Positions 1 through 64,000 of a stretch of 64,000 nt of DNA are shown here, one piece after another; positions within the stretch are counted from its first letter, which is position 1, and the number at the start of each line of letters is the position of its first letter. The stretch spans positions 16,100 through 80,099 of the forward strand of contig DATJPV010000036.1 of the NCBI GenBank assembly GCA_035506195.1, in the 5' to 3' direction. A program made the position numbers and the translations under genes. This stretch comes from Patescibacteria group bacterium (GTDB lineage Bacteria > Omnitrophota > Gorgyraeia > Gygaellales > Profunditerraquicolaceae). A model generated the notes under the pieces. It saw nothing but the letters and a program-made list of their open reading frames with translations, was not told where the DNA came from and made no database searches.

Positions 1-150
1 ATTCAGGAAGTGCTTGGCATAGAGGAACAGATCATCATCAAGATCCATATCGTCAAGATCATCTCCATAGAAGAACGTGACCGTAAGAAGCGGGATTTGC
101 TCGAAAAGGAAGAACCCAAGATTCCGTTCGGCGGTTTTGGCAGGGCCTAA
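1..150 (+). CDS. 3' end of an upstream CDS (partial; product unknown)
   Basis: Open frame from the window edge to TAA at 148-150; acidic/Lys-rich tail ending ...KIPFGGFGRA*. No family recognised. Confidence 0.3.
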   Translation: MQEVLGIEEQIIIKIHIVKIISIEERDRKKRDLLEKEEPKIPFGGFGRA

Positions 151-168
151 AAAAGAGGAGGATATGTC

Positions 169-1200
169 ATGGCAAGGATTGGCGTACTTACCGGAGGCGG
201 CGATTGCCCCGGTCTAAACCCGGTGATACGGGCAGTGGTGCGCAAGGGCATCATCGAAGGATACGAATTCGTCGGCATCAAGAATGGCTGGAAGGGGCTT
301 GTAGAGAACGACACCATCCCTTTGACCATCGAGGCCGTTTCCGGGATATTGCCTAAAGGCGGCACCATATTGGGTACCAGCCGTACCAATCCGTACAAGA
401 AAGAGGGCTGCGTAGCGAAGGTCCAGGAAAATTATGCGAAGCTGGGGCTCGACGCGCTGATCGCGATAGGCGGGGAGGATACCTTAGGGGTTGCCTCCAA
501 GCTGACCAAGGACGGCATACCGAACATCGTCGGCGTACCCAAGACCATCGATAATGACCTGTCGTGCACCGATTATACCTTCGGCTTTGATACCGCCATC
601 AACATTGCCATGGAATGCCTTGACCGGCTCCATACCACCGCCGAAAGCCACCATCGCATCATCGTGGCCGAGCTGATGGGGCGCCATGCCGGCTGGATCG
701 CTATCGAAGCGGGTATCGCAGGCGGGGCGGACGTAATCCTGATCCCGGAGATACCGATCGACATGGATGAGGTATGCGTGACGCTCAAAAAGAGGAAACA
801 AAGAGGCAAGACGTTCAGTATCGTAGTGGTTGCGGAGGGCGCTCAATTCAAAGCCGGCACCATGGTTACCCAGGAGCAGAAACTCGATGACTTTGGGCAC
901 GTCAGGTTGGGGGGTATCGGCGAGCTCCTGGCCGAAGAGATAGAGAAACGCACAGGCTTCGAGACGCGCGTCAGCGTCCTGGGCCACATTCAGAGAGGCG
1001 GTTCGCCTACCGCATTCGACCGTATCCTGGGGACCCGTTTCGGCGTCAAGGCGGTTGAATTGGTCAAGGCCAAGCGGTTTTCCCGGATGGCTGCTTTGGC
1101 AGGCAACAAGATCATCGACGTTCCCCTGGAGGATGCGGTCAAGGCCTTGAAGACCGTAGATTCCGAATGGTGCAGCATTGCCAAAGTATTCTCGGAGTAA
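169..1200 (+). CDS. pfkA: 6-phosphofructokinase (ATP- or PPi-dependent)
   Basis: N-terminal GVLTGGGDCPGLN motif and overall PFK-A family signature. GGAGG ribosome-binding site 8 nt upstream. Confidence 0.9.
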   Translation: MARIGVLTGGGDCPGLNPVIRAVVRKGIIEGYEFVGIKNGWKGLVENDTIPLTIEAVSGILPKGGTILGTSRTNPYKKEGCVAKVQENYAKLGLDALIAIGGEDTLGVASKLTKDGIPNIVGVPKTIDNDLSCTDYTFGFDTAINIAMECLDRLHTTAESHHRIIVAELMGRHAGWIAIEAGIAGGADVILIPEIPIDMDEVCVTLKKRKQRGKTFSIVVVAEGAQFKAGTMVTQEQKLDDFGHVRLGGIGELLAEEIEKRTGFETRVSVLGHIQRGGSPTAFDRILGTRFGVKAVELVKAKRFSRMAALAGNKIIDVPLEDAVKALKTVDSEWCSIAKVFSE

Positions 1201-1206
1201 ACGACC

Positions 1207-1785
1207 ATGAGAGACAGAATAAAAGACATATTCCTGGAAAGCATTCGAGTCAAAGAGGAGCTATTGCGTACGGGCCTTGGCCAGATAGTCGAGATCGCGG
1301 AACTGGCGATCAACTGCCTGGAAAAGGGCGGCAAGATGATCGTATTCGGTAACGGCGGTTCGGCCAGCGACAGCCAGCACATCGCGGCAGAATTAGTGGG
1401 CCGCTTCAAAAAGGACAGGGCGGGGCTTCCGGCAATTTCCTTGACTACGAACACCTCGATCCTGACCGCCGTGGCCAACGACTACGGGTACGAAGCGGTT
1501 TTCGCCAAACAGGTGGAAGCCCTGGCGCATAAGAACGACATCGCCATCGGGATATCCACCAGCGGCAAGGCCAAGAACGTCGCTGCCGCCATCAAGCAGG
1601 CAAAAAAGATGGGATTAAAGACCGTCGCGCTTACCGGCGGAGATGGCGGAGAATTGGCAAAATTAGCCGACGTCAGCCTGATCGTGCCTTCCACGGTCAC
1701 CGCCAGGATTCAGGAAGCGCATATCACCGTGGGGCATATCATATGCGAACTCGTAGAAGAGGAACTCTTTCAGGAACAAAAATAA
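1207..1785 (+). CDS. gmhA: D-sedoheptulose-7-phosphate isomerase (SIS domain)
   Basis: FGNGGSASDSQH...ISTSGKAKNV SIS/GmhA signature. Confidence 0.9.
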   Translation: MRDRIKDIFLESIRVKEELLRTGLGQIVEIAELAINCLEKGGKMIVFGNGGSASDSQHIAAELVGRFKKDRAGLPAISLTTNTSILTAVANDYGYEAVFAKQVEALAHKNDIAIGISTSGKAKNVAAAIKQAKKMGLKTVALTGGDGGELAKLADVSLIVPSTVTARIQEAHITVGHIICELVEEELFQEQK

Positions 1786-2261
1786 AATCCCTCGCGCAAT
1801 TGTCCGGGGTCATCAGCCGCCTGCGGGCCCGGGGCAGGCGTATCGTGTTTACCAACGGCTGTTTTGATATCGTGCATCACGGCCATACCCGTTATCTGGA
1901 AGCGGCAAAGGCCTGCGGCGACGTATTGGTTGTCGGCGTCAATAGCGACGCCTCAGTCAGGCGCATCAAAGGGCCCCGGCGGCCCCTCGTCTGCCAGAAG
2001 GACCGGGCGGCAGTTATCGCGGCTTTGGCCAGCGTCGATTACGTGGTGATTTTTAATGAAGATACGCCGCTTAAAACGATTCAACGCCTTAAGCCAGACG
2101 TGCTGGCGAAGGGGTCGGATTGGAGCAAGGGCGCGATCGTCGGCTCGGATGTCGTCTGCGCATCCGGCGGCAGCGTAGTAAGGCTCCCCCTGTTAGAGGG
2201 CCGTTCGACCACTAACTTGATCAAAAAAATTGCTAAAACCTACGTGTGCAAGCGCCGTTAA
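1743..2261 (+). CDS. hldE: D-glycero-beta-D-manno-heptose 1-phosphate adenylyltransferase (RfaE/HldE domain II, cytidylyltransferase fold)
   Basis: RIVFTNGCFDIVHHGHTRYL nucleotidyltransferase motif. The ORF start overlaps gmhA, so the true start is probably an internal TTG/GTG near 1798. Confidence 0.8.
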   Translation: MRTRRRGTLSGTKIKSLAQLSGVISRLRARGRRIVFTNGCFDIVHHGHTRYLEAAKACGDVLVVGVNSDASVRRIKGPRRPLVCQKDRAAVIAALASVDYVVIFNEDTPLKTIQRLKPDVLAKGSDWSKGAIVGSDVVCASGGSVVRLPLLEGRSTTNLIKKIAKTYVCKRR

Positions 2262-2673
2262 CCGCATCATCGATGCCAACCTTAACCGCCTCAAGGAAGG
2301 GTTGCGCGTATGCGAAGAGGTGGTCCGTTTTGCGCTGGACGACCGCCGGTTTACGTCCGAACTTAAGCTGATACGGCACCGTATCGGCAACGCCGTCGAA
2401 CGCTTCATACCGAGGCTTGAACTGCTTGCCTATCGCGACAGCCTCAGGGATGTCGGCAGGGATGTCTACGGTCAGGAGTTGCACAGGGAAAGCCTGCGGG
2501 ACGTTTTCTTTGCCAACATGCAGCGCGTCAAGGAATCCGTGCGCGTGCTGGAGGAATTGAGCAAGCTCAAGGATCCCAAGGCCGCGGTGCTTTTGAAACG
2601 GGAACGTTACCGTATCTATCAAATCGAAAAAAGGCTCGCGAAAAAGATGCACCTGTGCGCACAAGACCGATGA
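2230..2673 (+). CDS. Hypothetical protein, possibly a ThiC-associated/thiamine-related small protein
   Basis: 147-aa ORF whose TGA overlaps the thiC ATG (ATGA coupling). The IIDANLNRLKEGLRV motif is only vaguely familiar from thiamine-gene contexts. Its start overlaps hldE. Confidence 0.4.
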   Translation: MLKPTCASAVNRIIDANLNRLKEGLRVCEEVVRFALDDRRFTSELKLIRHRIGNAVERFIPRLELLAYRDSLRDVGRDVYGQELHRESLRDVFFANMQRVKESVRVLEELSKLKDPKAAVLLKRERYRIYQIEKRLAKKMHLCAQDR

Positions 2674-3953
2674 CCCAGCTTATCTACGCCCAGAAAAAGA
2701 TCATTACCTCCCTCATGAAAAGGATCAGCCGCGCAGAAGGGATAGACGCCGAAGACCTCTGCCGGCGCCTTGCGCAGGGGCAGGTTGTCATTCCGCACAA
2801 TAACCGGCGCCGGATCCAGAACCCCTGCGCCGTCGGGTGTGGCTTGGCCACTAAGATAAATGCGAACATCGGCACTTCCACCGATCGCTCGTCACTGGTG
2901 GAGGAACTGAAAAAGCTTAAGGTAGCCGTCAAATACGGCGCGGACACCGTGATGGATTTAAGCGTAGGCCCGGATATCCCTTTGGTGCGCCGGCAGATAC
3001 TCAAATACTCTCCGGTGCCGGTGGGGACCGTACCCATCTATGAAACGGCAGTAGCCGTCAAAAAACAAAAAGGGGATGCCTTGCGCTTTGACGCCTCCGA
3101 TATCCTGGAGGTCTTACGGGCCCAGGCTGAAGACGGAGTCGATTTCTTTACCATCCACGCGGGGGTTACCCGCAAGAGCCTGGCGGCTATAAAACGCAAT
3201 AAACGGGTCATGGGCATTGTTTCAAGGGGAGGGGCGATCCTGGCGGCCTGGATAGAGCTTCACGGAAAAGAAAATCCGTTTTTTGAATATTTCGACCAAA
3301 TCCTGGATATCGCCCGGCGCCATGACGTAACCTTAAGTTTAGGGGACGGCCTGAGGCCCGGTTCGATATTGGATGCGACGGATAAGGCGCAGATCGCAGA
3401 GCTAAGGATCCTGGGCGAGCTGGCGCAGAAGGCCAGGAGAGAGGGCGTGCAGGTCATGATCGAAGGCCCCGGCCATGTGCCTCTGAGCGACATCAAGAAG
3501 AATATTCTGCTGCAAAAAAAGATATGCCATCAGGCGCCGTTCTATGTATTAGGGCCGCTGGTTACCGATGTCGCCGCCGGTTACGATCACATTACCTCGG
3601 CTATCGGAGGCGCCCTTGCCGCAAGCTACGGGGCTGATTTCCTTTGCTATGTGACTCCCGCGGAGCACCTGCGCCATCCGACTGTCGACGATGTCCGCGA
3701 AGGCGTGGTGGCTGCCAAGATCGCTGCCCACGCCGCCGACATAAGCAAGGGCATCAAATCCGCGCTCCTTTGGGACAGACGCATGTCGGACGCCCGAAAG
3801 GCGCGCGACTGGAAGAAACAGGTTGCGCTTGCGCTGGACCCTGACCGCGCGCGCCAGTACCGGATGTCTTCGCGCCCGCAACTGTCCGACGTCTGCACCA
3901 TGTGCGGGGATTACTGTTCGATCCGGATGACGGAGAAGTGCCTTGGGATGTAA
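2670..3953 (+). CDS. thiC: Phosphomethylpyrimidine synthase ThiC (short anaerobic form)
   Basis: ThiC core with C-terminal CTMCGDYCS Fe-S motif. Likely start is MTQL at 2670 inside the longer ORF 2655..3953. Confidence 0.9.
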   Translation: MTQLIYAQKKIITSLMKRISRAEGIDAEDLCRRLAQGQVVIPHNNRRRIQNPCAVGCGLATKINANIGTSTDRSSLVEELKKLKVAVKYGADTVMDLSVGPDIPLVRRQILKYSPVPVGTVPIYETAVAVKKQKGDALRFDASDILEVLRAQAEDGVDFFTIHAGVTRKSLAAIKRNKRVMGIVSRGGAILAAWIELHGKENPFFEYFDQILDIARRHDVTLSLGDGLRPGSILDATDKAQIAELRILGELAQKARREGVQVMIEGPGHVPLSDIKKNILLQKKICHQAPFYVLGPLVTDVAAGYDHITSAIGGALAASYGADFLCYVTPAEHLRHPTVDDVREGVVAAKIAAHAADISKGIKSALLWDRRMSDARKARDWKKQVALALDPDRARQYRMSSRPQLSDVCTMCGDYCSIRMTEKCLGM

Positions 3954-3966
3954 CGATGTAGGATAT

Positions 3967-4037
3967 GCGAGAGTAGTTCAGTGGCAGAACACCAGCTTCC
4001 CAAGCTGGATATGGGGGTTCGATTCCCCTCTCTCGCT
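3967..4037 (+). tRNA. tRNA-Gly (anticodon CCC)
   Basis: Cloverleaf by eye: acceptor GCGAGAG/CTCTCGC, anticodon stem CCAGC/GCTGG, loop TTCCCAA, T-loop TTCGATT, discriminator U. No encoded CCA. Confidence 0.85.
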
Positions 4038-4047
4038 TTGACTGCGT

Positions 4048-4734
4048 ATGATGCCAGATAAAAGACCAGCCTTGCCTGTAAAAACGTATGCGATATCCGG
4101 CATCATGTGCATTTTGATGGTATCCGGCTGCGCCAGTACTCCGATGGTAGTTTCACCCAAGCCGGAAGGGGTCTCCGGGGTGTATCACCGGGTGGAAAAA
4201 GGGCAGACCTTGTGGATGATCTCCCGGATCTACAATATGGACGTGGAAGAGCTGGCCAGGGTCAACCGCATATCGGATACGGCCAAGGTCGAAGCCGGCC
4301 AACAGGTTTTTATCCCCTTTGCCCAGAAGCCCTGTCCGGTCCCGGAGAAGAACCTCGGCGGCGGTTTCATCTGGCCGCTGAAAGGCAGGGTCGTCGGCGA
4401 ATTCAGCCAGACCTACGCCAATATGATCAACAAGGGCGTCAATATTCAGCCGTATTCGGGCAACACCGAGGTAGTCGCCAGCCGCAGCGGCCGGGTAGTG
4501 TTCTATGCCCCCGACTTCGACGTCTATGGTAAAACCGTTATCCTTGACCACGGCGACGGCTTCATGACGGTATATGCCCGCAATGCCGAAGTGTACGTCA
4601 AACCGGGCGACCGGGTCGAGAAGGGCAATGTCATTGCCCGGGCTGGTTCTGCCGGAAGGGACAAAGCCGTGTACCTGCATTTCGAAATACGCAAGGGGCG
4701 CCTGCCCCAGAACCCTAATTTTTATCTGCCATGA
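4048..4734 (+). CDS. LysM + M23 peptidase lipoprotein (NlpD-like)
   Basis: Lipobox MVSGC, a LysM motif (GQTLWMISRIYNMDVEELARVN) and an M23 core (ILDHGDGFMTVY...YLHFEIR). Confidence 0.85.
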   Translation: MMPDKRPALPVKTYAISGIMCILMVSGCASTPMVVSPKPEGVSGVYHRVEKGQTLWMISRIYNMDVEELARVNRISDTAKVEAGQQVFIPFAQKPCPVPEKNLGGGFIWPLKGRVVGEFSQTYANMINKGVNIQPYSGNTEVVASRSGRVVFYAPDFDVYGKTVILDHGDGFMTVYARNAEVYVKPGDRVEKGNVIARAGSAGRDKAVYLHFEIRKGRLPQNPNFYLP

Positions 4735-6320
4735 AAAGCACGTTTGTCGGTAGGAAAGATTACCTGGGGATCCTGGAGAAGCGCATCCGCGACCTCAAGG
4801 ATGGGTACCGCCAGAATATCGCGATCATCGGCGACGAGATGGTGGGCAAGACTTCCATTATTTTCCGGTTCCTCAACAAATTCTGCGACAACCGGATCAT
4901 TACACTCTATTTTGAAACTAGGCCGGAATCGACGGTTTCCTTTGCGCGCAGGTTCATCTCGGTGCTGCTGTATAATTTCTTGAGCCACAGCGCTATCCCC
5001 CTGCAAGAGGACCTGGGCTTTCTTATGCGCGTATCTTCCAAATATATCCCCGTCACGATTGAGAGAATCAACCTGATCCTGGAGGGGCTGGACAAGAGAA
5101 AGAAAAATAACCTGTTCGGCGACCTGCTTTCGTTGTGCGAAAGTATCTACCAGGAAACTTCGAAATCCTGCGTGGTCATTTTTGATGAGTTCCTGAATCT
5201 CGAAAGCCTTGATGCCAAACACCTGTATAAAGAATGGTCCCGGCTCCTGATCTCCCAGAAACACACCATGTATATCATTATCAGCTCGATGAAATACCGG
5301 ACCAAGAACGTCCTGGCCAAAGACCTCTCCCTGTTGTTCGGCAATTTTGAGGTGATCACGATCGAGCCGTTCGATATCCCCGCTTCGGGGGAATATCTGG
5401 AGCAGAGGCTTGCGGGGGTAACGCTTGAGCCTGGGCTGAAAAATTTTATCATGCATCTCACCGGCGGCTACCCCTTTTACCTGGAAGTGGTTTCCGGGGC
5501 GCTGCTGAAATCATATCAGAACAACCTCTCGGATATACTGGAAGACCTGCTGTTCGAATCCTCAGGGATATTGCACCAGCGTTTTTCGGTCTACCTTAAG
5601 CGTTTTCTGGATGGTCCGCTTGGCCAGGGCAACGGCGCCATCTTGTCGTTGATCGCCAGCGGCCAGAACAGGCTCAACGATATCGCGCATATCCTGCGCC
5701 GGAGCAAAAAGGAACTGAACTTGCATATCGGCCAGCTCATGGAGCTCGACGCCATATCGCGCAGCGGAGATTTCCTGAAGGTAAATGACCGCGTGTTTGC
5801 TTTTTGGCTAAGGTTCGTGCACCAGAACAAGATCAGCTCTCTGGCCTTCGATGCCAAGAGCCAGAAAGCCGCCTTTAAGGAGCAGATCGAAAAAATGATC
5901 CAGGAATTCATGGCGGCGGCGCAGAAGCCGTTGATCGACCGGATGGCGGAACTGTTCCGTTCGTTCTCCGACGATACGCTTCAGCTTGAGCGCAAGCGCC
6001 TGAGGCTGGCGCATTTCCGGGAGATTAAACCCATGGAGCTCAACCGCGCCGGCCTGCGGGAAGGCCTGATCGGCCGTTCCCACGACAGCCTTTGGATCGT
6101 CGCGTTCAAAAAGGACTCTCTTACCGAAGAGGATGTGGCGGAATTCGCGAAAGAGTGCAAGAAATACCGGCACAAGCTGCAAACAAAAGTTATCGTGACC
6201 CTCAGGGATATCGATGCCAACGCACGGCTGCGGGCCCTGGAGGAAAAGATCTGGACCTGGGATATCAACCGGCTCAATCAGATCTTTGATCTGTTCTCTA
6301 AGCCCCGGGTGATCGCATAG
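4731..6320 (+). CDS. AAA+ ATPase (Arch_ATPase/PF01637-like, wHTH) with extra ~160-aa C-terminal domain
   Basis: FVGRKDYL...IAIIGDEMVGKTSI Walker A and VVIFDEF Walker B, then a winged-helix-like region and an unrecognised C-terminal domain. First gene of a tightly coupled five-gene operon. Confidence 0.6.
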   Translation: MKSTFVGRKDYLGILEKRIRDLKDGYRQNIAIIGDEMVGKTSIIFRFLNKFCDNRIITLYFETRPESTVSFARRFISVLLYNFLSHSAIPLQEDLGFLMRVSSKYIPVTIERINLILEGLDKRKKNNLFGDLLSLCESIYQETSKSCVVIFDEFLNLESLDAKHLYKEWSRLLISQKHTMYIIISSMKYRTKNVLAKDLSLLFGNFEVITIEPFDIPASGEYLEQRLAGVTLEPGLKNFIMHLTGGYPFYLEVVSGALLKSYQNNLSDILEDLLFESSGILHQRFSVYLKRFLDGPLGQGNGAILSLIASGQNRLNDIAHILRRSKKELNLHIGQLMELDAISRSGDFLKVNDRVFAFWLRFVHQNKISSLAFDAKSQKAAFKEQIEKMIQEFMAAAQKPLIDRMAELFRSFSDDTLQLERKRLRLAHFREIKPMELNRAGLREGLIGRSHDSLWIVAFKKDSLTEEDVAEFAKECKKYRHKLQTKVIVTLRDIDANARLRALEEKIWTWDINRLNQIFDLFSKPRVIA

Positions 6321-6321
6321 C

Positions 6322-6813
6322 ATGGTTAAGATCGGAGTGATCTCTGATACCCATATTCCTTTTAGCGCAAGGCAGATACCCCAGAAGGTTATCGATGATT
6401 TCAAAACCGTCGATATGGTGATGGTCGCAGGCGACCTGGCTGAGATGAGCGTGCTCAAACAGTTAAAGAGCGCCTGCCCCCGCGTGCATGCGGTCTGGGG
6501 GAATATGGACGGGCCGGAGGTCAGGGCCCATCTGCCGGAGAAAGAGGTCATTACCGTCGGTAGCCACAAGATCGGCCTCATGCACGGCTACGGCCATCCG
6601 GACGGATTGCTTGCTGTCATGCGCGCTGCATTTAAGGACGACGGGGTTGACATGATCATTTTCGGCCATTCGCACAAGCCCTACAACGAAAAAAAAGACG
6701 GCATCCTGTATTTTAATCCCGGCAGCCCTACGGATACGGCATTCGCTCCGTACAATTCATACGGCATGGTCGAGATAAACGATGCCATTAACGCCAGGAT
6801 AGTGAAGCTCTGA
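6322..6813 (+). CDS. Metallophosphoesterase (YfcE/MJ0936-type phosphodiesterase)
   Basis: GVISDTHIP...GDL...GNMDG...GHSH calcineurin-like motifs. Confidence 0.8.
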   Translation: MVKIGVISDTHIPFSARQIPQKVIDDFKTVDMVMVAGDLAEMSVLKQLKSACPRVHAVWGNMDGPEVRAHLPEKEVITVGSHKIGLMHGYGHPDGLLAVMRAAFKDDGVDMIIFGHSHKPYNEKKDGILYFNPGSPTDTAFAPYNSYGMVEINDAINARIVKL

Positions 6814-7283
6814 TGGATAAACTGTGGGCCCCCTGGAGGGTCAATTACGTACAGGCGAAGAAAACGAAGGGGTGCGTTTTTTGCAAGGCTCAGCGCCGCA
6901 AAGACGCAAAGCCGGTTGTATTCAGGACCCTCTATTCAGTCTGCTTGCTTAATATTTTTCCGTATAACAACGGCCACCTGATGGTTGCCCCCCGGGCGCA
7001 TAAGCCGCAGCTGGCTGACTTAACCGACCCCGAGGCGCTGGACCTGTTACGCAGCCTGGACAGGGCGAAAAGATTATTGCAAAAAACCCTGAAGCCCGAC
7101 GGTTTTAACATCGGCATCAACGTCTCCCGCAGCGCCGGCGCCGGCATTACCGGCCACCTGCATATCCATATTGTCCCGCGCTGGCAGGGGGATACGAACT
7201 TCATGCCCGTCCTACATAACACAAAAGTGATCTCTCAGTCTTTGGAACAACTTTGCCGCATACTAAAACATGCTGACGCCTAG
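6813..7283 (+). CDS. HIT-family nucleotide hydrolase/transferase
   Basis: Histidine triad HLHIHIVPRW plus N-terminal CVFC. Its ATG overlaps the stop of the preceding gene. Confidence 0.75.
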   Translation: MDKLWAPWRVNYVQAKKTKGCVFCKAQRRKDAKPVVFRTLYSVCLLNIFPYNNGHLMVAPRAHKPQLADLTDPEALDLLRSLDRAKRLLQKTLKPDGFNIGINVSRSAGAGITGHLHIHIVPRWQGDTNFMPVLHNTKVISQSLEQLCRILKHADA

Positions 7284-8424
7284 CCGGATCCGGGAATACG
7301 AAGATACGTTTTTGGCCCCCTATGCCATGAAGAGCTGCCTTAGCCGCGGCCGGGTGCACAAGGAGCCGGAGCATGCGTATCGGTCAGCCTATCAGCGGGA
7401 CCGGGACCGGATTATCCATTCTGCGGCATTCCGCAGGCTGGTGCATAAAACCCAGGTTTTTGTGACCCATGAAGGGGATTATTACCGCACCAGGCTTACG
7501 CATACCCTGGAGGCCGCGCAGATCGCCCGGACTATCGCGACAGCCTTGAGCTTGAATGTCGACCTGACCGAGGCGACGACCCTGGCGCACGACCTGGGGC
7601 ATACGCCGTTCGGCCACTCCGGAGAGGAAGCCTTGAATGAACTTATGGCCGGCTTCGGCGGATTCAATCACAATCTCCACGGCCTGCGCGTGGTCGATAT
7701 ACTGGAAGAGCGCTACCCCAGTTTCCCGGGCCTGAATTTGACCTGGGAGGTCAGGGAAGGGATCGTCAAGCATTCTTCGGCATTTGATAAGACGGATATC
7801 CCGCCGGAGTTCAGCCCCGAAGAAATGCCGCCCCTGGAAACGCAGGTGGTGGATATTGCCGACGAGATCGCCTACGACAACCATGACCTTGATGACGGCT
7901 TGACCTCGGGCTTGCTGAAGGAGTCGGACCTGGAAAAGTTGCCGATATGGGAAAAGATCCGGGCGGGCCTTTCCAGCCAATATTCGTCCCTTGAGCCGAA
8001 GATCCGCAAGCACCTGCTTATCCGTTCGTTGATCAACATGCAGGTCACCGACCTGATCCAGGAGACGGAAAAGAATATTCATGCCCTTCGCCTGGGGTCG
8101 TGCGATGACGTAAAGAAACTGGACCGGAAGGTGATCTCGTTCAGCCAGGAAGTTTCGCAGCTGCGCAAGCCCATGCGCGAGCTTCTCGTGCGCAAGCTCT
8201 ACCACCATTATCGCGTAGTCAGGATGAGCAACAAGGCCAAACGGTTCGTAAAGGACTTGTTCACCGTATATGTGGAAAAACCAGAAGCCCTGCCGGACGA
8301 TATCCAGGCAAGGGTGCCGCGCGACGGCGTGCGGCTGGCGGTGTGCGATTACATCGCCTCAATGACCGATAGGTATGCCCTCGATGAATACAAAAAACTA
8401 TTTGAGCCCTACGAAAAGGTATAA
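7270..8424 (+). CDS. dgt: dGTP triphosphohydrolase-like HD-domain protein
   Basis: dGTPase N-terminal motif (RDRDRIIHSAAFRRLVHKTQVF...RTRLTHTLEAAQIAR) and an HD motif (HDLGHTPFGH). Confidence 0.85.
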   Translation: MLTPSRIREYEDTFLAPYAMKSCLSRGRVHKEPEHAYRSAYQRDRDRIIHSAAFRRLVHKTQVFVTHEGDYYRTRLTHTLEAAQIARTIATALSLNVDLTEATTLAHDLGHTPFGHSGEEALNELMAGFGGFNHNLHGLRVVDILEERYPSFPGLNLTWEVREGIVKHSSAFDKTDIPPEFSPEEMPPLETQVVDIADEIAYDNHDLDDGLTSGLLKESDLEKLPIWEKIRAGLSSQYSSLEPKIRKHLLIRSLINMQVTDLIQETEKNIHALRLGSCDDVKKLDRKVISFSQEVSQLRKPMRELLVRKLYHHYRVVRMSNKAKRFVKDLFTVYVEKPEALPDDIQARVPRDGVRLAVCDYIASMTDRYALDEYKKLFEPYEKV

Positions 8425-9448
8425 ACTGCTGATCTCGGCAGTCCACAGCGTCTACCGGCTGATCAGTTCGACCTTTGAATTGAAGGACCTGTTTCCGCGC
8501 CTGGCCAGGCTTCTCTGCCAGATATTCAATGCCTGCGGCTGCGAGATCGTGCTCTTTGATTCCACCAGCCGGTATTCCGTCTTCAGGTGCGAGGTAGGAG
8601 AGAGGAAGAAATATATCAGCGATAAAAAGAAAAGGATCATCGACCGCCTGGAAAAGAATATCGCCAAGCGCCCCGCGGTTGTGCGTAACGCCGAACTGCT
8701 GGCGGTGCCGTTGATCTGCGAAGATTCGGGGGGCGTGATCATCGTAAAACGCAAGAACGAACCCGCCCCGTTCGAAAGCTTCGACCAGGAAGTGTTGATG
8801 ACCCTGGCGGAACAGGTGATCGTGGCTATCCGGAACCTTCAGCTGGTCGGGGAACAGCAAAAGATCATCCTGGGAAGCATAAAATCGCTGGTTACTTTGC
8901 TGGACATGCGCGTTCCCCAGGAGTACGCGCATTCTCCGTATTTCCGCCGCCTGGTCATGTCGATCGCCCAACAGATGCACCTCGATCCGAAACAGATCGA
9001 AAGCCTTAAATACGCCAGTCTCTTGCATGACGCCGGCAAGATCGATATCCCGCCGGAGATATTGTCCAAAACCAGCAAGCTTACTCCGCGCGAATACAAG
9101 ATTGTCAAGCGGCACCCGGCCAGGGGCGCCCAGATCCTGCGTTCCTTCCAGATATTGAAACCCGTTATCCCTATTATCATGCACCACCATGAGAAATACG
9201 ACGGTACGGGCTATCCTTCGCGCCTGAAGAAGGGGCAGATCCCCGAAGGGGCGCGGGTCATGGCGGTTGCCGACGCCTTCGAGGCCATGGTGTACGGGCG
9301 GCCTTACCGGGAAAGGAAGGATATCCTTTCGGCGGTCAGGGAGATCAAGAAGAAAAGCGGCACGCAATTCGACCCCAGGGTCGTCGAGGCGTTCTTGCGC
9401 GTAGTCAAAAAGATCGATACAAAAAAGTACTTGCAACGCAATGAATGA
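8375..9448 (+). CDS. GAF-like + HD-GYP c-di-GMP phosphodiesterase
   Basis: HD-GYP motifs LLHDAGKIDIP and HHEKYDGTGYP, with an N-terminal GAF-like region. Confidence 0.8.
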   Translation: MPSMNTKNYLSPTKRYKLLISAVHSVYRLISSTFELKDLFPRLARLLCQIFNACGCEIVLFDSTSRYSVFRCEVGERKKYISDKKKRIIDRLEKNIAKRPAVVRNAELLAVPLICEDSGGVIIVKRKNEPAPFESFDQEVLMTLAEQVIVAIRNLQLVGEQQKIILGSIKSLVTLLDMRVPQEYAHSPYFRRLVMSIAQQMHLDPKQIESLKYASLLHDAGKIDIPPEILSKTSKLTPREYKIVKRHPARGAQILRSFQILKPVIPIIMHHHEKYDGTGYPSRLKKGQIPEGARVMAVADAFEAMVYGRPYRERKDILSAVREIKKKSGTQFDPRVVEAFLRVVKKIDTKKYLQRNE

Positions 9449-9459
9449 AAGTTATATAA

Positions 9460-10119
9460 TTGGCGGTATTCGTCATGGAAAAAGATAACTCGCAATTAGA
9501 ACTTTTTTCGCAGGTCAAAGGCGGCGGTTCTTTCAACAACTCGGCTCCCGCATCTTTCCTGAGTTATATCCGTGCCTACGAAAAAACGCTGCTGGTAATT
9601 ATCGGGTTCATCATTACCGGCGTTGTGGCGTTTTCTTTCGGCGTCGAAAAGGGCAGGAACTCGCAGACCGCGCCGACAGGCCAGTTGCTCGCGCTTCGGC
9701 CGGTGTCGCGTCAAACGCAGGCGCATCAGGTGGTGATGTCTCGGCAGGTACCGTACCAAGCGCCCGTGCCGCAAGTAGCGACACCTCGCCAAGTACCGTA
9801 CCAAACAACCGTACCGCAAGTAGCCACGGCTCAACCAGCCGCACCTCGACAAGTGCTGCATCAAGCGCCCGTGCCGCAAGTAGCCACGAGCCAGGCAGCC
9901 GTCGGCACGTACACTATCCAGCTGGGAAGCTTTCAGTCGAAAGAATACGCGCAGCTGGAGGCAAACGCGTTACGCAAAAGGGGGCTTTCGCCCATATTGT
10001 TATCCCAGGGTTCATATACCGTGCTATGTGTGGGAAAATTTGTCAGCAAGGACGCAGCCCAGTCTTTGCTCTCTGAACTTACAAAGCAATACAGAGGTTG
10101 CTATATCAGGAGGTTATAA
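9460..10119 (+). CDS. SPOR-domain protein (septal peptidoglycan binding) with Pro/Gln-rich tandem repeats
   Basis: An N-terminal TM helix, then repeats RQVPYQAPVPQVAT x3, then a C-terminal SPOR motif (YTIQLGSFQSKEYAQLEANALRKRG). Confidence 0.75.
   Translation: MAVFVMEKDNSQLELFSQVKGGGSFNNSAPASFLSYIRAYEKTLLVIIGFIITGVVAFSFGVEKGRNSQTAPTGQLLALRPVSRQTQAHQVVMSRQVPYQAPVPQVATPRQVPYQTTVPQVATAQPAAPRQVLHQAPVPQVATSQAAVGTYTIQLGSFQSKEYAQLEANALRKRGLSPILLSQGSYTVLCVGKFVSKDAAQSLLSELTKQYRGCYIRRL
9740..9900 (+). repeat. Imperfect ~45-60 bp coding tandem repeats inside the SPOR gene
   Basis: Three DNA copies of ...caagtaccgtaccaa...ccgtgccgcaagtagc... visible directly in the sequence. Confidence 0.7.
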
Positions 10120-10124
10120 ACGAT

Positions 10125-10412
10125 ATGTCTATTCACCCATCTTTAAACTCTTCAGATGCCGACAAGAAGCAGCGGTCAGTATTAAAACGGGCGGAACGCC
10201 TGCGTATGATGATGGATAAGAACCAATGGAAAGAAGGCGACGACGTATACGGCCTGCCGAAGATCAAGACGGTTAGAATCAAGATCAAGAAGGAAAAAGC
10301 AGCCGAAAAACCGGAAGCTGCCGCCGCCGAAGGCGCCGCTCCTGCCGCCGCAGCAGAAACAAAAGATCAGGCTGCCGCCAAGACCGCCGGAAAAGGACAG
10401 GAGAAAAAATAA
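10125..10412 (+). CDS. Small hypothetical protein with Lys/Glu/Ala-rich low-complexity tail
   Basis: GGAGG 9 nt upstream of the ATG at 10125. C-terminal AAAEGAAPAAAAETKDQAAAKTAGKGQEKK. No recognisable domain. Confidence 0.4.
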   Translation: MSIHPSLNSSDADKKQRSVLKRAERLRMMMDKNQWKEGDDVYGLPKIKTVRIKIKKEKAAEKPEAAAAEGAAPAAAAETKDQAAAKTAGKGQEKK

Positions 10413-10414
10413 TT

Positions 10415-11209
10415 TTGATGTCCTTATTGCCTCGAATATCTCTTGCAGTGCTGGCCGTATCCCTGGGGATATGCGCCCATTACGGGGCGCTGTCCGCCCA
10501 AGAAACCAAGTTTCAATACGAAGTCAACACGGACGGCATCAATATCCGTTGCGACTCTACCGTTACTTCTGCGGTAGTGTGTAACCTCAAAAGAGGGGAA
10601 ACACTCGATGTGGTTTCCGAGGCTTACGGCTGGTATAAGGTACGCCTGCCGGCCCATGCCCCGGCCTTTATCCACAAAAGCATGGTTACCCTTGCGGCGG
10701 ATAATCAGTCCGCGACGGTCGTTAAAGACAACGTCAATATCCGCCTGGGGCCGGTCGCATCCTCGGCCGTCCTGGGTAAGGTCCACAGAGACAAGACGGT
10801 GGTCATTACCGCAGATCAGGGCGACTGGTATGGTATACAACCTCCGTCCACTGCGTACGGTTGGGTCAATAAAAAATTCGTCAGCAAGACGATCAAATTC
10901 GCTGCGCCTCCTGCCGCATCTGCCGTGCCTTCCGTAGCTGCCGTGCCGCCGCAAGCTCAAGCCCCCTCTACCGCGCAACCGGAGACCCTTCAGCAGGAGG
11001 GGGTCATCAAGCCATACGGATTCTTTTTCAAAGGGCCGTTTACGCACAAGTTGCTGACCGCCGATAACCGCGTTTTCCTGCTGAAGGCAGACGCTAAGGT
11101 CCTTGATTCCCTGAATAACCGCAAAGTAAAACTCACGGGCGTTATTGTCCGTTCGGAAAAGCAAAAATATCCGGTTTTAGAGATCCGCGGAATAGAGGAG
11201 CTTCAGTGA
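10415..11209 (+). CDS. Secreted protein with two bacterial SH3 (SH3b)-like domains
   Basis: Signal peptide, then two repeats of the SH3b pattern (NIRCDSTVTSAVVCNLKRGETLDVV...GWYKV and NIRLGPVASSAVLGKVHRDKTVVI...DWYGI). Confidence 0.6.
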   Translation: MMSLLPRISLAVLAVSLGICAHYGALSAQETKFQYEVNTDGINIRCDSTVTSAVVCNLKRGETLDVVSEAYGWYKVRLPAHAPAFIHKSMVTLAADNQSATVVKDNVNIRLGPVASSAVLGKVHRDKTVVITADQGDWYGIQPPSTAYGWVNKKFVSKTIKFAAPPAASAVPSVAAVPPQAQAPSTAQPETLQQEGVIKPYGFFFKGPFTHKLLTADNRVFLLKADAKVLDSLNNRKVKLTGVIVRSEKQKYPVLEIRGIEELQ

Positions 11210-11829
11210 GCATTGACATAGTCAGCCTCCTCATATCGTTTGGGCTGTTGCTGGTGGCCATGAGCGTGCATGAATGCGCTCACGGATGGGTGGCGTACAA
11301 GTTAGGAGATACGACTGCCAAGAATTCAGGCAGGCTTACCCTGAACCCCCTGGCGCACATCGACCCTGTCGGGACGGTTATCCTGCCGCTTATACTTTTC
11401 ATCACCACCCGGGGCCAGTTCGTGTTTGGAGCGGCAAAACCCGTCCCCATTAACTACATGGCTTTAAAGAACCCCAAGCGGGATATCATCTGGATTGGCT
11501 TAAGCGGCCCTTTGGCCAACCTGCTTTTTGCATTGGTCTTAAGCCTGCTCTGGCGCCTGGTGCCGGTGTATCCGATCACGGATTTTATCTTCGGGTACCT
11601 GATCTCGATCAATGCCATTTTAGGGGTTTTTAACCTGGTCCCTATACCTCCCCTGGATGGTTCGCGGATAGTCATGGGCGTATTGCCCGGGAAGCTGGCG
11701 TATCGCTATGCCTCCGTCGAGCCGTACGGCTTCATGATCGTTATTGTCCTTATTGCCCTAGGCATGTTCAACATTATGGTTGAGCCCATGGTCAGGTTCA
11801 TATTAAGCTGGCTGGTGCCGGCCGCATAA
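11206..11829 (+). CDS. Site-2 protease family zinc metalloprotease (M50)
   Basis: HECAHGWVAYKLGD (HExxH) within a multi-TM protein; an LDG motif later in the sequence. Confidence 0.8.
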   Translation: MSIDIVSLLISFGLLLVAMSVHECAHGWVAYKLGDTTAKNSGRLTLNPLAHIDPVGTVILPLILFITTRGQFVFGAAKPVPINYMALKNPKRDIIWIGLSGPLANLLFALVLSLLWRLVPVYPITDFIFGYLISINAILGVFNLVPIPPLDGSRIVMGVLPGKLAYRYASVEPYGFMIVIVLIALGMFNIMVEPMVRFILSWLVPAA

Positions 11830-11845
11830 CAGTTTCTTTTACCGC

Positions 11846-12931
11846 ATGAAAATCGTAAAAGTCGATTTAAAAGACAGATCGTACCAGGTCCTTATCGGCA
11901 GCCATGTCCTTGATCGCGCAGGCGCGCATATCCGCCGTCTGGGAGCGGGCAAGGATGCCTACGTGATTACGAATGCCCTTGTCTATAAGGCATATGGACG
12001 CCTTCTGCATAAGGCTCTCGTTTGCGAGGGGCTATCAGCAAAGTTCAAGTGCATCCCGGATACCGAAAAAAGCAAATCCTTGAAACTGGCTACTGCCTTG
12101 CTTGAAGATATCGCCCGCTACGATAAGAAGCGCCAGTTGTGTATCGTTGCATTTGGCGGCGGAGTGGTCGGTGACGTGGCGGGTTTCGTAGCTTCGATTT
12201 ACAAGCGCGGGGTCCCTTATGTGCAGGCCCCCACGACGCTCCTGGCGCAGGTCGATTCCGCCATCGGCGGAAAAACCGCAGTCGACCTTGCCTGCGGCAA
12301 GAATCTGGTAGGCGCGTTCTATCAGCCTCGCCTCGTCATCTGCGATGTCGCGCTCCTGGAAAGCCTGCCGGCGGTGCAGCTGGCAAGCGGAATGGCGGAG
12401 GTAATCAAGTATGCGGCCATTAAAGACAAAGGGTTGTTCGGCTATTTGGAAAAGAACCTCAGCCGCATTCTGGACCGCGATCCCGGTGCCTTGGCGCACG
12501 TCGTAACCCGCTGCGCCCTGATCAAGGCGCGTATTGTTTCCGTAGACGAAAGGGAGGAGAAAGGGCTGCGTACGATCTTGAATTTCGGGCACACTATCGG
12601 CCATGCCATCGAGACGGCCGGAGGCTATGCAGGCCACAACCACGGCCAGGCAGTGGCGCTGGGGATGCTTGTCGCCTGCGCGATCAGCCGGCAGTTGCGC
12701 CTGCTTGACGGATCCGCAGCGCGCAGGGTCGAAAGCCTTATCCGCAAGGCTGGGCTACCCGTTGGTATAGGTAAGATCCCCCTGGCCGGCATCATCAACG
12801 CGCATTATCATGACAAAAAATTTACGGGAGCCCGCAACAGGTTCGTGCTACTGAAAGCTATCGGGGCTGCCGTGGTCCGCCGGGACATTCCTCTGGGATT
12901 GATACGTCAGGCAGTTAAAGGCAGGTTGTAA
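11846..12931 (+). CDS. aroB: 3-dehydroquinate synthase
   Basis: GGGVVGDVAGFVAS glycine-rich NAD motif and the overall DHQ synthase signature. Confidence 0.9.
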   Translation: MKIVKVDLKDRSYQVLIGSHVLDRAGAHIRRLGAGKDAYVITNALVYKAYGRLLHKALVCEGLSAKFKCIPDTEKSKSLKLATALLEDIARYDKKRQLCIVAFGGGVVGDVAGFVASIYKRGVPYVQAPTTLLAQVDSAIGGKTAVDLACGKNLVGAFYQPRLVICDVALLESLPAVQLASGMAEVIKYAAIKDKGLFGYLEKNLSRILDRDPGALAHVVTRCALIKARIVSVDEREEKGLRTILNFGHTIGHAIETAGGYAGHNHGQAVALGMLVACAISRQLRLLDGSAARRVESLIRKAGLPVGIGKIPLAGIINAHYHDKKFTGARNRFVLLKAIGAAVVRRDIPLGLIRQAVKGRL

Positions 12932-12934
12932 CGG

Positions 12935-13399
12935 CTATTTCTTGAGCGTAAGCTTGAGGGGTTTTCCTTCCACTTCTAATTCCACTCCATCTTTTACCAC
13001 CGCAGTTACCTTTGCATTCTCGATCGTGTCGCCTTCTTTTACTATTTGATTATTGATCAAGGCGTAACCGTCCTGGTCGGAAAAGAAGACCCCGTTAAGG
13101 ACCAGGTTTGGCCTGGCGGCAGATGGCGCAGTCGCAGGCGCGGCCACAACCGCGGCTGCGGGCGCGGCTACAGCCGCGGGGGCCCGGTTATGCGCCGCGG
13201 CGGCAATGGCCGCGGTCTTCGGCGGCTTCAACCTTGCCAGGGCCTTGACGGAGAGCGTCGAGATCAGGCCGGCCAGAAAGAATCCGCATAGCGCCACGGA
13301 CGCAAACAGCATGTAGAGCCATATTTTGCGCCCGGCAGTTACGTGAGGGGGCACAACTTTTTTTTCGACCTTTCGCAAGGCGTCGTATATAATGCTCAT
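12935..13399 (-). CDS. gspB: GspB-like general secretion pathway protein (ExeB analog)
   Basis: Characteristic GspB N-terminus MSIIYDALRK, a TM helix, an Ala-rich linker, and a small C-terminal beta domain. Overlaps the stop of the gspA-like gene. Confidence 0.6.
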   Translation of the reverse strand: MSIIYDALRKVEKKVVPPHVTAGRKIWLYMLFASVALCGFFLAGLISTLSVKALARLKPPKTAAIAAAAHNRAPAAVAAPAAAVVAAPATAPSAARPNLVLNGVFFSDQDGYALINNQIVKEGDTIENAKVTAVVKDGVELEVEGKPLKLTLKK

Positions 13400-14196
13400 T
13401 GCAGCTCCTGGAGGGATTTCTTGACCAGCGCCTGGTCGATGGTGTTGGTTTCCGCATTGAAGCCGGCCAAAAGCGCCCGGTCGCAGATAATATTGATCAT
13501 ACGGGGGATGCCGGCCGAAGAATCCGAGATTAGGGTGATCGCCTCATCGGTGAAATGCACCCTGCCGTTGGCTCCCGCGGTCTTGAGCCGGTGCATGATG
13601 TATTCCTGGATCTCTTCCCGCGCAAGCTGTGTCACGTGGTACTTTACCGCGATCCTCTGCCGCAGCTGCCGCAAGCTGGGCAGCTCCAGTTTCGCGTTGA
13701 GTTCCGGCTGGCCTACCAGTATGATCTGGATCAGTTTGTCTTTTTCCGTCTCCAGGTTCGACAGGAGGCGGACCTGTTCCAGTTGGGCGGCTTCCAGGTT
13801 CTGCGCCTCATCGATGATCAAGACGACGTTATTACCGAATGCCGAGCGCCGGATCAAAAAACGGTTCAATTCCCAGATAAAAGAGAACCTGCTTTTTTGT
13901 TTTGGCCGGATCCCGAAGTCCCGGACGATGGCCTCCAGTAATTCGATGTCGGAAAAGTTAGGGTTCAGGATAAAAGCGGTCCTGACGTCATCCTGCAGAT
14001 GCTTCAGGAAGAACCGGCAGAGCGTAGTCTTGCCCGTGCCGATCTCTCCGGTAATAACGATGATTCCTTTTCTTTCTTTGACCCCGTATACCAGGTGCGA
14101 AAGGGCTTCTTGGTGCCTGCGGCTGAGGAAAAAGAAGGAAGGGTCGGCGGTGATACTGAACGGTCTTTCTTTTAATCCGTAAAACTGGCAATACAT
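13396..14196 (-). CDS. gspA: GspA/ExeA-like AAA ATPase
   Basis: MYCQFYGLKERPFSIT start typical of ExeA, P-loop GEIGTGKTTL, DEAQ Walker B. The ORF extends to 14253, but a start at 14196 fits the family N-terminus and leaves room for the divergent promoter. Confidence 0.8.
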   Translation of the reverse strand: MYCQFYGLKERPFSITADPSFFFLSRRHQEALSHLVYGVKERKGIIVITGEIGTGKTTLCRFFLKHLQDDVRTAFILNPNFSDIELLEAIVRDFGIRPKQKSRFSFIWELNRFLIRRSAFGNNVVLIIDEAQNLEAAQLEQVRLLSNLETEKDKLIQIILVGQPELNAKLELPSLRQLRQRIAVKYHVTQLAREEIQEYIMHRLKTAGANGRVHFTDEAITLISDSSAGIPRMINIICDRALLAGFNAETNTIDQALVKKSLQELQ

Positions 14197-14237
14197 GGCA
14201 TTTTTATTATAGCAAAAAAGGTTATTTTGTAAAGTAT

Positions 14238-14266
14238 TTGACATCCAGGTCAATATATGTTATAGT
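14238..14266 (+). promoter_or_regulatory. Putative sigma70 promoter for the PilZ operon
   Basis: TTGACA (14238-14243), 17-nt spacer, TATAGT (14261-14266). Confidence 0.5.
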
Positions 14267-14283
14267 TTGCAAGCAAGAGGTAA

Positions 14284-14661
14284 ATGCCACGGTGCCTCAT
14301 GATCAAAGAGGCCGGAATGGTGTTTATAATGGACGAAAAGCGGCGCTTCCCGCGAGTCAGGCTGCAGTCGCCCCTGCGCTACCAGATCCTGGGCAGGCCT
14401 GAAGCCAGAAGTGCAGTCACTAGCAATATCAGCCTCGGTGGCGTTGGTTTCACGGACTCTAGCTTTATCCCCCCATTAAGCACCCTGCAATTAGAGATAG
14501 GTTTCTTATCCTGTATGGTGTCTGCCCGTGGCAGGGTAGCCTGGGCCGCACCCTTACCGCACTCCGACCGCTACCGGCTGGGGATCGAATTTACGGGATT
14601 GGCCGAAAAAGATAAAGAGTGCCTTGCGGATTACATCGGCTTACAGATGGCAGAGGCCTAA
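14284..14661 (+). CDS. PilZ-domain protein (c-di-GMP receptor)
   Basis: RRFPRVRL...LGGVGF PilZ motifs. Confidence 0.7.
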   Translation: MPRCLMIKEAGMVFIMDEKRRFPRVRLQSPLRYQILGRPEARSAVTSNISLGGVGFTDSSFIPPLSTLQLEIGFLSCMVSARGRVAWAAPLPHSDRYRLGIEFTGLAEKDKECLADYIGLQMAEA

Positions 14662-14683
14662 AGTTAAAGAAAGGAAAAGATAA

Positions 14684-14862
14684 TGGTACCGGAAGCAACT
14701 CAAGCACCAGCGCAGGCGCCGGCAGAAAAACAGACCAATTGCCCGGCCTGCAATAAGCCGCTCAAAAGGATCAAACGGTATTATCGCAACGGGAAATTCT
14801 ACTGCACCAAGAAGTGCTGGAAACAGGCGCTCAAGCCCAAAGCGGAAGAGGCCCAGAAATGA
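14684..14862 (+). CDS. Small zinc-ribbon protein (59 aa), YacG-like CPxC...CxxxC
   Basis: Not in the ORF track (under 60 aa). Has a ribosome-binding site, an NCPACNKP...FYCTKKCW motif, and a stop that overlaps the next PilZ start (ATGA at 14859-14862). Confidence 0.5.
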
Positions 14863-15215
14863 AAAAGCACCCCAAGATCGAACGCAGGCTGCACCCCCGC
14901 GTTGAAAAAACATTGCCGTTGAATATCGTCGCCAACGGCTATGACCTGGAAACTACCACCAAAAACGTCTCTTGCGTGGGCGCGTATTGCCATATCAATA
15001 AGTACATTCCCCCTTTTACCAAGATCGCAGTACGGCTTATCTTGCCTATCACCCGCGGCCTGACCCGCAAGACCTATGATGTTGAGTGCAGGGGCGTGGT
15101 GGTAAGGACCGAAGATCAGACCGACGGCGGTTTTAACGTCGCCATATTCTTTAACGGCATCAAGGACGCCCAGCGTCAAAGAATATCCCAGTATATACAT
15201 CAGTTCTTGCCGTAG
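14859..15215 (+). CDS. PilZ-domain protein
   Basis: ERRLHPRVEK...NVSCVGAY PilZ-like motifs. A start at 14859 is favoured over 14814 because of the ATGA coupling. Confidence 0.7.
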   Translation: MKKHPKIERRLHPRVEKTLPLNIVANGYDLETTTKNVSCVGAYCHINKYIPPFTKIAVRLILPITRGLTRKTYDVECRGVVVRTEDQTDGGFNVAIFFNGIKDAQRQRISQYIHQFLP

Positions 15216-15229
15216 TCTTCCGCGCCTAG

Positions 15230-15763
15230 ATGGGAAAAATAGTACAGCGCCTACCGGTTAAACTCTTTACAGGCTTGATCTTCCAGGACAGCGCAATCTT
15301 CGAACAGGCCAAGGCTGTTTTAGCCAGGCATTTTGGCAGGATCGACCTTCAAAGCAGTATACTCCCCTTTATACACACCGACTATTACGAAAAAGAATTC
15401 GGTACCGGCCTTAAGAGGGCGTTTGTAAGTTTCGCCCGCCTTATCCCCGCCGAGGAGCTTAGCCGCATCAAGGTTAAAACCAACCAGATCGAACGCAAGT
15501 TCTGCCGCGCCGAGTCGCGCCGCATCAATATCGACCCCGGCTACCTGGACCTGGGCAAGCTTGTCCTTGCTTCTACCAAAGATCACGGGCACCGCATATA
15601 TCTTGGCCGCGGCATCTATGCGGAGGTAACCCTTTTTTTTCAGGATAAGACATTTCAGCCCTGGCCATGGACGTATCCGGACTATAAGACCGCCGGCTAC
15701 ATCGCCGTCTTAAACCAGATGCGCGCCTGCTATGCCGGTCAGATCAAAACGCGGAGCCGCTGA
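15230..15763 (+). CDS. Hypothetical protein (possibly DUF4416-like)
   Basis: Conserved-looking 177-aa ORF with no catalytic motif recognised. Confidence 0.45.
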   Translation: MGKIVQRLPVKLFTGLIFQDSAIFEQAKAVLARHFGRIDLQSSILPFIHTDYYEKEFGTGLKRAFVSFARLIPAEELSRIKVKTNQIERKFCRAESRRINIDPGYLDLGKLVLASTKDHGHRIYLGRGIYAEVTLFFQDKTFQPWPWTYPDYKTAGYIAVLNQMRACYAGQIKTRSR

Positions 15764-15769
15764 CCCCTT

Positions 15770-16738
15770 ATGTATCCTTCTTATCTGGATGCCCATCGGG
15801 ACGGGAGCTTAGCTAAAGTTGCCGAAGAGGCGCACAGGATACTGAAATCGTGCGCGCTTTGCCCCCGGCGCTGCGGGGTAAACCGCCTCAACAACGAGGT
15901 TGGTTTCTGCAAGACCGGCTCCAAGGCCAGGGTGTATAACTGTATCAGCCACCATGGCGAAGAGCCTCCCATATCGGGCACGCGCGGGTCAGGCGCTATA
16001 TTTTTTTCCGGCTGCACCATGGGCTGCGTGTACTGTCAGAATTACGAGTTCAGCCAGTTCGAGCGGGGAACAGAGATGACGGACCAAGAGCTTGCGGACA
16101 GCATGATCTGCCTGCAGGAAGCCGGCTGCCATAATATCAATTTGGTCACTCCTACGCACCTGCTCCCGCAGATCCTTGCGGCACTCTGCCTTGCTATACC
16201 CAAGGGGCTCAATATCCCCCTAGTATATAATACCTCCGGGTATGAATTGCCGGCAATGGTCAAGATGCTGGCAGGCATAGTGGATGTGTATCTGCCTGAT
16301 ATGCGCTACGCCGACGCCGAAAGCGCGGCCCGCTATTCCGCCTGCGACGATTATCCGGCTTATAACCAGGAGGCGGTACGCCAGATGCATCTACAGGTAG
16401 GAATCCCGGTGTTTGACGAGCCCGGGATCATCCGCCGAGGCCTGATTATTCGGCACCTTGTCTTGCCCAACGCCATCTCCGGGACCGAGAAGATTGCGCA
16501 GTTCATTTCCCGGGAGCTTTCCAGCGACACATACATCAGCTTAATGAGCCAGTATTTTCCCTGTTATAAGGCGCATGAGTTTACACAGATCTGCCGGCGC
16601 CTGAGCAGCCGGGAATACCGGCAGGCCAGAGATATCCTGGAAAAGTATGATTTACATAACGGCTGGTTTCAGGACGGCAGGGGGCTTCTTAGGTTCGTCG
16701 GGACCAGGATCAAACCCGCATGCAAGGATAAGCCATGA
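15770..16738 (+). CDS. Radical SAM protein, PflX-type (pyruvate formate-lyase activase homolog, COG1313-like)
   Basis: Radical SAM CxxxCxxC (GCTMGCVYCQN) plus an extra N-terminal Cys cluster (CPRRCGVN...C). Confidence 0.75.
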   Translation: MYPSYLDAHRDGSLAKVAEEAHRILKSCALCPRRCGVNRLNNEVGFCKTGSKARVYNCISHHGEEPPISGTRGSGAIFFSGCTMGCVYCQNYEFSQFERGTEMTDQELADSMICLQEAGCHNINLVTPTHLLPQILAALCLAIPKGLNIPLVYNTSGYELPAMVKMLAGIVDVYLPDMRYADAESAARYSACDDYPAYNQEAVRQMHLQVGIPVFDEPGIIRRGLIIRHLVLPNAISGTEKIAQFISRELSSDTYISLMSQYFPCYKAHEFTQICRRLSSREYRQARDILEKYDLHNGWFQDGRGLLRFVGTRIKPACKDKP

Positions 16739-18282
16739 CGGTGCACACGCTCCCCGAGATGCTGCGGCATAGCGCCGCGAAACATCCGAAACGGATCGCG
16801 GTCGTTTTCGGGCAAAAGCGGATCAGCTATCGACAGCTCGATGAGGCGACCGAAGCGCTTGCGCGGGGCCTCGTACATGAAGGCATACGCCCGCAGGATA
16901 AAGTCGCGCTCTTCCTGGATAATTGCCCGGAATTCGTTATCGGCTATTTTGCGGTCCTTAAAGCAGCTGCGGTGGTCGTTCCGATCAATTACATGTTCAA
17001 AATAGAAGAGAGCAGGTTTATCCTTGAAGACAGCCAGGCTTCCTGCCTGATTACGGCGCGACCTTATGTCGAGATGGCCGAAGAATTGCTGGTGCGGGTG
17101 CCTACCCTGAATAAAGTTATTACGACGACTGCCGTCCGGCACGATATCCCTGATTTCGAGCGGATCAGGCAGGAAGGCTCGGCTGCGGTGCGCTGGCCGT
17201 CGGTACATCCGCAGGAATTGGCGGTGATCCTGTATACCTCCGGCACTACGGGCCATCCTAAAGGGGCGATGCTGTCACACTACAACCTTATCTCCAACGC
17301 CCGCGACGCTTCCACGGCTATCCGCGTAAACCACCGGGATACCTTTATTTGTTTTCTGCCGTTGTTCCATTCTTTCGCTGCGACCGTCTGCATGAACCTG
17401 CCCTTTTTCATCGGCGCGCGCACGGTGGTGATGAAATCGGTCAGGCCCTTTAAGCGCCTCATCCGCAGCGTGCGCAGGAACAAGGTCACCATTTTTGTCG
17501 GTATCCCTTCGGTGTACACTATCCTGAAGGATACCAAGCTTCCCGGCTTCTTGCGGACCCCCCTGATCAAGCTGTTCAATCCGGTGCGGGTCTGCGTTTC
17601 CGGAGCTGCGGCCCTGCCTTCGGAGACGTTCCGCGGTTTCGAAAAAAAATTCCGTGTTCCTCTTATCGAAGGCTACGGCTTGACCGAGGCATCTCCCGTG
17701 GTCACGATCAACCCGGTACGCGGCCCCCGAAAACCCGGATCGATAGGCTTGAGCCTTTCCCGGTCCATCGAGGCGAAGGTAGTGGATGAGAAAGGCGGGG
17801 CATTGGGTCCGGAAGACATCGGAGAGCTCATCGTGCGCGGGCCTAACGTTATGAAAGGCTACTATCGCCATAGCGAGGCGACCGCAGAGACCGTCAAGGA
17901 GGGTTGGCTGTATACGGGGGATATGGCCAAGTTCGACCGGGACGGGTTCTTTTACATCGTGGGCAGGAAGAAAGAAATGATCAACGTGCGGGGCTTAAAT
18001 GTCTATCCGCGCGAAATAGAAGAAGTACTGTATCAGAATCAGAAGATAAAGGAGGCGGCGGTTATCGGCCTGCCGGACCCGCATAAAGGAGAGGTCCCCA
18101 AAGGGTTTGTGGTCCTTAAAGCCGAAGAAGCTGCATCCGAACAGGAGATCATCCATTATCTGCGCGAGCGGCTTGCCCCCTACAAGATACCCAGATATAT
18201 AGAATTCAGAAGTTCCCTTCCGAAAAACGCCGCCGGCAAGATCCTTAAGCGCCTACTCCTGGAAGAAGAGGCGCGGCGATGA
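16735..18282 (+). CDS. Long-chain fatty acid--CoA ligase (AMP-binding)
   Basis: AMP-binding motif ILYTSGTTGHPKGAMLSH and a C-terminal PKNAAGKILKR lysine motif. Confidence 0.85.
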   Translation: MTVHTLPEMLRHSAAKHPKRIAVVFGQKRISYRQLDEATEALARGLVHEGIRPQDKVALFLDNCPEFVIGYFAVLKAAAVVVPINYMFKIEESRFILEDSQASCLITARPYVEMAEELLVRVPTLNKVITTTAVRHDIPDFERIRQEGSAAVRWPSVHPQELAVILYTSGTTGHPKGAMLSHYNLISNARDASTAIRVNHRDTFICFLPLFHSFAATVCMNLPFFIGARTVVMKSVRPFKRLIRSVRRNKVTIFVGIPSVYTILKDTKLPGFLRTPLIKLFNPVRVCVSGAAALPSETFRGFEKKFRVPLIEGYGLTEASPVVTINPVRGPRKPGSIGLSLSRSIEAKVVDEKGGALGPEDIGELIVRGPNVMKGYYRHSEATAETVKEGWLYTGDMAKFDRDGFFYIVGRKKEMINVRGLNVYPREIEEVLYQNQKIKEAAVIGLPDPHKGEVPKGFVVLKAEEAASEQEIIHYLRERLAPYKIPRYIEFRSSLPKNAAGKILKRLLLEEEARR

Positions 18283-18758
18283 AGAAATTCCTGATAAAGG
18301 TGCGGCAAGAGTTCCTTAGTCTCTTTACGCTCAATGATTCGCCGCACCGGATAGCCTTGGGCGCCGGCATAGGCGTATTCCTGGGCATCCTTCCGGGGAC
18401 AGGGCCTCTGGCGGCATTGTGTGTGGCGCTCTTTGTGCCGGTGAACCGCGCCGCCTTGCTGGCAGGGGTATTTCTTACGAATACCTGGCTGACCGTGGCC
18501 ACTTTTTTCTTGTCAATCAAGGTAGGTTCGGCTATAATGAGCCTCAATTGGCAGGATGTCGCCAACAACTGGGTCGTATTCCTGCGGGATTTTCGGCTGG
18601 CGGACCTGCTTAAGATCTCCTGCCTGAAGATAGTTCTTCCGTTGGCGTTGGGTTTTTTGCTGGTAGGTTTAACGGCGGGATTTTTGGTGTACGTGCTGAT
18701 CTTGGCGGCTTTTTGGATGCGCAGTATGAGGCCGCGGGAAAAAAGGGAGCGTGCCTAA
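18279..18758 (+). CDS. DUF2062-like membrane protein
   Basis: Small polytopic membrane protein, coupled to the acyl-CoA ligase by overlapping stop/start. Confidence 0.55.
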   Translation: MKKFLIKVRQEFLSLFTLNDSPHRIALGAGIGVFLGILPGTGPLAALCVALFVPVNRAALLAGVFLTNTWLTVATFFLSIKVGSAIMSLNWQDVANNWVVFLRDFRLADLLKISCLKIVLPLALGFLLVGLTAGFLVYVLILAAFWMRSMRPREKRERA

Positions 18759-19187
18759 ATGGGTGACAGGTTTCGATCGCGCAACAAACCCCGGCGAGCC
18801 CTTACGTTGATAGAACTTATTATTGTTACTTCGATCATCGCGGTACTGGCTGCGCTGGTCGTCCCCGGGCTGCTGCGTACCCGCATGGTCAGCAACGAAG
18901 CCGTGGCCAAGGCGACGCTGCGCACGATCTCCAACGCCATTGAGATGTACATCGCCGCCAAAGGTACTTCTCCTACCGCAGAGGACCAGTTGTTGTCACC
19001 GGCTGCCAACCCTCCCTTCTTATCCCAGGCCTATGACGGCCAGACCGTCCGCGGATATGCGTATCAATACAATTTCGATAACGGCTATACCGTTACGGCG
19101 ACCCCGCAGGCCTGCAAGCGAACCGGCAGCAAAACATTTACCGTGACGAATAATCAGATAAGCGAGGCTGCGTGCGTAGAAGAGTAG
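18759..19187 (+). CDS. Prepilin-type N-terminal domain protein (type IV pilin/pseudopilin-like)
   Basis: LTLIELIIVTSIIAVLAALVVPGLL N-terminal helix, then an ...EAVAKATLRTISNAIEMY pilin-like segment. Position -1 is Ala, not the canonical Gly. Confidence 0.6.
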   Translation: MGDRFRSRNKPRRALTLIELIIVTSIIAVLAALVVPGLLRTRMVSNEAVAKATLRTISNAIEMYIAAKGTSPTAEDQLLSPAANPPFLSQAYDGQTVRGYAYQYNFDNGYTVTATPQACKRTGSKTFTVTNNQISEAACVEE

Positions 19188-19237
19188 GCGGATCCTGTAA
19201 CTAAGATAAGGCAAGAGGCGAATGCCTCTTTTTTATT

Positions 19238-19960
19238 ATGCGGCTTTACGGTAAAAGATCGGTCAGCGAACGGTTAAAGGCAGACCCCGCAAGCATCAAA
19301 AGGCTCTATATTGAAGAGGGGCTCCAGCGCCCCGAGATCGTATCCTTAGGGCGCAAGGCAGGCATTGCGGTCGAATGCCTGCGTTCCGGTCGCTTCGCGC
19401 AGTTGGCCCAAGGCAACCAGACGCAAGGAGTGATTGCCGAGGTCACCAAGTTTGTCTACCGTGATTTTGACGAGTTGATCAGCCAAGATCCCGCATCGGT
19501 GCTCATTTTTCTTGACCGCATCAATGACCCGCATAACCTGGGGGTTATTTTGAGGAGTTGCGCCTGCTTCGGGAATTTTTCCGTGGTTTTGCCGGGGCAT
19601 GAATCGGCGCAGGTAAACGAAACGGTCCTCAAGGTTGCCTGCGGCGCGGAAAACTATGTGCCGGTCTCCCTGATCACTAATCTTTCCGTCGCCATCCAGA
19701 AGGCGCAAAAGCAGGGGTACTGGATCGCCTCGACCGTGGTGGAAGGCGGGGATAACCCCCGGCAGGCGCGGCTTAACTTTCCGCTGGGCCTGGTATTTGG
19801 TTCGGAGGGGCAGGGGGTGCGGCCGGGCCTGTTGAAGCACATCGATTACCGGCTGACGCTGCCGATGACGGGCGCGGGGCTGTCTTTCAACGTGGCGATC
19901 GCAGTAAGTATTTTTTGTTACGAGATTTCCAGCCAAAGGCAGGCAGATGAAAAAAAATAA
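19238..19960 (+). CDS. rlmB: SpoU/TrmH-family 23S rRNA 2'-O-methyltransferase
   Basis: SPOUT motifs LDRINDPHNLGVILRSCACFG and LVFGSEGQGV. Confidence 0.8.
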   Translation: MRLYGKRSVSERLKADPASIKRLYIEEGLQRPEIVSLGRKAGIAVECLRSGRFAQLAQGNQTQGVIAEVTKFVYRDFDELISQDPASVLIFLDRINDPHNLGVILRSCACFGNFSVVLPGHESAQVNETVLKVACGAENYVPVSLITNLSVAIQKAQKQGYWIASTVVEGGDNPRQARLNFPLGLVFGSEGQGVRPGLLKHIDYRLTLPMTGAGLSFNVAIAVSIFCYEISSQRQADEKK

Positions 19961-20537
19961 ACAAACCGCCGGCAAGATCATCGATTTCTTGGCAGAGGCC
20001 GGCCAGCTCAAGCGCGTCAAACGCAGCGGCTGGTGGGTGGTAGGGATCAAGGACCCCGAAAGCGTAGCCGACCACTGTTTCCGTTGCGCGGTGATCGGTT
20101 ACATCCTGGCGAAAATGGAAAAGGCCGACGCCTGTAAGGTGCTCCTGATGGCCCTTTTCAACGATATCCACGAAGCCCGCATCAACGATCTGCATAAACT
20201 GGGGCATCGCTATATCGACTTCAAGCAGGCGGAGAAGCGCGTCTACAAAGAACAGGTGGAGCTTCTTCCGGCGCCGGTTCGCAAAGAGTTTTCCGGCGTG
20301 CGCGATGAATACGACCGCCAGGCCTCCCGGGAGGCAAAGATCGCCCGCGACGCAGACATCCTGGAATGCATCCTGCAGGCCAAAGAGTATTGCGAATTCG
20401 GCTATCCTCAGGCAAAGACTTTTATGGCGCCGGGCCGGACGTTCCTCTATAGTCCCAGCGCCAAACTCCTGTACCGGCAGCTTCGCAACTGGGATAGCCG
20501 GAAGTGGTGGCTGCATTTGACGAAGTTCGAAAGGTAA
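19947..20537 (+). CDS. HD-domain hydrolase (YfbR-like 5'-deoxynucleotidase family)
   Basis: KRSGWWVVGIKDPESVADHCFRCAVIG HD motif. Confidence 0.7.
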   Translation: MKKNKQTAGKIIDFLAEAGQLKRVKRSGWWVVGIKDPESVADHCFRCAVIGYILAKMEKADACKVLLMALFNDIHEARINDLHKLGHRYIDFKQAEKRVYKEQVELLPAPVRKEFSGVRDEYDRQASREAKIARDADILECILQAKEYCEFGYPQAKTFMAPGRTFLYSPSAKLLYRQLRNWDSRKWWLHLTKFER

Positions 20538-20543
20538 GCTATA

Positions 20544-21719
20544 ATGGGCCTGATGCGGATCGATTACAAAAAGGAATTAGAGACCGCGGCAAAGAGGATG
20601 ATCCTGGTGCATGACCCGGATGTCCTCATCAAGATGATCGTCAGGACCATCGTGCATAAGGTGCAGGTGACCCATGCCAGCATATTGCTGCACCGTCCGG
20701 ACGACGGCTCTTACCGTCTTACGGTTTCCCGCGGGTCCCTGGGGCTGAAGATCCCGATCGGGCTGGTGCGCGTCGAAAAAGAAAATCCCCTTATTTATTT
20801 TTTCAAACAGCGCAATGAACAGCTGCTTTTTAATGACCGCGTGATCATGTACGACCAGCTCCGCTCGCTCACCCGCCGGAAAAACACCGAACCGAAGCTG
20901 AAGGAACTGTTAGGGCAGGTGCTGCATCAGATGGAATTGTTCGATTCGGTCGTCTGCGTGCCTAGTATGTTCAGGGATGAGCTGTTCGGCATCCTGCTAT
21001 TGGGCCAAAAGAGCAACGGCAGGCTATTCTGCCGCGAGGAGCTTGACTTTTTCATTGCCCTTGCGTCGCATGTGACCATGGCCATACGCAACGCCCAGTT
21101 ATTCAAGGAGCTGGAGCGGCAGCTCGATAAGAAACACCAGCTTTTCATTCGCACCACCATCGCCTTTGCTGCGGCGATCGAGGCCAAGGATCATTATACC
21201 CACGGCCATACGACCAGGGTTACGAACCTGAGCCTGGAGCTTGCCAGAAGATTGAAGCGGCAGGACCGCCGGCTCTTTAACGATAAATTCTTGGAGGGCT
21301 TGCACGTGGCCAGCCTCTTGCACGATATCGGCAAGATCGGGATCTCCGAAGCCATCCTGAACAAGGAAGGGGTCCTTAGCGACGAGGAAAGGGCCCGTAT
21401 CAGAGAGCATCCTCTTATTGGGGTAGCTATCCTTAAGCCGATCAATGAGCTGGAGGACTCCATATTGGGCATTAAATATCACCATGAGAGGCATGACGGC
21501 TCCGGGTACCCCGAGGGCCTTAAGGGCGACGACATCCCGCTCATGGCTTCGATCATATCCGTCGCAGACTCCTTTGATGCCATGACCAGCACCAGGCCAT
21601 ACCGCCCCTGCCTTTACAAGGACCACGCCGTGGAAGAGATACGGCGTTTAAGCGGCCAGCAATTCAATCCTCTTGTCGCCGGCGCCCTGGTAGAACTCCA
21701 CCAGGAAGGCAGGCTTTAG
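20544..21719 (+). CDS. GAF + HD-GYP phosphodiesterase
   Basis: N-terminal GAF, then HGHTTRV...LLHDIGKIGI...HHERHDGSGYP. Confidence 0.8.
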   Translation: MGLMRIDYKKELETAAKRMILVHDPDVLIKMIVRTIVHKVQVTHASILLHRPDDGSYRLTVSRGSLGLKIPIGLVRVEKENPLIYFFKQRNEQLLFNDRVIMYDQLRSLTRRKNTEPKLKELLGQVLHQMELFDSVVCVPSMFRDELFGILLLGQKSNGRLFCREELDFFIALASHVTMAIRNAQLFKELERQLDKKHQLFIRTTIAFAAAIEAKDHYTHGHTTRVTNLSLELARRLKRQDRRLFNDKFLEGLHVASLLHDIGKIGISEAILNKEGVLSDEERARIREHPLIGVAILKPINELEDSILGIKYHHERHDGSGYPEGLKGDDIPLMASIISVADSFDAMTSTRPYRPCLYKDHAVEEIRRLSGQQFNPLVAGALVELHQEGRL

Positions 21720-21726
21720 CTCGCCC

Positions 21727-22854
21727 ATGTCCACCAGACGCATAATCCTGATGTACATATCCGAAGTCTCCGGCCATCACAGCGCGACCCTGGCGCTTGA
21801 GAATGCAATAAAGGCCCTGTGCCCCTCCGCGGAGATCCTGAATATCAACGCGTTCAACTATACCAATCCCATCTCCGAAAAGATCGTCAATCGTATATAT
21901 ATGGGTATTATCAAAAGGACCCCGCAGATATGGGATTACCTGTATGACAATCCGGCAGTGGCAAAACGTATCGCCAAGATTAAGGCCACGATCCATAAGT
22001 TCAATTCCGCGAAATTCAAAAAGCTTTTTGACAGGTTCCATCCCGATGTGGTAGCCTGCGCGCAGGCTTTTCCCTGCGGGATGGTGGCGGATTTTAAAAA
22101 ACTCTACCAGGCCGATATCCCCCTGGTGGCGGTGCTTACCGATTACATCCCCCATTCGTACTGGCTGTACGATACCATCGACTATTACGCGGTCCCCGCC
22201 GAGGAGATCTCCCGGAGCCTGGTTTTAAAAGGCGTGCCTCCGGAAAAAATAAAACCTTTAGGAATACCTTTTGACCACAAATTCAACGAGCCGGTTTCGC
22301 AGGAGAAGGTCTTACGTAAGCTCGGTCTTGCCCCCGATGTGCCGGCGGTCTTGATCATGGGGGGCGGGCAGGGCTTGGGGCCGATCAAAACGGTTATCCG
22401 CCGTCTCGAGTATGCAGAAGCCCAGTTCCAGCAGATCATCGTGACCGGTTCTAATAAAAAACTCTACCGTTCTCTCAAGCGGCGGATCAGGCACCACCGG
22501 AAAAAAACCCTGTTGTTCGGATACGTGCATAATGTCCATGAATTGATGTCTGTTTCCAGCCTTATCATTACCAAGCCGGGAGGGATCACTACCGCTGAGG
22601 CCATGTCCAAGGCGCTCCCTATGGTTATCATCAATCCCATACCCGGCCAGGAAGCCAGCAATACGGCTTTTTTAACTGCCCGGGGGGCAGCGGTCAAGAT
22701 CGACAACGCCAAAGATATCCATCTGGTAGTCGATGATCTATTGTTGCATCCGGAGAAACTGCAGAGCATGCGTCAAGCTGCCGGCTCGATCGGGAAACCG
22801 ACCGCCAGCCTTGATATCGCTCGGTTATTACTGGGGCTGTGTAAGAAAACATAA
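21727..22854 (+). CDS. MGDG-synthase-like / GT28-family glycosyltransferase (processive diacylglycerol glycosyltransferase)
   Basis: MGDG-synthase N-terminal pattern (ILMYISEVSGHHSATLALENA) and a GT28 C-terminal region (ITKPGGITTAEA). Confidence 0.7.
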   Translation: MSTRRIILMYISEVSGHHSATLALENAIKALCPSAEILNINAFNYTNPISEKIVNRIYMGIIKRTPQIWDYLYDNPAVAKRIAKIKATIHKFNSAKFKKLFDRFHPDVVACAQAFPCGMVADFKKLYQADIPLVAVLTDYIPHSYWLYDTIDYYAVPAEEISRSLVLKGVPPEKIKPLGIPFDHKFNEPVSQEKVLRKLGLAPDVPAVLIMGGGQGLGPIKTVIRRLEYAEAQFQQIIVTGSNKKLYRSLKRRIRHHRKKTLLFGYVHNVHELMSVSSLIITKPGGITTAEAMSKALPMVIINPIPGQEASNTAFLTARGAAVKIDNAKDIHLVVDDLLLHPEKLQSMRQAAGSIGKPTASLDIARLLLGLCKKT

Positions 22855-23711
22855 TGTGGGGGTACCTGCTTTATAGAGTCGGACAATTCCTGGCGTTAGC
22901 GCTGCCGCGGCATGTGGCATACGGGGTGGCGGTATTCTTTTCCGATGTGCGGTATTTGTTTGCGGACAAAGACCGCCGGGCGGTAAGGGAGAACCTGAGC
23001 GCGATCTTTCCCGACAAGACGCCTCGTCAGATCCGCCAGATCCGCAGGCGCATGTTCAGGAATTTCGCCAAGTACCTGGTTGATTTCTTCCGTCATTCCA
23101 AGATCGACCGGGAGTATGTGTTGCGGTGCGTCAAGATCGAGAACCTGCGGTATTTCGATGAGGCCCTTGCCGGCGGTAAAGGCGTGGTGGTGCTCACCGC
23201 GCACCTGGGCAACTGGGAACTGGGAGGGGTAGTGATGGGCCTGTTGGGGTATCCGACCTGGGTGGTGGCCTTGCCGCATAAATCAAAAAAGGTCAACGAT
23301 TTCTTCAACGCGCAGCGGGAAGTCTTCGGCACCAAGGTCATTCCGCTAGGCCGGGCGGTCAGGGCCTGCCTTAATTTACTGAAAGAGAATAACATGATTG
23401 CCCTGGTGGGGGACAGGGATTTTACCGAGAGGGGGGCGGTGGTGGATTTTTTCGGCAAACCCACCATATTCCCCGAGGGGCCGGCAGCACTTTCCTTAAA
23501 GACCGGCGCCCCCATCGTTGCGGGTTTTATGGTGCGTAATCCCGACGATACGTTTACCCTGCGCCTGGAGGCACCGATGGCCTATGCAGGCTCGGGAAAC
23601 CTCAAGCAGGATATCCCGGACTTGCTCAATTGCTATAAGGCGACCATCGAACGTTACATCCGGGAATACCCCGACCAGTGGTTTATGTTCAGGAGGTTCT
23701 GGGTTTCATGA
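22854..23711 (+). CDS. Lipid A biosynthesis acyltransferase family (LpxL/HtrB-like LPLAT)
   Basis: LTAHLGNWELGG motif typical of lauroyl/myristoyl acyltransferases. Confidence 0.75.
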   Translation: MWGYLLYRVGQFLALALPRHVAYGVAVFFSDVRYLFADKDRRAVRENLSAIFPDKTPRQIRQIRRRMFRNFAKYLVDFFRHSKIDREYVLRCVKIENLRYFDEALAGGKGVVVLTAHLGNWELGGVVMGLLGYPTWVVALPHKSKKVNDFFNAQREVFGTKVIPLGRAVRACLNLLKENNMIALVGDRDFTERGAVVDFFGKPTIFPEGPAALSLKTGAPIVAGFMVRNPDDTFTLRLEAPMAYAGSGNLKQDIPDLLNCYKATIERYIREYPDQWFMFRRFWVS

Positions 23712-24379
23712 AGACCTGTGTAGTCGTGCCGACGTACAATGAATCCGGGGCAATCGGCTCTGTGCTGGCGCAGATCAAAAAACAGGGATTGGACGTGGTC
23801 GTGGTCGATGACGGCTCGCAGGATAACACCGTCGCCATCGCCGAGCGCTGCGGTGCGGTTGTGCTGCGCAGCGACCGCAACGAAGGCAAGGGTGCATCTT
23901 TAGTCAAGGGGTTCCGTTACTGCCTGTCCAAGGATTTCGATGCGGTGATCACCATGGACGGCGACGGCCAGCATGTGCCGCAAGACATAGCGCAGTTCTT
24001 GCGTCAGGCCCGCGTTTCCGGGGCAGGTATCTTTATCGGCACCCGCATGTCGAAGACCAAGCATATGCCGCCCCTGCGTTTTTTGACCAACCGGTTCATG
24101 TCCTGGTTCATCTCGCAGGTTACCGGGCAGTACATACCGGATACCCAGTGCGGATTCCGGCTTATCCGGCGCCAGGTATTGGAGAAGTTCGTTCTGAAAA
24201 GCCGCAAATACGAAATAGAATCCGAGATGCTCATTCAAGCCGCGCGCTTGGGCGCCCAGATCGAATCCGTCCCCATAGAGACCGTCTACTCCGGGCAAAA
24301 AAGCCAGATCAACCCGTGTATCGACACCTGGAGATTTATCCGTTTTATTTTCCGGGAGCTATGGAATACGCAGCCCTGA
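23708..24379 (+). CDS. GT2-family glycosyltransferase (dolichyl-phosphate mannosyltransferase-like)
   Basis: VVVPTYNESG...VVVDDGSQDNT GT2 motifs. ATG overlaps the preceding stop (ATGA). Confidence 0.8.
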   Translation: MKTCVVVPTYNESGAIGSVLAQIKKQGLDVVVVDDGSQDNTVAIAERCGAVVLRSDRNEGKGASLVKGFRYCLSKDFDAVITMDGDGQHVPQDIAQFLRQARVSGAGIFIGTRMSKTKHMPPLRFLTNRFMSWFISQVTGQYIPDTQCGFRLIRRQVLEKFVLKSRKYEIESEMLIQAARLGAQIESVPIETVYSGQKSQINPCIDTWRFIRFIFRELWNTQP

Positions 24380-25008
24380 GAAAACGCATGGTCCGGGAGC
24401 AATTGCTCGCCCGGGGCATACAGGATGAGCGGGTAGAAGAGGCATTTCTGAAAGTCCCGCGGCACCTGTTTGTGCCTGAGAACAGCCGAAAAGATGCGTA
24501 TGCGGATTTTCCCGTTCCGATCGGAGAAGCTCAGACGATATCGCAGCCCTATATGGTAGCCTTGATGACCCAGCTCCTGGAGCTAAAAGGGCATGAGCGG
24601 GTTTTAGAGATCGGCACGGGTTCAGGGTATCAGGCGGCAATACTGGCAGAATTAGTAAAGCAGGTGTATAGTATCGAGCGGATCGCCGGTTTGGCGCAAA
24701 AGGCGGAGCTTCTTCTGCGCGAACTGGGCTATCGGAATATCAGCGTGGCGGCCGGCGACGGAACGCTGGGGATGCCGGAAGAGGCCCCGTTTGATGCCGT
24801 CATCATTACGGCAGCTGCCCCTCAGATCCCCGCGCCGCTGGTTGCGCAACTCAAAGATTCCGGCAGGCTGGTTGCGCCGCTGGGCCAGGAGCAGGCGAGC
24901 CAAGTATTGACCCTGTGCCGTAAGCAGGGAACGCGCCTGGAATCAAGAAGCATCTGCGGTTGCGTGTTCGTTCCCTTGCGCGGCGCATACGGGTGGAAAG
25001 ACGCCTAA
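24361..25008 (+). CDS. pcm: Protein-L-isoaspartate O-methyltransferase
   Basis: ISQPYMVALMTQLLEL and VLEIGTGSGYQAAILA SAM motif. Start taken at MEYAALRKRM inside the longer ORF. Confidence 0.85.
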   Translation: MEYAALRKRMVREQLLARGIQDERVEEAFLKVPRHLFVPENSRKDAYADFPVPIGEAQTISQPYMVALMTQLLELKGHERVLEIGTGSGYQAAILAELVKQVYSIERIAGLAQKAELLLRELGYRNISVAAGDGTLGMPEEAPFDAVIITAAAPQIPAPLVAQLKDSGRLVAPLGQEQASQVLTLCRKQGTRLESRSICGCVFVPLRGAYGWKDA

Positions 25009-25010
25009 AG

Positions 25011-25514
25011 ATGATACACGTCTATACGGGTAACGGAAAAGGCAAGACCACCGCAGCCCTGGGCCTTGCATTGAGGGCCGCAGGGGCAGGGCTAAAGGTT
25101 TTTATCGCCCAGTTTGCGAAAGGCAGGTCCTGCAGCGAGCTGACCGCCCTCAAGAAGATCGGCAATATCAGCTGCGTCCAGTTTGGCGCCGCCTCTTTCA
25201 TCCGGAAGGCGCCGACGCGCCGGGATAGAGAGCTGGCCGCCAAAGGGTTTGCCTGCGTCGTTGGCCTTGTCCGCAGGCGGCAGTATGACGTCGTGATCCT
25301 GGATGAGCTTAATGTTGTAGTCCGTCTGGGCCTGATCGATCCCGGCCAGCTTGCGTGTTTCTTGCGCAGCGCACCGTCGGCCGTAGAGATCGTCTTGACG
25401 GGCCGCGGGGCCCATCCGCAGGTCTTAAAGGCCGCCGACCTGATCAGCGAAATAAAAGAGGTCAGGCATTATTATCACCGGAACGTAAAAGCCCGTAAAG
25501 GGATCGAATTTTAA
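25011..25514 (+). CDS. cobO: Cob(I)yrinic acid a,c-diamide / corrinoid adenosyltransferase (CobO/BtuR type)
   Basis: MIHVYTGNGKGKTTAALGLALRAAGAG P-loop typical of BtuR/CobO. Confidence 0.8.
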   Translation: MIHVYTGNGKGKTTAALGLALRAAGAGLKVFIAQFAKGRSCSELTALKKIGNISCVQFGAASFIRKAPTRRDRELAAKGFACVVGLVRRRQYDVVILDELNVVVRLGLIDPGQLACFLRSAPSAVEIVLTGRGAHPQVLKAADLISEIKEVRHYYHRNVKARKGIEF

Positions 25515-25521
25515 GGACCGC

Positions 25522-26202
25522 ATGTTTTCCGACCGCATATTCAGGATCACTTTTTGCGTTTCTCTGGCTATCCACGCCTTTATCCTTATCAAGAACCCCA
25601 ACCTGATCTCTTTCATGTCCCACCGCAGGCCGCCAACGGTTGAAGTCAATTATCTCAAACAGGTCCCCCAGGAAAAACTGCAGGTCAGGCAGGAACAGGA
25701 CACCAGGCAGCAGCTTGCCAAGCTGCAGTCGCGGATGGGCCTTAATAAGATTCCTCCTCCGCCGTTTGCCGGCAGGGACGATCTCTTGCAGATCGACCGG
25801 GGAATGAGGCTGGATGAAGCTTCGCTTCCCAAGCCCGCATTGATCCGGCCGGACAGTGCCGCAGTGAAGAAAAAGATAACCCTGCCGCCCCTTGATGCGG
25901 ATAAGATCAGCAATCCTTCATACATCAGCTACTATCAGATCGTACGCGAGAAGATCAGGCGCTGCGCCTACCAGAATTATCTTTCCTCCGAGACCGGGGA
26001 GGTGTACCTGTCGTTCATCGTAGGCAGCGATGGCAGCCTCAGGGAGGTCCAATTAGTGGATAGTAAGTCGTCCCCGATTGAATTCCTGCGCCAGATCGCC
26101 CAAAGAAGCATCCATGAGGCAGCCCCTTTTCCGGCTTTCCCCCGGGAATTGGACTATCCGCAACTGTCCTTTAACGTCGTTATCTCCTTTGAAATAGAGT
26201 AG
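25522..26202 (+). CDS. TonB-like energy transducer (N-terminal TM anchor, Pro-rich spacer, TonB_C-like domain)
   Basis: TM helix, Pro-rich linker, and a C-terminal EVYLSFIVGSDGSLREVQLV...PFPAFP pattern. Confidence 0.6.
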   Translation: MFSDRIFRITFCVSLAIHAFILIKNPNLISFMSHRRPPTVEVNYLKQVPQEKLQVRQEQDTRQQLAKLQSRMGLNKIPPPPFAGRDDLLQIDRGMRLDEASLPKPALIRPDSAAVKKKITLPPLDADKISNPSYISYYQIVREKIRRCAYQNYLSSETGEVYLSFIVGSDGSLREVQLVDSKSSPIEFLRQIAQRSIHEAAPFPAFPRELDYPQLSFNVVISFEIE

Positions 26203-26224
26203 TTAAAAAAAGAAAGCGCTTTCC

Positions 26225-26253
26225 TTGACAGAACCCCGTGTGTGTGCTATACT
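26225..26253 (+). promoter_or_regulatory. Putative sigma70 promoter with extended -10 for cvpA
   Basis: TTGACA (26225-26230), 17 nt, TGcTATACT (-10 at 26248-26253). A 12-bp palindrome GAAAGCGCTTTC lies just upstream. Confidence 0.5.
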
Positions 26254-26290
26254 TTACTAAACTTTCCCCCTAAAATAAGGAGTAAGACCT

Positions 26291-26872
26291 ATGACATTAA
26301 ACGTCCTGAAGGAGTTTAATTGGGTGGATATTTTTGTCATAATCCTTTTATTAAGAATATGTTATGTATCCTTGAAGAACGGCTTTCTTCTTGAGTTCTT
26401 CAAGTTGTTGGGAACGGTAGCGGCAATTTATTGCGCGATGCATTATTACACCCGGGTCTCCGGTTCCATCGGGGCCCTCATGAAGCTGGGCAAGAACGGA
26501 CAGCTGGCCATCTTTGATTTTCTTTCGTTCATCGTTTTGGCGCTGTTAGGTTACGCGGTATTCTGGGTTATCCGGGAATTGATCGCGCGGCTCTTCAAGG
26601 CCGAGGCGGTACCGACCCTTGCGAAATGGGGCGGGCTCGTAGTGGGGGTGGCCAGGGCATTCCTCTTTTTGAGCTTTGTTTTATTTGCCCTGTACCTTTC
26701 TCCCGTAGACTATATGCACGACAGTATCCCCGCTTCTTACAGCGGTAAAAAGATCATCCAGGTAGCGCCTAATCTGTACGTAGGTTTATGGGAGTCGGTC
26801 TTTTCCAAATTCATGACCGGCGAAAAAATGAACGAGACGGTACGCCAGGTGCAGGGTAAGGCCAGCTTATGA
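26291..26872 (+). CDS. cvpA: CvpA-family membrane protein
   Basis: Four-TM CvpA-like topology and N-terminal pattern. Confidence 0.7.
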   Translation: MTLNVLKEFNWVDIFVIILLLRICYVSLKNGFLLEFFKLLGTVAAIYCAMHYYTRVSGSIGALMKLGKNGQLAIFDFLSFIVLALLGYAVFWVIRELIARLFKAEAVPTLAKWGGLVVGVARAFLFLSFVLFALYLSPVDYMHDSIPASYSGKKIIQVAPNLYVGLWESVFSKFMTGEKMNETVRQVQGKASL

Positions 26873-27738
26873 GACTGTCCCGTTTGTATGACAAAGTCGT
26901 GCGTTTCGGAAAAGACCGCGATCCGCGCAAGGGCAGCCGCATAAAGTCGTTTGAAGATACGGCCATCCTTTACGGCAGCCCCAACGCGCAGATAAAGAAG
27001 GTCCTGGTAGGCATCGATATCGAAATAGGAGAGCTCCTGCTTGCCGACCGGATCCGCCAGAAAACGGGGCTGGACCTGGTGCTTGCCCACCATCCCGAGG
27101 GAAAGGCCGCGGCAGGGCTCTGGCGGGTCATGCAGTTGCAGGTCGACCTTTTGATTAAATTGGGTCTGGGGCGCACGGTTGCCCAGGAACTCTTGGATGA
27201 GCGCAAACGGGAGATAGAGCGCAGGCTCCTGCCGCAAAACCATATGCGCTCTCCCGACGCAGCCAGGCTCCTGGATATGCCGTTTATGTGCGTGCATACC
27301 CCGGCGGATAACCATGTCGCTTCTTTCCTGCAATTACTGCTGGATAAGAAGAAGCCTCGGCGCGTAGAGGATATCATTGCGATCCTCATGGATCTGCCCG
27401 AGTATAAGACCGCAGCGGCTCAATTATCCGGGCCGCGGGTGGTCGTCGGTTCTCCCGCAAGGCCGGCAGGCAGGATATTCGTCGATATGACCGGGGGTAC
27501 CGAAGGGCCAAAGGAAGTATTCGATAAGATATACAAGACAGGCGTACGGACCCTGGTGTGCATGCACTTAAGCGAAGAGCATTTTAAAAAAGTCAAGGAT
27601 GCCGATTTGAACGTGGTGATCGCCGGCCACATTTCTTCGGACACCCTGGGTTTGAACCTCCTGTTGGACAGGATCGAGAAAGAAGAGAAATTCCAGATTT
27701 TTGAGTGTTCGGGTTTTCGGCGGTTCAGAAGAGGATAG
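26869..27738 (+). CDS. Nif3-family dinuclear metal-centre protein (GTP cyclohydrolase 1 type 2 homolog)
   Basis: LVLAHHPEG motif and paired Nif3 halves. Confidence 0.8.
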   Translation: MRLSRLYDKVVRFGKDRDPRKGSRIKSFEDTAILYGSPNAQIKKVLVGIDIEIGELLLADRIRQKTGLDLVLAHHPEGKAAAGLWRVMQLQVDLLIKLGLGRTVAQELLDERKREIERRLLPQNHMRSPDAARLLDMPFMCVHTPADNHVASFLQLLLDKKKPRRVEDIIAILMDLPEYKTAAAQLSGPRVVVGSPARPAGRIFVDMTGGTEGPKEVFDKIYKTGVRTLVCMHLSEEHFKKVKDADLNVVIAGHISSDTLGLNLLLDRIEKEEKFQIFECSGFRRFRRG

Positions 27739-27741
27739 CAG

Positions 27742-29511
27742 ATGCCGGGACGCATTTCCGAATCCATTTTGGAAGAAATATTAAGCCGGGTGGATATCGT
27801 AGAGCTTATTTCAGGGTATATCCCTCTTAAACGGGCAGGCAGGAATTTTAAGGCCCTCTGTCCCTTTCACCAGGAAAAGACTTCTTCGTTCATGGTTTCT
27901 CCCGACCGGCAGATCTACCACTGCTTCGGCTGCGGGGAATCCGGAAACGCCTTTAAATTCCTTATGCGTTATGAACGCCTGGAGTTCCTCGAAGCAGTAG
28001 AGGTCTTATCGAAAAAGGCCGGGGTGGCGCTGCCTGAGCCTTCCGTCAGGGACGAAAAAGCAGCGGGCCTGGTGACGCAGTTGTACAAGATAAACGAACA
28101 GGCCGTCTCCTTCTTTGCGAATGCCCTTAATTCTTCGGAGGGTTTTGCCGCCAGGGACTATTTGGCCAAGCGCGGCATAAGCCAGGATTCGGTCAAGTTG
28201 TTTAAGCTTGGTTACGCCCCGGAGCGCTGGGATGGCCTGATTACGCATCTGCGGGCCAAAAACAACAACTTGGGCCTATTGGAAAAAGCGGGCCTGGTTT
28301 TGCCCAAAAACGGCGGAGGCTACTATGACCGTTTCCGCGGCCGCATCATCTTCCCTATTTTTGATATCAAGGGCCGGCCGCTTGGTTTCGGCGGCAGGGT
28401 ATTATCCGAGGCCAAGACAGAGAACCTGGCAAAATACGTGAATTCTCCGGAAACGCCCATTTACACCAAGGGAAGGAATCTCTTCGGACTGCACCTGTCG
28501 AAGGAAGCGATACGGCAAAAAGATTACGCGGTGATCGTCGAGGGGTATCTCGATTTCCTCATGCCGTATCAATCCGGCCTGCAGAACATCGTTGCCTCCC
28601 TGGGCACGGCCCTGACCTCGGAGCAGGTCAGGCTCTTAAAGCGTTTTACGCAGAACGTGGTCATGGTGTATGACCCGGATACCGCCGGCCAGATGGCGAC
28701 GCTGCGCACGCTCGACATTTTTATCGAAGAGGGCATGAACGTGAAGATCTGCTCTCTTCCCGAAGGCCAGGACCCGGACCTGTTCGTGCGCAAGGCCGGG
28801 ATAGAAGCGCTGGAGGTCAGGATCGCCAACGCCGAGGGGCTTTTTGATTACAAGCTGCGCTGCCTCCAGGGGCGCCACGGCACAAAAGGCGCGGAAGGAA
28901 AGGCCGATATCTGCGGCGAGATGCTTGCGACCATCAATAAATTTCAGAACGCGGTTTTAAAATCGGAATATCTCAGGAAGCTCTCGGAAGAGATGCGCGT
29001 GGAGCACGAAGTATTGTTGCAGGAATTGAAAAAAGTCAAACCGGACCGGCCGTATGCGCAGCCTTCGGCGGCCACGGCAAAAAAAGCCGACCAAATGAAT
29101 CCGACCGAAAAGCTGTTAATCAAATTGATGCTGGAGGAATCGGACCTGATCGGCCGCCTGAGGGGGGCGATAGAGCCGGCCGACTTCCAGACGGAAAGCG
29201 CCTCGAGGATCGTCTCGATCATGTTCGATATGATCGAACAGGGCAAGGCGGTCGAGCCGAACGCGCTGGTCAATTACCTGGAAGACGAGAGCATCCTGCA
29301 GTGCGTCTGCGAATCGGCATTTTTACCCGAAGTTTCCACGGAGAAAAAGGAAGAGATCGTGCATGACTGCGTGCAGCGGCTCAAAAAAGACAAGGCCCGG
29401 CTCATGCGGCAACGCCTGCATGAACAGATCACGCATGCGCAGCGATCGGGGGATGAGGAGAGGCTTCATAGGCTTATGCAGGAGTTTCATCAGTTAATCA
29501 AAACGAGGTGA
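27742..29511 (+). CDS. dnaG: DNA primase
   Basis: Zinc ribbon [11 protein letters not shown]...[10 protein letters not shown], a TOPRIM domain, and a C-terminal helicase-interaction region. Confidence 0.9.
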
Positions 29512-31049
29512 AAGGGCAGATGAAAAAGAAAGAGTACACGCGCAAAGACGTCGAAAAAATTATTACCCTCGGCAGGCAAAAAGGCTACTTGACGTACGAC
29601 GAAGTCAACGACATGCTGCCGGAGGACGTGTCTTCCTCGGAAGATATCGATAAGATATTCGAATTGATAGGCGACGAAGACATACAGCTGGTCGAGCATG
29701 AGTCGGAAAGAGAGCCCGAGAAGCCCGACCGCGTCGTCCGGGAAGACGTCTTGCCGGAACAGCCAAAATCGGAAGAGCGCTTTCTGCCGCTCGATGACCC
29801 CGTGAAGATGTACCTGAAACAGATGGGGTCGATCTCGCTCCTTTCCCGCGAGAACGAAATTGAGCTGGCCAAGAAGATCGAAGAGGCGGAGGACAAATTC
29901 AAACGCGCAGCGCTGGTAACGAAATTCTCCCGCAATGCGATATTATCGGAAGTCGACTGTATCCTTGAGGGGACCGTCAACCTTGACGATGTGGTCAAAG
30001 AAGAGATCAAGACCAACAAGAGCCCCATCCTCAAAAGGATCAAGCGTATCGCCGACCGCCTCAGGCAGACCCGCAGCGAACAAAAAAGCCTTGAGTTCTT
30101 GCTGCAATTCAATTTTACCACGTCCGTCATCGAAGGCGTAGTCCAGAAACAGGCCGGCCTCCTGAGAGAATACGATTACCTGGTCCGCAAAGGCCGGGGC
30201 AACCGGCAGCGCAAACAGGCTATCCTACGGCTGCTGGGCGAATCATACGGCACGATCAAGGAGCAGACCAAGCTCATTAAATCCACGCACCTGAAGTTCA
30301 ACCGTACGAAGAAACGGCTTGTGGAGGCGAACCTGCGCCTGGTCGTCAGCATTGCCAAAAAATACACCAATCGGGGGCTTTCTTTCCTGGACCTGATCCA
30401 GGAAGGCAATATCGGCCTCATGCGCGCGGTAGAGAAGTTCGAATATAAGAGAGGGTACAAATTCTCCACCTACGCCACCTGGTGGATACGCCAGGCGATC
30501 ACCCGTTCCATTGCCGATCAGGCGCGGACCATCCGGATACCCGTGCATATGACCGAAACGATTAACAAGATCATCCGTTTTTCCCGCATCTTTGTCCAGG
30601 AGAACGGCCGGGAACCCGTTCCCGAAGAGATCGCCCAAAAGATGCGCCTTCCCCAGGATAAAGTGAAGGCAATATTGAAAATTGCGCAGGAACCCATTTC
30701 CCTGCAGACGCCCATCGGCGACGAAGGGGATACGCATTTCGGCGATTTCATCCAGGACAAAAAAGCGGTTTCTCCGGCCAATGCGACGGTCCGCGCCATG
30801 TTGAAGGACGAGATGAATTCTGCCTTGAGCACGCTCACCGAACGCGAAAAGAAGATCCTGGTGTTGCGGTTCGGCATTCATGACGGCTGCCAACGCACCC
30901 TGGAAGAAGTCGGCAATGTATTCAAAGTGACCAGGGAGCGGGTACGCCAGATCGAAGCAAAGGCGCTCAAAAAACTCAGGCATCCTACGCGTTCCCGGAG
31001 GCTGCGCACCTTTCTGGATATGACCATCGCGCATCAGCGGGAATATTAA
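29508..31049 (+). CDS. rpoD: RNA polymerase sigma factor RpoD (sigma70)
   Basis: [24 protein letters not shown] region 2.4 / 3 / 4.2 signatures. Confidence 0.95.
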
Positions 31050-31063
31050 ACGCTCCTGCCTAC

Positions 31064-31813
31064 ATGAATAAGTCCTGCCGGCTCTTTTCGGCCGTGCTTT
31101 TAACCGCCCTTATCTGCCTGCCTTTTGCGCCCCCTGCTTTTGGCCTGGGCGCAGATTCGATCATCGATACCATCCAGCGGTCTTTTTCCTGTTTTGTCAT
31201 GATCACCTCTGAGAACTTCGCACTCTATCAATCACAGGAGCAGCTCGTAGGAGATGCCCGGACAAAGAGCATTGTGTCGGTAAGGCCGCTGCATATCGCA
31301 AAGTATGCCCGGCAGGGGGCGGGGGTCCTCCTTGATGCAAAAGGCATCATTGTCACAAACGCGCATACGGTCGAAAACGCAGGCAAGGTCAAGGTTACGC
31401 TGCGCAACAAAACCGAGCTGCCCGCAGAGGTGGTCATGGTCATTCCGGAAGACGACCTGGCTTTTATCAAGGTCACCACTTCCCTGCCTTTAAGAGGCAT
31501 GGCGCTTGCCGAGCAGTCTAGCATTCAATTGGGCGCGACAGTCTATAACGTGGGCGCTTCCGAGATCTTGCGGGGGTCTATTACCGAGGGGAAAATTACC
31601 GGTATCGGCAGCAAGGAAAAAGATACGGTCGATCTGTTCAAGATTAATTTCGATGTGTATCGCGGCGACAGCGGAGGCCCGGTCATCAGCGGCGACGGAA
31701 AGATCGTAGGATTGATCGTGGCCGGTTCCACCACGGGGGGCCGTTTGAGTATCGCGATCCCCGCCAACAAGATAAAGAAGCGCTACCAGCAATACCTGGA
31801 AGCCAATCCTTAA
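31064..31813 (+). CDS. Secreted trypsin-like (S1/HtrA-like, no PDZ) serine protease
   Basis: Signal peptide, TNAHTV His motif and GDSGGPV Ser motif. Confidence 0.7.
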   Translation: MNKSCRLFSAVLLTALICLPFAPPAFGLGADSIIDTIQRSFSCFVMITSENFALYQSQEQLVGDARTKSIVSVRPLHIAKYARQGAGVLLDAKGIIVTNAHTVENAGKVKVTLRNKTELPAEVVMVIPEDDLAFIKVTTSLPLRGMALAEQSSIQLGATVYNVGASEILRGSITEGKITGIGSKEKDTVDLFKINFDVYRGDSGGPVISGDGKIVGLIVAGSTTGGRLSIAIPANKIKKRYQQYLEANP

Positions 31814-31847
31814 GGCTCGCGCGGCCCGCCAGCCAAAATATTTCCCC

Positions 31848-31876
31848 TTGCCAAAAACCGTAAAAACAAGTAAAAT
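31848..31876 (+). promoter_or_regulatory. Putative sigma70 promoter for the tRNA pair
   Basis: TTGCCA (31848-31853), 17 nt, TAAAAT (31871-31876), about 27 nt before the tRNA 5' end. Confidence 0.45.
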
Positions 31877-31902
31877 AAAGTTCTAACTTTTGCTGTAAAT
31901 GA

Positions 31903-31975
31903 GGGCCCATAGCTCAGTGGTTAGAGCAGGTGACTCATAATCACTTGGTCCGGGGTTCGAATCCCTGTGGGCCCA
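31903..31975 (+). tRNA. tRNA with CAU anticodon; by similarity to E. coli ileX most likely tRNA-Ile2 (lysidine), otherwise elongator tRNA-Met
   Basis: Acceptor GGGCCCA/TGGGCCC. D-arm and anticodon arm (GGTGA CTCATAA TCACT) differ from remembered ileX (GGCGA CTCATAA TCGCT) at one compensated base pair in the anticodon stem. Confidence 0.8.
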
Positions 31976-32006
31976 GGATCGTGTATATACGGGTGAAACG
32001 TTTTTG

Positions 32007-32083
32007 GGGCGCATGGCTCAGCTGGTTAGAGCGCCACACTCACATTGTGGAGATCGAGGGTCCGAATCCTTCTGCGCCCACCA
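32007..32083 (+). tRNA. tRNA-Val (anticodon CAC), CCA encoded
   Basis: Acceptor GGGCGCA/TGCGCCC, anticodon stem CCACA/TGTGG with loop CTCACAT, T-loop TCCGAAT, 3' ACCA. Confidence 0.8.
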
Positions 32084-32094
32084 TTTAATTATCC

Positions 32095-32826
32095 ATGGAC
32101 AGTATTGACTTAAAAACACAGATCGCTAACCTCAGCAAGCTTCAGGATATCGATACCGCTATTTATTCTTTGACCCACGAGAAGAACAATAAGCCTGAAG
32201 AGATCAAGGCGCTGGATGCTGCGTTTGAGGCCAAAAAGCAGCATATGGCGGAGCTGGAGAAGGCCGGGCTTGACCTGCACAAGCAGAAGAAAGACAAAGA
32301 GTTGGAGCTGGCTTCGAAGGAAGAGGCGGCAAAGAAGTTGCAGACCCAGCTGTATTCTTTGAAGACCAACAAAGAATACCACGCCATGATGCAGCAGATC
32401 GAAGACTCCAAGGCCGATGCCTCCGTGATCGAAGATAAGATCCTGGAGGTCTTGGACAAAAGCGATAAGCTCAAAGGCGAGATCGAGGCCGAGAAGCAGC
32501 GCCTCAAGGAAGAAGAGAAGCTTTTTGCGGAACAGAAAAAGAAGGTTCAGGACAGGGTCAAGGAAATAGACGACCGCCTGGCGCAATTGGGGGCGCAGCG
32601 CCAGCAAGCCGTGGAGGGGGTTGACCCCAAGATCCTGTCCCAGTACGACCGGATCCTGGCTAACCGGGACGGCCTGGCAATCGTCAAGGTAACGAATAAT
32701 TCCTGCGGAGGCTGTAACATGTATGTGCCTCCCCAGGTCATCAACCTCATCAAGATGTATGACCGCCTCATTACCTGTGAGGTGTGCAACCGGATCCTGG
32801 CGATAGATGACTCCGAAGAAGTGTGA
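32095..32826 (+). CDS. COG1579-type coiled-coil zinc-ribbon protein
   Basis: Long coiled coil followed by a C-terminal CGGCNM...CEVCNRIL zinc ribbon. Its usual genomic partner, RNase H, is the next gene. Confidence 0.7.
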   Translation: MDSIDLKTQIANLSKLQDIDTAIYSLTHEKNNKPEEIKALDAAFEAKKQHMAELEKAGLDLHKQKKDKELELASKEEAAKKLQTQLYSLKTNKEYHAMMQQIEDSKADASVIEDKILEVLDKSDKLKGEIEAEKQRLKEEEKLFAEQKKKVQDRVKEIDDRLAQLGAQRQQAVEGVDPKILSQYDRILANRDGLAIVKVTNNSCGGCNMYVPPQVINLIKMYDRLITCEVCNRILAIDDSEEV

Positions 32827-33214
32827 AATCTATATCGACGGCGCCTCCAAGGGGAACCCCGGCCCGGCCGGAGTAGGCGCGATCCTGACCCAGGGCGGTT
32901 GTGTCCTGAAAAACATATCCGAGCACATCGGGCATACCACGAATAACGTCGCGGAATACACCGCGTTGATATATGCGCTGCAGGAGGCGTTGATCCTGAA
33001 AGTCGAAAGTTTGGACATACGCACGGACAGCGAGCTTCTTTACCGGCAGATAAAAAAGGAATACAAAGTAAGGAATCCCAATATCGCAGGCTTATACCGC
33101 CAGGCGGTGCATCTGATGTCGGCCTTCAAAGAGGTCGCCATACGCCATATTCCCCGGGAAGAAAACAAGGGCGCGGATAAATTAGCGACCATGGGGGCGG
33201 CTAAGAAGCCTTAG
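32807..33214 (+). CDS. rnhA: Ribonuclease HI
   Basis: CEIYIDGASKGNPGPAGVGA...TNNVAEYTALI RNase H motifs. Confidence 0.85.
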   Translation: MTPKKCEIYIDGASKGNPGPAGVGAILTQGGCVLKNISEHIGHTTNNVAEYTALIYALQEALILKVESLDIRTDSELLYRQIKKEYKVRNPNIAGLYRQAVHLMSAFKEVAIRHIPREENKGADKLATMGAAKKP

Positions 33215-33237
33215 CCGGCGGATAGGATCTTTGACAA

Positions 33238-33602
33238 CCGGAGGGAGCGGAACGTGGCTACTCCCAGATTATACGGGAGAGGAAAGTCCGGGCTCCGCAG
33301 GGCAACGTAGTGGGTAACGCCCACATGGCCAACATAGGCCAATGATTAGAGCTACAGAGACGGATTACCCCGTTCACGATTTGCCTTTAGTTTGCGAAGC
33401 AAAGTAAAGGCAGTGGGGTATGTGAAACGAGCAATCTCTACGTGGAGCAAGGCCGAATAGGAGACCAGGGGTTGCCCATCCCGTTATGAGTCTCGGGTAG
33501 GCTGCTTAATCCCGGCGGTAACGCCGGGCTTTAGAGGAATGGCCACTTTAGGAAGCGGTATTCGCATCCCACACAGAACCCGGCTTATTCTGTTCCGTCC
33601 GG
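33238..33602 (+). ncRNA. rnpB: RNase P RNA (bacterial type A)
   Basis: Universally conserved GAGGAAAGTCCGGGCTCC (P4) plus ...GGGTAGGCTGCTT... and 3' ACAGAACCCGGCTTAT elements. P1 pairing CCGGAGGGAGCGGAAC / GTTCCGTCCGG. Ends are approximate. Confidence 0.85.
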
Positions 33603-33640
33603 TTGTCATAAAATGATAGCATTTCTGATGTTCAACTCTT

Positions 33641-33696
33641 GACCGCAAAACACTGGCAAAATTTCCAGCATAGCTGAAAATTTTGCCGTTGCGGTC
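33641..33696 (+). repeat. Long imperfect inverted repeat/hairpin downstream of rnpB and upstream of yebC
   Basis: GACCGCAAAACACTGGCAAAATTT ... AAAATTTTGCCGTTGCGGTC with an inner CAGC-ATA-GCTG palindrome. AT-rich, not followed by a T-run. Confidence 0.5.
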
Positions 33697-33742
33697 AGGA
33701 TTTCGCTAGACAAAAGCATAAGGTGCTCAAGGAGGGTAAAAA

Positions 33743-34498
33743 ATGTCAGGTCATTCGAAATGGAAGACGAACAAAGGCAAGAAAATGGCGGCGGATGCCG
33801 CAAAGGGCGCGACCTACACCAAGCTGATCAAGGAACTCGTTGTGGTTGCCCGCGAAGGGGGCGGTAATCCCGAAACCAATTACAAGTTGCGCGCGATCAT
33901 GGCCAAGGCCAAAGAGGCGAATATGCCTTCGGAAAACGTCAAGACCGCGATAAAACGCGGGACCGGCGAGCTGCCCGGCGTCATTTACGAGTCGGTCACC
34001 TATGAGGGCTACGGCCCGGGAGGCGTCGCATTGTTGATCGAGACGCTCACCGATAATAAAAACCGCGCCAGCGCAGAGATACGCAATATCATGTCTAAGA
34101 AAGGCGCCAATATGGCCGGCGCGGGTTCGGTCAGCTGGATGTTCGCCCGTAAAGGGTATATCGTGGTTGAAAAAACCCAGGCCAAGGAAGACGATATCAT
34201 GGGCATAGTCATCGACGCAGGGGCCGAAGATATGAAGTCGGAAGGCAAAAATTACGAGATCTTTACCGCTCCCCAGAACCTGGAGAACGTCAAAAACGCC
34301 CTGCAGGCCAAGGGTATCCAGTGGATTGAGGCGGAAGTTACCATGGTCCCTTCTTCGACGATCAAGGTGACCGGAGAGATCGCCAAGCAGTTGATTTCTC
34401 TGATCGAGACGCTCGAAGAGCATGATGATGTGCAGTCGGTAAGCGATAATTCCGAGATACCCGATGAGGTTATGGAGCAGTTATCCTCTGAATCATAG
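33743..34498 (+). CDS. yebC: YebC/PmpR-family transcriptional regulator
   Basis: MSGHSKWKTNKGKK N-terminus diagnostic of YebC. Confidence 0.9.
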   Translation: MSGHSKWKTNKGKKMAADAAKGATYTKLIKELVVVAREGGGNPETNYKLRAIMAKAKEANMPSENVKTAIKRGTGELPGVIYESVTYEGYGPGGVALLIETLTDNKNRASAEIRNIMSKKGANMAGAGSVSWMFARKGYIVVEKTQAKEDDIMGIVIDAGAEDMKSEGKNYEIFTAPQNLENVKNALQAKGIQWIEAEVTMVPSSTIKVTGEIAKQLISLIETLEEHDDVQSVSDNSEIPDEVMEQLSSES

Positions 34499-34501
34499 CG
34501 C

Positions 34502-34984
34502 ATGCGTATCGTAGGCATCGACCCTGCCTTGACTGTTACCGGTTACGGCGTTATCAATATTGAGCGCGACAAGATCGCGCTGATAGAAGCAGGCATCATT
34601 AAGACATCCCCCCGCCAGATGCTTGTGGAACGGCTCGGCAGCATCTATACCGCGGTACAGAAGTTGATTGCGGATACGCATCCGGACGTGCTGGTGGTTG
34701 AGAAGATTTACGCGCATTACCGGCATCCCACGACGGCGTACGTGTTAGGGCATGCCCGCGGGGTCATCTGCCTTGCCTGTGCGCTGCAGAAGGTCCCGTT
34801 GATCGAATACGCGGCAACGCGGGTCAAGAAAGCGATCGTCGGCAAGGGCCTGGCCTCGAAACAGCAGGTGCAGCGGGTGGTGGCCGGTATCCTTGGATTG
34901 TCGAGCCTCCCAAAATATGCGGACGTCACCGATGCCTTGGCATTAGCCATTGCGCATAGCTATATCTTACGGGCAAAAATATGA
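34502..34984 (+). CDS. ruvC: Holliday junction resolvase RuvC
   Basis: MRIVGIDPALTVTGYGV RuvC N-terminus. Confidence 0.9.
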   Translation: MRIVGIDPALTVTGYGVINIERDKIALIEAGIIKTSPRQMLVERLGSIYTAVQKLIADTHPDVLVVEKIYAHYRHPTTAYVLGHARGVICLACALQKVPLIEYAATRVKKAIVGKGLASKQQVQRVVAGILGLSSLPKYADVTDALALAIAHSYILRAKI

Positions 34985-35607
34985 TCGCCAAAATATGCGG
35001 CAAGATCACCGAAAAAGGCAACCACCACATCCTGCTTGATGTGGGGGGCATTTCGTATCAAGTATTGATCCCTCCCGCAGTCATGCAGCGCCTGGATGAG
35101 AGCGTTGCTGCCGACGGCCTGGTGCAGTTGATCACGTATCACTACCATCACCTGGAGCCTTCCCGCAGCACCCCGGTGCTCATCGGTTTCTTGAATGAAA
35201 TCGAAAAAGAATTCTTCGAGGTTTTTATCACCGTCTCCGGCATCGGCCCGCGCGCGGCGCTCAGGGCCCTCGATAAGCCCATTTCCGAGATTGCGCGGGC
35301 GATCGACGAAGCAGACATCGAATTCTTAAAGTCCCTTCCCGGCATAGGCCAGCAGAGGGCGCGGGAGATTGTGGCAAAGCTCCAGAACAAGGTCGGCAAA
35401 TTCGGTCTGATCAAGGATGATTCGCTGCGCGCCCGCCAGGCGCAGCATAAGGATATCGCAGAAGAAGCGGTCGCAGTCTTGATGCAGCTTGAATATAAAA
35501 GGCCCGAAGCAACGTCAATGATCAAGAAGGCGTTGGAACGTTGCGGCCAGGCCCTCACTACCGAAGAGCTTCTCAACGAAGTCTACCGTCAAAGGCGGGC
35601 ACGATAA
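34981..35607 (+). CDS. ruvA: Holliday junction branch-migration protein RuvA
   Basis: MIAKICGKI...LLDVGGISYQV OB-fold N-terminus and HhH motifs (LPGIGQQRAREIV). Confidence 0.9.
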   Translation: MIAKICGKITEKGNHHILLDVGGISYQVLIPPAVMQRLDESVAADGLVQLITYHYHHLEPSRSTPVLIGFLNEIEKEFFEVFITVSGIGPRAALRALDKPISEIARAIDEADIEFLKSLPGIGQQRAREIVAKLQNKVGKFGLIKDDSLRARQAQHKDIAEEAVAVLMQLEYKRPEATSMIKKALERCGQALTTEELLNEVYRQRRAR

Positions 35608-36237
35608 ATGGCAGAGGATACGGTAAAAGCAATTATCGAAGCGCTGATATTTACCAGCGAACGCCCCATCTCCATCGACCAGATCAAAAATATCCTGGAT
35701 AGCCTGGAGCCAAGCGAGATACGGGCGTTGATCGAGCAGATGAAGGCCGAGTATGAGCAGTCCAACCGCGGCATGCGCATCGTCGAAGTAGCCGGCGGTT
35801 TTCAGATGACCACTCCTGCGATGCTGGCGCCTTTTTTGCGCAAGCTGTATAAACAGCGCCGGGTAGAAAGGCTGTCCAAACCCGCCCTGGAGACATTAGC
35901 CATCATCGCATATAAGCAGCCGGTGAGCAAAATGGAGATCGAGACGCTGCGTAACGTCAATGTCGACGGCGTCATGGAGAGCCTTTTGGAAAAGAGCCTT
36001 ATCCGCATCACCGGCAGGAAAAAAGCCCCGGGCAGGCCTTTTGTGTTCGGCACTACCCGCCAATTTCTGGAATATTTCGGGCTCAAATCCCTTGAAGAAC
36101 TGCCGAAGCTCGAAGATTTTTCCAAACTATCGCCGAAGGCCGAGACAGAGGAAGAAGCCGCCCCGGCCGCGCAGGGAAGCGCGCAGGCAGAGCCGGCAGT
36201 AAAGGAGAGCGCAGATGAAGTTGAACCAATTGCGTAA
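35608..36237 (+). CDS. scpB: Segregation and condensation protein B
   Basis: IEALIFTSERPISIDQI wHTH and C-terminal RITGRKKAPGRPFVFGTT motif. Confidence 0.85.
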   Translation: MAEDTVKAIIEALIFTSERPISIDQIKNILDSLEPSEIRALIEQMKAEYEQSNRGMRIVEVAGGFQMTTPAMLAPFLRKLYKQRRVERLSKPALETLAIIAYKQPVSKMEIETLRNVNVDGVMESLLEKSLIRITGRKKAPGRPFVFGTTRQFLEYFGLKSLEELPKLEDFSKLSPKAETEEEAAPAAQGSAQAEPAVKESADEVEPIA

Positions 36238-37276
36238 ACAGATCGATACGCTGGATGATAAGATCGTTGGGCTGCTGAACAGGCGCGCGGGTTTTTCTCT
36301 GGCGGTCGCCCGGGTCAAGCGCAGATCCGGCAAGAGCGCCTATTCTCCGGACAGAGAGACCCAAGTGTTGCGCAGGGTCGCGCGCACCAATAAGGGCCCC
36401 TTGACGCCGCAGGCCGTCCAGGCGGTCTACCGCGAGATCATGTCTTCAAGTCTGGCCCTCGGCGCATCCCTTAAGATCGCCTATCTTGGGCCGGAGGCGA
36501 CCTTCACCCAGTTGTCGGCGCTCAAGAAATTCGGCTCTCAGGTCAGCTATATGCCCTGTAACAGCATCAGCGACGTGTTCCTGCAGGTGGAAAAAGGGAA
36601 TGCCGATTACGGCGTCATCCCCATCGAGAATTCGATCGAGGGGGCGGTTACGCACACCCTGGATATGCTGGTTGATTCCGACTTGAAGATTTGTTCGCAG
36701 ATCATGCTGGATGTCGCGCACAACCTTTTGGCCCGCTGTCCGAAGGGCCGCATTCGGCGGATATATTCCAACCCTCAGGTGTTCGGGCAGTGCCGGATCT
36801 GGCTGCAGGAGAACTTGCCCCTGGCGGAGAAGATCGAGGTCTCAAGCACGACCCGCGCCGCGCAGATCGCCGCAAAAGAAAAGTACAGCGCCGCCATCGC
36901 TTCGCAGCTGGCCGCCAAGGTATACGGCCTGAAGGTCATTGCAGCCGATATCGAAGATTCTCCTTATAATATCACGCGGTTTTTGGTTATCGGCAAAACC
37001 GACGTGCCGGCAACCGGCAAAGACCGGACCTCGATCGTGTTTTCCATCAAAGACAAGGTAGGCGCCCTGCACGACATGCTCGCACCCTTCGAGAAATACC
37101 GGATTAATCTGACCAAGATCGAATCGCGGCCCTCAAAGAGAAAGGCCTGGGATTATTATTTCTTTGTGGACTTAGAAGGGCACCGTGATGAACCCAGGGT
37201 AAAGAAGGCATTTCAGGAACTGGAAAGCAAATGTAAATTTTTGAAAGTGTTAGGCTCCTATCCCATAGGGGAATAG
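36215..37276 (+). CDS. pheA: Bifunctional chorismate mutase / prephenate dehydratase (ACT domain)
   Basis: Chorismate mutase N-terminus (LRKQIDTLDDKIVGLLNRRA), a prephenate dehydratase core, and a C-terminal ACT domain. Confidence 0.85.
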   Translation: MKLNQLRKQIDTLDDKIVGLLNRRAGFSLAVARVKRRSGKSAYSPDRETQVLRRVARTNKGPLTPQAVQAVYREIMSSSLALGASLKIAYLGPEATFTQLSALKKFGSQVSYMPCNSISDVFLQVEKGNADYGVIPIENSIEGAVTHTLDMLVDSDLKICSQIMLDVAHNLLARCPKGRIRRIYSNPQVFGQCRIWLQENLPLAEKIEVSSTTRAAQIAAKEKYSAAIASQLAAKVYGLKVIAADIEDSPYNITRFLVIGKTDVPATGKDRTSIVFSIKDKVGALHDMLAPFEKYRINLTKIESRPSKRKAWDYYFFVDLEGHRDEPRVKKAFQELESKCKFLKVLGSYPIGE

Positions 37277-37294
37277 CGGCCGCAAGGAGAACGC

Positions 37295-38374
37295 ATGGAC
37301 CTCGTCAGGAAAGATATTTCCTCGGTTACCGCGTATGTCGCCGGCAAGCCGATCGAAGAGACCAAACGCCAGCTCGGCCTTAAGGAAGTGATAAAGCTGG
37401 CTTCCAACGAAAACCCGCTGGGGGCCTCCTCCCGGGCGCTGGCGGCGATGAAGAAAAGCCTGTCTTCCATCCATCGGTACCCCGACAGCAACGGTTTCTA
37501 CTTGAAAAAGCGGCTCGCCAGGCACCTGGCCGTCGAGCCGGGCAATATCGTGCTCGGTAACGGTTCCGATGAACTTATCGACATCATTATCAAGACGTTC
37601 GTGGAGAATGATGAACGCATCCTTACTGCGGATGTGACGTTCCTGGAATACGAAATTATCGCCAAGGTCAACGGCCGCAGCGTGGATACGGTGCCCTTGA
37701 AATATTTCGCTTATGACCTGGAGGCAATGAAGAAAAAGATCGACAAAAAAACAAAACTGGTCTTCATCGCCAACCCCAATAATCCTACCGGCACCTACGT
37801 CACCAGGTATGCCTTGGAAGATTTCCTGGCGGATATCCCGCCGCAGGTGGTCGTCGTGCTGGATGAGGCATATGAGACATTCATTGACGTCGATGATTTT
37901 CCCGCCAGCATGTCCTACGTGCATAATAAGAACGTCATCCTGATGAAGACGTTCTCCAAGGCATACGGCCTGGCAGGCCTGCGTATCGGCTATGCGGTCG
38001 CCCGGACCGATTTTACGGGGTACATGGAAAGGGTCAGGCAGCCCTTTAACACCAACCTCCTGGCGCAGGCGGCTGCCCTGGCTGCCCTGGATGACCGGGC
38101 TTTCCTTAAAAAGACCCGCGCGGTGGTGCTGGAGGGCAAGAATTACCTGTATGCCGCCCTGAAGAAATCCGGCATACCCTTCGTGCCGTCCGTGGCCAAC
38201 TTCCTGCTTATCGATACCGGTAAGGACGGCTTAACCGTCTTTAAGGATATGCTCAAGTACGGCGTCATTGTCAGGGACATGAAGCAATACGGCCTGAAGA
38301 ATTTTATCCGGGTCACTATCGGCACCAAAAGAGAGAACGAACGGTTTGTGAAGGTCCTTAAAAAGGTGTTGTAA
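37295..38374 (+). CDS. hisC: Histidinol-phosphate / aromatic aminotransferase (class II PLP)
   Basis: LASNENPLG and KTFSKAYGLAGLRIGY PLP-lysine motif. Confidence 0.85.
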   Translation: MDLVRKDISSVTAYVAGKPIEETKRQLGLKEVIKLASNENPLGASSRALAAMKKSLSSIHRYPDSNGFYLKKRLARHLAVEPGNIVLGNGSDELIDIIIKTFVENDERILTADVTFLEYEIIAKVNGRSVDTVPLKYFAYDLEAMKKKIDKKTKLVFIANPNNPTGTYVTRYALEDFLADIPPQVVVVLDEAYETFIDVDDFPASMSYVHNKNVILMKTFSKAYGLAGLRIGYAVARTDFTGYMERVRQPFNTNLLAQAAALAALDDRAFLKKTRAVVLEGKNYLYAALKKSGIPFVPSVANFLLIDTGKDGLTVFKDMLKYGVIVRDMKQYGLKNFIRVTIGTKRENERFVKVLKKVL

Positions 38375-38389
38375 GGAGGTAGGCCAAAC

Positions 38390-39406
38390 ATGATCATCGT
38401 ATTAAGGGGAGACGCCACGGATGCGCAGGTAAAACATATTCTCGACCGGGCCGATAAGCTGGGGCTTAAACCGCATATTTCTAAAGGGACAGAACGTACG
38501 ATCATCGGGCTCATCGGGCCGGAAGATGCCCTCCGGGCCATTCCTTTGGAGGTTTTTCCGGGGGTTGAGCGGGTCATCCCGGTCCTGGCTCCTTACAAAC
38601 TGGTTTCCCGGGAATTCCGCCCCGAACCTTCGGTGATCGACGTGGGCAAGGGCGTCAAGATCGGCGGCAAGAAAGTAGTGGTTATGGCCGGGCCCTGCAC
38701 GATCGAAAACTACGATACCTTATACGAGATCGCCGTCGAAGTCAAAAAGGCGGGCGCCACGGTTTTACGCGGAGGGGCATTCAAACCCCGCACTTCCCCC
38801 TATAGTTTTCAGGGGTTGGGCGAAGAGGGGTTGAAATATTTGAGCCAGGCCTCCAAGGAGCTCGGCCTGGCAACGGTCAGCGAGGTCATGGATACCCGCG
38901 ATGTCGGCCTGCTTGAACGCTACGTGGATATCTTCCAGATCGGCGCGCGCAATATGCAGAATTTTAACCTGTTGAAAGAAGTGGGCATGACGAAAAAACC
39001 GGTGCTCTTGAAAAGGGGGATGTCCTCGACCGTCAAAGAACTGCTCATGTCTGCGGAATATATCCTTTCCGGCGGGAATTTCAATGTCATCCTCTGCGAA
39101 CGCGGTATCCGTACGTTCGAAGATTCGACCCGCAATACCATGGATATAAGCGCGGTCCCGGTCGTCAAGCAGCTTTCGCACCTGCCCATCATCATCGATC
39201 CCAGCCATGCCGCGGGGGCTTGGGGCCTGGTCCCGGCGCTTGCCAAAGCCGGGGTGGCTGCCGGAGCCGACGGGCTGATCATCGAAGTGCACAGCCATCC
39301 CGAGGAGGCGGTTTCGGACGGGGCCCAGTCGCTCATACCGCCGAACTTTTCCGCGTTAATGAAAGACATGCGCGCATTGGCCGGCTGCATCGGGAGAGAG
39401 ATGTGA
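38390..39406 (+). CDS. 3-deoxy-7-phosphoheptulonate (DAHP) synthase, Thermotoga/AroF-type with N-terminal regulatory domain
   Basis: KDO8PS/DAHPS-family TIM barrel (GPCTIEN...LKRGMSST...IIDPSHA) preceded by a ~70-aa ferredoxin-like domain. Confidence 0.8.
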
Positions 39407-40236
39407 TGAAATTATTTAACACCGTCGCGATCGTTGGCACCGGTTTGATCGGAGGCTCTATCGGTCTTGACCTGAAGGCAAAAAAGCTGGCGGCTCGGGT
39501 CATCGGCGTCAGCCGCCACCGCCGCACGATCGCCCTGGCGCGGCAAAGCGGGGCCATCGATTCGGGGTCGCAGGATATCCGCGCCGTCAAAGGCGCGGAC
39601 CTGGTCATTTTGGCTACACCGGTAGAGACGATCATGGAATTGGCGCCCAGGATCAGCCGCCTGATCGGGCCGGACTGTATCGTTACCGATGTCGGCAGCA
39701 CCAAGGCCGAGATCGTCGCGCGCCTGGAAAAGGTCTTTGTGCGCTTTGTAGGCAGCCATCCCCTCGCAGGTTCCGAGCGCAGGGGTATTCAGCATGCCTC
39801 TGCCGGCCTGTTGCGCAATTCCCTGTGCCTGGTCACTCCTACGAAACATACCGATCCGCAGGCCTTGGCGAAGGTCAAGCGGCTCTGGTTAAAGCTGGGT
39901 GCTAAGGTTATTACCATGACCCCCCGGATGCATGATGAGGCTTTGGCGTTTGTCAGCCATCTGCCCCACGCGGCAGCGTATTCCCTGATAAATACGGTTC
40001 CGCCTGAATATCTCAGGTTTTGCGCAGGCGGCTTAAAAGATACTACGCGCATCGCCTCTTCGGATCCTGCGATCTGGGTCGATATCTTTTTGAGCAACCG
40101 CGTAAACATCCTGCGTGCGATCGACAGGCTGCAGGGCAAGCTATCCGGTATGAGGTCCGCACTTTCGCGTAAGAAACGCAGCGCCCTCGTTTCGATCCTG
40201 CATTCGGGTCAGAAAAAAAGAGCATCTTTGAAATGA
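39406..40236 (+). CDS. tyrA: Prephenate dehydrogenase
   Basis: VAIVGTGLIGGSIGLDL Rossmann motif. ATG overlaps the aroF TGA (ATGTGATG). The ORF track extends 5' to 39220 in the same frame, but 39406 is the likely start. Confidence 0.85.
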   Translation: MKLFNTVAIVGTGLIGGSIGLDLKAKKLAARVIGVSRHRRTIALARQSGAIDSGSQDIRAVKGADLVILATPVETIMELAPRISRLIGPDCIVTDVGSTKAEIVARLEKVFVRFVGSHPLAGSERRGIQHASAGLLRNSLCLVTPTKHTDPQALAKVKRLWLKLGAKVITMTPRMHDEALAFVSHLPHAAAYSLINTVPPEYLRFCAGGLKDTTRIASSDPAIWVDIFLSNRVNILRAIDRLQGKLSGMRSALSRKKRSALVSILHSGQKKRASLK

Positions 40237-40892
40237 TCATCGCTATTGACGGTCCAGCCGGCGCAGGTAAAAGCACTGTCGCCAAATTGTTAGCCGGCAG
40301 GCTGGGGTTTTTGTATATCGATACCGGCGCCATGTACCGGGCATTGACCCTCAAGGCGCTGGATGAAGGGGTCGATGCCGGAGATGAGGCGGCGCTTGAG
40401 GCGTTGGCCGGGCGCACTACTATCGCCTTGGAGAATACTTCCGGCGGCGCGCTGCAGGTCCTCTTGGACGGCCGGGATGTAAGCGTTCAAATAAGAGAGC
40501 CCCGGATAACCAAATATGTTTCGCAGGTCGCCAAGGTCAAGGGGGTTAGAGAAGTTATGGTCGGCCTGCAGCGCAGCCTTGGCCGGAGGCATTCAAGCGT
40601 CATGGACGGCCGGGATATCGGCACGGTCGTCTTTCCCGCGGCAGAGAAGAAATTCTATCTTGACGCATCCGTGGAAGAGAGGGTAAACCGGCGCTATAAA
40701 GAATTGCAGCCGCTTAACAGGGGGCTCGCCAGGGAAGAGGTCGCCAGGGACCTGACGTGCCGCGATACCATCGATTCGACGCGCGAATGCGGCCCGCTCA
40801 AAAAGGCGGATGATGCCGTCTACGTCGATACTACGCGCATGACCATAACCGAGGTCGTTGATACCTTGTATACGCTGTCCACTCATGGATAA
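40233..40892 (+). CDS. cmk: Cytidylate kinase
   Basis: MIIAIDGPAGAGKSTVAK P-loop. Confidence 0.9.
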   Translation: MIIAIDGPAGAGKSTVAKLLAGRLGFLYIDTGAMYRALTLKALDEGVDAGDEAALEALAGRTTIALENTSGGALQVLLDGRDVSVQIREPRITKYVSQVAKVKGVREVMVGLQRSLGRRHSSVMDGRDIGTVVFPAAEKKFYLDASVEERVNRRYKELQPLNRGLAREEVARDLTCRDTIDSTRECGPLKKADDAVYVDTTRMTITEVVDTLYTLSTHG

Positions 40893-42684
40893 ATCGCTCA
40901 TACGCAATTTCAGCATCATCGCACACATAGACCACGGAAAATCCACGCTTGCCGACCGGATCCTGGAGATAACCGGCGCGGTTGACAAGCGGCATGCCCG
41001 TCAGCAGTTGCTTGACGACATGGACCTGGAGAGGGAAAGAGGCATTACCATCAAGGCCTCCATGGTCCGCCTGGCGTACCGCTCGCGGAAAACCGGCAAG
41101 GAGTACATCTTCAACCTGATCGATACTCCCGGCCACGTTGATTTTGCATACGAGGTTTCCAAATCCCTGGCTGCCTGCGAAGGCGCGATACTGGTGGTCG
41201 ATGTCGGCCAGGGCATCGAAGCGCAAACCATGGCCAATTACTACCTGGCCCGGGATAACAAATTACAGATCATTCCGGTCATCAATAAGATCGACCTGGC
41301 GCTGGCGGATGTGCCGCGGGTGCAACGCCAGATTATCAGCGTCCTGGGTTTTGAAGAAAAAGAGATCATCCTGGCTTCGGCCAAGGAAGGAACCGGCGTC
41401 GAAGATATCCTTGAGCGCGTGGTTGAAGTAGTGCCGCCTCCGGAGGGCGGGGAGGACAATCCCCTGAAGGCCCTGGTGTTTGACTGCCGTTTTGACACTT
41501 TCAAGGGCGTGGTGGTTTTTGTCAGGATCGTCGACGGCAGGCTTGACGCGCACGCCCAGATAAAGCTTATCAATTCCGGCAAGGCCTACAAGATCGAAGA
41601 GCTGGGGGTTTTTAAGGACCTGAAATATTCCGAAGTCGATTCGCTTACCTGCGGAGAGGTCGCATATTTGACCGCAAATATCCGCGATCCGAGGGAGATC
41701 ATCATCGGGGATACCCTGACCGATGTCAAGAAGCCCTGCGAAGAGGCGCTTCCCGGCTACCGGACCCTCAAGCCTTTGGTTTTTTGCGGCATCTATCCGA
41801 TCAACCCGGCGGACTTCCCGAATTTGCGCGACGCCATGGATAAGCTGAAACTATCCGACGCCTCGTTTGTCTTTGAGCCGGAGAATTCCCAGTCCTTTGG
41901 GTCGGGTTTCCGCTGCGGTTTCCTCGGCCTGTTGCATATGGAAATAGTCCAGGAGCGCCTGAAAAGGGAGTATGACTTAAACCTCATCCTGACCGTGCCC
42001 AATGTGGTCTATCAGGTCATCACCAAAGACGGAGAGAAGCTGGAGGTCGATACCCCCGCCAAGCTTCCGGATCCGACAACGATCCAGGAGGCCCGCGAAC
42101 CCTACGTATCGCTGCTGATGATCGTTCCGGTGGACACGATCGATGCGGTGTGCGAATTGACCAAGTCGCGCCGGGGCACCTTTCAAGCCAGCGATTATCT
42201 CGGCGAAGACCGCGTAAAGCTTATCTTCGATATCCCGCTTTCCGAGATCATCGTCGATTTTTACGACCGCATGAAATCCGTGACCCGCGGCTACGGATCG
42301 CTTGATTACGAATTCAAGGCTTATCTTGCGACCCGTCTCGTGAAGCTCGATATCCTTTTGAACAGCGTCGCCTGCGATGCGTTCTCTTCGTTGATCTTCA
42401 AGGATAAGGCGCCCTACCGCGCCAGGCTCTTGGTAGATAAACTTAAGGAATTGATCCCGCGGCAACTGTATGAGATCAGCATACAGGCAGCCGTTTCCAA
42501 TCAGATCCTCGCTTCAGAAAAGATACGTCCGATGGGCAAGCATACGACCAGTAAATGCTCAGGCGGCGATATTACGCGTAAACGCAAGTTATGGGAAACT
42601 CAAAAACAGGGGAAAAAACGCCTCAAGCAGTTCGGAAAAGTGGAGATCCCCCAGGAGGCCTTTTTGGAGGTTTTAAAACTATGA
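40885..42684 (+). CDS. lepA: Elongation factor 4
   Basis: IRNFSIIAHIDHGKSTLADR G-domain and LepA C-terminal domain. Start taken at MDKSLIRNF. Confidence 0.95.
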   Translation: MDKSLIRNFSIIAHIDHGKSTLADRILEITGAVDKRHARQQLLDDMDLERERGITIKASMVRLAYRSRKTGKEYIFNLIDTPGHVDFAYEVSKSLAACEGAILVVDVGQGIEAQTMANYYLARDNKLQIIPVINKIDLALADVPRVQRQIISVLGFEEKEIILASAKEGTGVEDILERVVEVVPPPEGGEDNPLKALVFDCRFDTFKGVVVFVRIVDGRLDAHAQIKLINSGKAYKIEELGVFKDLKYSEVDSLTCGEVAYLTANIRDPREIIIGDTLTDVKKPCEEALPGYRTLKPLVFCGIYPINPADFPNLRDAMDKLKLSDASFVFEPENSQSFGSGFRCGFLGLLHMEIVQERLKREYDLNLILTVPNVVYQVITKDGEKLEVDTPAKLPDPTTIQEAREPYVSLLMIVPVDTIDAVCELTKSRRGTFQASDYLGEDRVKLIFDIPLSEIIVDFYDRMKSVTRGYGSLDYEFKAYLATRLVKLDILLNSVACDAFSSLIFKDKAPYRARLLVDKLKELIPRQLYEISIQAAVSNQILASEKIRPMGKHTTSKCSGGDITRKRKLWETQKQGKKRLKQFGKVEIPQEAFLEVLKL

Positions 42685-43268
42685 AAGCTCAATTTGACGG
42701 CAAAAAGAAATCAGCGCTGCGGGAGTGGGTCGAGTCGATCGTCATTGCGTTTATGCTGGCAATGGTCATCCGCGCTTTTGTGGTGCAGGCGTTCAAGATC
42801 CCGACCGGCTCCATGCGCACGACCCTCATCGAAGGGGACATTATCCTGGTGAACAAATTCATTTATGGCGCCAAGGTCCCCTTTACGAACTGGAACCTGC
42901 CGGCGCTGCGCGACCCGAAAAGGGGCGATATCGTCGTCTTCATATATCCGGAAAACCCCAAGAAAGATTTTATCAAACGGCTTGTTGCCGTGGAGGGGGA
43001 GGCCGTAGAGATCAAGAACGGCACCATCTATATTAATGCCAAACCCCTGGATGAGCCGCTTTTTAGCAAACGCTATTATTATAATCGCGGCGGTTTTGCC
43101 AAGGAGGGCCAGAAGCTGGTGGTCCCCAAGGACAGCTTTTTCGTGCTGGGGGATAACTCCATCTCTTCGCAGGACAGCCGCTATTGGGGGTTTGTGCCGC
43201 GTAAAAACATTCTCGGCAAGGCCATGCTGATATACTGGCCGCCGCAGCGTATACGGCTTCTGCAATGA
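42681..43268 (+). CDS. lepB: Signal peptidase I
   Basis: PTGSMRTTL catalytic Ser box; ...DNSISSQDSRYWGFV box E. Start at MKAQF overlaps the lepA stop. Confidence 0.85.
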   Translation: MKAQFDGKKKSALREWVESIVIAFMLAMVIRAFVVQAFKIPTGSMRTTLIEGDIILVNKFIYGAKVPFTNWNLPALRDPKRGDIVVFIYPENPKKDFIKRLVAVEGEAVEIKNGTIYINAKPLDEPLFSKRYYYNRGGFAKEGQKLVVPKDSFFVLGDNSISSQDSRYWGFVPRKNILGKAMLIYWPPQRIRLLQ

Positions 43269-43828
43269 ACTTCGCCAATAAAATATCGACGTTCCGCATC
43301 TTGACCGTTCCTTTCTTCATTGCCAGCCTCGTGTATTATTCCCCCGAGCGCAGTTACCTTCGCTTCGTCGCCCTGGCGATATTTTTGCTCGGCGTGCTTT
43401 CGGATGCGATCGACGGTTATATCGCCCGCAAGGCCAAACAGTTTTCCAAGGCGGGCCTGGTCCTGGACCCCTTGGGAGACAAGCTCCTGTTGATGAGCGC
43501 GTTCATCTGCCTTTTTTTGACGGACCACCTGGCTATCCGCTTTCCTCTTTGGGTGGTCCTGGTGGTCATCAGCAGGGACGTGATCATCCTTTTGGGGGCG
43601 GTGGTACTATATATAGTGAAACAGAATATCGATATTCAACCGACCAGGTGGGGTAAATATACTACGACCTTTCAGATGAGCGCGGTGCTGGCGGTTCTCC
43701 TGCAGCTGGCTTTTGCGTATATTTTCTGGTGGCTGGCGGTAGCCTTTACCGTTATTTCAGGCATGGATTACGTCAGGAAGGGGTTCAAGCTTTTATATGC
43801 CGTGGATAATTCTCGGTCTGTGCATTAG
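43265..43828 (+). CDS. pgsA: CDP-diacylglycerol--glycerol-3-phosphate 3-phosphatidyltransferase
   Basis: CDP-alcohol phosphatidyltransferase motif DAIDGYIARK...G..LD..GD. Confidence 0.8.
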   Translation: MNFANKISTFRILTVPFFIASLVYYSPERSYLRFVALAIFLLGVLSDAIDGYIARKAKQFSKAGLVLDPLGDKLLLMSAFICLFLTDHLAIRFPLWVVLVVISRDVIILLGAVVLYIVKQNIDIQPTRWGKYTTTFQMSAVLAVLLQLAFAYIFWWLAVAFTVISGMDYVRKGFKLLYAVDNSRSVH

Positions 43829-44420
43829 CTATCTTATCGGTTCCATCCCGACCGCCTATATTTTTGTCCGGCTCCTCAAGGGGCAGGATATCCGCACGAT
43901 AGGCTCAGGCAATGTCGGGGCGACCAATGCCTTGCGCGTCCTGGGAAAGCCCCTGGGGGTGACGATCCTCATCCTGGACATCCTTAAGGGTTTTGCTGCG
44001 GTGGCCCTGGTGGGCGATTGGGTAGCTGCTCATGGCGCTGCCCTGTCCCCGGAGCCCCTGCGCATCCTTTTGGGTTTAGCCTGCGTCAGCGGCCACAACT
44101 GGACCGTATTCCTGCGTTTTAAGGGCGGCAAGGGCATCGCGACCAGCTTTGGCAGCCTCCTGGGCCTGGCATGCAAGATCCCCGGCCTTTGGCTGGTGTT
44201 GGGGCTGGTGGTACTGGTGTGGCTGGCAGCCTTTTTGGCCAGCAGGATAGTATCCCTGTCTTCGGTCCTGGCCGGCATAAGCCTGCCGGTTTTTGCGGCT
44301 CTCTTGCGGCAGTCGCAGGTCTTGACCGCCGCAAGCCTCGTTTTGGCGCTGTTTATCGTAGTCCGCCACCGCTCGAACCTGAAAAGAATTTTTCAAAAGC
44401 AAGAGCGCCCGCTTTTCTAG
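43797..44420 (+). CDS. plsY: Glycerol-3-phosphate acyltransferase PlsY
   Basis: GSGNVGATNALRVLGK signature. Confidence 0.85.
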   Translation: MPWIILGLCISYLIGSIPTAYIFVRLLKGQDIRTIGSGNVGATNALRVLGKPLGVTILILDILKGFAAVALVGDWVAAHGAALSPEPLRILLGLACVSGHNWTVFLRFKGGKGIATSFGSLLGLACKIPGLWLVLGLVVLVWLAAFLASRIVSLSSVLAGISLPVFAALLRQSQVLTAASLVLALFIVVRHRSNLKRIFQKQERPLF

Positions 44421-44515
44421 ATCTTCCCCAAAAAGCTGTTTTCTCGTCGATAAAAAATCGACCGCGGCCCCCGAGCATCGTGTGGAAAACGCTTTCTTCA
44501 AACGCCGTAAATGGG

Positions 44516-44545
44516 TTGAAAGCAGATAATAACGCATGTTATACT
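44516..44545 (+). promoter_or_regulatory. Putative sigma70 promoter (extended -10) for the third PilZ gene
   Basis: TTGAAA (44516-44521), 18 nt, TGtTATACT (-10 at 44540-44545). Confidence 0.4.
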
Positions 44546-44615
44546 TACGTTGGAATTTCATTTTTTTTGCCCTCTTTTTAAAAAGATTGCAAAAGATCTG
44601 AGATAGGGAGAAGGC

Positions 44616-44933
44616 ATGCTAGAGGACCGCAGGTGTTTTTTCCGTTTCCCCGCAACCGTGCCGTTGCGCTACCAGGATAACGACGGCGGTGTGCAGGGAT
44701 GGGGAGAAACGCACGATATCAGCGCCAAGGGGATCGGTTTTTTCACCGATCGAGAGATGCCGCCTGACACAAGCCTTGATATATGCCTGCAGGTCCCCGA
44801 TAGGGAAGATGGAATCTGCGTAAAAGGCAGTATCGTATGGTCGCGCCTGGTTGCTCCGCAGCGCTACCGGGTCGGCGTAAGCCTGGAAAAAGTGGATTTC
44901 ATCAGCATGTCGCACGTGTTGCGTTTGGCCTAA
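44616..44933 (+). CDS. PilZ-domain protein
   Basis: RRCFFRFPATVPLRYQ...DISAKGIGF PilZ motifs. Confidence 0.7.
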   Translation: MLEDRRCFFRFPATVPLRYQDNDGGVQGWGETHDISAKGIGFFTDREMPPDTSLDICLQVPDREDGICVKGSIVWSRLVAPQRYRVGVSLEKVDFISMSHVLRLA

Positions 44934-45079
44934 TTTTTCTCGAAAAAGCAACGCCTGTAAGTTCCCTGCCAGCCAGGAAGCTAAGGAAGGGATAGCCGGG
45001 TTGCCGAAGGACAGAGGAGGACTTTTAACTTATCGGGCAACCCGGCTTTTTATAAGCTCAGAGTGCAAAGGGGATCATT

Positions 45080-45412
45080 ATGCGAGATTTGGTATTCAAA
45101 AACCTGACTTCCAGCGACCACAAACGCAGGATCGTTGCCAGTTCCGAGGTAGCGGACCGGCAAGGCGTGCGCAGCACTATCCACAGGCATTTTGTGTGCA
45201 TGGTCAAAGAAGTCAAGGATGCCAACATCCCCAAGCCGAACCCGTATTTATATGTGCTCAAACAACGCAATACTAAAGAACAAACGGAAAAGTTTTTTTG
45301 CCGGATAAAAGGAAGCCTTTATGCGGTCAACAAAGGCAAGCTCTTCCTGATTATTTTTACCCACTCCTTAAAGATCTGCCTCAAGCCCGTTCCTCAGGAT
45401 TTAATGGCGTAA
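45080..45412 (+). CDS. Hypothetical small protein in AT-rich spacer (may be non-coding)
   Basis: 110-aa ORF in a low-GC region with a weak ribosome-binding site and no recognisable domain. Confidence 0.25.
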   Translation: MRDLVFKNLTSSDHKRRIVASSEVADRQGVRSTIHRHFVCMVKEVKDANIPKPNPYLYVLKQRNTKEQTEKFFCRIKGSLYAVNKGKLFLIIFTHSLKICLKPVPQDLMA

Positions 45413-45558
45413 AGCCGCCTTTCGGGGGCTCCTCCAAAGAAAGCGTTTTCAGGTTGACAAAAAGCCAAATATCTGTTATACTTCCTTCAGACTTTTAAAA
45501 AGTATATATTACCGGGTGCCCTGATTAGGAGGAAATCAGGACACATACAGAAAATGTA

Positions 45559-45602
45559 TCCCGGATTGACAAAAAAAGGGTCGATCCGGGATTTTGTTTT
45601 TT
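45559..45602 (+). terminator. Rho-independent terminator
   Basis: 12-bp stem TCCCGGATTGAC / GTCGATCCGGGA with a 9-nt loop, followed by TTTTGTTTTTT. Confidence 0.7.
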
Positions 45603-45615
45603 GTATTTAAAGTCT

Positions 45616-45644
45616 TGACAAATAGAAATTTATATACTAAAATA
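45616..45644 (+). promoter_or_regulatory. Near-consensus sigma70 promoter for the surface-structure locus
   Basis: TTGACA (45616-45621), 17 nt, TAAAAT (45639-45644). About 60 nt upstream of the ATG at 45707, which is preceded by AAGGAG. Confidence 0.6.
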
Positions 45645-45706
45645 CTACCGAAACTAGGGAAAGGGTGAGTTGGTAAAACAGGTAATCAGGCGAAAGGAGT
45701 AAGAAG

Positions 45707-46306
45707 ATGGGGAAGTTGAAACTGGCGCTGTGCGCGGCGATGGCATTTGTGCTTGTGACCGGCGGCATGGCGTTTGCAGGGGAAAAGGTGTTGTTTGGAT
45801 TTGAGAAGGATATGGGCGGTTGGGAAATCCCCGACTGGGCAATGGAAAAGGAAGACTACGTAGGCACTAAGATCGAGCTATCGACCGCAGTTTTCAAAGA
45901 GGGAAAGTCTTGCCTTAAGCTCGACACCAAGTTCCCCGGAGGGAAATGGACTGCGGCTTATGTTGAGATCCAGCAATACTTCGATTGGACCGCTTACAGC
46001 GCGGTTGCGGTTGATGTCTATTTGCCGGAAACAGCACCGGTCGGCCTGAAATCAAAAATGATTTTGACCGTCGGCGAATCCTGGGCATGGGTCGAAATGG
46101 CACGCAGCACCGCTTTGGAGCCGGGAAAATGGACGACCATCACCGCTAATATCATGCCGGCTAGCACCGATTTTCGCGCTACGGTTGATGACGCCTTCAG
46201 GAAGGATATCCGCAAGGTCGGCGTCAGGATCGAATCCAATATGAAGCCCGTATATGAAGGGCCGGTGTATATTGACAATTTCAGATTGATTGAAGTAACC
46301 AAATAA
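45707..46306 (+). CDS. Secreted hypothetical protein, beta-sandwich/CBM-like
   Basis: Signal peptide MGKLKLALCAAMAFVLVTGGMAFAG. Aromatic-rich beta pattern (WEIPDW, WTAAYVEIQQYFDW). No catalytic motif. Confidence 0.5.
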   Translation: MGKLKLALCAAMAFVLVTGGMAFAGEKVLFGFEKDMGGWEIPDWAMEKEDYVGTKIELSTAVFKEGKSCLKLDTKFPGGKWTAAYVEIQQYFDWTAYSAVAVDVYLPETAPVGLKSKMILTVGESWAWVEMARSTALEPGKWTTITANIMPASTDFRATVDDAFRKDIRKVGVRIESNMKPVYEGPVYIDNFRLIEVTK

Positions 46307-46317
46307 CGAAGAGGGAG

Positions 46318-46902
46318 GTGAAACACATGATCAAATATGTAAAGATAATGATGTTGATTGGCTTAGGGCTAACGCTTGCGTATGCGCAAGCTTTCGCAGG
46401 GACCTCAACTGCTACAGCTACTGTTACGGCAACCGTGCCTTCAGTAACCACGGTTTCTCTTGCCCGTGATACCGGTTCAGCTACGCGCGGTTCAGCTAGC
46501 ACGATTATCTTCGATAAGCTGGATAGCCAGGACACGCCCGGTGGTGATGCGGGGTTGATGTACGCACCGTATCGTACTACCGAAAACGGCAAGAACTGGC
46601 ATTTCGCCAAGGTTGCGGCTAATGGCTCAACGTTGACATTAGCGCTTACCGTAAGCGGGACCGTAGGAGGCCAGCCGCTGTCGAACCTTTTGAAGGTTTA
46701 TTGCGGCGGTTTCTACCTGACAGGTTCTACGACCTTTATTAGCGGAACCAATTCAGCGGACTGGGAATTTGCCAGCGGTTGGCAGAGGACCTTGACTCAG
46801 GCGTTCATCGGGACAGTGCCGTTTAACTACCAGTTGAACGTTTCTGCCGTTGGTGCCGGTTCTTACTCCGGGTCGGTAACGTTTACCTTGACGACAACGT
46901 AG
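46318..46902 (+). CDS. Secreted fimbrial-subunit-like protein (spore-coat-U / DUF4402-like), putative major subunit
   Basis: Signal peptide ending AFAG. Mature N-terminus has an alternating TSTATATVTATVPSVTTVSL donor-strand-like segment. C-terminal GSYSGSVTFTLTTT strand. Followed by a stem-loop. Confidence 0.5.
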   Translation: MKHMIKYVKIMMLIGLGLTLAYAQAFAGTSTATATVTATVPSVTTVSLARDTGSATRGSASTIIFDKLDSQDTPGGDAGLMYAPYRTTENGKNWHFAKVAANGSTLTLALTVSGTVGGQPLSNLLKVYCGGFYLTGSTTFISGTNSADWEFASGWQRTLTQAFIGTVPFNYQLNVSAVGAGSYSGSVTFTLTTT

Positions 46903-46929
46903 TTATTCCTGCGTTGATTGTATGCATTT

Positions 46930-46966
46930 AATAGCTTGGGGCGGGTTTATCCTGCCCCAAGCTATT
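46930..46966 (+). terminator. Perfect 13-bp-stem hairpin between subunit genes 1 and 2 (no T-tract; attenuator/RNA-stability element)
   Basis: AATAGCTTGGGGC-(11 nt)-GCCCCAAGCTATT, ending 1 nt before the ATG at 46967. Confidence 0.5.
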
Positions 46967-47527
46967 ATGGCATATAAAGAAGGGTCGCTATTGAAGAAAC
47001 TAACATATTTTGCAGGTGCGCTGCTGGTATGTTTCTTGTTATACGCCCAGGCAGAGGCATTGGATTACAAAACTGACGATATCTCCGCCTCGGTGGAAGT
47101 ACTGCCTACCTTTGGTATCTCTCTCGATAATCTCAACCTTTATTTCGGCCTTATTCAGCCAGGCTCCACAAAAATATTAGGCGAGGGCACATTTTTCAAC
47201 CAGATCCACTGCCGTTCTAACTCCGGCCGGCCATGGTTCCTGAAGGCGCAGGTTGTTTCCCTGTCCCTGATGGAAAAACCGTATAAGGTGCCCGCCGGAA
47301 ATCTTAAATGGAAGGTTACGCAATGCACCGGTTCTGCGCAGCCGGCAGGCGGCTACGATTTTCAGTCGCTTACCGAAGAGCCGCTCCTTATGTATGCAAG
47401 TCAGGGAGATGACGACTTTGGCAAAGACGTAGTGCTATCTATGCAATATAGCCTGCAGTCGCCGTCCGATGCGCCGGCAGGCACGTATTCCGGCCAGATC
47501 GTTTTCACCATGGCAGAAAGCCCTTAA
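46967..47527 (+). CDS. Secreted fimbrial-subunit-like paralog 2
   Basis: Start moved to MAYKEG because the upstream part of ORF 46922 is the hairpin. Signal peptide ...YAQAEA. Alternating SASVEVLPTFGISL N-terminal segment. C-terminal AGTYSGQIVFTMAE. Paralogous to subunits 1 and 3 (shared CRS.NG...W.LK block). Confidence 0.5.
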   Translation: MAYKEGSLLKKLTYFAGALLVCFLLYAQAEALDYKTDDISASVEVLPTFGISLDNLNLYFGLIQPGSTKILGEGTFFNQIHCRSNSGRPWFLKAQVVSLSLMEKPYKVPAGNLKWKVTQCTGSAQPAGGYDFQSLTEEPLLMYASQGDDDFGKDVVLSMQYSLQSPSDAPAGTYSGQIVFTMAESP

Positions 47528-47530
47528 AGA

Positions 47531-48013
47531 ATGCTCAAAAAAATCATTATCTGCGCGTATATGTTGGCTTTGCCGGCGTTGGGGTATGCATCGCTGGAAC
47601 TGACTACCGACCACCGTTCGCTTTTCTTCGGGGCGATGCGCCTGGGGGAAGAAAAGGAGCTTGCGGATTTCGGCGGTTATCATAATGAAATTACCTGTCG
47701 TTCCACCAACGGGGCCATCTGGTACCTGAAGGTCAATCTCTTGCAGCCTTTAAGCTCGGGGGCCGACACGATCCCCGCGGAAAATCTTTCCTGGCAACTG
47801 ACTTGGACTAACGGTAACGGCACCAAGCCCGGCGGGGCGTATACCTATAAAAGCTTCAGCCTCATGCCTGACCTGGTTTACATAAGCGGGCCGGGTGAGT
47901 CGGCCGGCAACGGCATTACCTTGCAGTTCAAGTATTCCTTGAAGATCCCCGAAATTCAGCACAGCGGAGTATATAATGCGACTATCCGCTTTACCCTAAC
48001 GGAGATGTTTTGA
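47531..48013 (+). CDS. Secreted fimbrial-subunit-like paralog 3
   Basis: Signal peptide ...ALGYA; ITCRSTNGAIWYLKV block shared with paralog 2; C-terminal SGVYNATIRFTLTE. Confidence 0.5.
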   Translation: MLKKIIICAYMLALPALGYASLELTTDHRSLFFGAMRLGEEKELADFGGYHNEITCRSTNGAIWYLKVNLLQPLSSGADTIPAENLSWQLTWTNGNGTKPGGAYTYKSFSLMPDLVYISGPGESAGNGITLQFKYSLKIPEIQHSGVYNATIRFTLTEMF

Positions 48014-48786
48014 TGACAAAATATTGCCGTGCCCTGACGTGTATCCTATTGTGGTGTGCTGCGCTTATTGCGGAAGCTTACGCGTTCAGCATCGAGCCGG
48101 GCCGGATCGAACTGGCTATCCCCGCGGGCCGGCAGAGAGGCAAGACCGTTACGATAGACAATCGGGATTCGGATGAGTCCCTGCACTTGAAGATATACGC
48201 TACCGACGTGATCTTCCTGCCCGATGGTACGAATGACTTTCCGCAGGCCGGCGCTACTGCCTGGTCTTGCGTAAAATGGGTGCGGGTAACCCCCGATGAG
48301 ATCGATGTCCCCGCAAAAAAGACACAGACCGTACGCGTCAACGTCACGGTCCCGCAAGGGGCCCAGGGCGGCTATTACGGGATGCTTTTCTTTGAATCCG
48401 GCATGCCCAGCCCCGCTAAGGGGCTCAATATCAACTTCCGCGTGGGCGGCCTTGTCGATGTGTCCGTCCCGGGCACCGAACAGTTCAGCGCCAAGGTCGC
48501 GCATATCAGCCTGTCTAGCCCCAAGAAGATCGAGGTCGGGATCTTTAATGAAGGCAATGTGTTGGTCAGGCCCAAGGGCAAAGTGAAGATCATGGATGCC
48601 CGCGGCAAAAGAATAAAACAAATTGATTTTAACCCCGCGGGATGGGGAGTGCTGCCTCGCAGCCTGCGCAAACTATACGTGGACCTGGACAAGCCTTTGA
48701 CGAGCGGGCAGTATACTATCCGGGTCGAGATCAACTACGGAACGAAGTACTTGTTGGTAGGAGAATCTCCGGTGCAGGTGCAATGA
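48010..48786 (+). CDS. Periplasmic PapD-like chaperone candidate (pattern-based)
   Basis: Signal peptide. The N-terminal FSIEPGRIELAIPAGRQRGKTVTIDNRDSDESLHLKIY matches the PapD-family A1/B1 strand pattern. Two beta-rich halves. TGA overlaps the next ATG. Confidence 0.4.
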   Translation: MMTKYCRALTCILLWCAALIAEAYAFSIEPGRIELAIPAGRQRGKTVTIDNRDSDESLHLKIYATDVIFLPDGTNDFPQAGATAWSCVKWVRVTPDEIDVPAKKTQTVRVNVTVPQGAQGGYYGMLFFESGMPSPAKGLNINFRVGGLVDVSVPGTEQFSAKVAHISLSSPKKIEVGIFNEGNVLVRPKGKVKIMDARGKRIKQIDFNPAGWGVLPRSLRKLYVDLDKPLTSGQYTIRVEINYGTKYLLVGESPVQVQ

Positions 48787-51700
48787 TGGGCGGCCAATGG
48801 CCTAAAATAAAAAAAGTAGCGGCATTGGCAGTGGCGGCGGTTTTTCTTGTCAGCCACTGCGGGTTCGCCGGCGTTGTACCCGGCGCAATGGCCGCTGACT
48901 ATTTGTTCGAGGTCGGTAAGCATTTTTATGACCAGGGCCGTTATGCGGATGCGCTGCATGAGTTCCACAAGGCCCTCATGCTTAACCCCGTCCATAAAGA
49001 GGTGCTGCGGTATATCGGCCTGATCACCGGCGCTGCGCAAGAAGTCTACATGGAAAAAGGCGTGGCGGTAGGCGCCGAGGCTCCTGGCGCGCCCAGGCCC
49101 AAAAGAGCAGTCTCTCCGGTAGGAACCCCTTTGATAACGATGCCCGGGCAGGCGCCTGCCGTGGCGCCTGCCGTGCTGCCAAAGCCGCAAAAGTCCCGGG
49201 AACAGTCTCTGGCCGAAGCCTTGAACGCCCAAGAGGCCGCAGTGCACCCAGGGCCGCAGGTTCCGGCTAAACCCGTGGCGCCTGTTGTTGTTCCCCGCGC
49301 TGCCGTTACTCCCGCACCTGCTGTCCCCGCAGCAAAAGAAGAGGCCGCGGAAACAGAAGGCCCCCGCTTGAACCTGTCCGCCATACAGCCTGCAGCCGTC
49401 AAGAAAGCCGGCGAGATCAGCCTTTTCATCAACGGCCAGGAAGTTTCCCTTGAGGAAGCCGTCCTCTTTAAAGACGGCCAGATCCTGGTGCCCCTGAAAG
49501 CAATAGCCCCTAAGTTATACTATAACCTTTTAGACCTCCAGGGCGGAAAATTTTCGCTCATCAACCCGGAAGGCAAAGCCCGCGATATCGCCGCCGTGCT
49601 TCAAGACGGCAAGCCGATGCTCGATGAAGGGCAGATCCGGGAGTATTTTTCTGCCCGTACCCGTTATGACGCCCAAGCCAAGGCCTTTTACATCGATACC
49701 CAGGCAAGCCAGGGCCTGAAATTGTATGTCCTGGAAAGGCCGCCGGAAGAAATACAGAAAGAAGCCCAGCAGCAAAAAGTCATTGCGCAGGCAACCGCCG
49801 TTCCGGAAAAACCCTCTGTTATCCCCGATGCAGCCCGGCCTTCGCTGGATGTCAGAGGCAACCTCAATTACACGTATTTCAAATATCATGTACTTCCGGT
49901 ATATCACGACCTTTCCTCCAGCCTTTACGGCCGGCTTTACGATTACAACCTGGCTTACCGCTCGGAATATAAAGATATAAACGGGCCGGTAAAGAACGAT
50001 TATACGACCATGTCTTTGTCTAAGCCGGGCATATACTACGGATTTTTCGACCAGTCGGCAGACCTGTATCCGCTGCGCCTGCAGTCAAGCGAGTTTACCG
50101 GCATCAAGGTGGTCCGCTCCCGGAATGAACTGACCAATACGACCCTCTGGGGCGGCCAGACCGAGAATACCATTGCCGGCACAAGCGGTTCGGTCAAGTA
50201 CCTCGGCAAGCTCTTTGGGGCAAGCCAGGATTTTTCGCCTATATACTGGTTGCACCTGAAGGGCGGGATGCTCTACACGGATAATACCGCAGACCAGCCT
50301 TCCCAGGTCGGCACCACTTCATACCCTCGCCAGAATTTCGTTACGTATTCCAACATAGCGCTGCAGCTGCCGCAGAGCACTACGCTTACCCTTTCCGGAG
50401 CCCACTGTTATTATTATCCCGATTATGCCCCCGATAGCGTGGCGATCCAGGATTGGGATTGGCGCATCGGCACGAATACGAATAAGCCGCGCTATAGCCT
50501 CGGTTTTGCGTATGAGAGGGTCGGCGAAAATTACGTCTCTATCGGGGACTCCGGCATTTACCAGGATTACCAGGGATGGGACCTTTACGGCGGCTGGAGG
50601 CCCACTGACCACTGGTCCATATTCACCAACGCCTCGCAGTACCATGATAACGTCTCGGATGACCCCCAGTCGGTTACTACCTATGCATCCAATTACGGCC
50701 TGTCTTCCGCTTACCGCATTACCGGGGACCAGACCGTTAACCTTATGTACAACCATTTTGTTTCGAATCCCGAAGGTCCGGCAGCCGGCCCCAGCGGCGT
50801 CAGCAACGTCTACCGGATAGACTATTTCCTGCCGCTTTTTTATCAGGTCCGCGGCTCGCTGAACTATGCGCTTACTCACTCCGATTCCGGCGGCTCCTTC
50901 GATTACGACGCCCCCAGCATAGGCGGGACCTTGTTCAGGTCGTTTGGCCAGGGCTCCAGCTGGTACCTGAGCCAGCAGGCAACCAATACCCTTTACCGGA
51001 ACCGGCCGGATAGCCACGACTACACCACGACCTTTAACCTGTATTATGCCATCAATCCGCTTTTGGCCGCGTATTTCAACGCCTCCTATGTCAGGAATGA
51101 CACCGATGGGGCGCACTCCACGAATCAGCTCTCCGGTGCTTTAGGGACCAGGTATAGCCTGTTCCCGGATACCACGTTAAGCTTCGAGTACAGCATCAAT
51201 TCGTATGACTTGCGCACGGAAAGAGACCGCTGGCCGAAAAGCTGGTCCATGCTTTTCTACGTAGCGCAAGGGTTCCAGATCAAGACCTCCCCGAATTTCG
51301 GTACGCTTGAAGGCCGGGTTTTCCAGGACCTCAACGATAACGGCAGGTGGGATTCCGGCGAACCCGGGGTGGAGGGAGCGCTTGTATACCTGGACGACAG
51401 GAGAGAGGCGACTACCGATGCGCGCGGGTATTTCAAGATCAACTATATGAATCCGATCCCGCAAAAAGTGTACCTGGACCTGGCGACGGTACCGCCGGAA
51501 TGGATGACCGCCCAGACGGAACAGTGGGTCCAGGTCAAGCCCAGGCGGGCATCGACGGTCGTCTTTGCCTTGCGCAAGGCCGCCGGCATCAAAGGGCGCG
51601 TCTTTGTCGACCAGAACGGCGACGGCATCTTCCAGGAAACGGAAGAGCCGCTGGAAAGCGTGGTCTTAAAACTCTCCCCGGGCGATCATATCACCCAGAC

Positions 51701-51881
51701 CAACGCCGACGGAGAGTTCAAGTTCGAATCCCTGGCGCCGGGGCACTATGCCCTGTCGATCTCCCCGGACGGGATCCCGACGGGTTATGAACTTACCTCC
51801 AAATCGGAAATAAAAATGGACCTGGCCGCAGGGGCACAGGTCCATGATACCAACTTTGCTCTCAAGCTTTCTACCCGCTAA
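48783..51881 (+). CDS. Large outer-membrane protein: TPR-like N-term, Pro/Ala linker, Cu-amine-oxidase-N1-like domain, beta-barrel-like region, two C-terminal CnaB/SdrD-B-like beta-sandwich domains (usher-like domain order)
   Basis: Signal peptide MMGGQWPKIKKVAALAVAAVFLVSHCGFAG. A TPR-like segment (GRYADALHEFHKALMLNP), ISLFINGQEVSLEEAVLFKDGQILVPLKAIAP, about 530 aa rich in alternating Y/S/T/N/G, then two copies of GRVF.D.N.NG..D..E.G. The ORF track also starts in-frame at 48642. Confidence 0.5.
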   Translation: MMGGQWPKIKKVAALAVAAVFLVSHCGFAGVVPGAMAADYLFEVGKHFYDQGRYADALHEFHKALMLNPVHKEVLRYIGLITGAAQEVYMEKGVAVGAEAPGAPRPKRAVSPVGTPLITMPGQAPAVAPAVLPKPQKSREQSLAEALNAQEAAVHPGPQVPAKPVAPVVVPRAAVTPAPAVPAAKEEAAETEGPRLNLSAIQPAAVKKAGEISLFINGQEVSLEEAVLFKDGQILVPLKAIAPKLYYNLLDLQGGKFSLINPEGKARDIAAVLQDGKPMLDEGQIREYFSARTRYDAQAKAFYIDTQASQGLKLYVLERPPEEIQKEAQQQKVIAQATAVPEKPSVIPDAARPSLDVRGNLNYTYFKYHVLPVYHDLSSSLYGRLYDYNLAYRSEYKDINGPVKNDYTTMSLSKPGIYYGFFDQSADLYPLRLQSSEFTGIKVVRSRNELTNTTLWGGQTENTIAGTSGSVKYLGKLFGASQDFSPIYWLHLKGGMLYTDNTADQPSQVGTTSYPRQNFVTYSNIALQLPQSTTLTLSGAHCYYYPDYAPDSVAIQDWDWRIGTNTNKPRYSLGFAYERVGENYVSIGDSGIYQDYQGWDLYGGWRPTDHWSIFTNASQYHDNVSDDPQSVTTYASNYGLSSAYRITGDQTVNLMYNHFVSNPEGPAAGPSGVSNVYRIDYFLPLFYQVRGSLNYALTHSDSGGSFDYDAPSIGGTLFRSFGQGSSWYLSQQATNTLYRNRPDSHDYTTTFNLYYAINPLLAAYFNASYVRNDTDGAHSTNQLSGALGTRYSLFPDTTLSFEYSINSYDLRTERDRWPKSWSMLFYVAQGFQIKTSPNFGTLEGRVFQDLNDNGRWDSGEPGVEGALVYLDDRREATTDARGYFKINYMNPIPQKVYLDLATVPPEWMTAQTEQWVQVKPRRASTVVFALRKAAGIKGRVFVDQNGDGIFQETEEPLESVVLKLSPGDHITQTNADGEFKFESLAPGHYALSISPDGIPTGYELTSKSEIKMDLAAGAQVHDTNFALKLSTR

Positions 51882-51884
51882 CCT

Positions 51885-52106
51885 CTAGTTCTTCGCATAC
51901 GCGACCTGCGTATCCTCCTGTTGGTTCTGTTGCTCGGTTTTTTCCTCCTGCACAATCTGGGTTTGCGTTGCCGTCTCCCGCGCAGGGATGATGATGATGA
52001 CGGTGGCAGTAGCGCTTGCCTGTCCGGCATACACACAGTGGACCGGGATGCACAAAGATGCGAGCGTTGCGAATACGAGTATAAAGACTGTCAGTGTCTT
52101 TTTCAT
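51885..52106 (-). CDS. Small secreted peptide (73 aa) with donor-strand-like ATATVIIII motif and Gln/Glu/Thr-rich tail
   Basis: Strong ribosome-binding site AAGGAGG. Signal peptide ending VYAG. Mature N-terminus QASATATVIIIIPA resembles subunit 1 (TSTATATVTATV). Convergent with the outer-membrane-protein gene. Confidence 0.55.
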   Translation of the reverse strand: MKKTLTVFILVFATLASLCIPVHCVYAGQASATATVIIIIPARETATQTQIVQEEKTEQQNQQEDTQVAYAKN

Positions 52107-52207
52107 CTGTTGCCTCCTTTGAAAGTTTACGCCTTCAGGCCGTAAACTTTCAGGCGCTGGCGAAAGTCGGACGCCCGCCGGGTGTGGGCGTCCGGCTTAC
52201 AACCAGT

Positions 52208-52471
52208 TCACCTTCCGTGGCCGGTGGTGGTACGTTGTCCCAAAACCTCCAGGACCCGACTTTCAAAATCCCTTTCAGACTTTATATTTTCTCCGGTGAT
52301 CCCCAGGTCTTTGACGAAATCGATCACCCAGGCGATCAATTTTGCCCGGGAGACCTTCAGGCCGGTAGAAAAGAGGGCGTCTTTTCCCATCTTGTCCAGG
52401 AAATCCACTTCTTCCCGGTTCAGGAAGGTCACAACGCGCTGATTTTTTTCTTCGGCAAGCACTGCGTCCAT
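52208..52471 (-). CDS. Small cytoplasmic protein, possible ribbon-helix-helix (CopG/Arc-like) regulator
   Basis: GGAG ribosome-binding site. The QRVVTFLNREEVDFLDKMGKD segment fits an RHH beta-strand plus helix. Preferred over the overlapping + ORF 52094..52534. Confidence 0.45.
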   Translation of the reverse strand: MDAVLAEEKNQRVVTFLNREEVDFLDKMGKDALFSTGLKVSRAKLIAWVIDFVKDLGITGENIKSERDFESRVLEVLGQRTTTGHGR

Positions 52472-52726
52472 TTGAATCTCCTATATAATGAAAACGGCCC
52501 CGTTACATTTCTGGGGCCGCATAAAAAACCCTAAAGAGGTCTTTAGGGTTTTTCTCCTCTTTGGCAGCTCAGCCTCCCGCTTGCGCGGGACTGTAGCTTT
52601 GCGCCCCAGCATTACTGCTAGTTAGCCTTTATCAGTAGGTCTTCCTAATTGTCAATTCAAGTATAGCACATTGTGGTAAGATTTCAAGGTTGCCAAAAGA
52701 TTTTTTTTACATTTTACAAATTGCGC

Positions 52727-52781
52727 AAAAAACCCAGACCGTTTCTGGTTTTTTTAAAAACCAGAAACGGTCTGGGTTTTT
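52727..52781. repeat. Perfect 55-bp palindrome = two back-to-back hairpin+T-tract units (bidirectional terminator-like)
   Basis: AAAAAACCCAGACCGTTTCTGGTTTTTTT | AAAAACCAGAAACGGTCTGGGTTTTT; each half contains a CCAGA-CCGTT-TCTGG hairpin. Confidence 0.7.
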
Positions 52782-52785
52782 GGGG

Positions 52786-52814
52786 TTGACTTTTTGCGGA
52801 AAGGGTGTTATGAT
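52786..52814 (+). promoter_or_regulatory. Putative sigma70 promoter (extended -10) for gatCAB
   Basis: TTGACT (52786-52791), 17 nt, TGtTATGAT (-10 at 52809-52814). AAGGAG ribosome-binding site before the gatC ATG. Confidence 0.55.
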
Positions 52815-52845
52815 TAGCTTAACTTATTGGCAGTAAAGGAGTAAA

Positions 52846-53133
52846 ATGGCGATCACCAAACAGAGCATCGAGTATGTTGCGCACCTTTCGCGTATCGATT
52901 TGAGCCCCGAAGAGCTGGAAAAGTTTTCCGGGCAGCTGGCGCAGATCGTCGCTTTTATCGACAAGTTAAAACAACTGGACGTGGAACACGTAAGCCCCAC
53001 GAGTCATATCCTGCCTATACAGAACGTGTTGAGACAGGATGTTCCCGGTCAATCCCTGCCCGTCGCGCAGGTCCTTGCGGACGCACCGAAACAGCAAGAT
53101 AACCTATTCGCCGTCCCCAAGATCATCGACTAA
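52846..53133 (+). CDS. gatC: Glutamyl/aspartyl-tRNA amidotransferase subunit C
   Basis: [34 protein letters not shown] GatC signature. Confidence 0.9.
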
Positions 53134-53134
53134 T

Positions 53135-54583
53135 ATGGAGTTTCACACACTCACCGCACACGAACTTCTGCCACTTATTAAAGACGGTAAAGCCGAACCG
53201 CTTCAGGTGCTGCGATCCCTGGAAAAACGGATCCGAGGCGTAGATCCCCGCGTAAAGGCTTACGTGCGCTTCCATGAATCCCTGGAACATACCGAAGCCA
53301 AGGCCGGGGAGGGTGTGTTGGCCGGCATCCCGGTTACGGTCAAAGATATCATTTGCACGCGCGATTTCAATACCGAATGTTGTTCGCGCATACTGGAAGG
53401 ATTTAGACCGCCGTACGATGCGACGGTAATCAGAAAATTAAAAGAAGCCGGGGCGATCATCCTGGGTACCAAGGTCAACATGGATGAGTTTGCGTTCGGC
53501 TCTTCGACCGAGAACTCCCGTTTCGGCCCGACGCATAACCCTTGGGACCTGGCGCGCGTGCCCGGCGGCTCCTCCGGCGGCTCCAGCGCTGCGGTTGCCG
53601 CGGATGAGGCGATCATTTCCCTGGGGACGGATACCGGCGGCTCGATCCGCCAGCCTGCTTCTTTCTGCGGGGTGGTCGGCCTGAAGCCCACCTATGGCCG
53701 GGTTTCCCGTTACGGCCTGATCGCCTTTGCCTCCAGCCTTGACCAGATCGGCCCGATCACCAAAGATGTCCGGGATTGCGCCTTGCTTATGAATACGATC
53801 TCCGGATACGACCCTCATGATTCTACCTCCGTTGACGAGCCGGTCCCGGATTATACCGCCGCGCTTACCGGAGACATCAAGGGTTTGAAGATCGGCATTC
53901 CCGACGAATATTTCGTCGAGGGCATGGACCCCGAGGTCAAGGCGATCGTAGGGGAGGCGATCCAGCAGCTTAAAAAATTAGGGGCAACGCATACGCCGGT
54001 ATCCCTGCCGCATACCGAATACGCGGTCCCGGTGTACTACATTATCGCTACCGCCGAAGCCAGCTCCAATCTGGCCAGGTTCGACGGCGTCCAGTACGGC
54101 TGGCGCGCAGAGGCGGTTAAGGCCCGGGGCCAGAACCTCATTGAAATGTATTCACAAACCAGAGGCCAGGCTTTCGGGGATGAGGTAAAGCGCAGGATCA
54201 TCCTGGGGACTTTCGCGCTTTCCCATGGCTATTACGATGCGTATTACCTGCGCGCCCTCAAAGTGCGCACCTTGATCAAAAACGATTTTGACGCGGTATT
54301 CAAGCAATTTGATTGTATTGTGACGCCGACCTCTCCCACGCCGGCATTCCGGATCGGAGAGAAGGCCGCAGACCCTCTGCAGATGTACCTGTCGGATATC
54401 TACACCATTTCGGTCAACCTTGCCGGGATACCGGCGATATCCGTGCCCTGCGGGTTTACCCGCAACGGGCTTCCGGTAGGGCTGCAGATCCTGGCCAAGC
54501 CCTTTGCCGAAGAGACGCTTTTGCGGGTGGCTCATGCCTACGAGCAGAGCACGGCCTGGCACACAATGAAACCGAAATTATAA
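53135..54583 (+). CDS. gatA: Glutamyl/aspartyl-tRNA amidotransferase subunit A
   Basis: Amidase signature [13 protein letters not shown] and GatA N-terminus [12 protein letters not shown]. Start at 53135 within the longer ORF. Confidence 0.9.
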
Positions 54584-54587
54584 TACC

Positions 54588-56015
54588 ATGGCATACGAAA
54601 CGGTTATCGGGCTGGAAGTCCACGTACACTTAAAGACCAAAACCAAGGCCTTCTGCGGCTGTTCGACGGAATTCGGCAATCCCCCCAATACGCAGGTCTG
54701 CCCCGTCTGCCTGGGGTTTCCGGGTTCGCTGCCGGTACTCAATACCGCCGCGCTTGACCATGCGATCAAGGTGGGCATTGCCTTGAACTGCACGGTGCAG
54801 GAGTATACGAAGTTCGACCGCAAGCATTACTACTATCCCGACCTGCCCAAAAACTACCAGATATCCCAATATGACCTGCCGGTATCCAAGGATGGGTTCC
54901 TGGATGTCGGCACAAGGCGCATCCGCATCAAGCGCGCCCATCTGGAGGAAGACGCAGGCAAGCTGATGCATGCTTCCCAGATAAGCCTGGTTGATTTCAA
55001 CCGCAGCGGCGTCCCCCTGCTTGAGATCGTCAGCGAACCGGACATCCGCTCTCCCCAGGAGGCGTATGAATACCTGGCGGCGTTAAAGAGTATCCTTGAA
55101 TACCTGGAGGTCTCGGACTGCGATATGGAGAAAGGGTCTTTGCGCTGCGACGCCAATGTTTCAATAAGGCCGCAAGGCAGCCGGGAACTGGGGACCAAGA
55201 CGGAGCTGAAGAACATGAATTCGTTTAAAGCCGTCAAAGACGCGCTCGCCTTCGAGATAACCCGGCAGACAGAGCTCGTCGAGCAGGGCGGCCAAGTCGT
55301 TCAGGACACCCGGTTATGGGACCCCAGAGAATCCAAGACCGTTTCCATGCGCACTAAAGAAGAAGCCAAAGATTACCGTTATTTTCCGGAACCGGACCTG
55401 CCGCCGTTTATCATCAGCAAGGAAAAGGTCGAAGCGGTCTGCAAGACCATATCCGAGTTGCCGAAAGAAAAATTGCAGCGTTTTGTGCGGGAGTACGGGC
55501 TGCTTGAGTCTGATGCCAGGATCCTCGTTGCCAATAAAAAAGACGCCGATTACGCCGAAGGCCTGATGCGGGCCTGGCCGGATAAAAATAAAAAGCCGGT
55601 CGTCAACTGGCTCATCGGCCCGCTTGCGGCAGCTGCCTCCGACCATAACACGAGCATCTCGGGGCTGAACATCCCCGGAGGCAACAGCGAGCTTATTAAG
55701 CTGGTGGCGTTCGTAGAGGAAGGTAAGGTCTCCAACCTTACGGCAAAAGAGGTTTTCAGCGACTCGCTTGCAAGCGGTACCCCTGCCTCCGGCATCATCC
55801 AGCAAAAAAACCTGTTTCAGGTGTCCGATACCGGGACTCTTGATACCTATGTCCAGGAAGCGATACGCGATAACGCGCCATCCGTCCTTGCGTACCGCTC
55901 CGGAAAGGCCAATGCGCTTATGTTCCTCGTAGGCCAGGTTATGAAAAAGACAGGCGGCAAAGCCAATCCCAAAGTAGTCCAGGAGATACTCAAGCGGAGG
56001 TTAGATAATGCGTAA
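54588..56015 (+). CDS. gatB: Glutamyl/aspartyl-tRNA amidotransferase subunit B
   Basis: MAYETVIGLEVHVHLKTKTKAFCGC GatB N-terminus. Confidence 0.9.
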   Translation: MAYETVIGLEVHVHLKTKTKAFCGCSTEFGNPPNTQVCPVCLGFPGSLPVLNTAALDHAIKVGIALNCTVQEYTKFDRKHYYYPDLPKNYQISQYDLPVSKDGFLDVGTRRIRIKRAHLEEDAGKLMHASQISLVDFNRSGVPLLEIVSEPDIRSPQEAYEYLAALKSILEYLEVSDCDMEKGSLRCDANVSIRPQGSRELGTKTELKNMNSFKAVKDALAFEITRQTELVEQGGQVVQDTRLWDPRESKTVSMRTKEEAKDYRYFPEPDLPPFIISKEKVEAVCKTISELPKEKLQRFVREYGLLESDARILVANKKDADYAEGLMRAWPDKNKKPVVNWLIGPLAAAASDHNTSISGLNIPGGNSELIKLVAFVEEGKVSNLTAKEVFSDSLASGTPASGIIQQKNLFQVSDTGTLDTYVQEAIRDNAPSVLAYRSGKANALMFLVGQVMKKTGGKANPKVVQEILKRRLDNA

Positions 56016-57288
56016 AAAATTAATTATCCCGGTACTGTTGTGCGCGGCGGTATTATGCATCAGCGCCGTCGTGATGTCCGAGGCGGAAAAAAGCAAGACT
56101 AAAGACGACTGGTACCGCCAGGTGGAGCTGTTCTCCGACGTGCTGGCGCTCATCCGCCAGAATTACGTCACCGAAGTCAACCCCAAAGACCTCATTTACG
56201 GGGCGCTCCGGGGGATGCTTTCCAGCCTTGACGCGCACAGCCAGTTCATGGACCCGGAAACCTACAGCGAGCTCAAAGTTGATACGGAAGGCAAATTCGG
56301 AGGCCTGGGGATAGAGATCACCCTGAAGGACGGGCTCTTGACGGTGGTCACGCCCATCGAAGATACCCCGGCCTGGAAGGCAGGCCTGAAGGCGAATGAC
56401 CGCATCGTCAAGATCGATAACGAGCTTACCCGCGACCTGACGCTTACCGACGCGGTAAAAAAATTGCGGGGCAGGCCCGGGGCGGCGGTAGAGCTTACCA
56501 TCCTGCGGGAATCGGAGAACAAGATCCTGGAGTTCAAGGTGGTCCGGGATATCATCAGGATAAAAGACATAAAAGTTGCCAAGATCCTCGAAGACGGTAT
56601 CGGCTATGTCCGGCTGGTGGAATTCCGGGAGAACACATCCACGGATATGGAGGCAGTGTTAAAGAGGCTTAAGTCAGAGGGGATGCGGGCGCTGGTGCTG
56701 GACCTGCGCAATAACCCCGGGGGCCTCTTGGATGTGGCGGTCGGCGTAGCGGAACGGTTCATCCCCAAAGGAAAGATGATCGTCTATACGCAAGGGCGCC
56801 AGGGCTCTCAGGATTTTAAATTCATCAGCCGCGCCGCTAACCCCATCCTGGACCTGCCCATGGTGGTCCTGGTCAACGAAGGTTCTGCCTCCGGCAGCGA
56901 GATTGTCGCCGGCTGCCTGCAGGACCACAAGAGGGCGATTATCCTGGGGACCAAATCCTTCGGCAAGGGCTCTGTCCAGACGGTGATCCCTCTTTCGGAC
57001 GGCTCGGCGCTGCGGCTGACCACCAGCAAATATTTTACTCCCGCCGGAAGGCAGATCCACGGTAAAGGCGTCATGCCCGATATCGTGGTCGAGAATGCCC
57101 GCGTGGAACCGGTGGATATGACGGCGCTGAGGCCCGATAAGTCGAAAGAGGTTTTTGAGGAGCTTGAGAGCAAAGAACCGAAGAAGCCCGCCGCGCAAGG
57201 CGCAGATTACGATTATCACCTTGATAACCAGCTTATGCACGCCCTGGATGTGCTCAAGGCGGTCATTATCTATAAACCCGCTGCGTAA
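56008..57288 (+). CDS. ctpA: Carboxyl-terminal processing protease (S41, PDZ domain)
   Basis: PDZ (GLGIEI...DGLLTVVTPIEDTPAWKAGL), S41 catalytic region (LVNEGSASGSEIVAG...KSFGKGSVQ). Confidence 0.85.
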   Translation: MRKKLIIPVLLCAAVLCISAVVMSEAEKSKTKDDWYRQVELFSDVLALIRQNYVTEVNPKDLIYGALRGMLSSLDAHSQFMDPETYSELKVDTEGKFGGLGIEITLKDGLLTVVTPIEDTPAWKAGLKANDRIVKIDNELTRDLTLTDAVKKLRGRPGAAVELTILRESENKILEFKVVRDIIRIKDIKVAKILEDGIGYVRLVEFRENTSTDMEAVLKRLKSEGMRALVLDLRNNPGGLLDVAVGVAERFIPKGKMIVYTQGRQGSQDFKFISRAANPILDLPMVVLVNEGSASGSEIVAGCLQDHKRAIILGTKSFGKGSVQTVIPLSDGSALRLTTSKYFTPAGRQIHGKGVMPDIVVENARVEPVDMTALRPDKSKEVFEELESKEPKKPAAQGADYDYHLDNQLMHALDVLKAVIIYKPAA

Positions 57289-57301
57289 CGATTGAACCCA
57301 T

Positions 57302-58105
57302 ATGCATAAAGATTCCGCTTACCGGCTGTCCATTTTCTTTCTGTTGATACTGGTCGTCGTAGAAGGCTTTTTCCTTTTGCGGCTCCTGAAGCCTCCTGCG
57401 GCCAGGGCCGTCAAGCCAAAGCCCAGGCCTGCTGCTGCGGTTGCCAAAGGCAAGATCGCCATAGTCCTTGATGACTGGGGCTATAATCTCAATAATGAGG
57501 CGGTATTGGCGAGGATCAAGTATCCCTTGACGCTTTCGGTGCTGCCGAACCTGCCCTATTCGGTAGCCATCAGCGAGAAGGCGCGCCGCCTGGGCTTTGA
57601 AACCATCCTTCATTTGCCGATGGAGCCGCATGAGAAATACCGCCTGGAACACAATACGATCCTGACCACCATGGATGAAGCGGCTATTACCGGCATCATG
57701 GCGCAGGACCTGAGGGAATTCCCGGGCATCAAGGGCATTTCCAATCATCAGGGTTCCAAGGCTACCGAGGACCCCCGGACGATGAAGATCATCTTTGCGG
57801 AATTGAAGAACCGCGGGCTTTATTTCCTGGACAGCGTCGTATCCGCGCACTCGGTGTGCTCAGGCCTTGCCCGAAGCATGAAAATAGGCTTTGCCCGCAG
57901 GGATGTCTTTCTGGATAATAGCGACAACCCGGAGTATATCAAGGCTCAGCTTCAGAAATTGAAAGCCAAGGCCAGAAGCGCAGGCTACGCCATCGGCATC
58001 GGCCACGACCGCAAGAACACCCTGCAGGTTTTGGAAGAGATGATGCCTCTTTTTGCGCAAGAAGGCTACACATTCGTATTCGTATCGGAGCTTGCCTGGC
58101 AATGA
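57302..58105 (+). CDS. Divergent polysaccharide deacetylase family protein (YibQ-like)
   Basis: IAIVLDDWGYN...LPMEPHE...SNHQGSKAT pattern of PF04748. N-terminal TM helix. Confidence 0.7.
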   Translation: MHKDSAYRLSIFFLLILVVVEGFFLLRLLKPPAARAVKPKPRPAAAVAKGKIAIVLDDWGYNLNNEAVLARIKYPLTLSVLPNLPYSVAISEKARRLGFETILHLPMEPHEKYRLEHNTILTTMDEAAITGIMAQDLREFPGIKGISNHQGSKATEDPRTMKIIFAELKNRGLYFLDSVVSAHSVCSGLARSMKIGFARRDVFLDNSDNPEYIKAQLQKLKAKARSAGYAIGIGHDRKNTLQVLEEMMPLFAQEGYTFVFVSELAWQ

Positions 58106-59085
58106 TAGTCCTTGGCATCGAAACTTCCTGCGATGAGACTTCCGCGGCCCTGGTGAAAAACGGCCGGGATGTGCTTTCCAATGTGGTTAGTTCCAGCCTT
58201 GCGTTCCACAGCAAATACGGAGGGGTGGTCCCGGAGATCGCCTCGCGCATGCAGCTGGAGGCGATCGTCAAGGTAACAGATACGGCCTTGCGCCAGGCAG
58301 GCATCAAGCGCCAAAATATCGGCCTGGTCTGCGTGACCCACGCTCCGGGGCTCCTGGGTTCTTTGGTCGTGGGGCTTTCTTTTGCCAAGGCGCTGAGCGT
58401 AAGCCTCCGGGTGCCGGTGTTGGGCGTCAACCATCTCTGCAGCCACATCTATGCCAATTTTCTCGATGCCCGGCCGATACGCTTGCCGTTCGTTGCCCTC
58501 ATTATTTCCGGAGGGCATACGAGCCTGTTCTTTGTACGGGACTTCAACGCCATCCGCAGCATCGGCGCTACGCTTGACGATGCCTGCGGGGAGGCCTTTG
58601 ACAAAGTAGCAAAGATCCTCGGGCTGGGGTATCCCGGCGGGCCGCCTATCGAGCGGCTGGCCCTGCGCGGCGATCCGCACAAGTTCAGGTTTAAATGTTC
58701 CGAAACTCGCCGGCCCCTGGATTTCAGTTTCAGCGGGATAAAGACCGCGGTCCTGTATCAGGCCAAAGGCGCGAATGTGCGCGCTCCGGAAAAAGCAGAT
58801 ATTGCCGCTTCTTTTCAGGAGGCGGTGGTTGAGACGGTGGCCAGAAAAGCAATGGCTGCCTGCCGCAGGTACAAAGTCCCCCGGCTGGTAGTAGGAGGAG
58901 GGGTAGCGGCCAACAGCCGGCTGCGCCAAGTTTTCCGGCAGCAAGCCCCGGCAGCAGGCGTAGAGGTGTATTTCCCTCCCAAGCCGCTGTGTATGGATAA
59001 TGCGGCAATGGTTGCCGGGTTAGGTTATCGCCTGTATATGAAGGGCGCGCGTTCGGATTTAAGCCTCGGGGTAGAGCTGAACTAG
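58102..59085 (+). CDS. tsaD: tRNA N6-adenosine threonylcarbamoyltransferase
   Basis: MIVLGIETSCDETSAAL and Kae1/TsaD metal-binding motifs. Confidence 0.9.
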   Translation: MIVLGIETSCDETSAALVKNGRDVLSNVVSSSLAFHSKYGGVVPEIASRMQLEAIVKVTDTALRQAGIKRQNIGLVCVTHAPGLLGSLVVGLSFAKALSVSLRVPVLGVNHLCSHIYANFLDARPIRLPFVALIISGGHTSLFFVRDFNAIRSIGATLDDACGEAFDKVAKILGLGYPGGPPIERLALRGDPHKFRFKCSETRRPLDFSFSGIKTAVLYQAKGANVRAPEKADIAASFQEAVVETVARKAMAACRRYKVPRLVVGGGVAANSRLRQVFRQQAPAAGVEVYFPPKPLCMDNAAMVAGLGYRLYMKGARSDLSLGVELN

Positions 59086-59108
59086 GGTTTCGTAAAAGGA
59101 GGGACATA

Positions 59109-59549
59109 ATGCTCACGGATCTGCAGATCATCGCACGGCTTACTTTATCCCTGGTATTGAGCGGCCTCATCGGCTTGGAGCGCCAGGTCCATCGCCGCAC
59201 CGCGGGTATGCGTACGCATATCCTGGTATGCCTGGGTTCCTGCCTTATCATGTTGACATCGCTGTATGTTTTTGATATATATAAACAGATAGCGCACCTG
59301 GACCCGACGCGCATCGCTGCCGGCATTACTACCGGCATCGGCTTTTTAGGGGCGGGAGCGATCATCCGCCAGAGAGAGACCGTTGATTCGGTCGTGGGCC
59401 TGACTACCGCGGCCAGCCTCTGGGTGGTCGCGGGTATCGGCATGGCAATAGGGTGCGGGTTTTACATCGCCGGGATATATACGACTGTCCTGGCGCTGGT
59501 CGTGCTTTTCTTTTTCCGGACCTTCGAAGCTAAAATATCGGTGAAGTAG
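59109..59549 (+). CDS. mgtC: MgtC/SapB-family membrane protein
   Basis: LTLSLVLSGLIGLERQ...RTHILVCLGS MgtC N-terminal signature. Confidence 0.8.
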   Translation: MLTDLQIIARLTLSLVLSGLIGLERQVHRRTAGMRTHILVCLGSCLIMLTSLYVFDIYKQIAHLDPTRIAAGITTGIGFLGAGAIIRQRETVDSVVGLTTAASLWVVAGIGMAIGCGFYIAGIYTTVLALVVLFFFRTFEAKISVK

Positions 59550-59560
59550 GACAAAAGGAG

Positions 59561-60073
59561 GTGGTTGCCGTGGCTTTTAAAAAGAAGATTGAAGAAAAAA
59601 TCCTTGATGTGGATGCGTCCATGCAGGGGACCCTGTCGTTCAAGGATCCCGTGAACCTGAGGGTAAACGGCAAATTTGAGGGGAACCTGGAGACCCGCGG
59701 GAACCTGACGATCGGCCCGACCGCCACGGTCATTGCCGATATCATCGGCGACAACATCATCATCGGCGGCAGGATCAAAGGCAAGGTCGTCGCCAAGGAA
59801 AGGCTGACGCTTTTGCCCAGCGCGGTCGTCGAGGGGGAGATCTACCCCGTGAAATTGAATGTTGCCGAAGGGGCGATCTTCGAAGGCAAATGCACCATGC
59901 TCCATGATTTTATGAACGCCGAAGAGCTGGCGCGTTACCTGGAAGTCGATCTCAACGCCATCCTTGACTGGGCCAATAACGGCAAGGTCCCGGGCGCTAA
60001 GGAAGGCAACAACTGGAAGTTCGAGCGCAAGGCGATCGACTCCTGGGTTGCCGCCGGCAAGGTCGGCAAGTAA
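59561..60073 (+). CDS. Bactofilin-domain protein fused to C-terminal excisionase-type HTH (HTH_17)
   Basis: Bactofilin beta-helix repeats (GNLTIGPTATVIADIIGDNIIIGGRIKGKVVAKERLTLLPSAVVEGEIY) followed by EELARYLEVDLNAILDWANNGKVPGAKEGNNWKFERKAIDSWV. Confidence 0.65.
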   Translation: MVAVAFKKKIEEKILDVDASMQGTLSFKDPVNLRVNGKFEGNLETRGNLTIGPTATVIADIIGDNIIIGGRIKGKVVAKERLTLLPSAVVEGEIYPVKLNVAEGAIFEGKCTMLHDFMNAEELARYLEVDLNAILDWANNGKVPGAKEGNNWKFERKAIDSWVAAGKVGK

Positions 60074-60074
60074 A

Positions 60075-60386
60075 ATGACGGAAGAAAAACTTTTGACGAT
60101 CAGGGATGTTTCCATCGCCCTGGGGGTCTCTGAAAAAGAGGTCATGGACCTGGCAGAGGCAGGGCAGCTGCCCGCATACAAGATCGGCGGAATGTATCTG
60201 CGCTTTAAGGCGCACCAGATCGAGGAGTACAAACGCAAAATGCGCGCCGCCGCGTCTTATCAGCCCACGCAGGAAACGTATTCGCTGGGCGAGAGGATCC
60301 GCGATTTTTTCTATTTCAATGATTTTTACATCCTCTCGGCGCTGCTTATCATGATCATGCTCGTAGTCATATTGCGGGGATATTAA
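60075..60386 (+). CDS. Excisionase-type HTH (HTH_17) protein with C-terminal TM anchor
   Basis: LTIRDVSIALGVSEKEVMDLAEAGQLPAYKIGGMYLRFKAHQIEEY plus a C-terminal hydrophobic helix. Start at MTEEKLL within ORF 59964. Confidence 0.55.
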   Translation: MTEEKLLTIRDVSIALGVSEKEVMDLAEAGQLPAYKIGGMYLRFKAHQIEEYKRKMRAAASYQPTQETYSLGERIRDFFYFNDFYILSALLIMIMLVVILRGY

Positions 60387-60392
60387 GATATA

Positions 60393-61061
60393 ATGGCTTC
60401 TACTCGAGGGTTTTGCGACCTGGGTTTTGCAAAATTGGATGTCGACAGGCAAAAGCGGCGCGGTTTTTCGGAAGCGATCTACTGCCCCGGCAAGAGCCGG
60501 GAGCATCTCAAGAAAATCTCCCTTCGGCTGTTGGCTGCCAAGCAGGACCTGCTCCTGACGAAACTGGACCAGCCCACCTACGCGTACTTGAAACGCTCGA
60601 TCCGTTCCCTGCGCTACAATCCTCTGGCAAAGATCGGGTTTTGCGTCCGTACGCGCACGCACGCCCAAAAGGCGGATGTCATAGTCATCTCTGCCGGGAC
60701 TGCGGATGTGCCGGTAGCGGAGGAGGCGGCAGTGACCCTGGAGGTCATGGGCAGCCCGGTGGTCAGGCTTTACGATGTAGGGGTCGCCGGCGTGCACCGG
60801 CTGATGAGCAATCTTGATACCATACGCAAGGCCAAAGTAGTCATCGTCGTTGCCGGGATGGAAGGGGCCCTGGCAAGCCTGGTGAGCGGCCTGGTAAGCG
60901 CTCCGGTCATTGCCGTGCCTACCAGCTGCGGCTACGGAGCCAGTTTCGGCGGCTTGTCGGCACTTCTGACGATGCTCAATAGTTGTTCTCCGGGCGTAGC
61001 AACGGTTAATATCGATAACGGCTTCGGCGCGGGGTATTTCGCGCATTTGATCAATCAATAG
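60393..61061 (+). CDS. larB: LarB-like PurE/AIR-carboxylase-family protein (nickel-pincer cofactor biosynthesis carboxylase/hydrolase)
   Basis: PurE-fold motifs VIVISAGTADVPVAEEA...VIVVAGMEGALASLV with a LarB-type N-terminal extension. Confidence 0.7.
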   Translation: MASTRGFCDLGFAKLDVDRQKRRGFSEAIYCPGKSREHLKKISLRLLAAKQDLLLTKLDQPTYAYLKRSIRSLRYNPLAKIGFCVRTRTHAQKADVIVISAGTADVPVAEEAAVTLEVMGSPVVRLYDVGVAGVHRLMSNLDTIRKAKVVIVVAGMEGALASLVSGLVSAPVIAVPTSCGYGASFGGLSALLTMLNSCSPGVATVNIDNGFGAGYFAHLINQ

Positions 61062-61077
61062 GAGGTAGTACACGCAC

Positions 61078-62409
61078 ATGGCACTTTCCGGCTTAGATAT
61101 TTATAAACTTTTACCGAAGACCAACTGCAAGGAATGCGGGTTTGCGACCTGCCTTGCGTTTGCGATGCAGCTTGCCAAGAAGGCGGTCAGTATCGAGAAA
61201 TGCCCCTTCTTAAGCGAAGATGCCAAAAAAATGCTGGAGGCTTCGAGCCTGCCGCCCATCAAGCTGGTCACCATAGGACAGCCTGACAGGAAGCTTGAGG
61301 TCGGCAATGAAACGGTGCTCTTCCGCCACGAAGAGAAGTTCCATCATCCTGCCGGTATCGGCTTTATCCTTCAAGACAGCCTCAGCGACGAGCAATTGGC
61401 CAAAAAGGCCCAGGCGATCGACCGCCTGCAATTTGAACGCGTCGGCCAGAAGATAAGCGTTGACCTGGTGGCGCTTGCGCAGACCGGTTCGGCAGAGCGT
61501 TTCCTGAAGGCGGTGCAGCTGGTTTCGCGCACGACCACGCTTAGCATGGCCTTAGTCAGCAATGACCCCGCAGCTCTGCAGCCGGCATTGGAGTTCCTCA
61601 AGGGCAAAAAACCGCTGATATATCCGGACGCAGCCGGAGAGAACATTAGCCGGATAGGCGGCCTGGCGGCAAGCTTCAAGGTTCCCATGGTAGCGGTGGC
61701 GCCCGATCTGGACAAACTGTCGCAGCTGACCAGGGAATTGAACAGCCTCGGCGTCCAGGAACTCCTTCTGGATACGGGCAAAAAACCGCTGGCGGAAAAG
61801 ATATGGGACCTTACCCAGCTGCGCCGGCAGGCGCTTAAAAAATCAAACCGCAGCCTGGGGTATCCGGCGCTGGCCGTGGTGGATTGCGCCGATCCGTACG
61901 AAGAGGTCATGGAAGCAGCGACCTATATCTCAAAGTACGCCGGCATCGTGCTCTTGAAGGGCGATGCGCCGTGGCAGGCGCTGGCATTGTTGACCCTGCG
62001 CCAGAACATTTACACCGACCCCCAGAAACCCCTGCAGATCGAGCCGAAACTCTATCCCATCGGCAATGCCGGGGCTGCCTCACCGGTCCTGGTAACGACG
62101 AATTTTTCGCTTTCATACTATACGGTCCTAGGAGAGGTCGAGGCAAGCAGGGTGCCGTCTTACATCATGAGCGTCGATACCGAGGGCATGTCGGTGCTGA
62201 CGGCCTGGGCAGCAGAGAAGTTCACCCCGGAAAAGATCACCGCATCCCTGAAAAAATTCAACGTCGCCGATACCGTTTCTCACCGGAACCTGGTGATCCC
62301 CGGTTATGTCGCCGTCATGAGCGGCCAACTGGAGGAGGACTCCGGCTGGAAGGTGGTCGTCGGTCCGAAAGAGGCAGCCGGGATACCGTCGTTTTTGAAA
62401 AACCTGTAG
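61078..62409 (+). CDS. acsC: Corrinoid iron-sulfur protein large subunit (CODH/ACS gamma subunit)
   Basis: N-terminal 4Fe-4S motif LPKTNCKECGFATCLAFAMQLA...KCPFLSE followed by a TIM-barrel corrinoid-binding domain. Length 443 aa is typical. Confidence 0.75.
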   Translation: MALSGLDIYKLLPKTNCKECGFATCLAFAMQLAKKAVSIEKCPFLSEDAKKMLEASSLPPIKLVTIGQPDRKLEVGNETVLFRHEEKFHHPAGIGFILQDSLSDEQLAKKAQAIDRLQFERVGQKISVDLVALAQTGSAERFLKAVQLVSRTTTLSMALVSNDPAALQPALEFLKGKKPLIYPDAAGENISRIGGLAASFKVPMVAVAPDLDKLSQLTRELNSLGVQELLLDTGKKPLAEKIWDLTQLRRQALKKSNRSLGYPALAVVDCADPYEEVMEAATYISKYAGIVLLKGDAPWQALALLTLRQNIYTDPQKPLQIEPKLYPIGNAGAASPVLVTTNFSLSYYTVLGEVEASRVPSYIMSVDTEGMSVLTAWAAEKFTPEKITASLKKFNVADTVSHRNLVIPGYVAVMSGQLEEDSGWKVVVGPKEAAGIPSFLKNL

Positions 62410-62410
62410 A

Positions 62411-64000
62411 ATGGAAAAAATAAAAGTTACATTTTATCCCGACCGCACATCCGTAGAGGTAGCAAAAGGCGAGCCTATCCTTTCTGCGCTGTCTGCCGCC
62501 GGCATTCACATTCATTCTGCCTGCGGCGGTAATGGCGGCTGCGGGCGCTGTAAGGTAAAAGTAAAAAGCGGCAAGGTCTGCATGCGGCCTACCGGGCTGA
62601 TCAGCCCGGAAGAGCGCAGCAAAGGGATCTTCCTGGCCTGCCTGACCTCTGCCGAAAGCGACCTGGAGGTCGAAGTACCGCAGGAATCACGCCAGGAATA
62701 CGGCGTCTTGAGCCCTGAGGAGATCGATACCCGCCTGAAGGGCATCTATGCGGCGGCCGAAGACGTGGAGGCTGCCTCCGCCCAGGCCCCGGCGGCCGGC
62801 TTTACCTATGGGCCGCTGGCAACCAAGGTGTATATGGAGCTTTTGCCTCCTGACTTGAATGATAAGACCAGCGACCTGGAAAGGCTGGAACGCCAGATAC
62901 GTTTTGTCGTCAAGAACGCGGACAACATCGCGGTCTCCAACCCCAGCGCAAACCTGACCTTCATCCGCGAACTGGGCAAGCAGCTGCGCAGCGCCAACTG
63001 GAAGGTGACGGTTACCCTCGGCAAGCGCGCCAACGACGCCCTGGAGATGCTTTTGATCGAGCCGCAGGATACCACGGGCCTGAATTACGGCATCTGTTTT
63101 GATATCGGGACAACGACCCTGTCTGCGCAGTTGATCGACTTGAATAACGGCACGGTTCTGGGCACCCGGGGCACCTACAACAAACAAGCCACCTTCGGCA
63201 GCGACGTGATCAGCCGGATCGTATACGCGCATCAGGCAAACGGCCTGGAGAAGCTCCATCAGGCGGTCATCGAAGAATTGAACCGCATGGCGTATGAACT
63301 GATCCTGTCGGAGCATATCCCGACCAACAGCGTCAATTATTTTGTCTGCGCGGGCAATACGACCATGACCCAGCTTCTTTTGCGGGTCGACCCTACGTAT
63401 ATTCGCAAAGAGCCGTATGTGCCGACCGCCAATTTTTTTCCTGTCGTCAACGCCCACGACGAAGGCTTTAAGCTCAATCAGCATGCGCTCCTGGCCTGCG
63501 TCCCCGGGGTATCCAGTTATGTCGGCGGGGATGTGACTGCGGGCGTCTTATCCAGCGGCCTGGACACCCAGGAGCACTTGTGCATGCTTATCGATATCGG
63601 CACTAACGGCGAGATCGTGGTGGGGAACAAGGAATTTCTGATCTCTGCCGCTGCTTCGGCAGGGCCGGCGTTCGAAGGCTCCGGGGTAGCCTGCGGGATG
63701 CGGGCATCGCCGGGGGCGATACAGAAAGTCAAGATCAGCCCGCGTACTTTCGAGGTATCCTGCGAAGTGATCGGCAAGATCCTTCCGCAGGGCATCTGCG
63801 GCTCGGGGTATATCGACGCCATATCCGGCATGCTGCAGGCGGGCCTATTGGATAAGAACGGCAAGATAAGGGCGCGTTCCCATCCCCGTATCCGGCAGAC
63901 AGATTCCGGCAAAGAATTCGTGCTGGTGCACAAAGAAGACTGCGATACGGCTTACGATATTGTTATTACCGAAGCGGACATCGAGAACATAAAACGGGCA
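62411..64000 (+). CDS. RACo-like corrinoid activation/regeneration protein (2Fe-2S ferredoxin + ASKHA ATPase), 3'-truncated by window end
   Basis: Not in the ORF track (no stop before the window end). Plant-type ferredoxin motif HSACGGNGGCGRCKVKV, then a DUF4445/ASKHA-like domain (GICFDIGTTT...LIDIGTNGEIV). 530 in-frame codons. Confidence 0.7.
   Translation, partial: MEKIKVTFYPDRTSVEVAKGEPILSALSAAGIHIHSACGGNGGCGRCKVKVKSGKVCMRPTGLISPEERSKGIFLACLTSAESDLEVEVPQESRQEYGVLSPEEIDTRLKGIYAAAEDVEAASAQAPAAGFTYGPLATKVYMELLPPDLNDKTSDLERLERQIRFVVKNADNIAVSNPSANLTFIRELGKQLRSANWKVTVTLGKRANDALEMLLIEPQDTTGLNYGICFDIGTTTLSAQLIDLNNGTVLGTRGTYNKQATFGSDVISRIVYAHQANGLEKLHQAVIEELNRMAYELILSEHIPTNSVNYFVCAGNTTMTQLLLRVDPTYIRKEPYVPTANFFPVVNAHDEGFKLNQHALLACVPGVSSYVGGDVTAGVLSSGLDTQEHLCMLIDIGTNGEIVVGNKEFLISAAASAGPAFEGSGVACGMRASPGAIQKVKISPRTFEVSCEVIGKILPQGICGSGYIDAISGMLQAGLLDKNGKIRARSHPRIRQTDSGKEFVLVHKEDCDTAYDIVITEADIENIKRA

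Follow-up and report, generated by a model that had tools for sequence, protein, structure and literature searches.

A perfect inverted repeat upstream of gatCAB is probably one copy of a dispersed REP/REPIN-type repeat family built like a bidirectional terminator

The gatC-riboswitch intergenic region

The palindrome considered here is located in a 374-nt divergent intergenic region of the window (the whole 64-kb stretch of DNA that was analysed), with gatC, the first gene of gatCAB, on the plus strand to one side and a minus-strand c-di-GMP-I riboswitch and two small ORFs to the other. The features at the locus are the following:

51885 to 52106, minus strand: 73-aa ORF, after the 87-aa ORF, conserved in L022
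52208 to 52471, minus strand: 87-aa ORF, downstream of the riboswitch, conserved in L022
52524 to 52553, minus strand: riboswitch terminator hairpin with 14-nt perfect arms, in an A-tract-CCC...GGG-T-tract frame as in the palindrome
52560 to 52637, minus strand: c-di-GMP-I riboswitch aptamer (RF01051, 64.2 bits; gathering score 35)
52660 to 52687, minus strand: divergent promoter of the riboswitch leader, TTGAAA-N16-TATACT, kept in L022 and L023
52727 to 52781, no strand: REPIN-like inverted doublet of the family-1 repeat unit (inverted repeat; fold z about -9.4; nine or more other loci)
52727 to 52755, plus strand: left repeat unit, A6 CCCAGACCGTTTCTGG T7 (nhmmer unit match, E = 1e-10)
52755 to 52782, minus strand: right repeat unit, the family-1 unit inverted (nhmmer unit match 52782-52755, E = 1.2e-10)
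52786 to 52814, plus strand: gatC promoter, TTGACT-N17-TATGAT with a TG upstream of the -10 element, kept in lineages with 86% and 60% identity in GatC
52846 to 53133, plus strand: gatC, gene 1 of gatCAB (PF02686, 73.9 bits)

The two promoters face away from each other across a gap of about 98 nt, and the palindrome lies inside this gap, upstream of both. It ends 4 nt from the -35 element of the gatC promoter. Counted from the gatC start it occupies about -40 to -93, and counted from that of the riboswitch transcript about -75 to -128; an AAGGAG ribosome-binding site is found between the gatC promoter and gatC. Because both flanking promoters diverge from it, no identified transcription unit enters the palindrome. 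The riboswitch terminator, which looks functional and lies 175 nt away, is set in a frame A6CCC...GGGT5 and is present in a bidirectional form; thus, this organism uses the A-tract-CCC...GGG-T-tract architecture for termination. On the plus strand, the end of a gene of 1079 aa and a small convergent ORF are 3 nt apart, and no terminator separates them; transcripts running past the 1079-aa gene would encounter first the riboswitch terminator, next the doublet and only afterwards the gatC promoter. Rfam has no family over the palindrome, the riboswitch being its sole match nearby.

Positions 52727-52781 read AAAAAACCCAGACCGTTTCTGGTTTTTTTAAAAACCAGAAACGGTCTGGGTTTTT. An inverted-repeat search of the window delimits two arms, 52728-52753 and 52756-52781, of 26 nt each and 100% complementary, on either side of a 2-nt TT centre. 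The first-pass annotation had described a perfect 55-bp palindrome with 27-bp arms, which is right in substance but off by 1-2 nt in its figures: the 55-mer starts with A6, ends with T5 and has T7A5 at its centre, so that ends and centre are asymmetric and self-complementarity is not exact. Nor is one half followed by its exact reverse complement, as had been stated, since the full reverse complement of the quoted 29-mer does not come next. The small hairpin seen in each half, CCAGA-CCGTT-TCTGG, is found in both, bracketed by an A-tract and a T-tract, and the remark that such symmetry is rarely accidental agrees with chance expectation, by which 64 kb would contain about 1e-10 perfect 26-nt inverted repeats with arms at most 12 nt apart. 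The palindrome is the longest hairpin of the window, the runner-up among perfect hairpins having 14-nt arms. Its folding energy is -43.8 kcal/mol as RNA and -30.2 kcal/mol as DNA, with z = -9.4 and none of 200 shuffles equal in either case, and it is called terminator-like on both strands, with T5 on the plus and T6 on the minus strand. The whole gatC intergenic region is identical on the independent JGI contig L001, which rules out an assembly artefact as the origin of the palindrome.

Copies of the repeat unit and the orthologous gatC site

Each half of the palindrome is a copy of a repeat unit of 26-29 nt, A4-6 CCCAGACCGTTTCTGG(G) T4-7, laid out as an A-tract, CCCAGA, a CCGTT loop, TCTGG(G) and a T-tract (family 1). 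Scanning of metagenomes with a 20-mer from the arm gave five further contigs with different flanks, and four of the five (L003, L004, L005 and L007) carry the same inverted pair in wholly different surroundings; the tetranucleotide correlation with the window is 0.92-0.97 for L003, L005 and L007. L006 (VAPH01062049) was set aside as a chance match: its lone unit-like match lies at the contig end, has neither A-tract nor partner, and the tetranucleotide correlation is 0.70. An HMM of the unit found nine units on L038 (four doublets and a singlet), three singlets on L029 and one extra singlet on L004. Altogether, the family-1 unit is present at nine or more unrelated intergenic sites on contigs of the same environmental lineage, the nine elements of the window lineage being those of the window, L003, L005 and L007 and the five of L038, with the three on L029 counted apart. 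The search for more copies that the first-pass annotation had proposed has therefore found them, and by that annotation's own reasoning multiple copies speak against a locus-specific regulator.

No doublet unit departs from the 16-nt core CCCAGACCGTTTCTGG. The eight doublets always consist of a unit followed by an inverted unit, separated by spacers of 0, 0, 1, 1, 2, 3, 13 and 18 nt, and the two units with their short variable spacer form a hairpin of 53-69 nt. The folding energy is -35 to -42 kcal/mol for doublets and -12 to -13 kcal/mol for singlets, whichever strand is taken. The copies of the window lineage and of L029 all lie between genes; where one does overlap a gene, the overlap is confined to the stop codon or the 3' end. 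No sequence is common to the flanks of the family-1 copies, and no duplicated target-site motif was found across the flanks of 12 elements, where the A- and T-tracts could hide a short duplication. Seven of the nine window-lineage elements begin 20 nt or less from a stop codon or the 3' end of a tRNA-Leu gene, and the singlets (4 of 4) are oriented alike relative to the upstream gene. The sites other than the window are as follows:

L005, doublet: 8 nt past the stop of a plus-strand ORF and 4 nt past the 3' end of a minus-strand tRNA-Leu(CAA) gene, the two being convergent
L007, doublet: 9 nt past a tRNA-Leu(CAG) gene
L038, 3855-3908, doublet: 12 nt past the stop of a GH57 gene
L038, 4621-4689, doublet: overlaps the 3' end of a transposase gene
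L038, 6505-6559, doublet: 10 nt past the stop of a ParA-like gene and 4 nt before the ATG of a nitroreductase gene
L038, 7060-7087, singlet: overlaps the nitroreductase TAA
L038, 9527-9579, doublet: 18 nt past the stop of a small ORF and 5 nt before a TTGACA -35 element
L029, three singlets: each abuts or overlaps a stop codon
L003, doublet: between two diverging consensus promoters, as the window copy

Most other family members thus take up the 3'-end position of one or two converging transcription units (convergent on L005, after a tRNA on L007, after stop codons on L038), a position that the window copy, between diverging and conserved promoters, does not have. In the window there is a single pair, that is, two unit matches, even when three mismatches are allowed, and none inside genes. 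With one copy in 64 kb, the genome-wide copy number may be modest; L038, on the other hand, has five elements in 10.8 kb. Outside the environmental contigs, the 18-mer AACCCAGACCGTTTCTGG gave 14 single matches in GTDB representative genomes, in unrelated phyla and at chance level (about 17 expected); none of the 14 has a partner arm, and a T-tract follows the match only in L011. A scan of viral contigs gave two single matches of the same chance type. Family 1 is thus confined to a lineage absent from the GTDB representatives.

The gatC site itself differs between close relatives. In a sister lineage with a GatC 86% identical, two syntenic contigs (L022 and L023) have a riboswitch and a riboswitch terminator of 100% nucleotide identity and keep both promoters, but the position of the palindrome reads GCAAAAAAACCC followed directly by GGGTTTTTTTGC, i.e., just A7CCCGGGT7. 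The difference from the window is exactly the inner 38 nt, AGACCGTTTCTGGTTTTT-TT-AAAAACCAGAAACGGTCT, centred in the frame of A-tract-CCC and GGG-T-tract. L024-L028, with a GatC about 60% identical, keep the gatC promoter (TTGACTTTTT..AAAGG.TGTTAT.AT); taken as outgroups for polarising the indel, they lack a palindrome, and upstream of the -35 element their sequence cannot be aligned. The indel shows that the palindrome is dispensable for both promoters. Its direction is less clear-cut: since the outer frame belongs to every family-1 copy, we slightly favour a deletion or excision by which the sister lineage lost the top of the hairpin over a centred insertion. No further A(n)CCCGGGT(n) footprints were found beyond the gatC site of L022 and L023. 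An empty or excised allele at this site would join AAAAAACCC directly to GGGTTTTT.

These observations bear on the possibility that the palindrome is a bidirectional terminator or insulator specific to this locus, selected to part gatCAB from the riboswitch and accessory locus, as the first-pass annotation had suggested. The terminator-like character on both strands is borne out, the hairpin is very stable, relatives of the element do occupy terminator sites, and read-through on the plus strand toward gatC is conceivable given the 1079-aa gene that lacks a terminator. However, the palindrome is upstream of both divergent promoters, the riboswitch terminator already has a bidirectional form, the sister and outgroup lineages keep the promoters with no palindrome, and the identical sequence at nine or more unrelated loci by itself largely refutes a function proper to gatCAB. 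We therefore regard a dedicated insulator as very unlikely; the first-pass annotation was partly right, in its terminator-like hairpin doublet, and wrong in its locus-specific regulator.

Even less probable, in our view, is that the palindrome is the operator of a dimeric regulator, or that it forms a cruciform by which the two divergent promoters are coupled via supercoiling. Perfect dyad symmetry and an AT-rich centre (T7A5) would suit either. According to the twin-domain model, negative supercoils are expected to build up between divergently transcribing promoters, and from this it would follow that they accumulate at the position of the palindrome; cruciform extrusion there is conceivable, given the AT-rich centre. 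However, copies are also found after tRNA genes and between tandem ORFs, the element is missing from the orthologous promoters of L022/L023 and L024-L028, and no regulator gene is associated with it. Moreover, half-element spacing ranges over 0-18 nt and singlets occur, which makes a protein-binding operator, such as the binding site envisaged in the first-pass annotation, unlikely.

Transposase loci and their repeat families

A search of six-frame ORFs with hmmsearch found no REP-associated tyrosine transposase (RAYT) in the window or on L003-L007. A RAYT-like gene was reached through a cluster member of the nitroreductase of L004: L038, 99.8% identical to L004 over 3763 nt, has at 3961-4665 a Y1_Tnp (Y1/HUH) gene coding for 234 aa, with family-1 doublets both upstream (3855-3908) and at its 3' end (4621-4689). 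Because the latter doublet overlaps the end of the gene, the C-terminus of the ORF, KTQTVSGF, is a translated repeat unit; among 120 RAYT homologues scanned, no C-terminus translating a family-1 unit was found. The upstream doublet is followed by a leader, GTTAGATT, that is common to all of the RAYT loci described here. The protein retains the HUH motif and the tyrosine, and its best NCBIfam match is the REP-associated tyrosine transposase model (REP_Tyr_transpos), with 68.4 bits against 26.7 bits for IS200. The RAYT-like proteins as a group score 61-68 bits with the former model, under its NCBIfam curated cut-off of 80, and 16-27 bits with the latter. What links L038 with the window is only the repeat family that they have in common, the sample series and a modest tetranucleotide correlation of 0.79, and L038 may come from a different genome.

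RAYT homologues are common in Omnitrophota MAGs, and those of related lineages are flanked by repeats of their own. L029, a relative of L004, has a 195-aa Y1_Tnp gene (61 bits with the REP-associated tyrosine transposase model vs 19.9 for IS200), which is bracketed by clusters of a second repeat with the core CCAGAACGCTTCTGG (family 2); this family amounts to 26 units in 12.5 kb of L029 and fills nearly every intergenic gap. The RAYT of L031 (P0186) is bracketed by a third family, GGGGACGTTCCCC / GGGGACAGGTCCCC, that of L032 (P0187) by family 2, and that of L033 (P0189) by AAAAGGGGACGTTTCTCTTTTTT, with the REP core GGGGACGTTTCT. Bracketed as they are by other repeat families, P0186, P0187 and P0189 were each rejected as the cognate RAYT of family 1. 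The cores beside the syntenic RAYTs of these related lineages, CCAGAACGCTTCTGG, GGGGACGTTCCCC and GGGGACGTTTCT, are themselves related. L029, L031 and L038 share a syntenic block, GH57, RAYT, a gene of 191-199 aa and a ParA-like gene, followed further on by the nitroreductase, in which the RAYT gene appears as a single copy at the same position in all three lineages. The syntenic RAYTs are 50-54% identical in amino acid sequence, whereas a neighbouring gene is 88-90% identical, and across lineages the RAYT sequence and the repeat family that flanks it vary together. Between relatives, the repeat families also appear to substitute for each other at shared intergenic positions, and at one probably orthologous site L029 has a family-1 singlet where L004 and L038 have a doublet.

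Could the units be genuine terminators that were copied independently of a RAYT, by gene conversion, hairpin recombination or fold-back inverted duplication, in repeat-rich DNA where the association seen on L038 is a coincidence? They do have the full anatomy and the positions of terminators, and the exchange of families at shared sites, as well as that of singlet and doublet, would be in keeping with such copying. L029, moreover, has family-1 singlets though its RAYT is bracketed by another family. Against this, the RAYT of L038 has family-1 doublets on both sides, precisely where the RAYTs of sister lineages carry their own families, and RAYT sequence and flanking family change jointly. On balance, we consider copying of this kind unlikely, though less so than a gatCAB-specific insulator.

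The explanation that we prefer, and hold to be probable, is that the palindrome belongs, as one copy among others, to a dispersed repeat family of conserved sequence and of the REP/REPIN type, and is not a regulator specific to gatCAB. A domesticated, RAYT-like transposase would spread the copies in trans, using hairpins of single-stranded DNA as its substrate, in analogy to TnpA-REP of E. coli and to IS200/IS605. Where a copy is transcribed, its strong hairpin and the U-tract present on either strand may serve as a bidirectional intrinsic terminator or as a 3'-end stabiliser, a role that would explain why most copies adjoin stop codons or tRNA 3' ends. The gatC copy would be transcribed from neither promoter and would simply be tolerated there; it is most likely a passenger and, at most, a back-stop against stray read-through (for example, from the 1079-aa gene) or a cruciform that absorbs supercoils.

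A bolder version of this explanation, which we put forward tentatively and think possible but doubtful, is that family 1 is a "mobile terminator", i.e., a REPIN dispersed by a RAYT in which every insertion installs a bidirectional terminator or 3' stabiliser by means of its own A- and T-tracts. The families CCAGAACGCTTCTGG, GGGGACGTTCCCC and CCCAGACCGTTTCTGG would then appear to succeed one another at given sites while the syntenic RAYT diverges fast, and such a succession at shared sites would point to hairpins already in place as the targets of new REPs, or as sequences converted by them. Possibly, the gatC copy is a filled site of this sort, and the A7CCCGGGT7 of the sister lineage the footprint of its excision or deletion. 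Should the units really work as terminators, what the transposase distributes would be operon boundaries in finished form.

Comparison with known repeat systems

The nearest known counterpart of family 1 is the REPIN/RAYT system, described in Pseudomonas fluorescens SBW25 and, as REP/BIME with RayT/YafM/TnpA-REP, in E. coli (Bertels and Rainey, 2011, PMC3116915, PMC3337134; Nunvar, 2010, PMC2817692; Messing, 2012, PMC3479197; Bertels, 2017, PMC5581495). The unit is likewise a short, imperfect palindrome that is dispersed and extragenic; inverted, spaced doublets fold as one long hairpin, as in a REPIN, which is an inverted REP doublet forming a hairpin (PMC3337134), and singlets are present as well. 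A lone Y1/HUH transposase gene is bracketed by the same repeats (on L038), the transposase is syntenic and apparently inherited vertically, and several families occur per clade. The homology with TnpA-REP is also the basis for the inferred action of the RAYT on single-stranded hairpins (PMC3479197). REPs are described as lying mostly at gene 3' ends (PMC3733652), in agreement with the distribution of family 1. There are, however, differences. The family-1 unit has its own A-tract and T-tract and hence the full anatomy of a bidirectional Rho-independent terminator; by the definition in PMC3733652, it lacks the GTAG or CGTC head of described REPs, the nearest motif being a CGGTC inside the stem and loop; its doublets, of 53-69 nt, are shorter than the REPINs of SBW25 (about 89 nt); and the RAYT proteins linked to it fall under the NCBIfam cut-off.

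Some likeness is also seen to the TIRYT tyrosine transposases of the "TIRtrons", which are bracketed by repeats with GGGGWSAS (Di Nocera, 2013, PMC3733652). The sister families GGGGACAGG..., GGGGACGTTCCCC (L031) and GGGGACGTTTCT (L033) resemble this consensus, and they too are moderately abundant and occur as dimers or clusters. The window family, CCCAGACCGTTTCTGG, fits GGGGWSAS poorly, and its kinship runs through the synteny of the transposase rather than through the sequence of the repeat.

As in bidirectional intrinsic terminators, an A-tract, a GC-containing stem and a T-tract can be read on both strands, and most members follow stop codons or tRNA 3' ends. Ordinary intrinsic terminators are unrelated in sequence from one site to the next; the stem and loop of family 1, in contrast, are identical everywhere, and the window copy ends no transcription unit. 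RepRanger tells REPs from Rho-independent terminators by the T-rich tails of the latter (PMC12306157), and since family-1 units have T-tracts, tools of this type would discard them as terminators. The repeats are thus built around the very feature by which current tools part the two classes, and when a conspicuous perfect palindrome turns up in a metagenome-assembled genome, the first thing to check is whether it is a REP or REPIN copy. For the annotation of the present locus, the tempting reading as a dedicated regulator of gatCAB is removed.

Sequence-conserved stems in terminator-like inverted pairs could also suggest a DNA-uptake signal, after the manner of the pairs formed by Neisseria DUS and Haemophilus USS. 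Inverted DUS and USS pairs of Neisseria and the Pasteurellaceae double as terminators, and uptake sequences occur about once per kb. Family 1 resembles them in general form, with a repeated and conserved motif, inverted pairing and terminator hairpins. However, with one pair in 64 kb and no intragenic copy, its density is orders of magnitude lower; its association is with a transposase instead of competence, to which no link is known, and that association accounts for the conservation of the sequence. We give this interpretation next to no credence.

MITEs such as Correia/NEMIS are, like family 1, small, non-autonomous and intergenic, and they can carry promoter or terminator activity. Unlike them, family 1 has no terminal inverted repeats around a unique interior and no recognisable target-site duplication (a short one may be masked by the A- and T-tracts), is much shorter, and is associated with a Y1 HUH transposase rather than a DDE transposase.

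Our search of the literature found no report of a REP or RAYT in Omnitrophota. The present data document a probable REP-RAYT system in an uncultured, Omnitrophota-like lineage, the units of which are built like Rho-independent terminators, and the different REP families found at the same intergenic sites in close relatives offer a natural system in which to study the co-evolution of REPs and RAYTs.

As to the name of the host, NCBI labels the MAG as a Patescibacteria group bacterium, and the named relatives of its GatC, of the nitroreductase and of the RAYT are all Candidatus Omnitrophota (PVC group).

Repeat families and RAYT-like genes beside the nitroreductase gene

The REP-like repeats at both intergenic sites flanking the nitroreductase gene belong to different families in closely related lineages; L038, L029 and L031 also have, in synteny, a gene resembling the REP-associated tyrosine transposases (RAYT). 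The sites and genes, by contig, are:

L038 6505-6559 and 7060-7087: nitroreductase-flanking sites, family 1 (L038/L004)
L029 8919-8965 and 9465-9515, and L030 744-790: nitroreductase-flanking sites, family 2 (GAACGCTTC)
L031 3300-3375 and 3880-3935: nitroreductase-flanking sites, family 3 (GGGGAC..GTCCCC)
L038 7761-7805, L029 10183-10230 and L031 ~4640-4680: family-2 cluster, at one site common to the three lineages
L038 3961-4665, L029 6092-6679 and L031 486-1124: syntenic RAYT-like genes

The nitroreductases of L030 and L031, flanked by family 2 and family 3, respectively, are 99.4% identical. The occupation of the same nitroreductase-flanking sites by different families in such close relatives suggests that one REP has been replaced by another at fixed positions. 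The common family-2 cluster is found also in lineages whose RAYT now has family 1 or family 3 alongside, and it looks like the relic of an older family.

Between lineages, the RAYT-like proteins share only 50-54% identity, against 88-90% for the neighbouring nitroreductases, and the flanking repeat family switches together with the RAYT-like protein sequence in L038, L029 and L031. The divergence and the family switch mean either that REP and RAYT have diverged rapidly together or that the transposase has been replaced in situ. The RAYT ORFs extend into the downstream repeats (L038 4600-4665; L029 6640-6679; the 3' ends of the genes in L031 and L032) and, because they do so, the C-termini of the proteins are translated repeat units, with the sequences KTQTVSGF (L038), GEKRS (L029/L032) and GDVP (L031). 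On L029, two genes, one coding for a PHP-domain protein and the other for a PEP-CTERM-type protein, end within family-1 singlets (lone repeat units; 2094-2127 and 12162-12190), which provide their final codons and their stop codons.

Riboswitch, terminator and promoters around gatC

Two regulatory regions lie close to the family-1 doublet (a unit and its inverted copy; window 52727-52781):

window 52516-52690, minus strand: c-di-GMP-I riboswitch, terminator and promoter, compared with the orthologous regions of L022 and L023
window 52786-52814: gatC promoter, conserved upstream of gatC in L022, L024, L026, L027 and L028

The riboswitch, together with its terminator and promoter, shows 100% nucleotide identity between the window and the sister lineage represented by L022 and L023, whereas GatC is only 86% identical and the coding DNA flanking the riboswitch has visibly diverged. 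Under the control of the riboswitch is a pair of very small conserved ORFs (87 and 73 aa), neither of which reaches the gathering threshold of any Pfam family; the sole Pfam match of the 87-aa ORF, to DUF4272, is weak and sub-threshold. The 73-aa ORF, on the minus strand, converges with a plus-strand gene for a 1079-aa protein with TPR and SdrD_B domains, their stop codons being 3 nt apart (window 51881-51885), with no terminator hairpin between them.

Only two A4+CCC...GGGT4+ hairpins occur in the 64-kb window, the riboswitch terminator (52523-52553) and, 200 nt away, the doublet. The two have this frame in common, as well as a ...GGTCT... segment; the terminator matches the family-1 unit HMM very weakly (E = 5.6), and the resemblance is probably a coincidence of terminator format.

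The gatC promoter, including its spacer motif (TTGACTTTTT..AAAGG.TGTTAT.AT), is kept even at ~60% GatC identity, in relatives with a much lower GC content (36-40%). On L003, another contig with a family-1 copy, the doublet lies between two divergent consensus promoters (5508-5690); since these are only 6 and 10 nt 5' of their ATGs, their spacing suggests leaderless or near-leaderless mRNAs.

Assembly and source lineage

A MEGAHIT contig of the locus, L002 (ENA ERZ27256510 k141_5280058), ends at window position 52718, 9 nt short of the palindrome; doublets are assembled through in other k141 contigs (L038). The break may stem from a presence/absence polymorphism or from nothing more than low coverage. 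The source MAG (record HTY45650.1 / HTY45651.1, locus tag VMD52_06655) is labelled 'Patescibacteria group bacterium' at NCBI. The GC content of the window (55%) and its gene content do not look CPR-like, and the named relatives of three different proteins all belong to Candidatus Omnitrophota (PVC group).

Follow-up and report, generated by a model that had tools for sequence, protein, structure and literature searches.

The established role of bactofilins is to scaffold enzymes of the cell wall; in Myxococcus they also organise ParABS indirectly. The bactofilin polymer of the Myxococcus xanthus BacNOP-PadC-ParB/ParA system positions chromosomal DNA (PMC5703909), and in B. subtilis the HTH regulator BacR (YhbD), which is encoded together with bactofilins, is held at the membrane by them and goes to the nucleoid upon cell-wall stress (PMC13649987). 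A phenylalanine acts at the C-terminal polymerisation interface of bactofilins (F105 in TtBac and F130 in BacA; PMC12448750), a role that is also supported by the title of PDB entry 6ria. Known membrane-targeting peptides of bactofilins include MFSKQAKS (BacA) and MFSRKTE, and the survey that describes them highlights phyla other than Omnitrophota (PMC12448750). Outside the bactofilins, precedents exist for chromosome tethers that combine a winged HTH (wHTH) with multimerisation and a membrane anchor (PMC4914108; PMC11500499; bioRxiv 10.64898/2026.03.06.710092). In RacA, the chromosome-anchoring protein of B. subtilis, K15 and R19 contact bases and their alanine mutants lose DNA binding; R30 and Y36 contact phosphates (PMC4914108). 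RocS, RicO and pSK1 Par bridge DNA and membrane: each begins with a MerR-type wHTH, continues with a region for multimerisation and ends in an element that binds the membrane (PMC11500499; bioRxiv 10.64898/2026.03.06.710092).

In our literature searches, neither bactofilins fused to an HTH nor bactofilins from Omnitrophota turned up as a published subject. Such a fusion (gene A) and a small membrane protein with an HTH of its own (gene B) are encoded next to each other in the window, by which we mean the whole 64,000-nucleotide stretch of DNA that was analysed. The features of the pair are as follows:

59554..59560, + strand: ribosome-binding site AAGGAGG of gene A, read from the sequence, 9 nt upstream of GTG 59570
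59570..60073, + strand: gene A, bactofilin-wHTH fusion of 167 aa, GTG start, TAA stop
59570..59599, + strand: N-terminal peptide MAFKKKIEEK of A (aa 1-10), candidate bactofilin membrane-targeting sequence
59600..59893, + strand: bactofilin beta-helix domain of A (aa 11-108), from PF04519 and from PDB and Foldseek matches
59909..60055, + strand: MerR/Xis-type wHTH (HTH_17) of A (aa 114-162), from PF12728, AF2 topology, Foldseek and profile search
60075..60386, + strand: gene B, tail-anchored wHTH membrane protein of 103 aa, with 748 homologues and an AF2 model
60090..60242, + strand: wHTH (HTH_17) of B (aa 6-56), from PF12728, profile search and Foldseek
60303..60329, + strand: juxtamembrane motif DFFYFNDFY of B (aa 77-85), from conservation among B homologues
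60324..60374, + strand: C-terminal transmembrane helix of B (aa 84-100, FYILSALLIMIMLVVIL), followed by RGY only

The earlier note had begun gene A at 59561; the likely start is GTG 59570, which yields the MAFKKK... beginning found in all homologues and follows the ribosome-binding site at 59554-59560. The gene has 2,409 homologues, and the best 120 of these 2,409 are all 166-173 aa long with both domains present. The AF2 model (pLDDT 92.3) comprises a beta-helix followed by a winged helix of beta-alpha-alpha-beta-beta-alpha topology. By its right-handed beta-helix, which matches the family profile, A is a bactofilin: residues 11-108 correspond to Pfam Bactofilin PF04519 (E 6.5e-24; 84.5 bits against a cutoff of 27.9; profile positions 2-97 of 98), the PDB sequence matches are 6ria and 2n3d at E about 1e-5, and Foldseek aligns the model with BacA 2n3d at a TM of 0.84. 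Residue F104 aligns with the polymerisation-interface residues F105 of TtBac and F130 of BacA, and this position is F, L or M among clade members, so that a hydrophobic interface residue is kept. The most conserved segment of A is MAFKKKIEEK, with 87% mean identity across species; like the BacA peptide MFSKQAKS it has a Met, a Phe and a cluster of Lys, with an extra Ala before the Phe, and it is a candidate membrane-binding element. The linker from the last beta-helix rung to the HTH spans only about 5 residues and could hinder the C-terminal polymerisation interface of A. A close bactofilin relative has a PilZ domain in place of the HTH.

Both proteins carry an HTH_17 domain, in each case with a profile score above the gathering score and the beta-alpha-alpha-beta-beta-alpha fold. 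In A, residues 114-162 match PF12728 (Pfam; E 2.4e-9; 37.8 bits against a cutoff of 27), and the AF2 topology is E114-116, H117-124, H128-136, E143-145, E148-152, H153-161. The Foldseek matches for this part of the model are BldC, RdfS, RacA and Xis, and the best solved sequence match to the A HTH profile is RacA (E 1.6e-4), with BldC next. A fusion of bactofilin and HTH, as the earlier note had read it, is thus borne out by domain search (Pfam PF04519 and PF12728), AF2 and Foldseek, and the C-terminal segment is predicted to fold as the winged HTH expected of it. In B, residues 6-56 match the same family (Pfam; E 3.4e-9; 37.2 bits against a cutoff of 27), the profile search of the HTH retrieves Pukovnik Xis (E 3e-4), and the best Foldseek matches of the model are RacA 5i44 at the top, then BldC and Xis. 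The wHTH RMSD given by Foldseek for A and B is 1.0-1.7 Å to BldC and 1.2-2.5 Å to Xis proteins.

In the recognition helix of A, N129 and D133 stand at the positions of RacA K15 and R19, with N/S and D/E at these positions clade-wide; B keeps a lysine at the first (K21) and has D25 at the second, so that A has neither of the basic recognition-helix residues and B one of the two. In the alignment with the A HTH, BldC and the small terminase carry K or R in both places; Pukovnik Xis combines K at the K15-equivalent position with an Arg one residue earlier than the R19-equivalent. The wing of A keeps the conserved basic and aromatic residues K139, K144, W149, F151 and R153, with K144 and W149 at the positions of RacA R30 and Y36, and the wing position K36 is kept in B. 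The HTH of the A family is neutral to acidic (net charge -10 to +3; pI mostly 4-6.5); since RacA itself has a charge of about -1 over the equivalent stretch, DNA binding cannot be judged from charge alone.

Gene B begins with an ATG one base after the TAA of A (TAA-A-ATG) and is translationally close-coupled to it. Its AF2 model contains the winged helix, a disordered linker and two helices (71-81 and 83-102), of which the last is modelled at pLDDT 89-94 and contains the hydrophobic segment F84-L100. The C-terminal stretch is uniformly hydrophobic across all homologues, and the periplasmic part comprises only 2-4 residues; Pfam and AF2 agree here with the earlier description, in which the next gene encodes an HTH_17 protein that ends in a membrane helix. 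Within the juxtamembrane motif, even homologues of 25-39% identity show no change at N82, D83, F84 or Y85 and hardly any at F78 and Y80. DFFYFNDFY is more conserved than the HTH of B and specific enough to have retrieved 440 relatives from metagenomes. BLASTP found no similarity between the A HTH and the B HTH, on which ground we rejected recent duplication as the origin of the two.

Other family names were considered and rejected: BldC (NCBIfam BldC model 14 against a cutoff of 77), MamR (score below the cutoff), true excisionase (TIGR01764 at 27.4 and 28.7 bits against a cutoff of 28.8, with housekeeping neighbours and uniform GC) and MADS defence system (MAD1 HTH, NF047737, at 43.6 and 32.8 bits against a cutoff of 80, with no defence genes nearby). 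The PADLOC matches cover the HTH only (E 1e-5 to 7e-8), and defence and phage libraries returned nothing beyond generic HTH matches for A and B.

The pair lies in a housekeeping block, gatB-ctpA-yibQ-tsaD-mgtC-A-B-larB-cdhD, which adjoins dnaG-rpoD-gatCAB-tsaD and is uniform in GC. The synteny of housekeeping genes around A-B (gatB, ctpA, tsaD, mgtC, larB, cdhD) is fixed in 44 species genomes. A and B are adjacent in 47/47 loci found via A, members at 47-54% identity included, a count that covers only loci whose sequence extends downstream of A, and in 64/64 loci found via B; the two genes are the conserved neighbours that they had been supposed to be. All named relatives of the fusion, among about 2,400 relatives, belong to Omnitrophota. 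A distant WOR_2-like clade (29% identity) has the fusion without B, its neighbours there being a histidine kinase and a sigma54 response regulator, and only in this clade does a ParA/MipZ-like ATPase gene lie two genes upstream of the fusion. No other gene of the block is as conserved as A, which has a mean identity of 76.5% compared with 62% for GatB and 60% for TsaD, and its identity is higher than that of each neighbour gene in 26/26 to 40/42 species. A-B is under very strong purifying selection and is a core-genome chromosomal module of Omnitrophota, single-copy at the locus and strictly linked in the main clade. Longer A-B spacers at other loci contain strong hairpins and yielded no shared motif. 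Repeated k-mers, palindromes and parS-like sites were not above chance anywhere in the 64 kb window, so that the search for a repeated DNA motif that the HTH might bind, which the earlier note had advised, brought none to light; operator-like conserved repeats were not found near the A-B operon. The overlapping antisense ORFs on the minus strand, 59462-60238 and 59997-61079, gave no family matches.

We propose that A and B form a membrane-proximal multivalent wHTH scaffold, whose most likely job is to tether and organise chromosomal DNA at the membrane, a reading to which we assign a probability of roughly 0.4. In this proposal, A would polymerise through its bactofilin beta-helix and sit on the inner membrane face by means of the conserved N-terminal MAFKKK peptide, with each subunit displaying one MerR/Xis-type wHTH. 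B, tail-anchored in the membrane, would present a second, unrelated wHTH, and the A polymer might dock on its DFFYFNDFY motif, much as BacA is bound by the tail of PbpC. Chromosomal DNA would then be held at the membrane by many weak wHTH-DNA contacts, with avidity supplied by the polymer according to the logic of RacA-DivIVA, RocS and RicO. The nearest solved structures of both HTHs are RacA, BldC and Xis proteins, wHTH proteins that organise or anchor DNA, which fits a membrane-proximal scaffold for tethering DNA; the kept wing residues, F104, the N-terminal decapeptide, the A-B linkage, the conservation and the housekeeping locus fit as well. Against tethering stand the lack of canonical basic recognition residues in A, D25 in B, the neutral-acidic HTH, the short linker of A and the want of a motif or parS within 64 kb; moreover, MerR-fold domains can bind protein, with CbpM among the fold matches of A and B, and the WOR_2-like clade works without B. 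The anchoring of chromosome or plasmid put forward in the earlier note retains its chromosomal half, for which the RacA matches are one independent lead, and loses the plasmid, the module being part of the chromosomal core. A bolder version, that of a bactofilin polymer whose subunits each contact DNA directly by their own wHTH and which, with its tail-anchored wHTH partner, serves as a cytoskeletal nucleoid-membrane anchor that is core across Omnitrophota, is more tentative still, and we would put the odds somewhat against it.

Most bactofilins act in envelope, shape or division processes, and A and B could have such a role if both wHTHs were degenerate protein-interaction modules that do not bind DNA, with B serving the A filament as its receptor or client in the membrane, by way of HTH-HTH contact or of DFFYFNDFY. 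We consider this unlikely, although it is the alternative that survives best. Its recognition helices are the acidic or neutral ones that this account would expect, without full K15/R19 equivalents, yet both HTHs score above the HTH_17 gathering threshold, their nearest solved relatives are all DNA binders, and the basic and aromatic phosphate-contact positions of the wing are kept. A protein binder of the MerR fold, CbpM, is among the structural matches, and bactofilins recruit bitopic membrane clients by short cytoplasmic peptides, residues 1-13 of PbpC binding BacA near the C-terminal interface (PMC12448750); the better conservation of the juxtamembrane motif of B compared with its HTH points the same way. 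HTH-HTH pairing gains little from the two domains themselves, since A and B HTHs without detectable similarity give no hint of a symmetric dimer pair. The replacement of the HTH by PilZ in a close bactofilin relative makes the C-terminal module resemble a swappable adaptor. The envelope genes ctpA and the YibQ-type deacetylase gene lie within the same conserved block, but the neighbours form a mixed housekeeping array, so the ctpA/yibQ linkage says little on function.

A switch based on sequestration, in which one or both HTHs would be sequence-specific regulators whose access to DNA is set by polymerisation or by membrane tethering, as in BacR/YhbD and BldC, appears improbable. BacR provides the precedent (PMC13649987), BldC is among the best matches of both HTHs, and the WOR_2-like fusion has a histidine kinase and a sigma54 response regulator next to it. 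Such a switch needs a means of release, and none is evident: protease site, sensor and ligand domain are absent, B exposes only its 2-4 periplasmic residues, and the HTH of A is covalently fused and cannot leave its polymer. The Pfam search gave no DUF4004 match, the operon has no conserved operator-like repeats nearby, and a protein more conserved than GatB and TsaD is easier to reconcile with a structural role than with a regulatory one.

An origin in a mobile element or defence system (an Xis or MADS1-like HTH fused by chance), or an assembly or annotation artefact, suggested by the JGI protein name 'excisionase family DNA binding protein' and by weak matches to MADS1, the TIGR01764 excisionase model and PHROG excisionases, is effectively refuted, because these matches cover only the generic HTH_17 fold below curated cutoffs, no integrase, att-like repeat, methyltransferase or GC anomaly is present, the housekeeping synteny is fixed across the 44 species genomes, and thousands of independent assemblies contain the fusion at an unchanged length.

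A bactofilin that has a DNA-binding-type domain built in would join the cytoskeleton to the chromosome without intermediaries and would extend the principle of RacA, RocS and RicO beyond Firmicutes with wholly different parts. Should the bolder version hold, no earlier bactofilin would have been shown to reach the chromosome in the absence of adaptors of the ParB/PadC type, and chromosome organisation would have a new solution. If DNA binding by the HTHs were disproved, the pair would nonetheless illustrate plainly how a MerR-fold domain can be put to new use, as an adaptor for proteins on a polymer of the cytoskeleton. The cells of Omnitrophota, an uncultured phylum, are very small; the phylum lacks a model organism, and its cell biology is little known. 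As a core pair, single-copy at its locus and conserved above housekeeping level, A-B offers a good handle on DNA or envelope organisation in this phylum, and both proteins, at 167 and 103 aa, are small and easy to study heterologously.

Compared with known bactofilins, A shares with BacA of C. crescentus and TtBac the PF04519 beta-helix, the hydrophobic residue of the C-terminal interface and, as a candidate membrane-targeting sequence, an N-terminal Met-Phe-Lys peptide, whereas canonical bactofilins have disordered tails and A has a folded wHTH of 50 aa about 5 residues after the core. BacA and its client PbpC resemble the A-B pair in that a bitopic membrane client is bound via a short cytoplasmic peptide, a role that would fall to DFFYFNDFY; unlike PbpC, B has no enzymatic or periplasmic domain. 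BacR/YhbD with BacEF is likewise an HTH protein genetically linked to bactofilins, but it is a separate, shuttling DUF4004 protein, while the HTH of A is part of the bactofilin itself. BldC of Streptomyces and the Xis proteins (Pukovnik Xis, RdfS, Tn916 Xis) have the same small monomeric wHTH fold and coat DNA cooperatively, head-to-tail or as filaments, which an HTH array displayed on a polymer would mimic; they differ in being free-standing and basic, with K/R on the recognition helix and roles in transcription or recombination, and no integrase context accompanies A-B.

RacA-DivIVA offers a close parallel for A, with a MerR-type wHTH joined to a multimeriser and tied to the membrane or pole, where many weak DNA contacts together with oligomerisation give anchoring. 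RacA uses a coiled coil and DivIVA, in contrast to the bactofilin beta-helix of A and its candidate anchors, the N-terminal peptide and/or B; K15 and R19 of RacA are N and D in A, and the domain order is reversed, the HTH of A being C-terminal. Despite an HTH similarity of E 1.6e-4, A was rejected as a RacA family member, since K15 and R19 are replaced and the coiled coil is missing. RocS (S. pneumoniae), RicO (S. aureus) and pSK1 Par share with B the order of wHTH, linker and membrane anchor; this likeness is one of architecture, and these are Firmicutes proteins without a bactofilin partner, whose anchor is an amphipathic helix needing oligomerisation, whereas B has a true hydrophobic transmembrane helix and no coiled coil. 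The Myxococcus BacNOP system has in common with A a bactofilin polymer that positions chromosomal DNA, putatively in the case of A. There the link to DNA is indirect, running from bactofilin to PadC and then to ParA and ParB-parS, whereas A has a putative DNA-binding domain fused to it. A BacNOP-PadC-ParABS scaffold was rejected, the conserved block having no PadC/ParB-like gene and the window no parS-like site, and the analogy drawn earlier with BacNOP-PadC-ParB keeps a loose resemblance of logic while its adaptors have no counterpart. The logic of A-B fits RacA, RocS and RicO more closely than BacNOP-PadC-ParB.

A single base separates the stop codon of gene A from the ATG of gene B, two close-coupled plus-strand genes whose products both carry HTH_17 domains, A being in addition a member of the bactofilin family. 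Their features are as follows.

Plus strand, 9 nt before the GTG at 59570: ribosome-binding site AAGGAGG, read from the sequence
59570-60073, plus strand: gene A, from the GTG at 59570, the most likely start, to the TAA at 60071-60073 (167 aa)
Residues 11-108 of A, plus strand: Bactofilin domain (Pfam E 6.5e-24, above the gathering score)
Residues 114-162 of A, plus strand: HTH_17 domain (Pfam E 2.4e-9, above the gathering score)
60075-60386, plus strand: gene B, starting with ATG (103 aa)
Residues 6-56 of B, plus strand: HTH_17 domain (Pfam E 3.4e-9)

The ORF listing places the start of A at 59561; the GTG at 59570 was preferred because the 120 listed homologues are all 166-173 aa long and, where extracted from loci, start with MAFKKK or a near variant. 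The family scan returned no match for the long antisense ORFs over the A-B locus.

AlphaFold2 modelling of A with 21 diverse family members gave a mean pLDDT of 92.3 and a beta-helix followed by a winged helix (wHTH) of beta-alpha-alpha-beta-beta-alpha topology. The folded HTH begins only ~5 residues past the last beta-helix rung, near enough that it might hinder polymerisation at the C-terminal interface. Sequence search matches the bactofilin part to the solved Thermus and Caulobacter bactofilins, and in Foldseek this half superposes on BacA with a TM of 0.84, while the HTH half superposes on BldC, RdfS, RacA and Xis with RMSD values of 1.2-2.5 Å. The fusion of a bactofilin with an HTH, as claimed in the earlier note, is thus borne out by Pfam, PDB-sequence, AlphaFold2 and Foldseek results. 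In the model of B, a low-confidence linker joins the winged helix to a short helix (71-81), and a long hydrophobic helix (83-102) comes next; as just RGY remains after it, B is a tail-anchored membrane protein. Pfam and this model agree with the neighbouring HTH_17 protein with a C-terminal membrane helix proposed initially. The best-conserved element of B is not its HTH but the motif DF(F/L)YFNDFY just ahead of the membrane helix, of which NDFY is invariant even in homologues at 25-39% identity.

The window is a one-strand housekeeping array (pheA, DAHP synthase, lepA, lepB, plsY, gatA, gatB, ctpA, YibQ-type deacetylase, tsaD, mgtC, A, B, larB, cdhD) with uniform GC content over the A-B locus and no integrase or defence gene among the annotated neighbours. 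The locus is chromosomal core, neither plasmid nor mobile element, and the plasmid option in the anchoring idea of the earlier note is not upheld. All family-matched ORFs of at least 200 aa in the 64-kb window lie on the plus strand, an extreme gene-strand bias; the listed minus-strand ORFs overlap plus-strand ones, and the two that were scanned gave no family match. The following further features were recorded in the window and in homologous loci from other genomes.

48642-51881: 1079-aa protein with a single family match, to an SdrD_B / carboxypeptidase-regulatory-like domain at its C-terminus; its first ~980 residues gave no match in the family search
60393-61061: larB (NF033503 E 2.3e-85; synthesis of the nickel-pincer cofactor), immediately flanked by B on one side and by the acetyl-CoA synthase/CODH genes on the other; some relatives have an FmdE-domain gene inserted between B and the latter
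61078-64000: acetyl-CoA synthase/CODH genes cdhD, RACo and CooC-like ATPase
L001 6505-6634, L010 1052-1176, L017, L023, L028 5508-5575, L032, L055 3841-3899: loci with long A-B spacers
L049 1-7731, L050, L051, L056: loci of the WOR_2-like clade, the most distant one carrying the fusion

When a single genome was scanned for each GTDB species, A was detected in 44 loci, with record titles naming Omnitrophota and, in several cases, 'uncultured Planctomycetales'. Every locus reaching far enough preserves the order gatB-ctpA-deacetylase-tsaD-mgtC-A-B, and nearly all of these continue with larB-cdhD. B directly follows A in 47/47 loci extending downstream of A, and a metagenome search with the juxtamembrane motif of B found A directly upstream in 64/64 loci having enough upstream DNA, establishing the two as conserved neighbours, as had been supposed. 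Members at 47-54% identity (L045, L046, L053, L054, L055) retain the pair with different downstream genes; in the closed Omnitrophota genome CP070807 (1.82 Mb; L054, 1-8930), it ends the block dnaG-rpoD-gatCAB-ctpA-tsaD-mgtC-A-B, a neighbourhood like that of a macromolecular-synthesis operon. The A-B spacer measures 59-158 nt in some loci, against 1 nt in the window, and often contains hairpins of very high stability (about -24 to -52 kcal/mol); no motif common to the long spacers was seen, and the hairpins could be terminators/attenuators or REP-like insertions uncoupling expression of A and B.

Across 43 Omnitrophota species, A has a mean identity to the window protein of 76.5%, compared with 70.5% for MgtC, 68.6% for LarB, 65.1% for CdhD, 63.3% for CtpA, 62.3% for GatB, 59.8% for TsaD and 54.6% for B (window 54588-62409 and loci L005-L048). 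In pairwise comparison with each neighbour, A is better conserved in 26/26 to 40/42 cases, a lead that holds though the genomes differ widely in GC, as judged from MAG names (e.g. _40_, _41_). Within A, conservation declines from the N-terminal decapeptide MAFKKKxEEK (87%) through the beta-helix (79%) to the HTH (74%).

The best 120 of the 2,409 detectable relatives of A are two-domain proteins of 166-173 aa, 77-96% identical, the named ones all from Omnitrophota MAGs. Among representatives at 50% identity, searched exhaustively, only about 20-25 clusters contain the full fusion, and a profile from the most distant fusions retrieves almost only Omnitrophota names before scores drop abruptly to plain bactofilins. 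The WOR_2-like clade ('Omnitrophica WOR_2', 29% identity) has the fusion without B, in the context ParA/MipZ-like ATPase, unknown genes, A, membrane protein, histidine kinase and sigma54 response regulator. There, a conserved unknown gene of 213-217 aa precedes the fusion, the ATPase of L049 and L050, two genes upstream, bears a C-terminal AMPK1_CBM domain, and the protein immediately after the fusion in L049 is MscS-like. In the related protein P0151, whose bactofilin is 46% identical to the core of A (window 59600-59893), a C-terminal PilZ of the c-di-GMP receptor type replaces HTH_17; it therefore seems that this bactofilin lineage can exchange its C-terminal module. P0170 and P0217 are made of HTH_17 repeats (three or two in tandem) with about 34% identity to the HTH of A, and may be free-standing multivalent versions of it. 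Record labels are inconsistent, an exact copy of B being named 'Patescibacteria group' and one homologue of A 'Pacebacteria' (P0271, P0407), and several MAGs (L005, L008, L022 and others) 'uncultured Planctomycetales'; nevertheless, the synteny and every relative indicate Omnitrophota.

Residue F104 of A occupies the alignment position of TtBac F105 and BacA F130, which is F, L or M within the clade; this phenylalanine lies at the interface, and polymerisation is lost when it is changed to Arg (PMC12448750). The N-terminus of A resembles the bactofilin membrane-targeting sequence MFSKQAKS, in which F2, K4 and K7 are critical (PMC12448750). The bitopic client PbpC docks on BacA through a cytoplasmic peptide of 13 residues, close to the C-terminal interface and only once BacA has polymerised (PMC12448750); by analogy, the invariant juxtamembrane motif of B is a plausible counterpart that may mediate A-B contact. 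A would form a membrane-proximal bactofilin scaffold displaying wHTH domains, which, with tail-anchored B, would tether and organise chromosomal DNA. We favour this as the best explanation, with a probability of roughly 40%.

The HTH profile of A has as its best solved sequence RacA, the chromosome-anchoring protein of B. subtilis (E 1.6e-4), followed by BldC (E 1.9e-3) and a mycobacteriophage Xis; the profile of B finds Xis proteins and BldC, and RacA is the top Foldseek match of the B model. Membership tests rejected excisionase, RacA, BldC and MADS1 identities for both proteins. In RacA, K15 and R19 make base contacts, are fully conserved among homologues and lose binding when changed to alanine (PMC4914108). 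Mapping the HMMER alignment between the HTH profile of A and RacA onto that RacA-DNA structure paper places N129 and D133 there (N/S and D/E throughout the clade); the corresponding residues of B are K21 and D25. Both positions are K/R in BldC and the small terminase; in Pukovnik Xis the first is K, and for the second the Arg lies one residue earlier. In the wing, K144 and W149 of A align with RacA R30 and Y36, K139 and R153 are invariant, and K144 is nearly so. The HTH is neutral to acidic across the family (net charge -10 to +3), the equivalent stretch counting about -1 in RacA and +5 in BldC and Xis in the alignments. The wHTH fold is thus certain, but canonical major-groove reading is doubtful; if DNA is bound at all, the wing and backbone contacts may drive it, each subunit binding weakly and the polymer supplying avidity. 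The repeated DNA motif that the earlier note had suggested seeking near the pair did not emerge: the 64-kb window yielded neither repeated motifs nor a family of palindromes nor any parS-like site.

CbpM is among the Foldseek matches of both HTHs, and MerR-fold domains that bind proteins exist. The HTHs could be protein adaptors, with B a membrane receptor or client and a function in envelope or division, which we consider rather unlikely. A sequestration-type transcription switch, as in BacR-BacEF (PMC13649987), appears quite improbable, and a mobile-element, defence or artefact reading is rejected by the housekeeping context, below-cutoff scores and recurrence of the fusion.

No account of a bactofilin fused to an HTH, or of any bactofilin from Omnitrophota, turned up in the literature searches, and the only database names are 'polymer-forming cytoskeletal protein' and 'excisionase family DNA binding protein'. 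The fusion appears specific to one phylum, is under very strong constraint and has an obligate partner; the function proposed for the pair is putative. The analogy drawn earlier with BacNOP-PadC-ParB holds in the broadest sense only, since the DNA link there is indirect and needs PadC and ParB, both absent here. The DNA-tethering scaffold proposed for A and B is closer to RacA, RocS, RicO and pSK1 Par, which tether chromosomes or plasmids and in each of which a MerR-type wHTH is combined with a multimeriser and an anchor at the membrane or pole (PMC4914108; PMC11500499; bioRxiv 10.64898/2026.03.06.710092); it would follow that plan with different parts, A joining a putative membrane peptide, polymer and wHTH, and B joining wHTH and TM helix.

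Follow-up and report, generated by a model that had tools for sequence, protein, structure and literature searches.

Inherited gene order as the probable reason why larB adjoins a corrinoid iron-sulfur protein module in Omnitrophota

The closest described counterparts of the locus analyzed here belong to two systems. In acetogens, acsC and acsV are adjacent genes of the acs cluster, the order of which in Moorella thermoacetica is cooC-acsA-acsB-acsC-acsV-acsF-acsD-acsE, and the corrinoid iron-sulfur protein (CFeSP) and its reductive activator RACo are represented by the Carboxydothermus hydrogenoformans structures 2H9A/4C1N and 3ZYY, respectively. In Lactiplantibacillus plantarum, the lar genes lie in one operon, and Cys221 of LarB (7MJ0/8SOQ) is reportedly the catalytic cysteine that forms a cysteinyl-pyridine intermediate. 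In about 15% of genomes, larBCE occur in the absence of larA (PMC11796402), and enzymes other than LarA that use the nickel-pincer nucleotide (NPN) exist and were discovered via lar gene neighborhoods, among them the aldo-keto reductase NphT (PMC13524815). For the Omnitrophota, Seymour et al. 2023 (PMC10066038) describe complete and partial Wood-Ljungdahl pathways, with some variants lacking AcsA/CooS (classes Velamenicoccia and Gorgyraia).

Here, we analyzed a 64-kb stretch of DNA (the window) whose source organism is an uncultured Candidatus Omnitrophota bacterium and in which larB lies directly before acsC and acsV. The most probable reading, to which we assign a probability of roughly 0.7, is that two functionally separate units adjoin by descent and that the larB-acs adjacency is inherited gene order, with no new cofactor link.

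Identity of the genes at the end of the window

Features of the locus are listed in Table 1. The LarB product matched the LarB equivalog model NF033503 over model positions 1 to 208 of 209 (285.5 bits; cutoff, 175) and aligned end to end, through residues 9 to 222, with the L. plantarum LarB structures 7MJ0/8SOQ (217 bits), from which it differs in missing the short N-terminal extension. Window Cys198 aligns with L. plantarum Cys221 and Glu157 with Glu180; the catalytic cysteine is invariant in 119 of 119 LarBs aligned, and 51 of the 52 near-universal LarB columns are kept. The sole Pfam match, AIRC (PF00731; residues 96 to 220), covers the PurE-like C-terminal domain with the catalytic cysteine and would also suit a PurE-type AIR carboxylase/mutase of purine synthesis. 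However, the PurE model TIGR01162 reached 35 bits, short of its cutoff of 150, PurE structures scored at most 37 bits, and the protein has the N-terminal domain specific to LarB as well as the catalytic cysteine, so that misannotation of a PurE is extremely improbable. As judged from these alignments, the protein is a predicted carboxylase/hydrolase of the NPN pathway that would convert NaAD to P2CMN, the first step in NPN biosynthesis. The best LarB match among GTDB representative genomes is 73% identical, and four public contigs carrying an identical LarB all stop inside acsV, short of the window end.

Table 1. Positions of features discussed in the text, counted from the first nucleotide of the window
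Feature	Position	Strand	Description and evidence
cobO, CobA/CobO/BtuR adenosyltransferase	24960-25514		193 bits
tsaD	58102-59085	+	Housekeeping, same conserved string; Pfam TsaD 289 bits; synteny
mgtC-family gene	59109-59549	+	Housekeeping, same conserved string; Pfam MgtC 141 bits; synteny
Bactofilin-HTH_17 fusion protein	59570-60073	+	Conserved upstream block member; Pfam Bactofilin + HTH_17
HTH_17 (excisionase-type) small DNA-binding protein	60075-60386	+	103 aa; Pfam and gene predictions from identical contigs
Sigma-70-like promoter match, TTTACA-16-TATCAT	60325-60352	+	10/12; ~40 nt 5' of larB start codon; consensus match only
larB	60393-61061	+	222 aa; NCBIfam NF033503 and Pfam AIRC matches
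acsC (cdhE), CFeSP large (gamma) subunit	61078-62409	+	443 aa; NF003195, Pfam FeS + CdhD
acsV / RACo, ATP-dependent reductive activator of corrinoid protein	62411->64000	+	First 530 of ~651 residues (~81%), cut by window end

AcsC was likewise assigned by its family model (NF003195, 555.6 bits; cutoff, 306), by its FeS (residues 12 to 44) and CdhD (residues 64 to 439) domains, and by a full-length match to structure 2H9A, the large CFeSP subunit of C. hydrogenoformans (458 bits). Its N-terminal [4Fe-4S] motif, Cys17/20/25/42, can be read in the translation, and the CdhD-type TIM barrel and C-terminal corrinoid-binding domain of this family are present. The partial AcsV has the domain order Fer2 (2Fe-2S ferredoxin), RACo_linker, Raco_middle, and RACo_C_ter (ASKHA ATPase), the same four-domain architecture as C. 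hydrogenoformans RACo 3ZYY (393 bits). It scored 480 bits against NF040756, below the curated cutoff of 800 bits, because the last ~120 residues lie past the window end; its full-length orthologue in the nearest relative, L093, has 651 amino acids. Compared with the C. hydrogenoformans CFeSP and RACo, the window AcsV is thus incomplete, and the window proteins are known from sequence. Family models and structure matches together show that the gene string is real and that all three genes had been named correctly in the first-pass annotation of this DNA.

The larB-acsC gap is 16 nt and the acsC-acsV gap is 1 nt, and an Rfam scan found no riboswitch or other Rfam element between larB and acsC. 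Sigma-70-like sites numbered 8, against 4.2 ± 2.2 expected, and the promoter match 5' of larB is therefore without significance on its own. An antisense open reading frame at 59997-61079 was rejected as a gene, being the mirror of conserved plus-strand coding sequence.

Continuation of the acs module in related genomes

The acsC and acsV genes had been read as the opening part of a Wood-Ljungdahl module for CFeSP and methyl transfer that continues past the window end, and related genomes bear this out. In L093, whose LarB is 89% identical to that of the window and which served as a proxy for the downstream region, the order is acsC-acsV-cooC-like-acsD-acsE followed by housekeeping genes, and more than 20 further Omnitrophota loci share this acs gene order. 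In all of these, acsD (NF003376, 388 bits) lies two genes beyond acsV, the gene inside which the window ends. The genes after acsE in relatives are dagK, tilS, ftsH, and a pterin-binding (folP-like) gene. From their family assignments, acsC and acsV, with the cooC-like gene, acsD, and acsE of the relatives, would supply the Wood-Ljungdahl pathway with CFeSP and the activator that reduces it at the expense of ATP, as well as with a nickel-insertion ATPase of the CooC type and a methyl-THF:corrinoid methyltransferase.

The earlier statement that the CFeSP small subunit, methyltransferase, acetyl-CoA synthase (ACS), and carbon monoxide dehydrogenase (CODH) genes are not in the window also held: acsD, acsE, and cooC had no tblastn match within the 64 kb, and no ACS or CODH domain was present among the larger window open reading frames scanned with Pfam. 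The suggestion to look downstream for acsD, acsB, acsA, and acsE was borne out in part. While acsD and acsE are present in L093 and its relatives, acsB and acsA are absent from the next ~6 to 8 kb downstream in every relative locus examined.

Compared with M. thermoacetica, the suborder acsC-acsV-cooC/acsF-like-acsD-acsE is shared by L093 and the more than 20 other Omnitrophota loci. In contrast, acsA and acsB are not adjacent to it here, nor are they found within 6 to 8 kb downstream or 60 kb upstream, and the Omnitrophota module is flanked by housekeeping genes, with larB upstream and dagK, tilS, and ftsH downstream. The acsB and acsA genes may sit elsewhere in the genome or may be absent, as in some Omnitrophota, and the module is consistent with the pathway variants described by Seymour et al. 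2023 (PMC10066038). In the text and supplements of that study, as covered by term searches, lar genes appear only as KEGG orthology (KO) entries, and the larB-acs gene order is not discussed.

Conserved gene order around larB

Across the Omnitrophota, larB is the last or penultimate gene of a conserved string, gatCAB-ctpB-(deacetylase)-tsaD-mgtC-bactofilin-HTH-larB[-larC], and an HTH_17 gene lies directly 5' of larB in every Omnitrophota locus. Every acs-bearing Omnitrophota locus recovered (~30, all reached through LarB or LarC) has the order tsaD-mgtC-bactofilin-HTH-larB-(none/FmdE/larC)-acsC-acsV. These comprise 25 nonredundant lineages without larC and 5 deeper lineages in which larC stands between larB and acsC, overlapping acsC by ~16 to 19 nt, and the larB-acs adjacency persists in all acs-bearing lineages down to ~58% LarB identity. 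An FmdE-family gene fills the larC slot in about half of the window's clade. Recurring in this way, with and without interposed larC, the adjacency is not a matter of chance.

The same upstream string with larB-larC is present without acs downstream in at least eight lineages (L045, L089 [from the 1.5-Mb record CP070797.1], L090, L092, L096, L097, L176, and L181). Outside the phylum, ~50 LarB loci had neither acsC nor acsV within 10 kb, and most carried canonical larC and/or larE beside larB. In loci from Acidobacteriota and Aminicenantales, DnaG and RpoD genes lie 3' of LarB; being housekeeping genes, they were rejected as a meaningful link. In a LarB tree, of the kind that the first-pass annotation had called for, and in an independent TsaD+MgtC+bactofilin tree, the larC-less acs clade to which the window belongs is nested in lineages with both larC and acs, and those lie within lineages with larC and no acs.

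The first-pass annotation had called the placement of larB unusual, had tied it to cobO, and had seen in it a hint of a new cofactor-maturation link. The cobO gene lies at a distance of 35 kb, flanked by a PCMT methyltransferase gene and a TonB-like gene, and was rejected as part of the larB-acs locus because its neighbors are unrelated genes. With cobO unlinked, no acs genes near the ~50 LarB loci of other phyla, and the string retained where acs is missing, larB belongs to the upstream block, and neither the cobO tie nor the proposed cofactor link finds support. What emerges is the outcome that the annotation had itself named as counting against its proposal, a LarB-like gene that is part of an unrelated neighboring operon: the string occurs without acs, and in the deeper lineages larC separates larB from acsC.

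The two nested trees suggest an order of events. In the ancestral state, larB, originally with larC, would have formed the 3' end of the housekeeping string; in lineages bearing the Wood-Ljungdahl pathway, the acs module would have come to lie directly 3' of that string. Loss of larC from its slot would have followed in the window's clade, half of which has the FmdE-family gene at that place, so that larB abuts acsC with a 16-nt spacer. It is probable that larB is cotranscribed with acsC. The retention of the adjacency in all acs-bearing lineages and the larC/acsC overlap make coexpression likely, and this counts against inherited gene order as the whole explanation.

If the placement is gene order inherited within the phylum, the finding is mostly ordinary, and as it stands it adds little: the uncultured Omnitrophota genome has a LarB, a CFeSP large subunit, and a RACo of ordinary type, juxtaposed by vertical inheritance. 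It does serve as a caution that, in streamlined genomes, genes can be closely and conservedly spaced without sharing a function.

Status of larC and other readings of the locus

In contrast to the L. plantarum lar operon, the window larB has no larA, larC, or larE nearby. No tblastn match (E ≤ 1e-3) to these three genes was found in the 64-kb window or within ±10 kb in 25 sister lineages, and the arrangement by which NPN gene clusters are recognized, with larC and larE near larB, is not seen in the window's clade. Among lineages reached through LarC, larC lies directly after larB in 11 of 11 and never elsewhere, an observation at odds with a purely inherited order; two homologue searches with Omnitrophota LarCs and nine neighborhood inspections also found larC always adjoining larB. 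Given this constant association, the window's clade may lack larC altogether, leaving LarB without a known pathway. Among the matches listed (at least 600) when metagenomes were scanned with an alignment of LarCs, most were ~40% identical LarCs without Omnitrophota block genes nearby; the contig from which the query came was itself not listed, and the scan is uninformative on larC absence.

The loss of larC from an otherwise invariant slot in 25 lineages could mean that the clade lacks larC, and perhaps larE, genome-wide and keeps LarB for a function outside NPN synthesis, such as supplying P2CMN to a different process or taking a different pyridine nucleotide as substrate. LarB/TsaD identity ratios of 1.10, 1.13, and 1.12 indicate that LarB is as constrained in the larC-less clade as in larC-bearing clades, and this undiminished constraint also speaks against inheritance alone. 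Furthermore, the N-terminal GKTxxQ motif shared by L. plantarum LarB is altered in the clade: Gln38, kept in 89 of 93 other LarBs, is His in 22 of 26 clade members, Thr35 is variable, and position 36 is Arg or Lys. However, this change is a single phylogenetic event, which makes the correlation one of n = 1, and L028, which is basal in the clade, has no larC in the slot yet retains the Gln. The near-universal LarB columns are almost all kept, the catalytic cysteine included, and larC and larE may simply be encoded at other loci in the genomes of the clade. We therefore regard such a shift in role as unlikely. A bolder version, which we hold to be decidedly unlikely, is that this large and abundant clade (>120 LarB protein clusters, ~25 species-level lineages) lost larC and kept LarB, at the head of the CFeSP operon, under undiminished purifying selection, with the Gln38-to-His change; in that case, LarB would act independently of NPN, perhaps in connection with the corrinoid/methyl branch, or the FmdE-family protein would replace LarC as metal insertase.

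Functional coupling was weighed as well, with larB, and larC where present, as true members of the acs operon and NPN or P2CMN serving a Wood-Ljungdahl-associated enzyme, for example as the hydride-transfer cofactor of a non-LarA client. The adjacency kept in all ~30 acs-bearing lineages, the overlapping larC and acsC reading frames, a 16-nt spacer too short for a promoter together with the promoter-like site just 5' of larB, and the precedents of non-LarA NPN enzymes found through lar neighborhoods (PMC13524815) and of larBCE without larA (PMC11796402) would fit such coupling. Against it, larB-larC keeps its position in at least eight lineages without acs at that locus, and no association of LarB with acs was seen among the ~50 loci outside the phylum. 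All gene pairs of the block are equally tight and conserved, plainly unrelated ones included: the spacing of unrelated neighbors is as tight as that of larB-acsC (median spacers, 27 nt for tsaD-mgtC, 4 nt for acsE-dagK, and 20 nt for larB-acsC). The operon holds no candidate client enzyme, as all its members have well-known cofactors, and in contrast to NphT-type systems (PMC13524815), there is no AKR-type or other candidate client beside the window larB, where larC is also missing in the clade. A literature search found no link between LarB and CODH, corrinoid proteins, or the Wood-Ljungdahl pathway, and "Omnitroph" and "nickel-pincer" were mentioned together in the literature searched only in the context of THI4 thiazole synthases. 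Coupling to the acs operon is, in our assessment, very improbable, and inherited gene order remains the preferred reading.

For the nickel-pincer field, the relevant observation is that the Omnitrophota keep larB and larC together at a constant place among housekeeping genes, with no larA, and that in one large clade larC seems to have disappeared while LarB was retained. Should larC and larE both prove absent from that clade, its members would offer a natural setting in which to test for a role of LarB beyond NPN synthesis. Elsewhere in the phylum, two Omnitrophota genomes (58 and 231) listed in the source data that accompany Seymour et al. 2023 (PMC10066038) have KO entries for larB, larC, and larE, with no acs KOs and no larA. 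The phylum therefore has NPN biosynthesis that does not depend on the Wood-Ljungdahl pathway, and the two genomes fall into the ~15% class that has larBCE without larA (PMC11796402).

Gene identities in the flagged interval and the rest of the window

The flagged interval (window 60393-64000) carries three co-directional genes. The first-pass annotation had called these a larB-like gene, acsC (large subunit of the corrinoid iron-sulfur protein, CFeSP) and a RACo-type activator gene (acsV), and model, Pfam and structure matches upheld all three assignments. LarB scored 285.5 bits against the NCBIfam LarB equivalog model (cutoff, 175) and gave a gap-free alignment with structures 7MJ0 and 8SOQ of L. 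plantarum LarB (217 bits). PurE was rejected as an identity for the larB product (PurE model, only 35 bits; cutoff, 150). AcsC matched NF003195 (556 bits), the Pfam FeS and CdhD domains and structure 2H9A (458 bits), and its translation shows a Cys17/20/25/42 cluster motif, while AcsV has the four-domain RACo/AcsV architecture (393 bits to 3ZYY). The three products add new members to known families, and their pathway context is likewise known. By family membership, LarB would convert NaAD to P2CMN in the first step of nickel-pincer nucleotide (NPN) synthesis (pathway summarized in PMC9283937), AcsC and AcsD would form the corrinoid protein that carries methyl groups from AcsE to acetyl-CoA synthase, AcsV would re-reduce inactive Co(II) at the expense of ATP, and a CooC-like ATPase is predicted to be a nickel-insertion accessory protein.

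Features of the window
Feature	Position (nt)	Strand	Remarks
larB	60393-61061	+	222 aa
Site of the LarB motif GKTxxQ[IV] (altered in the window's clade), residues 35-41	60495-60515	+	from LarB alignment
acsC, CFeSP large subunit	61078-62409	+	443 aa
acsV/RACo	62411 to window end	+	530 aa, open ORF
cobO	24960-25514		corrinoid adenosyltransferase
Antisense ORF	59997-61079	-	360 aa
c-di-GMP-I riboswitch	52560-52637	-	64 bits (gathering score, 35)
Small ORF	~52208-52471	-	87 aa; no Pfam match
Small ORF	~51885-52106	-	73 aa; no Pfam match
RNase P RNA, bacterial class A	33244-33600	+	176 bits
tRNA genes	3967-4037, 31903-31975, 32007-32080	+	three genes

The cobO gene is genuine; it lies between a PCMT methyltransferase gene and a TonB-like gene and is unrelated to larB and acs, with which it had initially been connected. 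The remaining scanned ORFs are housekeeping genes (PFK, ThiC, aromatic amino-acid synthesis, DnaG, RpoD, LepA, GatCAB, TsaD and others). The riboswitch lies upstream of the two small ORFs. The antisense ORF overlaps larB and the HTH gene on the opposite strand and has similar antisense counterparts in relatives (family F23); conservation of the plus-strand coding sequence most likely accounts for it.

Gene order around larB in the Omnitrophota

Neighbors of 80 LarB loci from species-representative genomes were determined by tblastn and gene-family clustering. The string gatCAB-ctpB-deacetylase-tsaD-mgtC-bactofilin/HTH-HTH-larB was present in every Omnitrophota locus. Within the window's clade, the larC-less Omnitrophota with an acs operon beside larB (counted as 25 non-redundant lineages), acsC directly followed larB in 14 lineages (gap, 7 to 177 nt), and an FmdE-family gene (PF02663, 133 aa) lay between the two in 11. 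This gene (E = 4e-20; surveyed loci L007, L009, L010, L012, L013, L016, L021, L022 and L025-L027; e.g., L012:7913-8314) fills the exact larC slot of deeper Omnitrophota lineages and is missing from the window and from its relative L093; its HGHxCPG-type motif reads HGHLGP, the Cys being replaced.

A second survey started from LarC homologues and included metagenome loci. Here, larC directly followed larB, within the same string, in every Omnitrophota larC examined. Five lineages possessed the order larB-larC-acsC-acsV-cooC-acsD-acsE with overlapping reading frames, and in at least eight, including the 1.5-Mb record CP070797.1, larB-larC was followed by unrelated genes and no acs operon. A LarB tree and an independent TsaD+MgtC+bactofilin tree agreed in placing the lineages without acs as basal, the larB-larC-acs lineages next, and the larC-less acs clade as derived and monophyletic. 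This nesting suggests that larB-larC is the constant unit, with the acs module added at its 3' side, and that the departure of larC from its slot brought larB directly against acsC in the window. In Planctomycetota MAGs, tsaD also lies ~1 kb or less from larB and on its strand, and in Nitrospina it is equally close on the opposite strand (L062:419-2391, L080:5432-8003; L030, L049, L051), which hints that this neighborhood predates the Omnitrophota.

Possible functional relationship of larB and the acs genes

The best-supported account, to which we assign a probability of roughly 0.7, is that the larB and acs units are neighbors by vertical inheritance, probably cotranscribed, without a shared function. 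The earlier idea that the placement of larB is unusual and may reflect a cofactor-maturation link was not supported, since larB-larC keeps its string without acs and neither acsC nor acsV occurred within 10 kb of LarB in loci from other phyla (0/~50), most of which have larC and/or larE beside larB. Median spacings are short throughout the block, plainly unrelated pairs included (tsaD-mgtC, 27 nt; acsE-dagK, 4 nt; larB-acsC, 20 nt), and the 16-nt larB-acsC spacer of the window therefore carries no special weight. Rfam detected no regulatory RNA between larB and acsC. The top plus-strand promoter-like match, not significant alone, lies ~40 nt upstream of larB, a position that would allow larB and acsC to be transcribed together. 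In the literature searched, no publication tied LarB to the Wood-Ljungdahl pathway. The source data of Seymour et al. list two Omnitrophota genomes with KOs for larB, larC and larE and none for larA or acs genes; larBCE without larA is a known class (~15% of genomes; PMC11796402).

LarB is not decaying in the larC-less clade, where its mean pairwise identity (0.71) exceeds that of AcsC (0.67) and TsaD (0.65), and its identity ratio to TsaD (1.10) compares with 1.13 and 1.12 in larC-bearing clades. Such persistence with larC missing from its slot would also fit an orphan LarB or one of shifted function, as would an accompanying change in the N-terminal GKTxxQ motif: position 38 is Gln in 89/93 other LarBs and His in 22/26 members of this clade, in which Thr35 is relaxed and position 36 is basic, turning GKTxxQ[IV] into GK(x)(R/K)xH L. 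However, the Gln38-to-His change is one phylogenetic event and therefore weak evidence, and Gln38 is the sole exception among 52 near-universal LarB columns, the other 51 being kept, catalytic Cys included. We consider an orphan or repurposed LarB unlikely and favor inherited adjacency.

An oxidoreductase-like protein of ~330 to 380 aa with a Cys-rich C-terminal segment (family F21) recurs beside larB, larC or larE in several phyla (L041, L061, L063, L065, L068, L077, L078). Neighborhoods of lar genes are now yielding non-LarA NPN enzymes (PMC13524815), and F21 may belong to the NPN-dependent aldo-keto reductases of that study.

Downstream acs genes and assignment of the organism

In L093, the nearest relative with longer sequence (LarB, 89% identical), acsV (651 aa) is followed by a CooC-type ATPase gene (84 bits to CooC1 3KJE), acsD, acsE, a diacylglycerol kinase gene and unrelated genes. 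The order acsV-cooC-acsD-acsE recurs in >20 further Omnitrophota loci, followed by tilS and ftsH. The proposed continuation of the acs module past the window end is thus borne out in relatives for acsD and acsE, but not for acsB or acsA/cooS, none of which lay within 6 to 8 kb downstream. For Omnitrophota, the Wood-Ljungdahl pathway has been described before, in complete and in partial form (PMC10066038).

Close LarB homologues with a source name were almost all labeled Candidatus Omnitrophota. An identical LarB (P0001) is recorded as "Patescibacteria group bacterium" and syntenic relatives (L012, L014, L032) as Planctomycetales, Pacebacteria or Planctomycetia; because gene order and sequence group them all with Omnitrophota, these labels are probably mis-assigned. 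The identical locus in three independent metagenome assemblies (L001-L003) always stops 380 to 570 nt into acsV, corresponding to window ~62790-62980, where the window reads through; the shared break suggests that the site holds a repeat or a paralogue, or that strains differ there.
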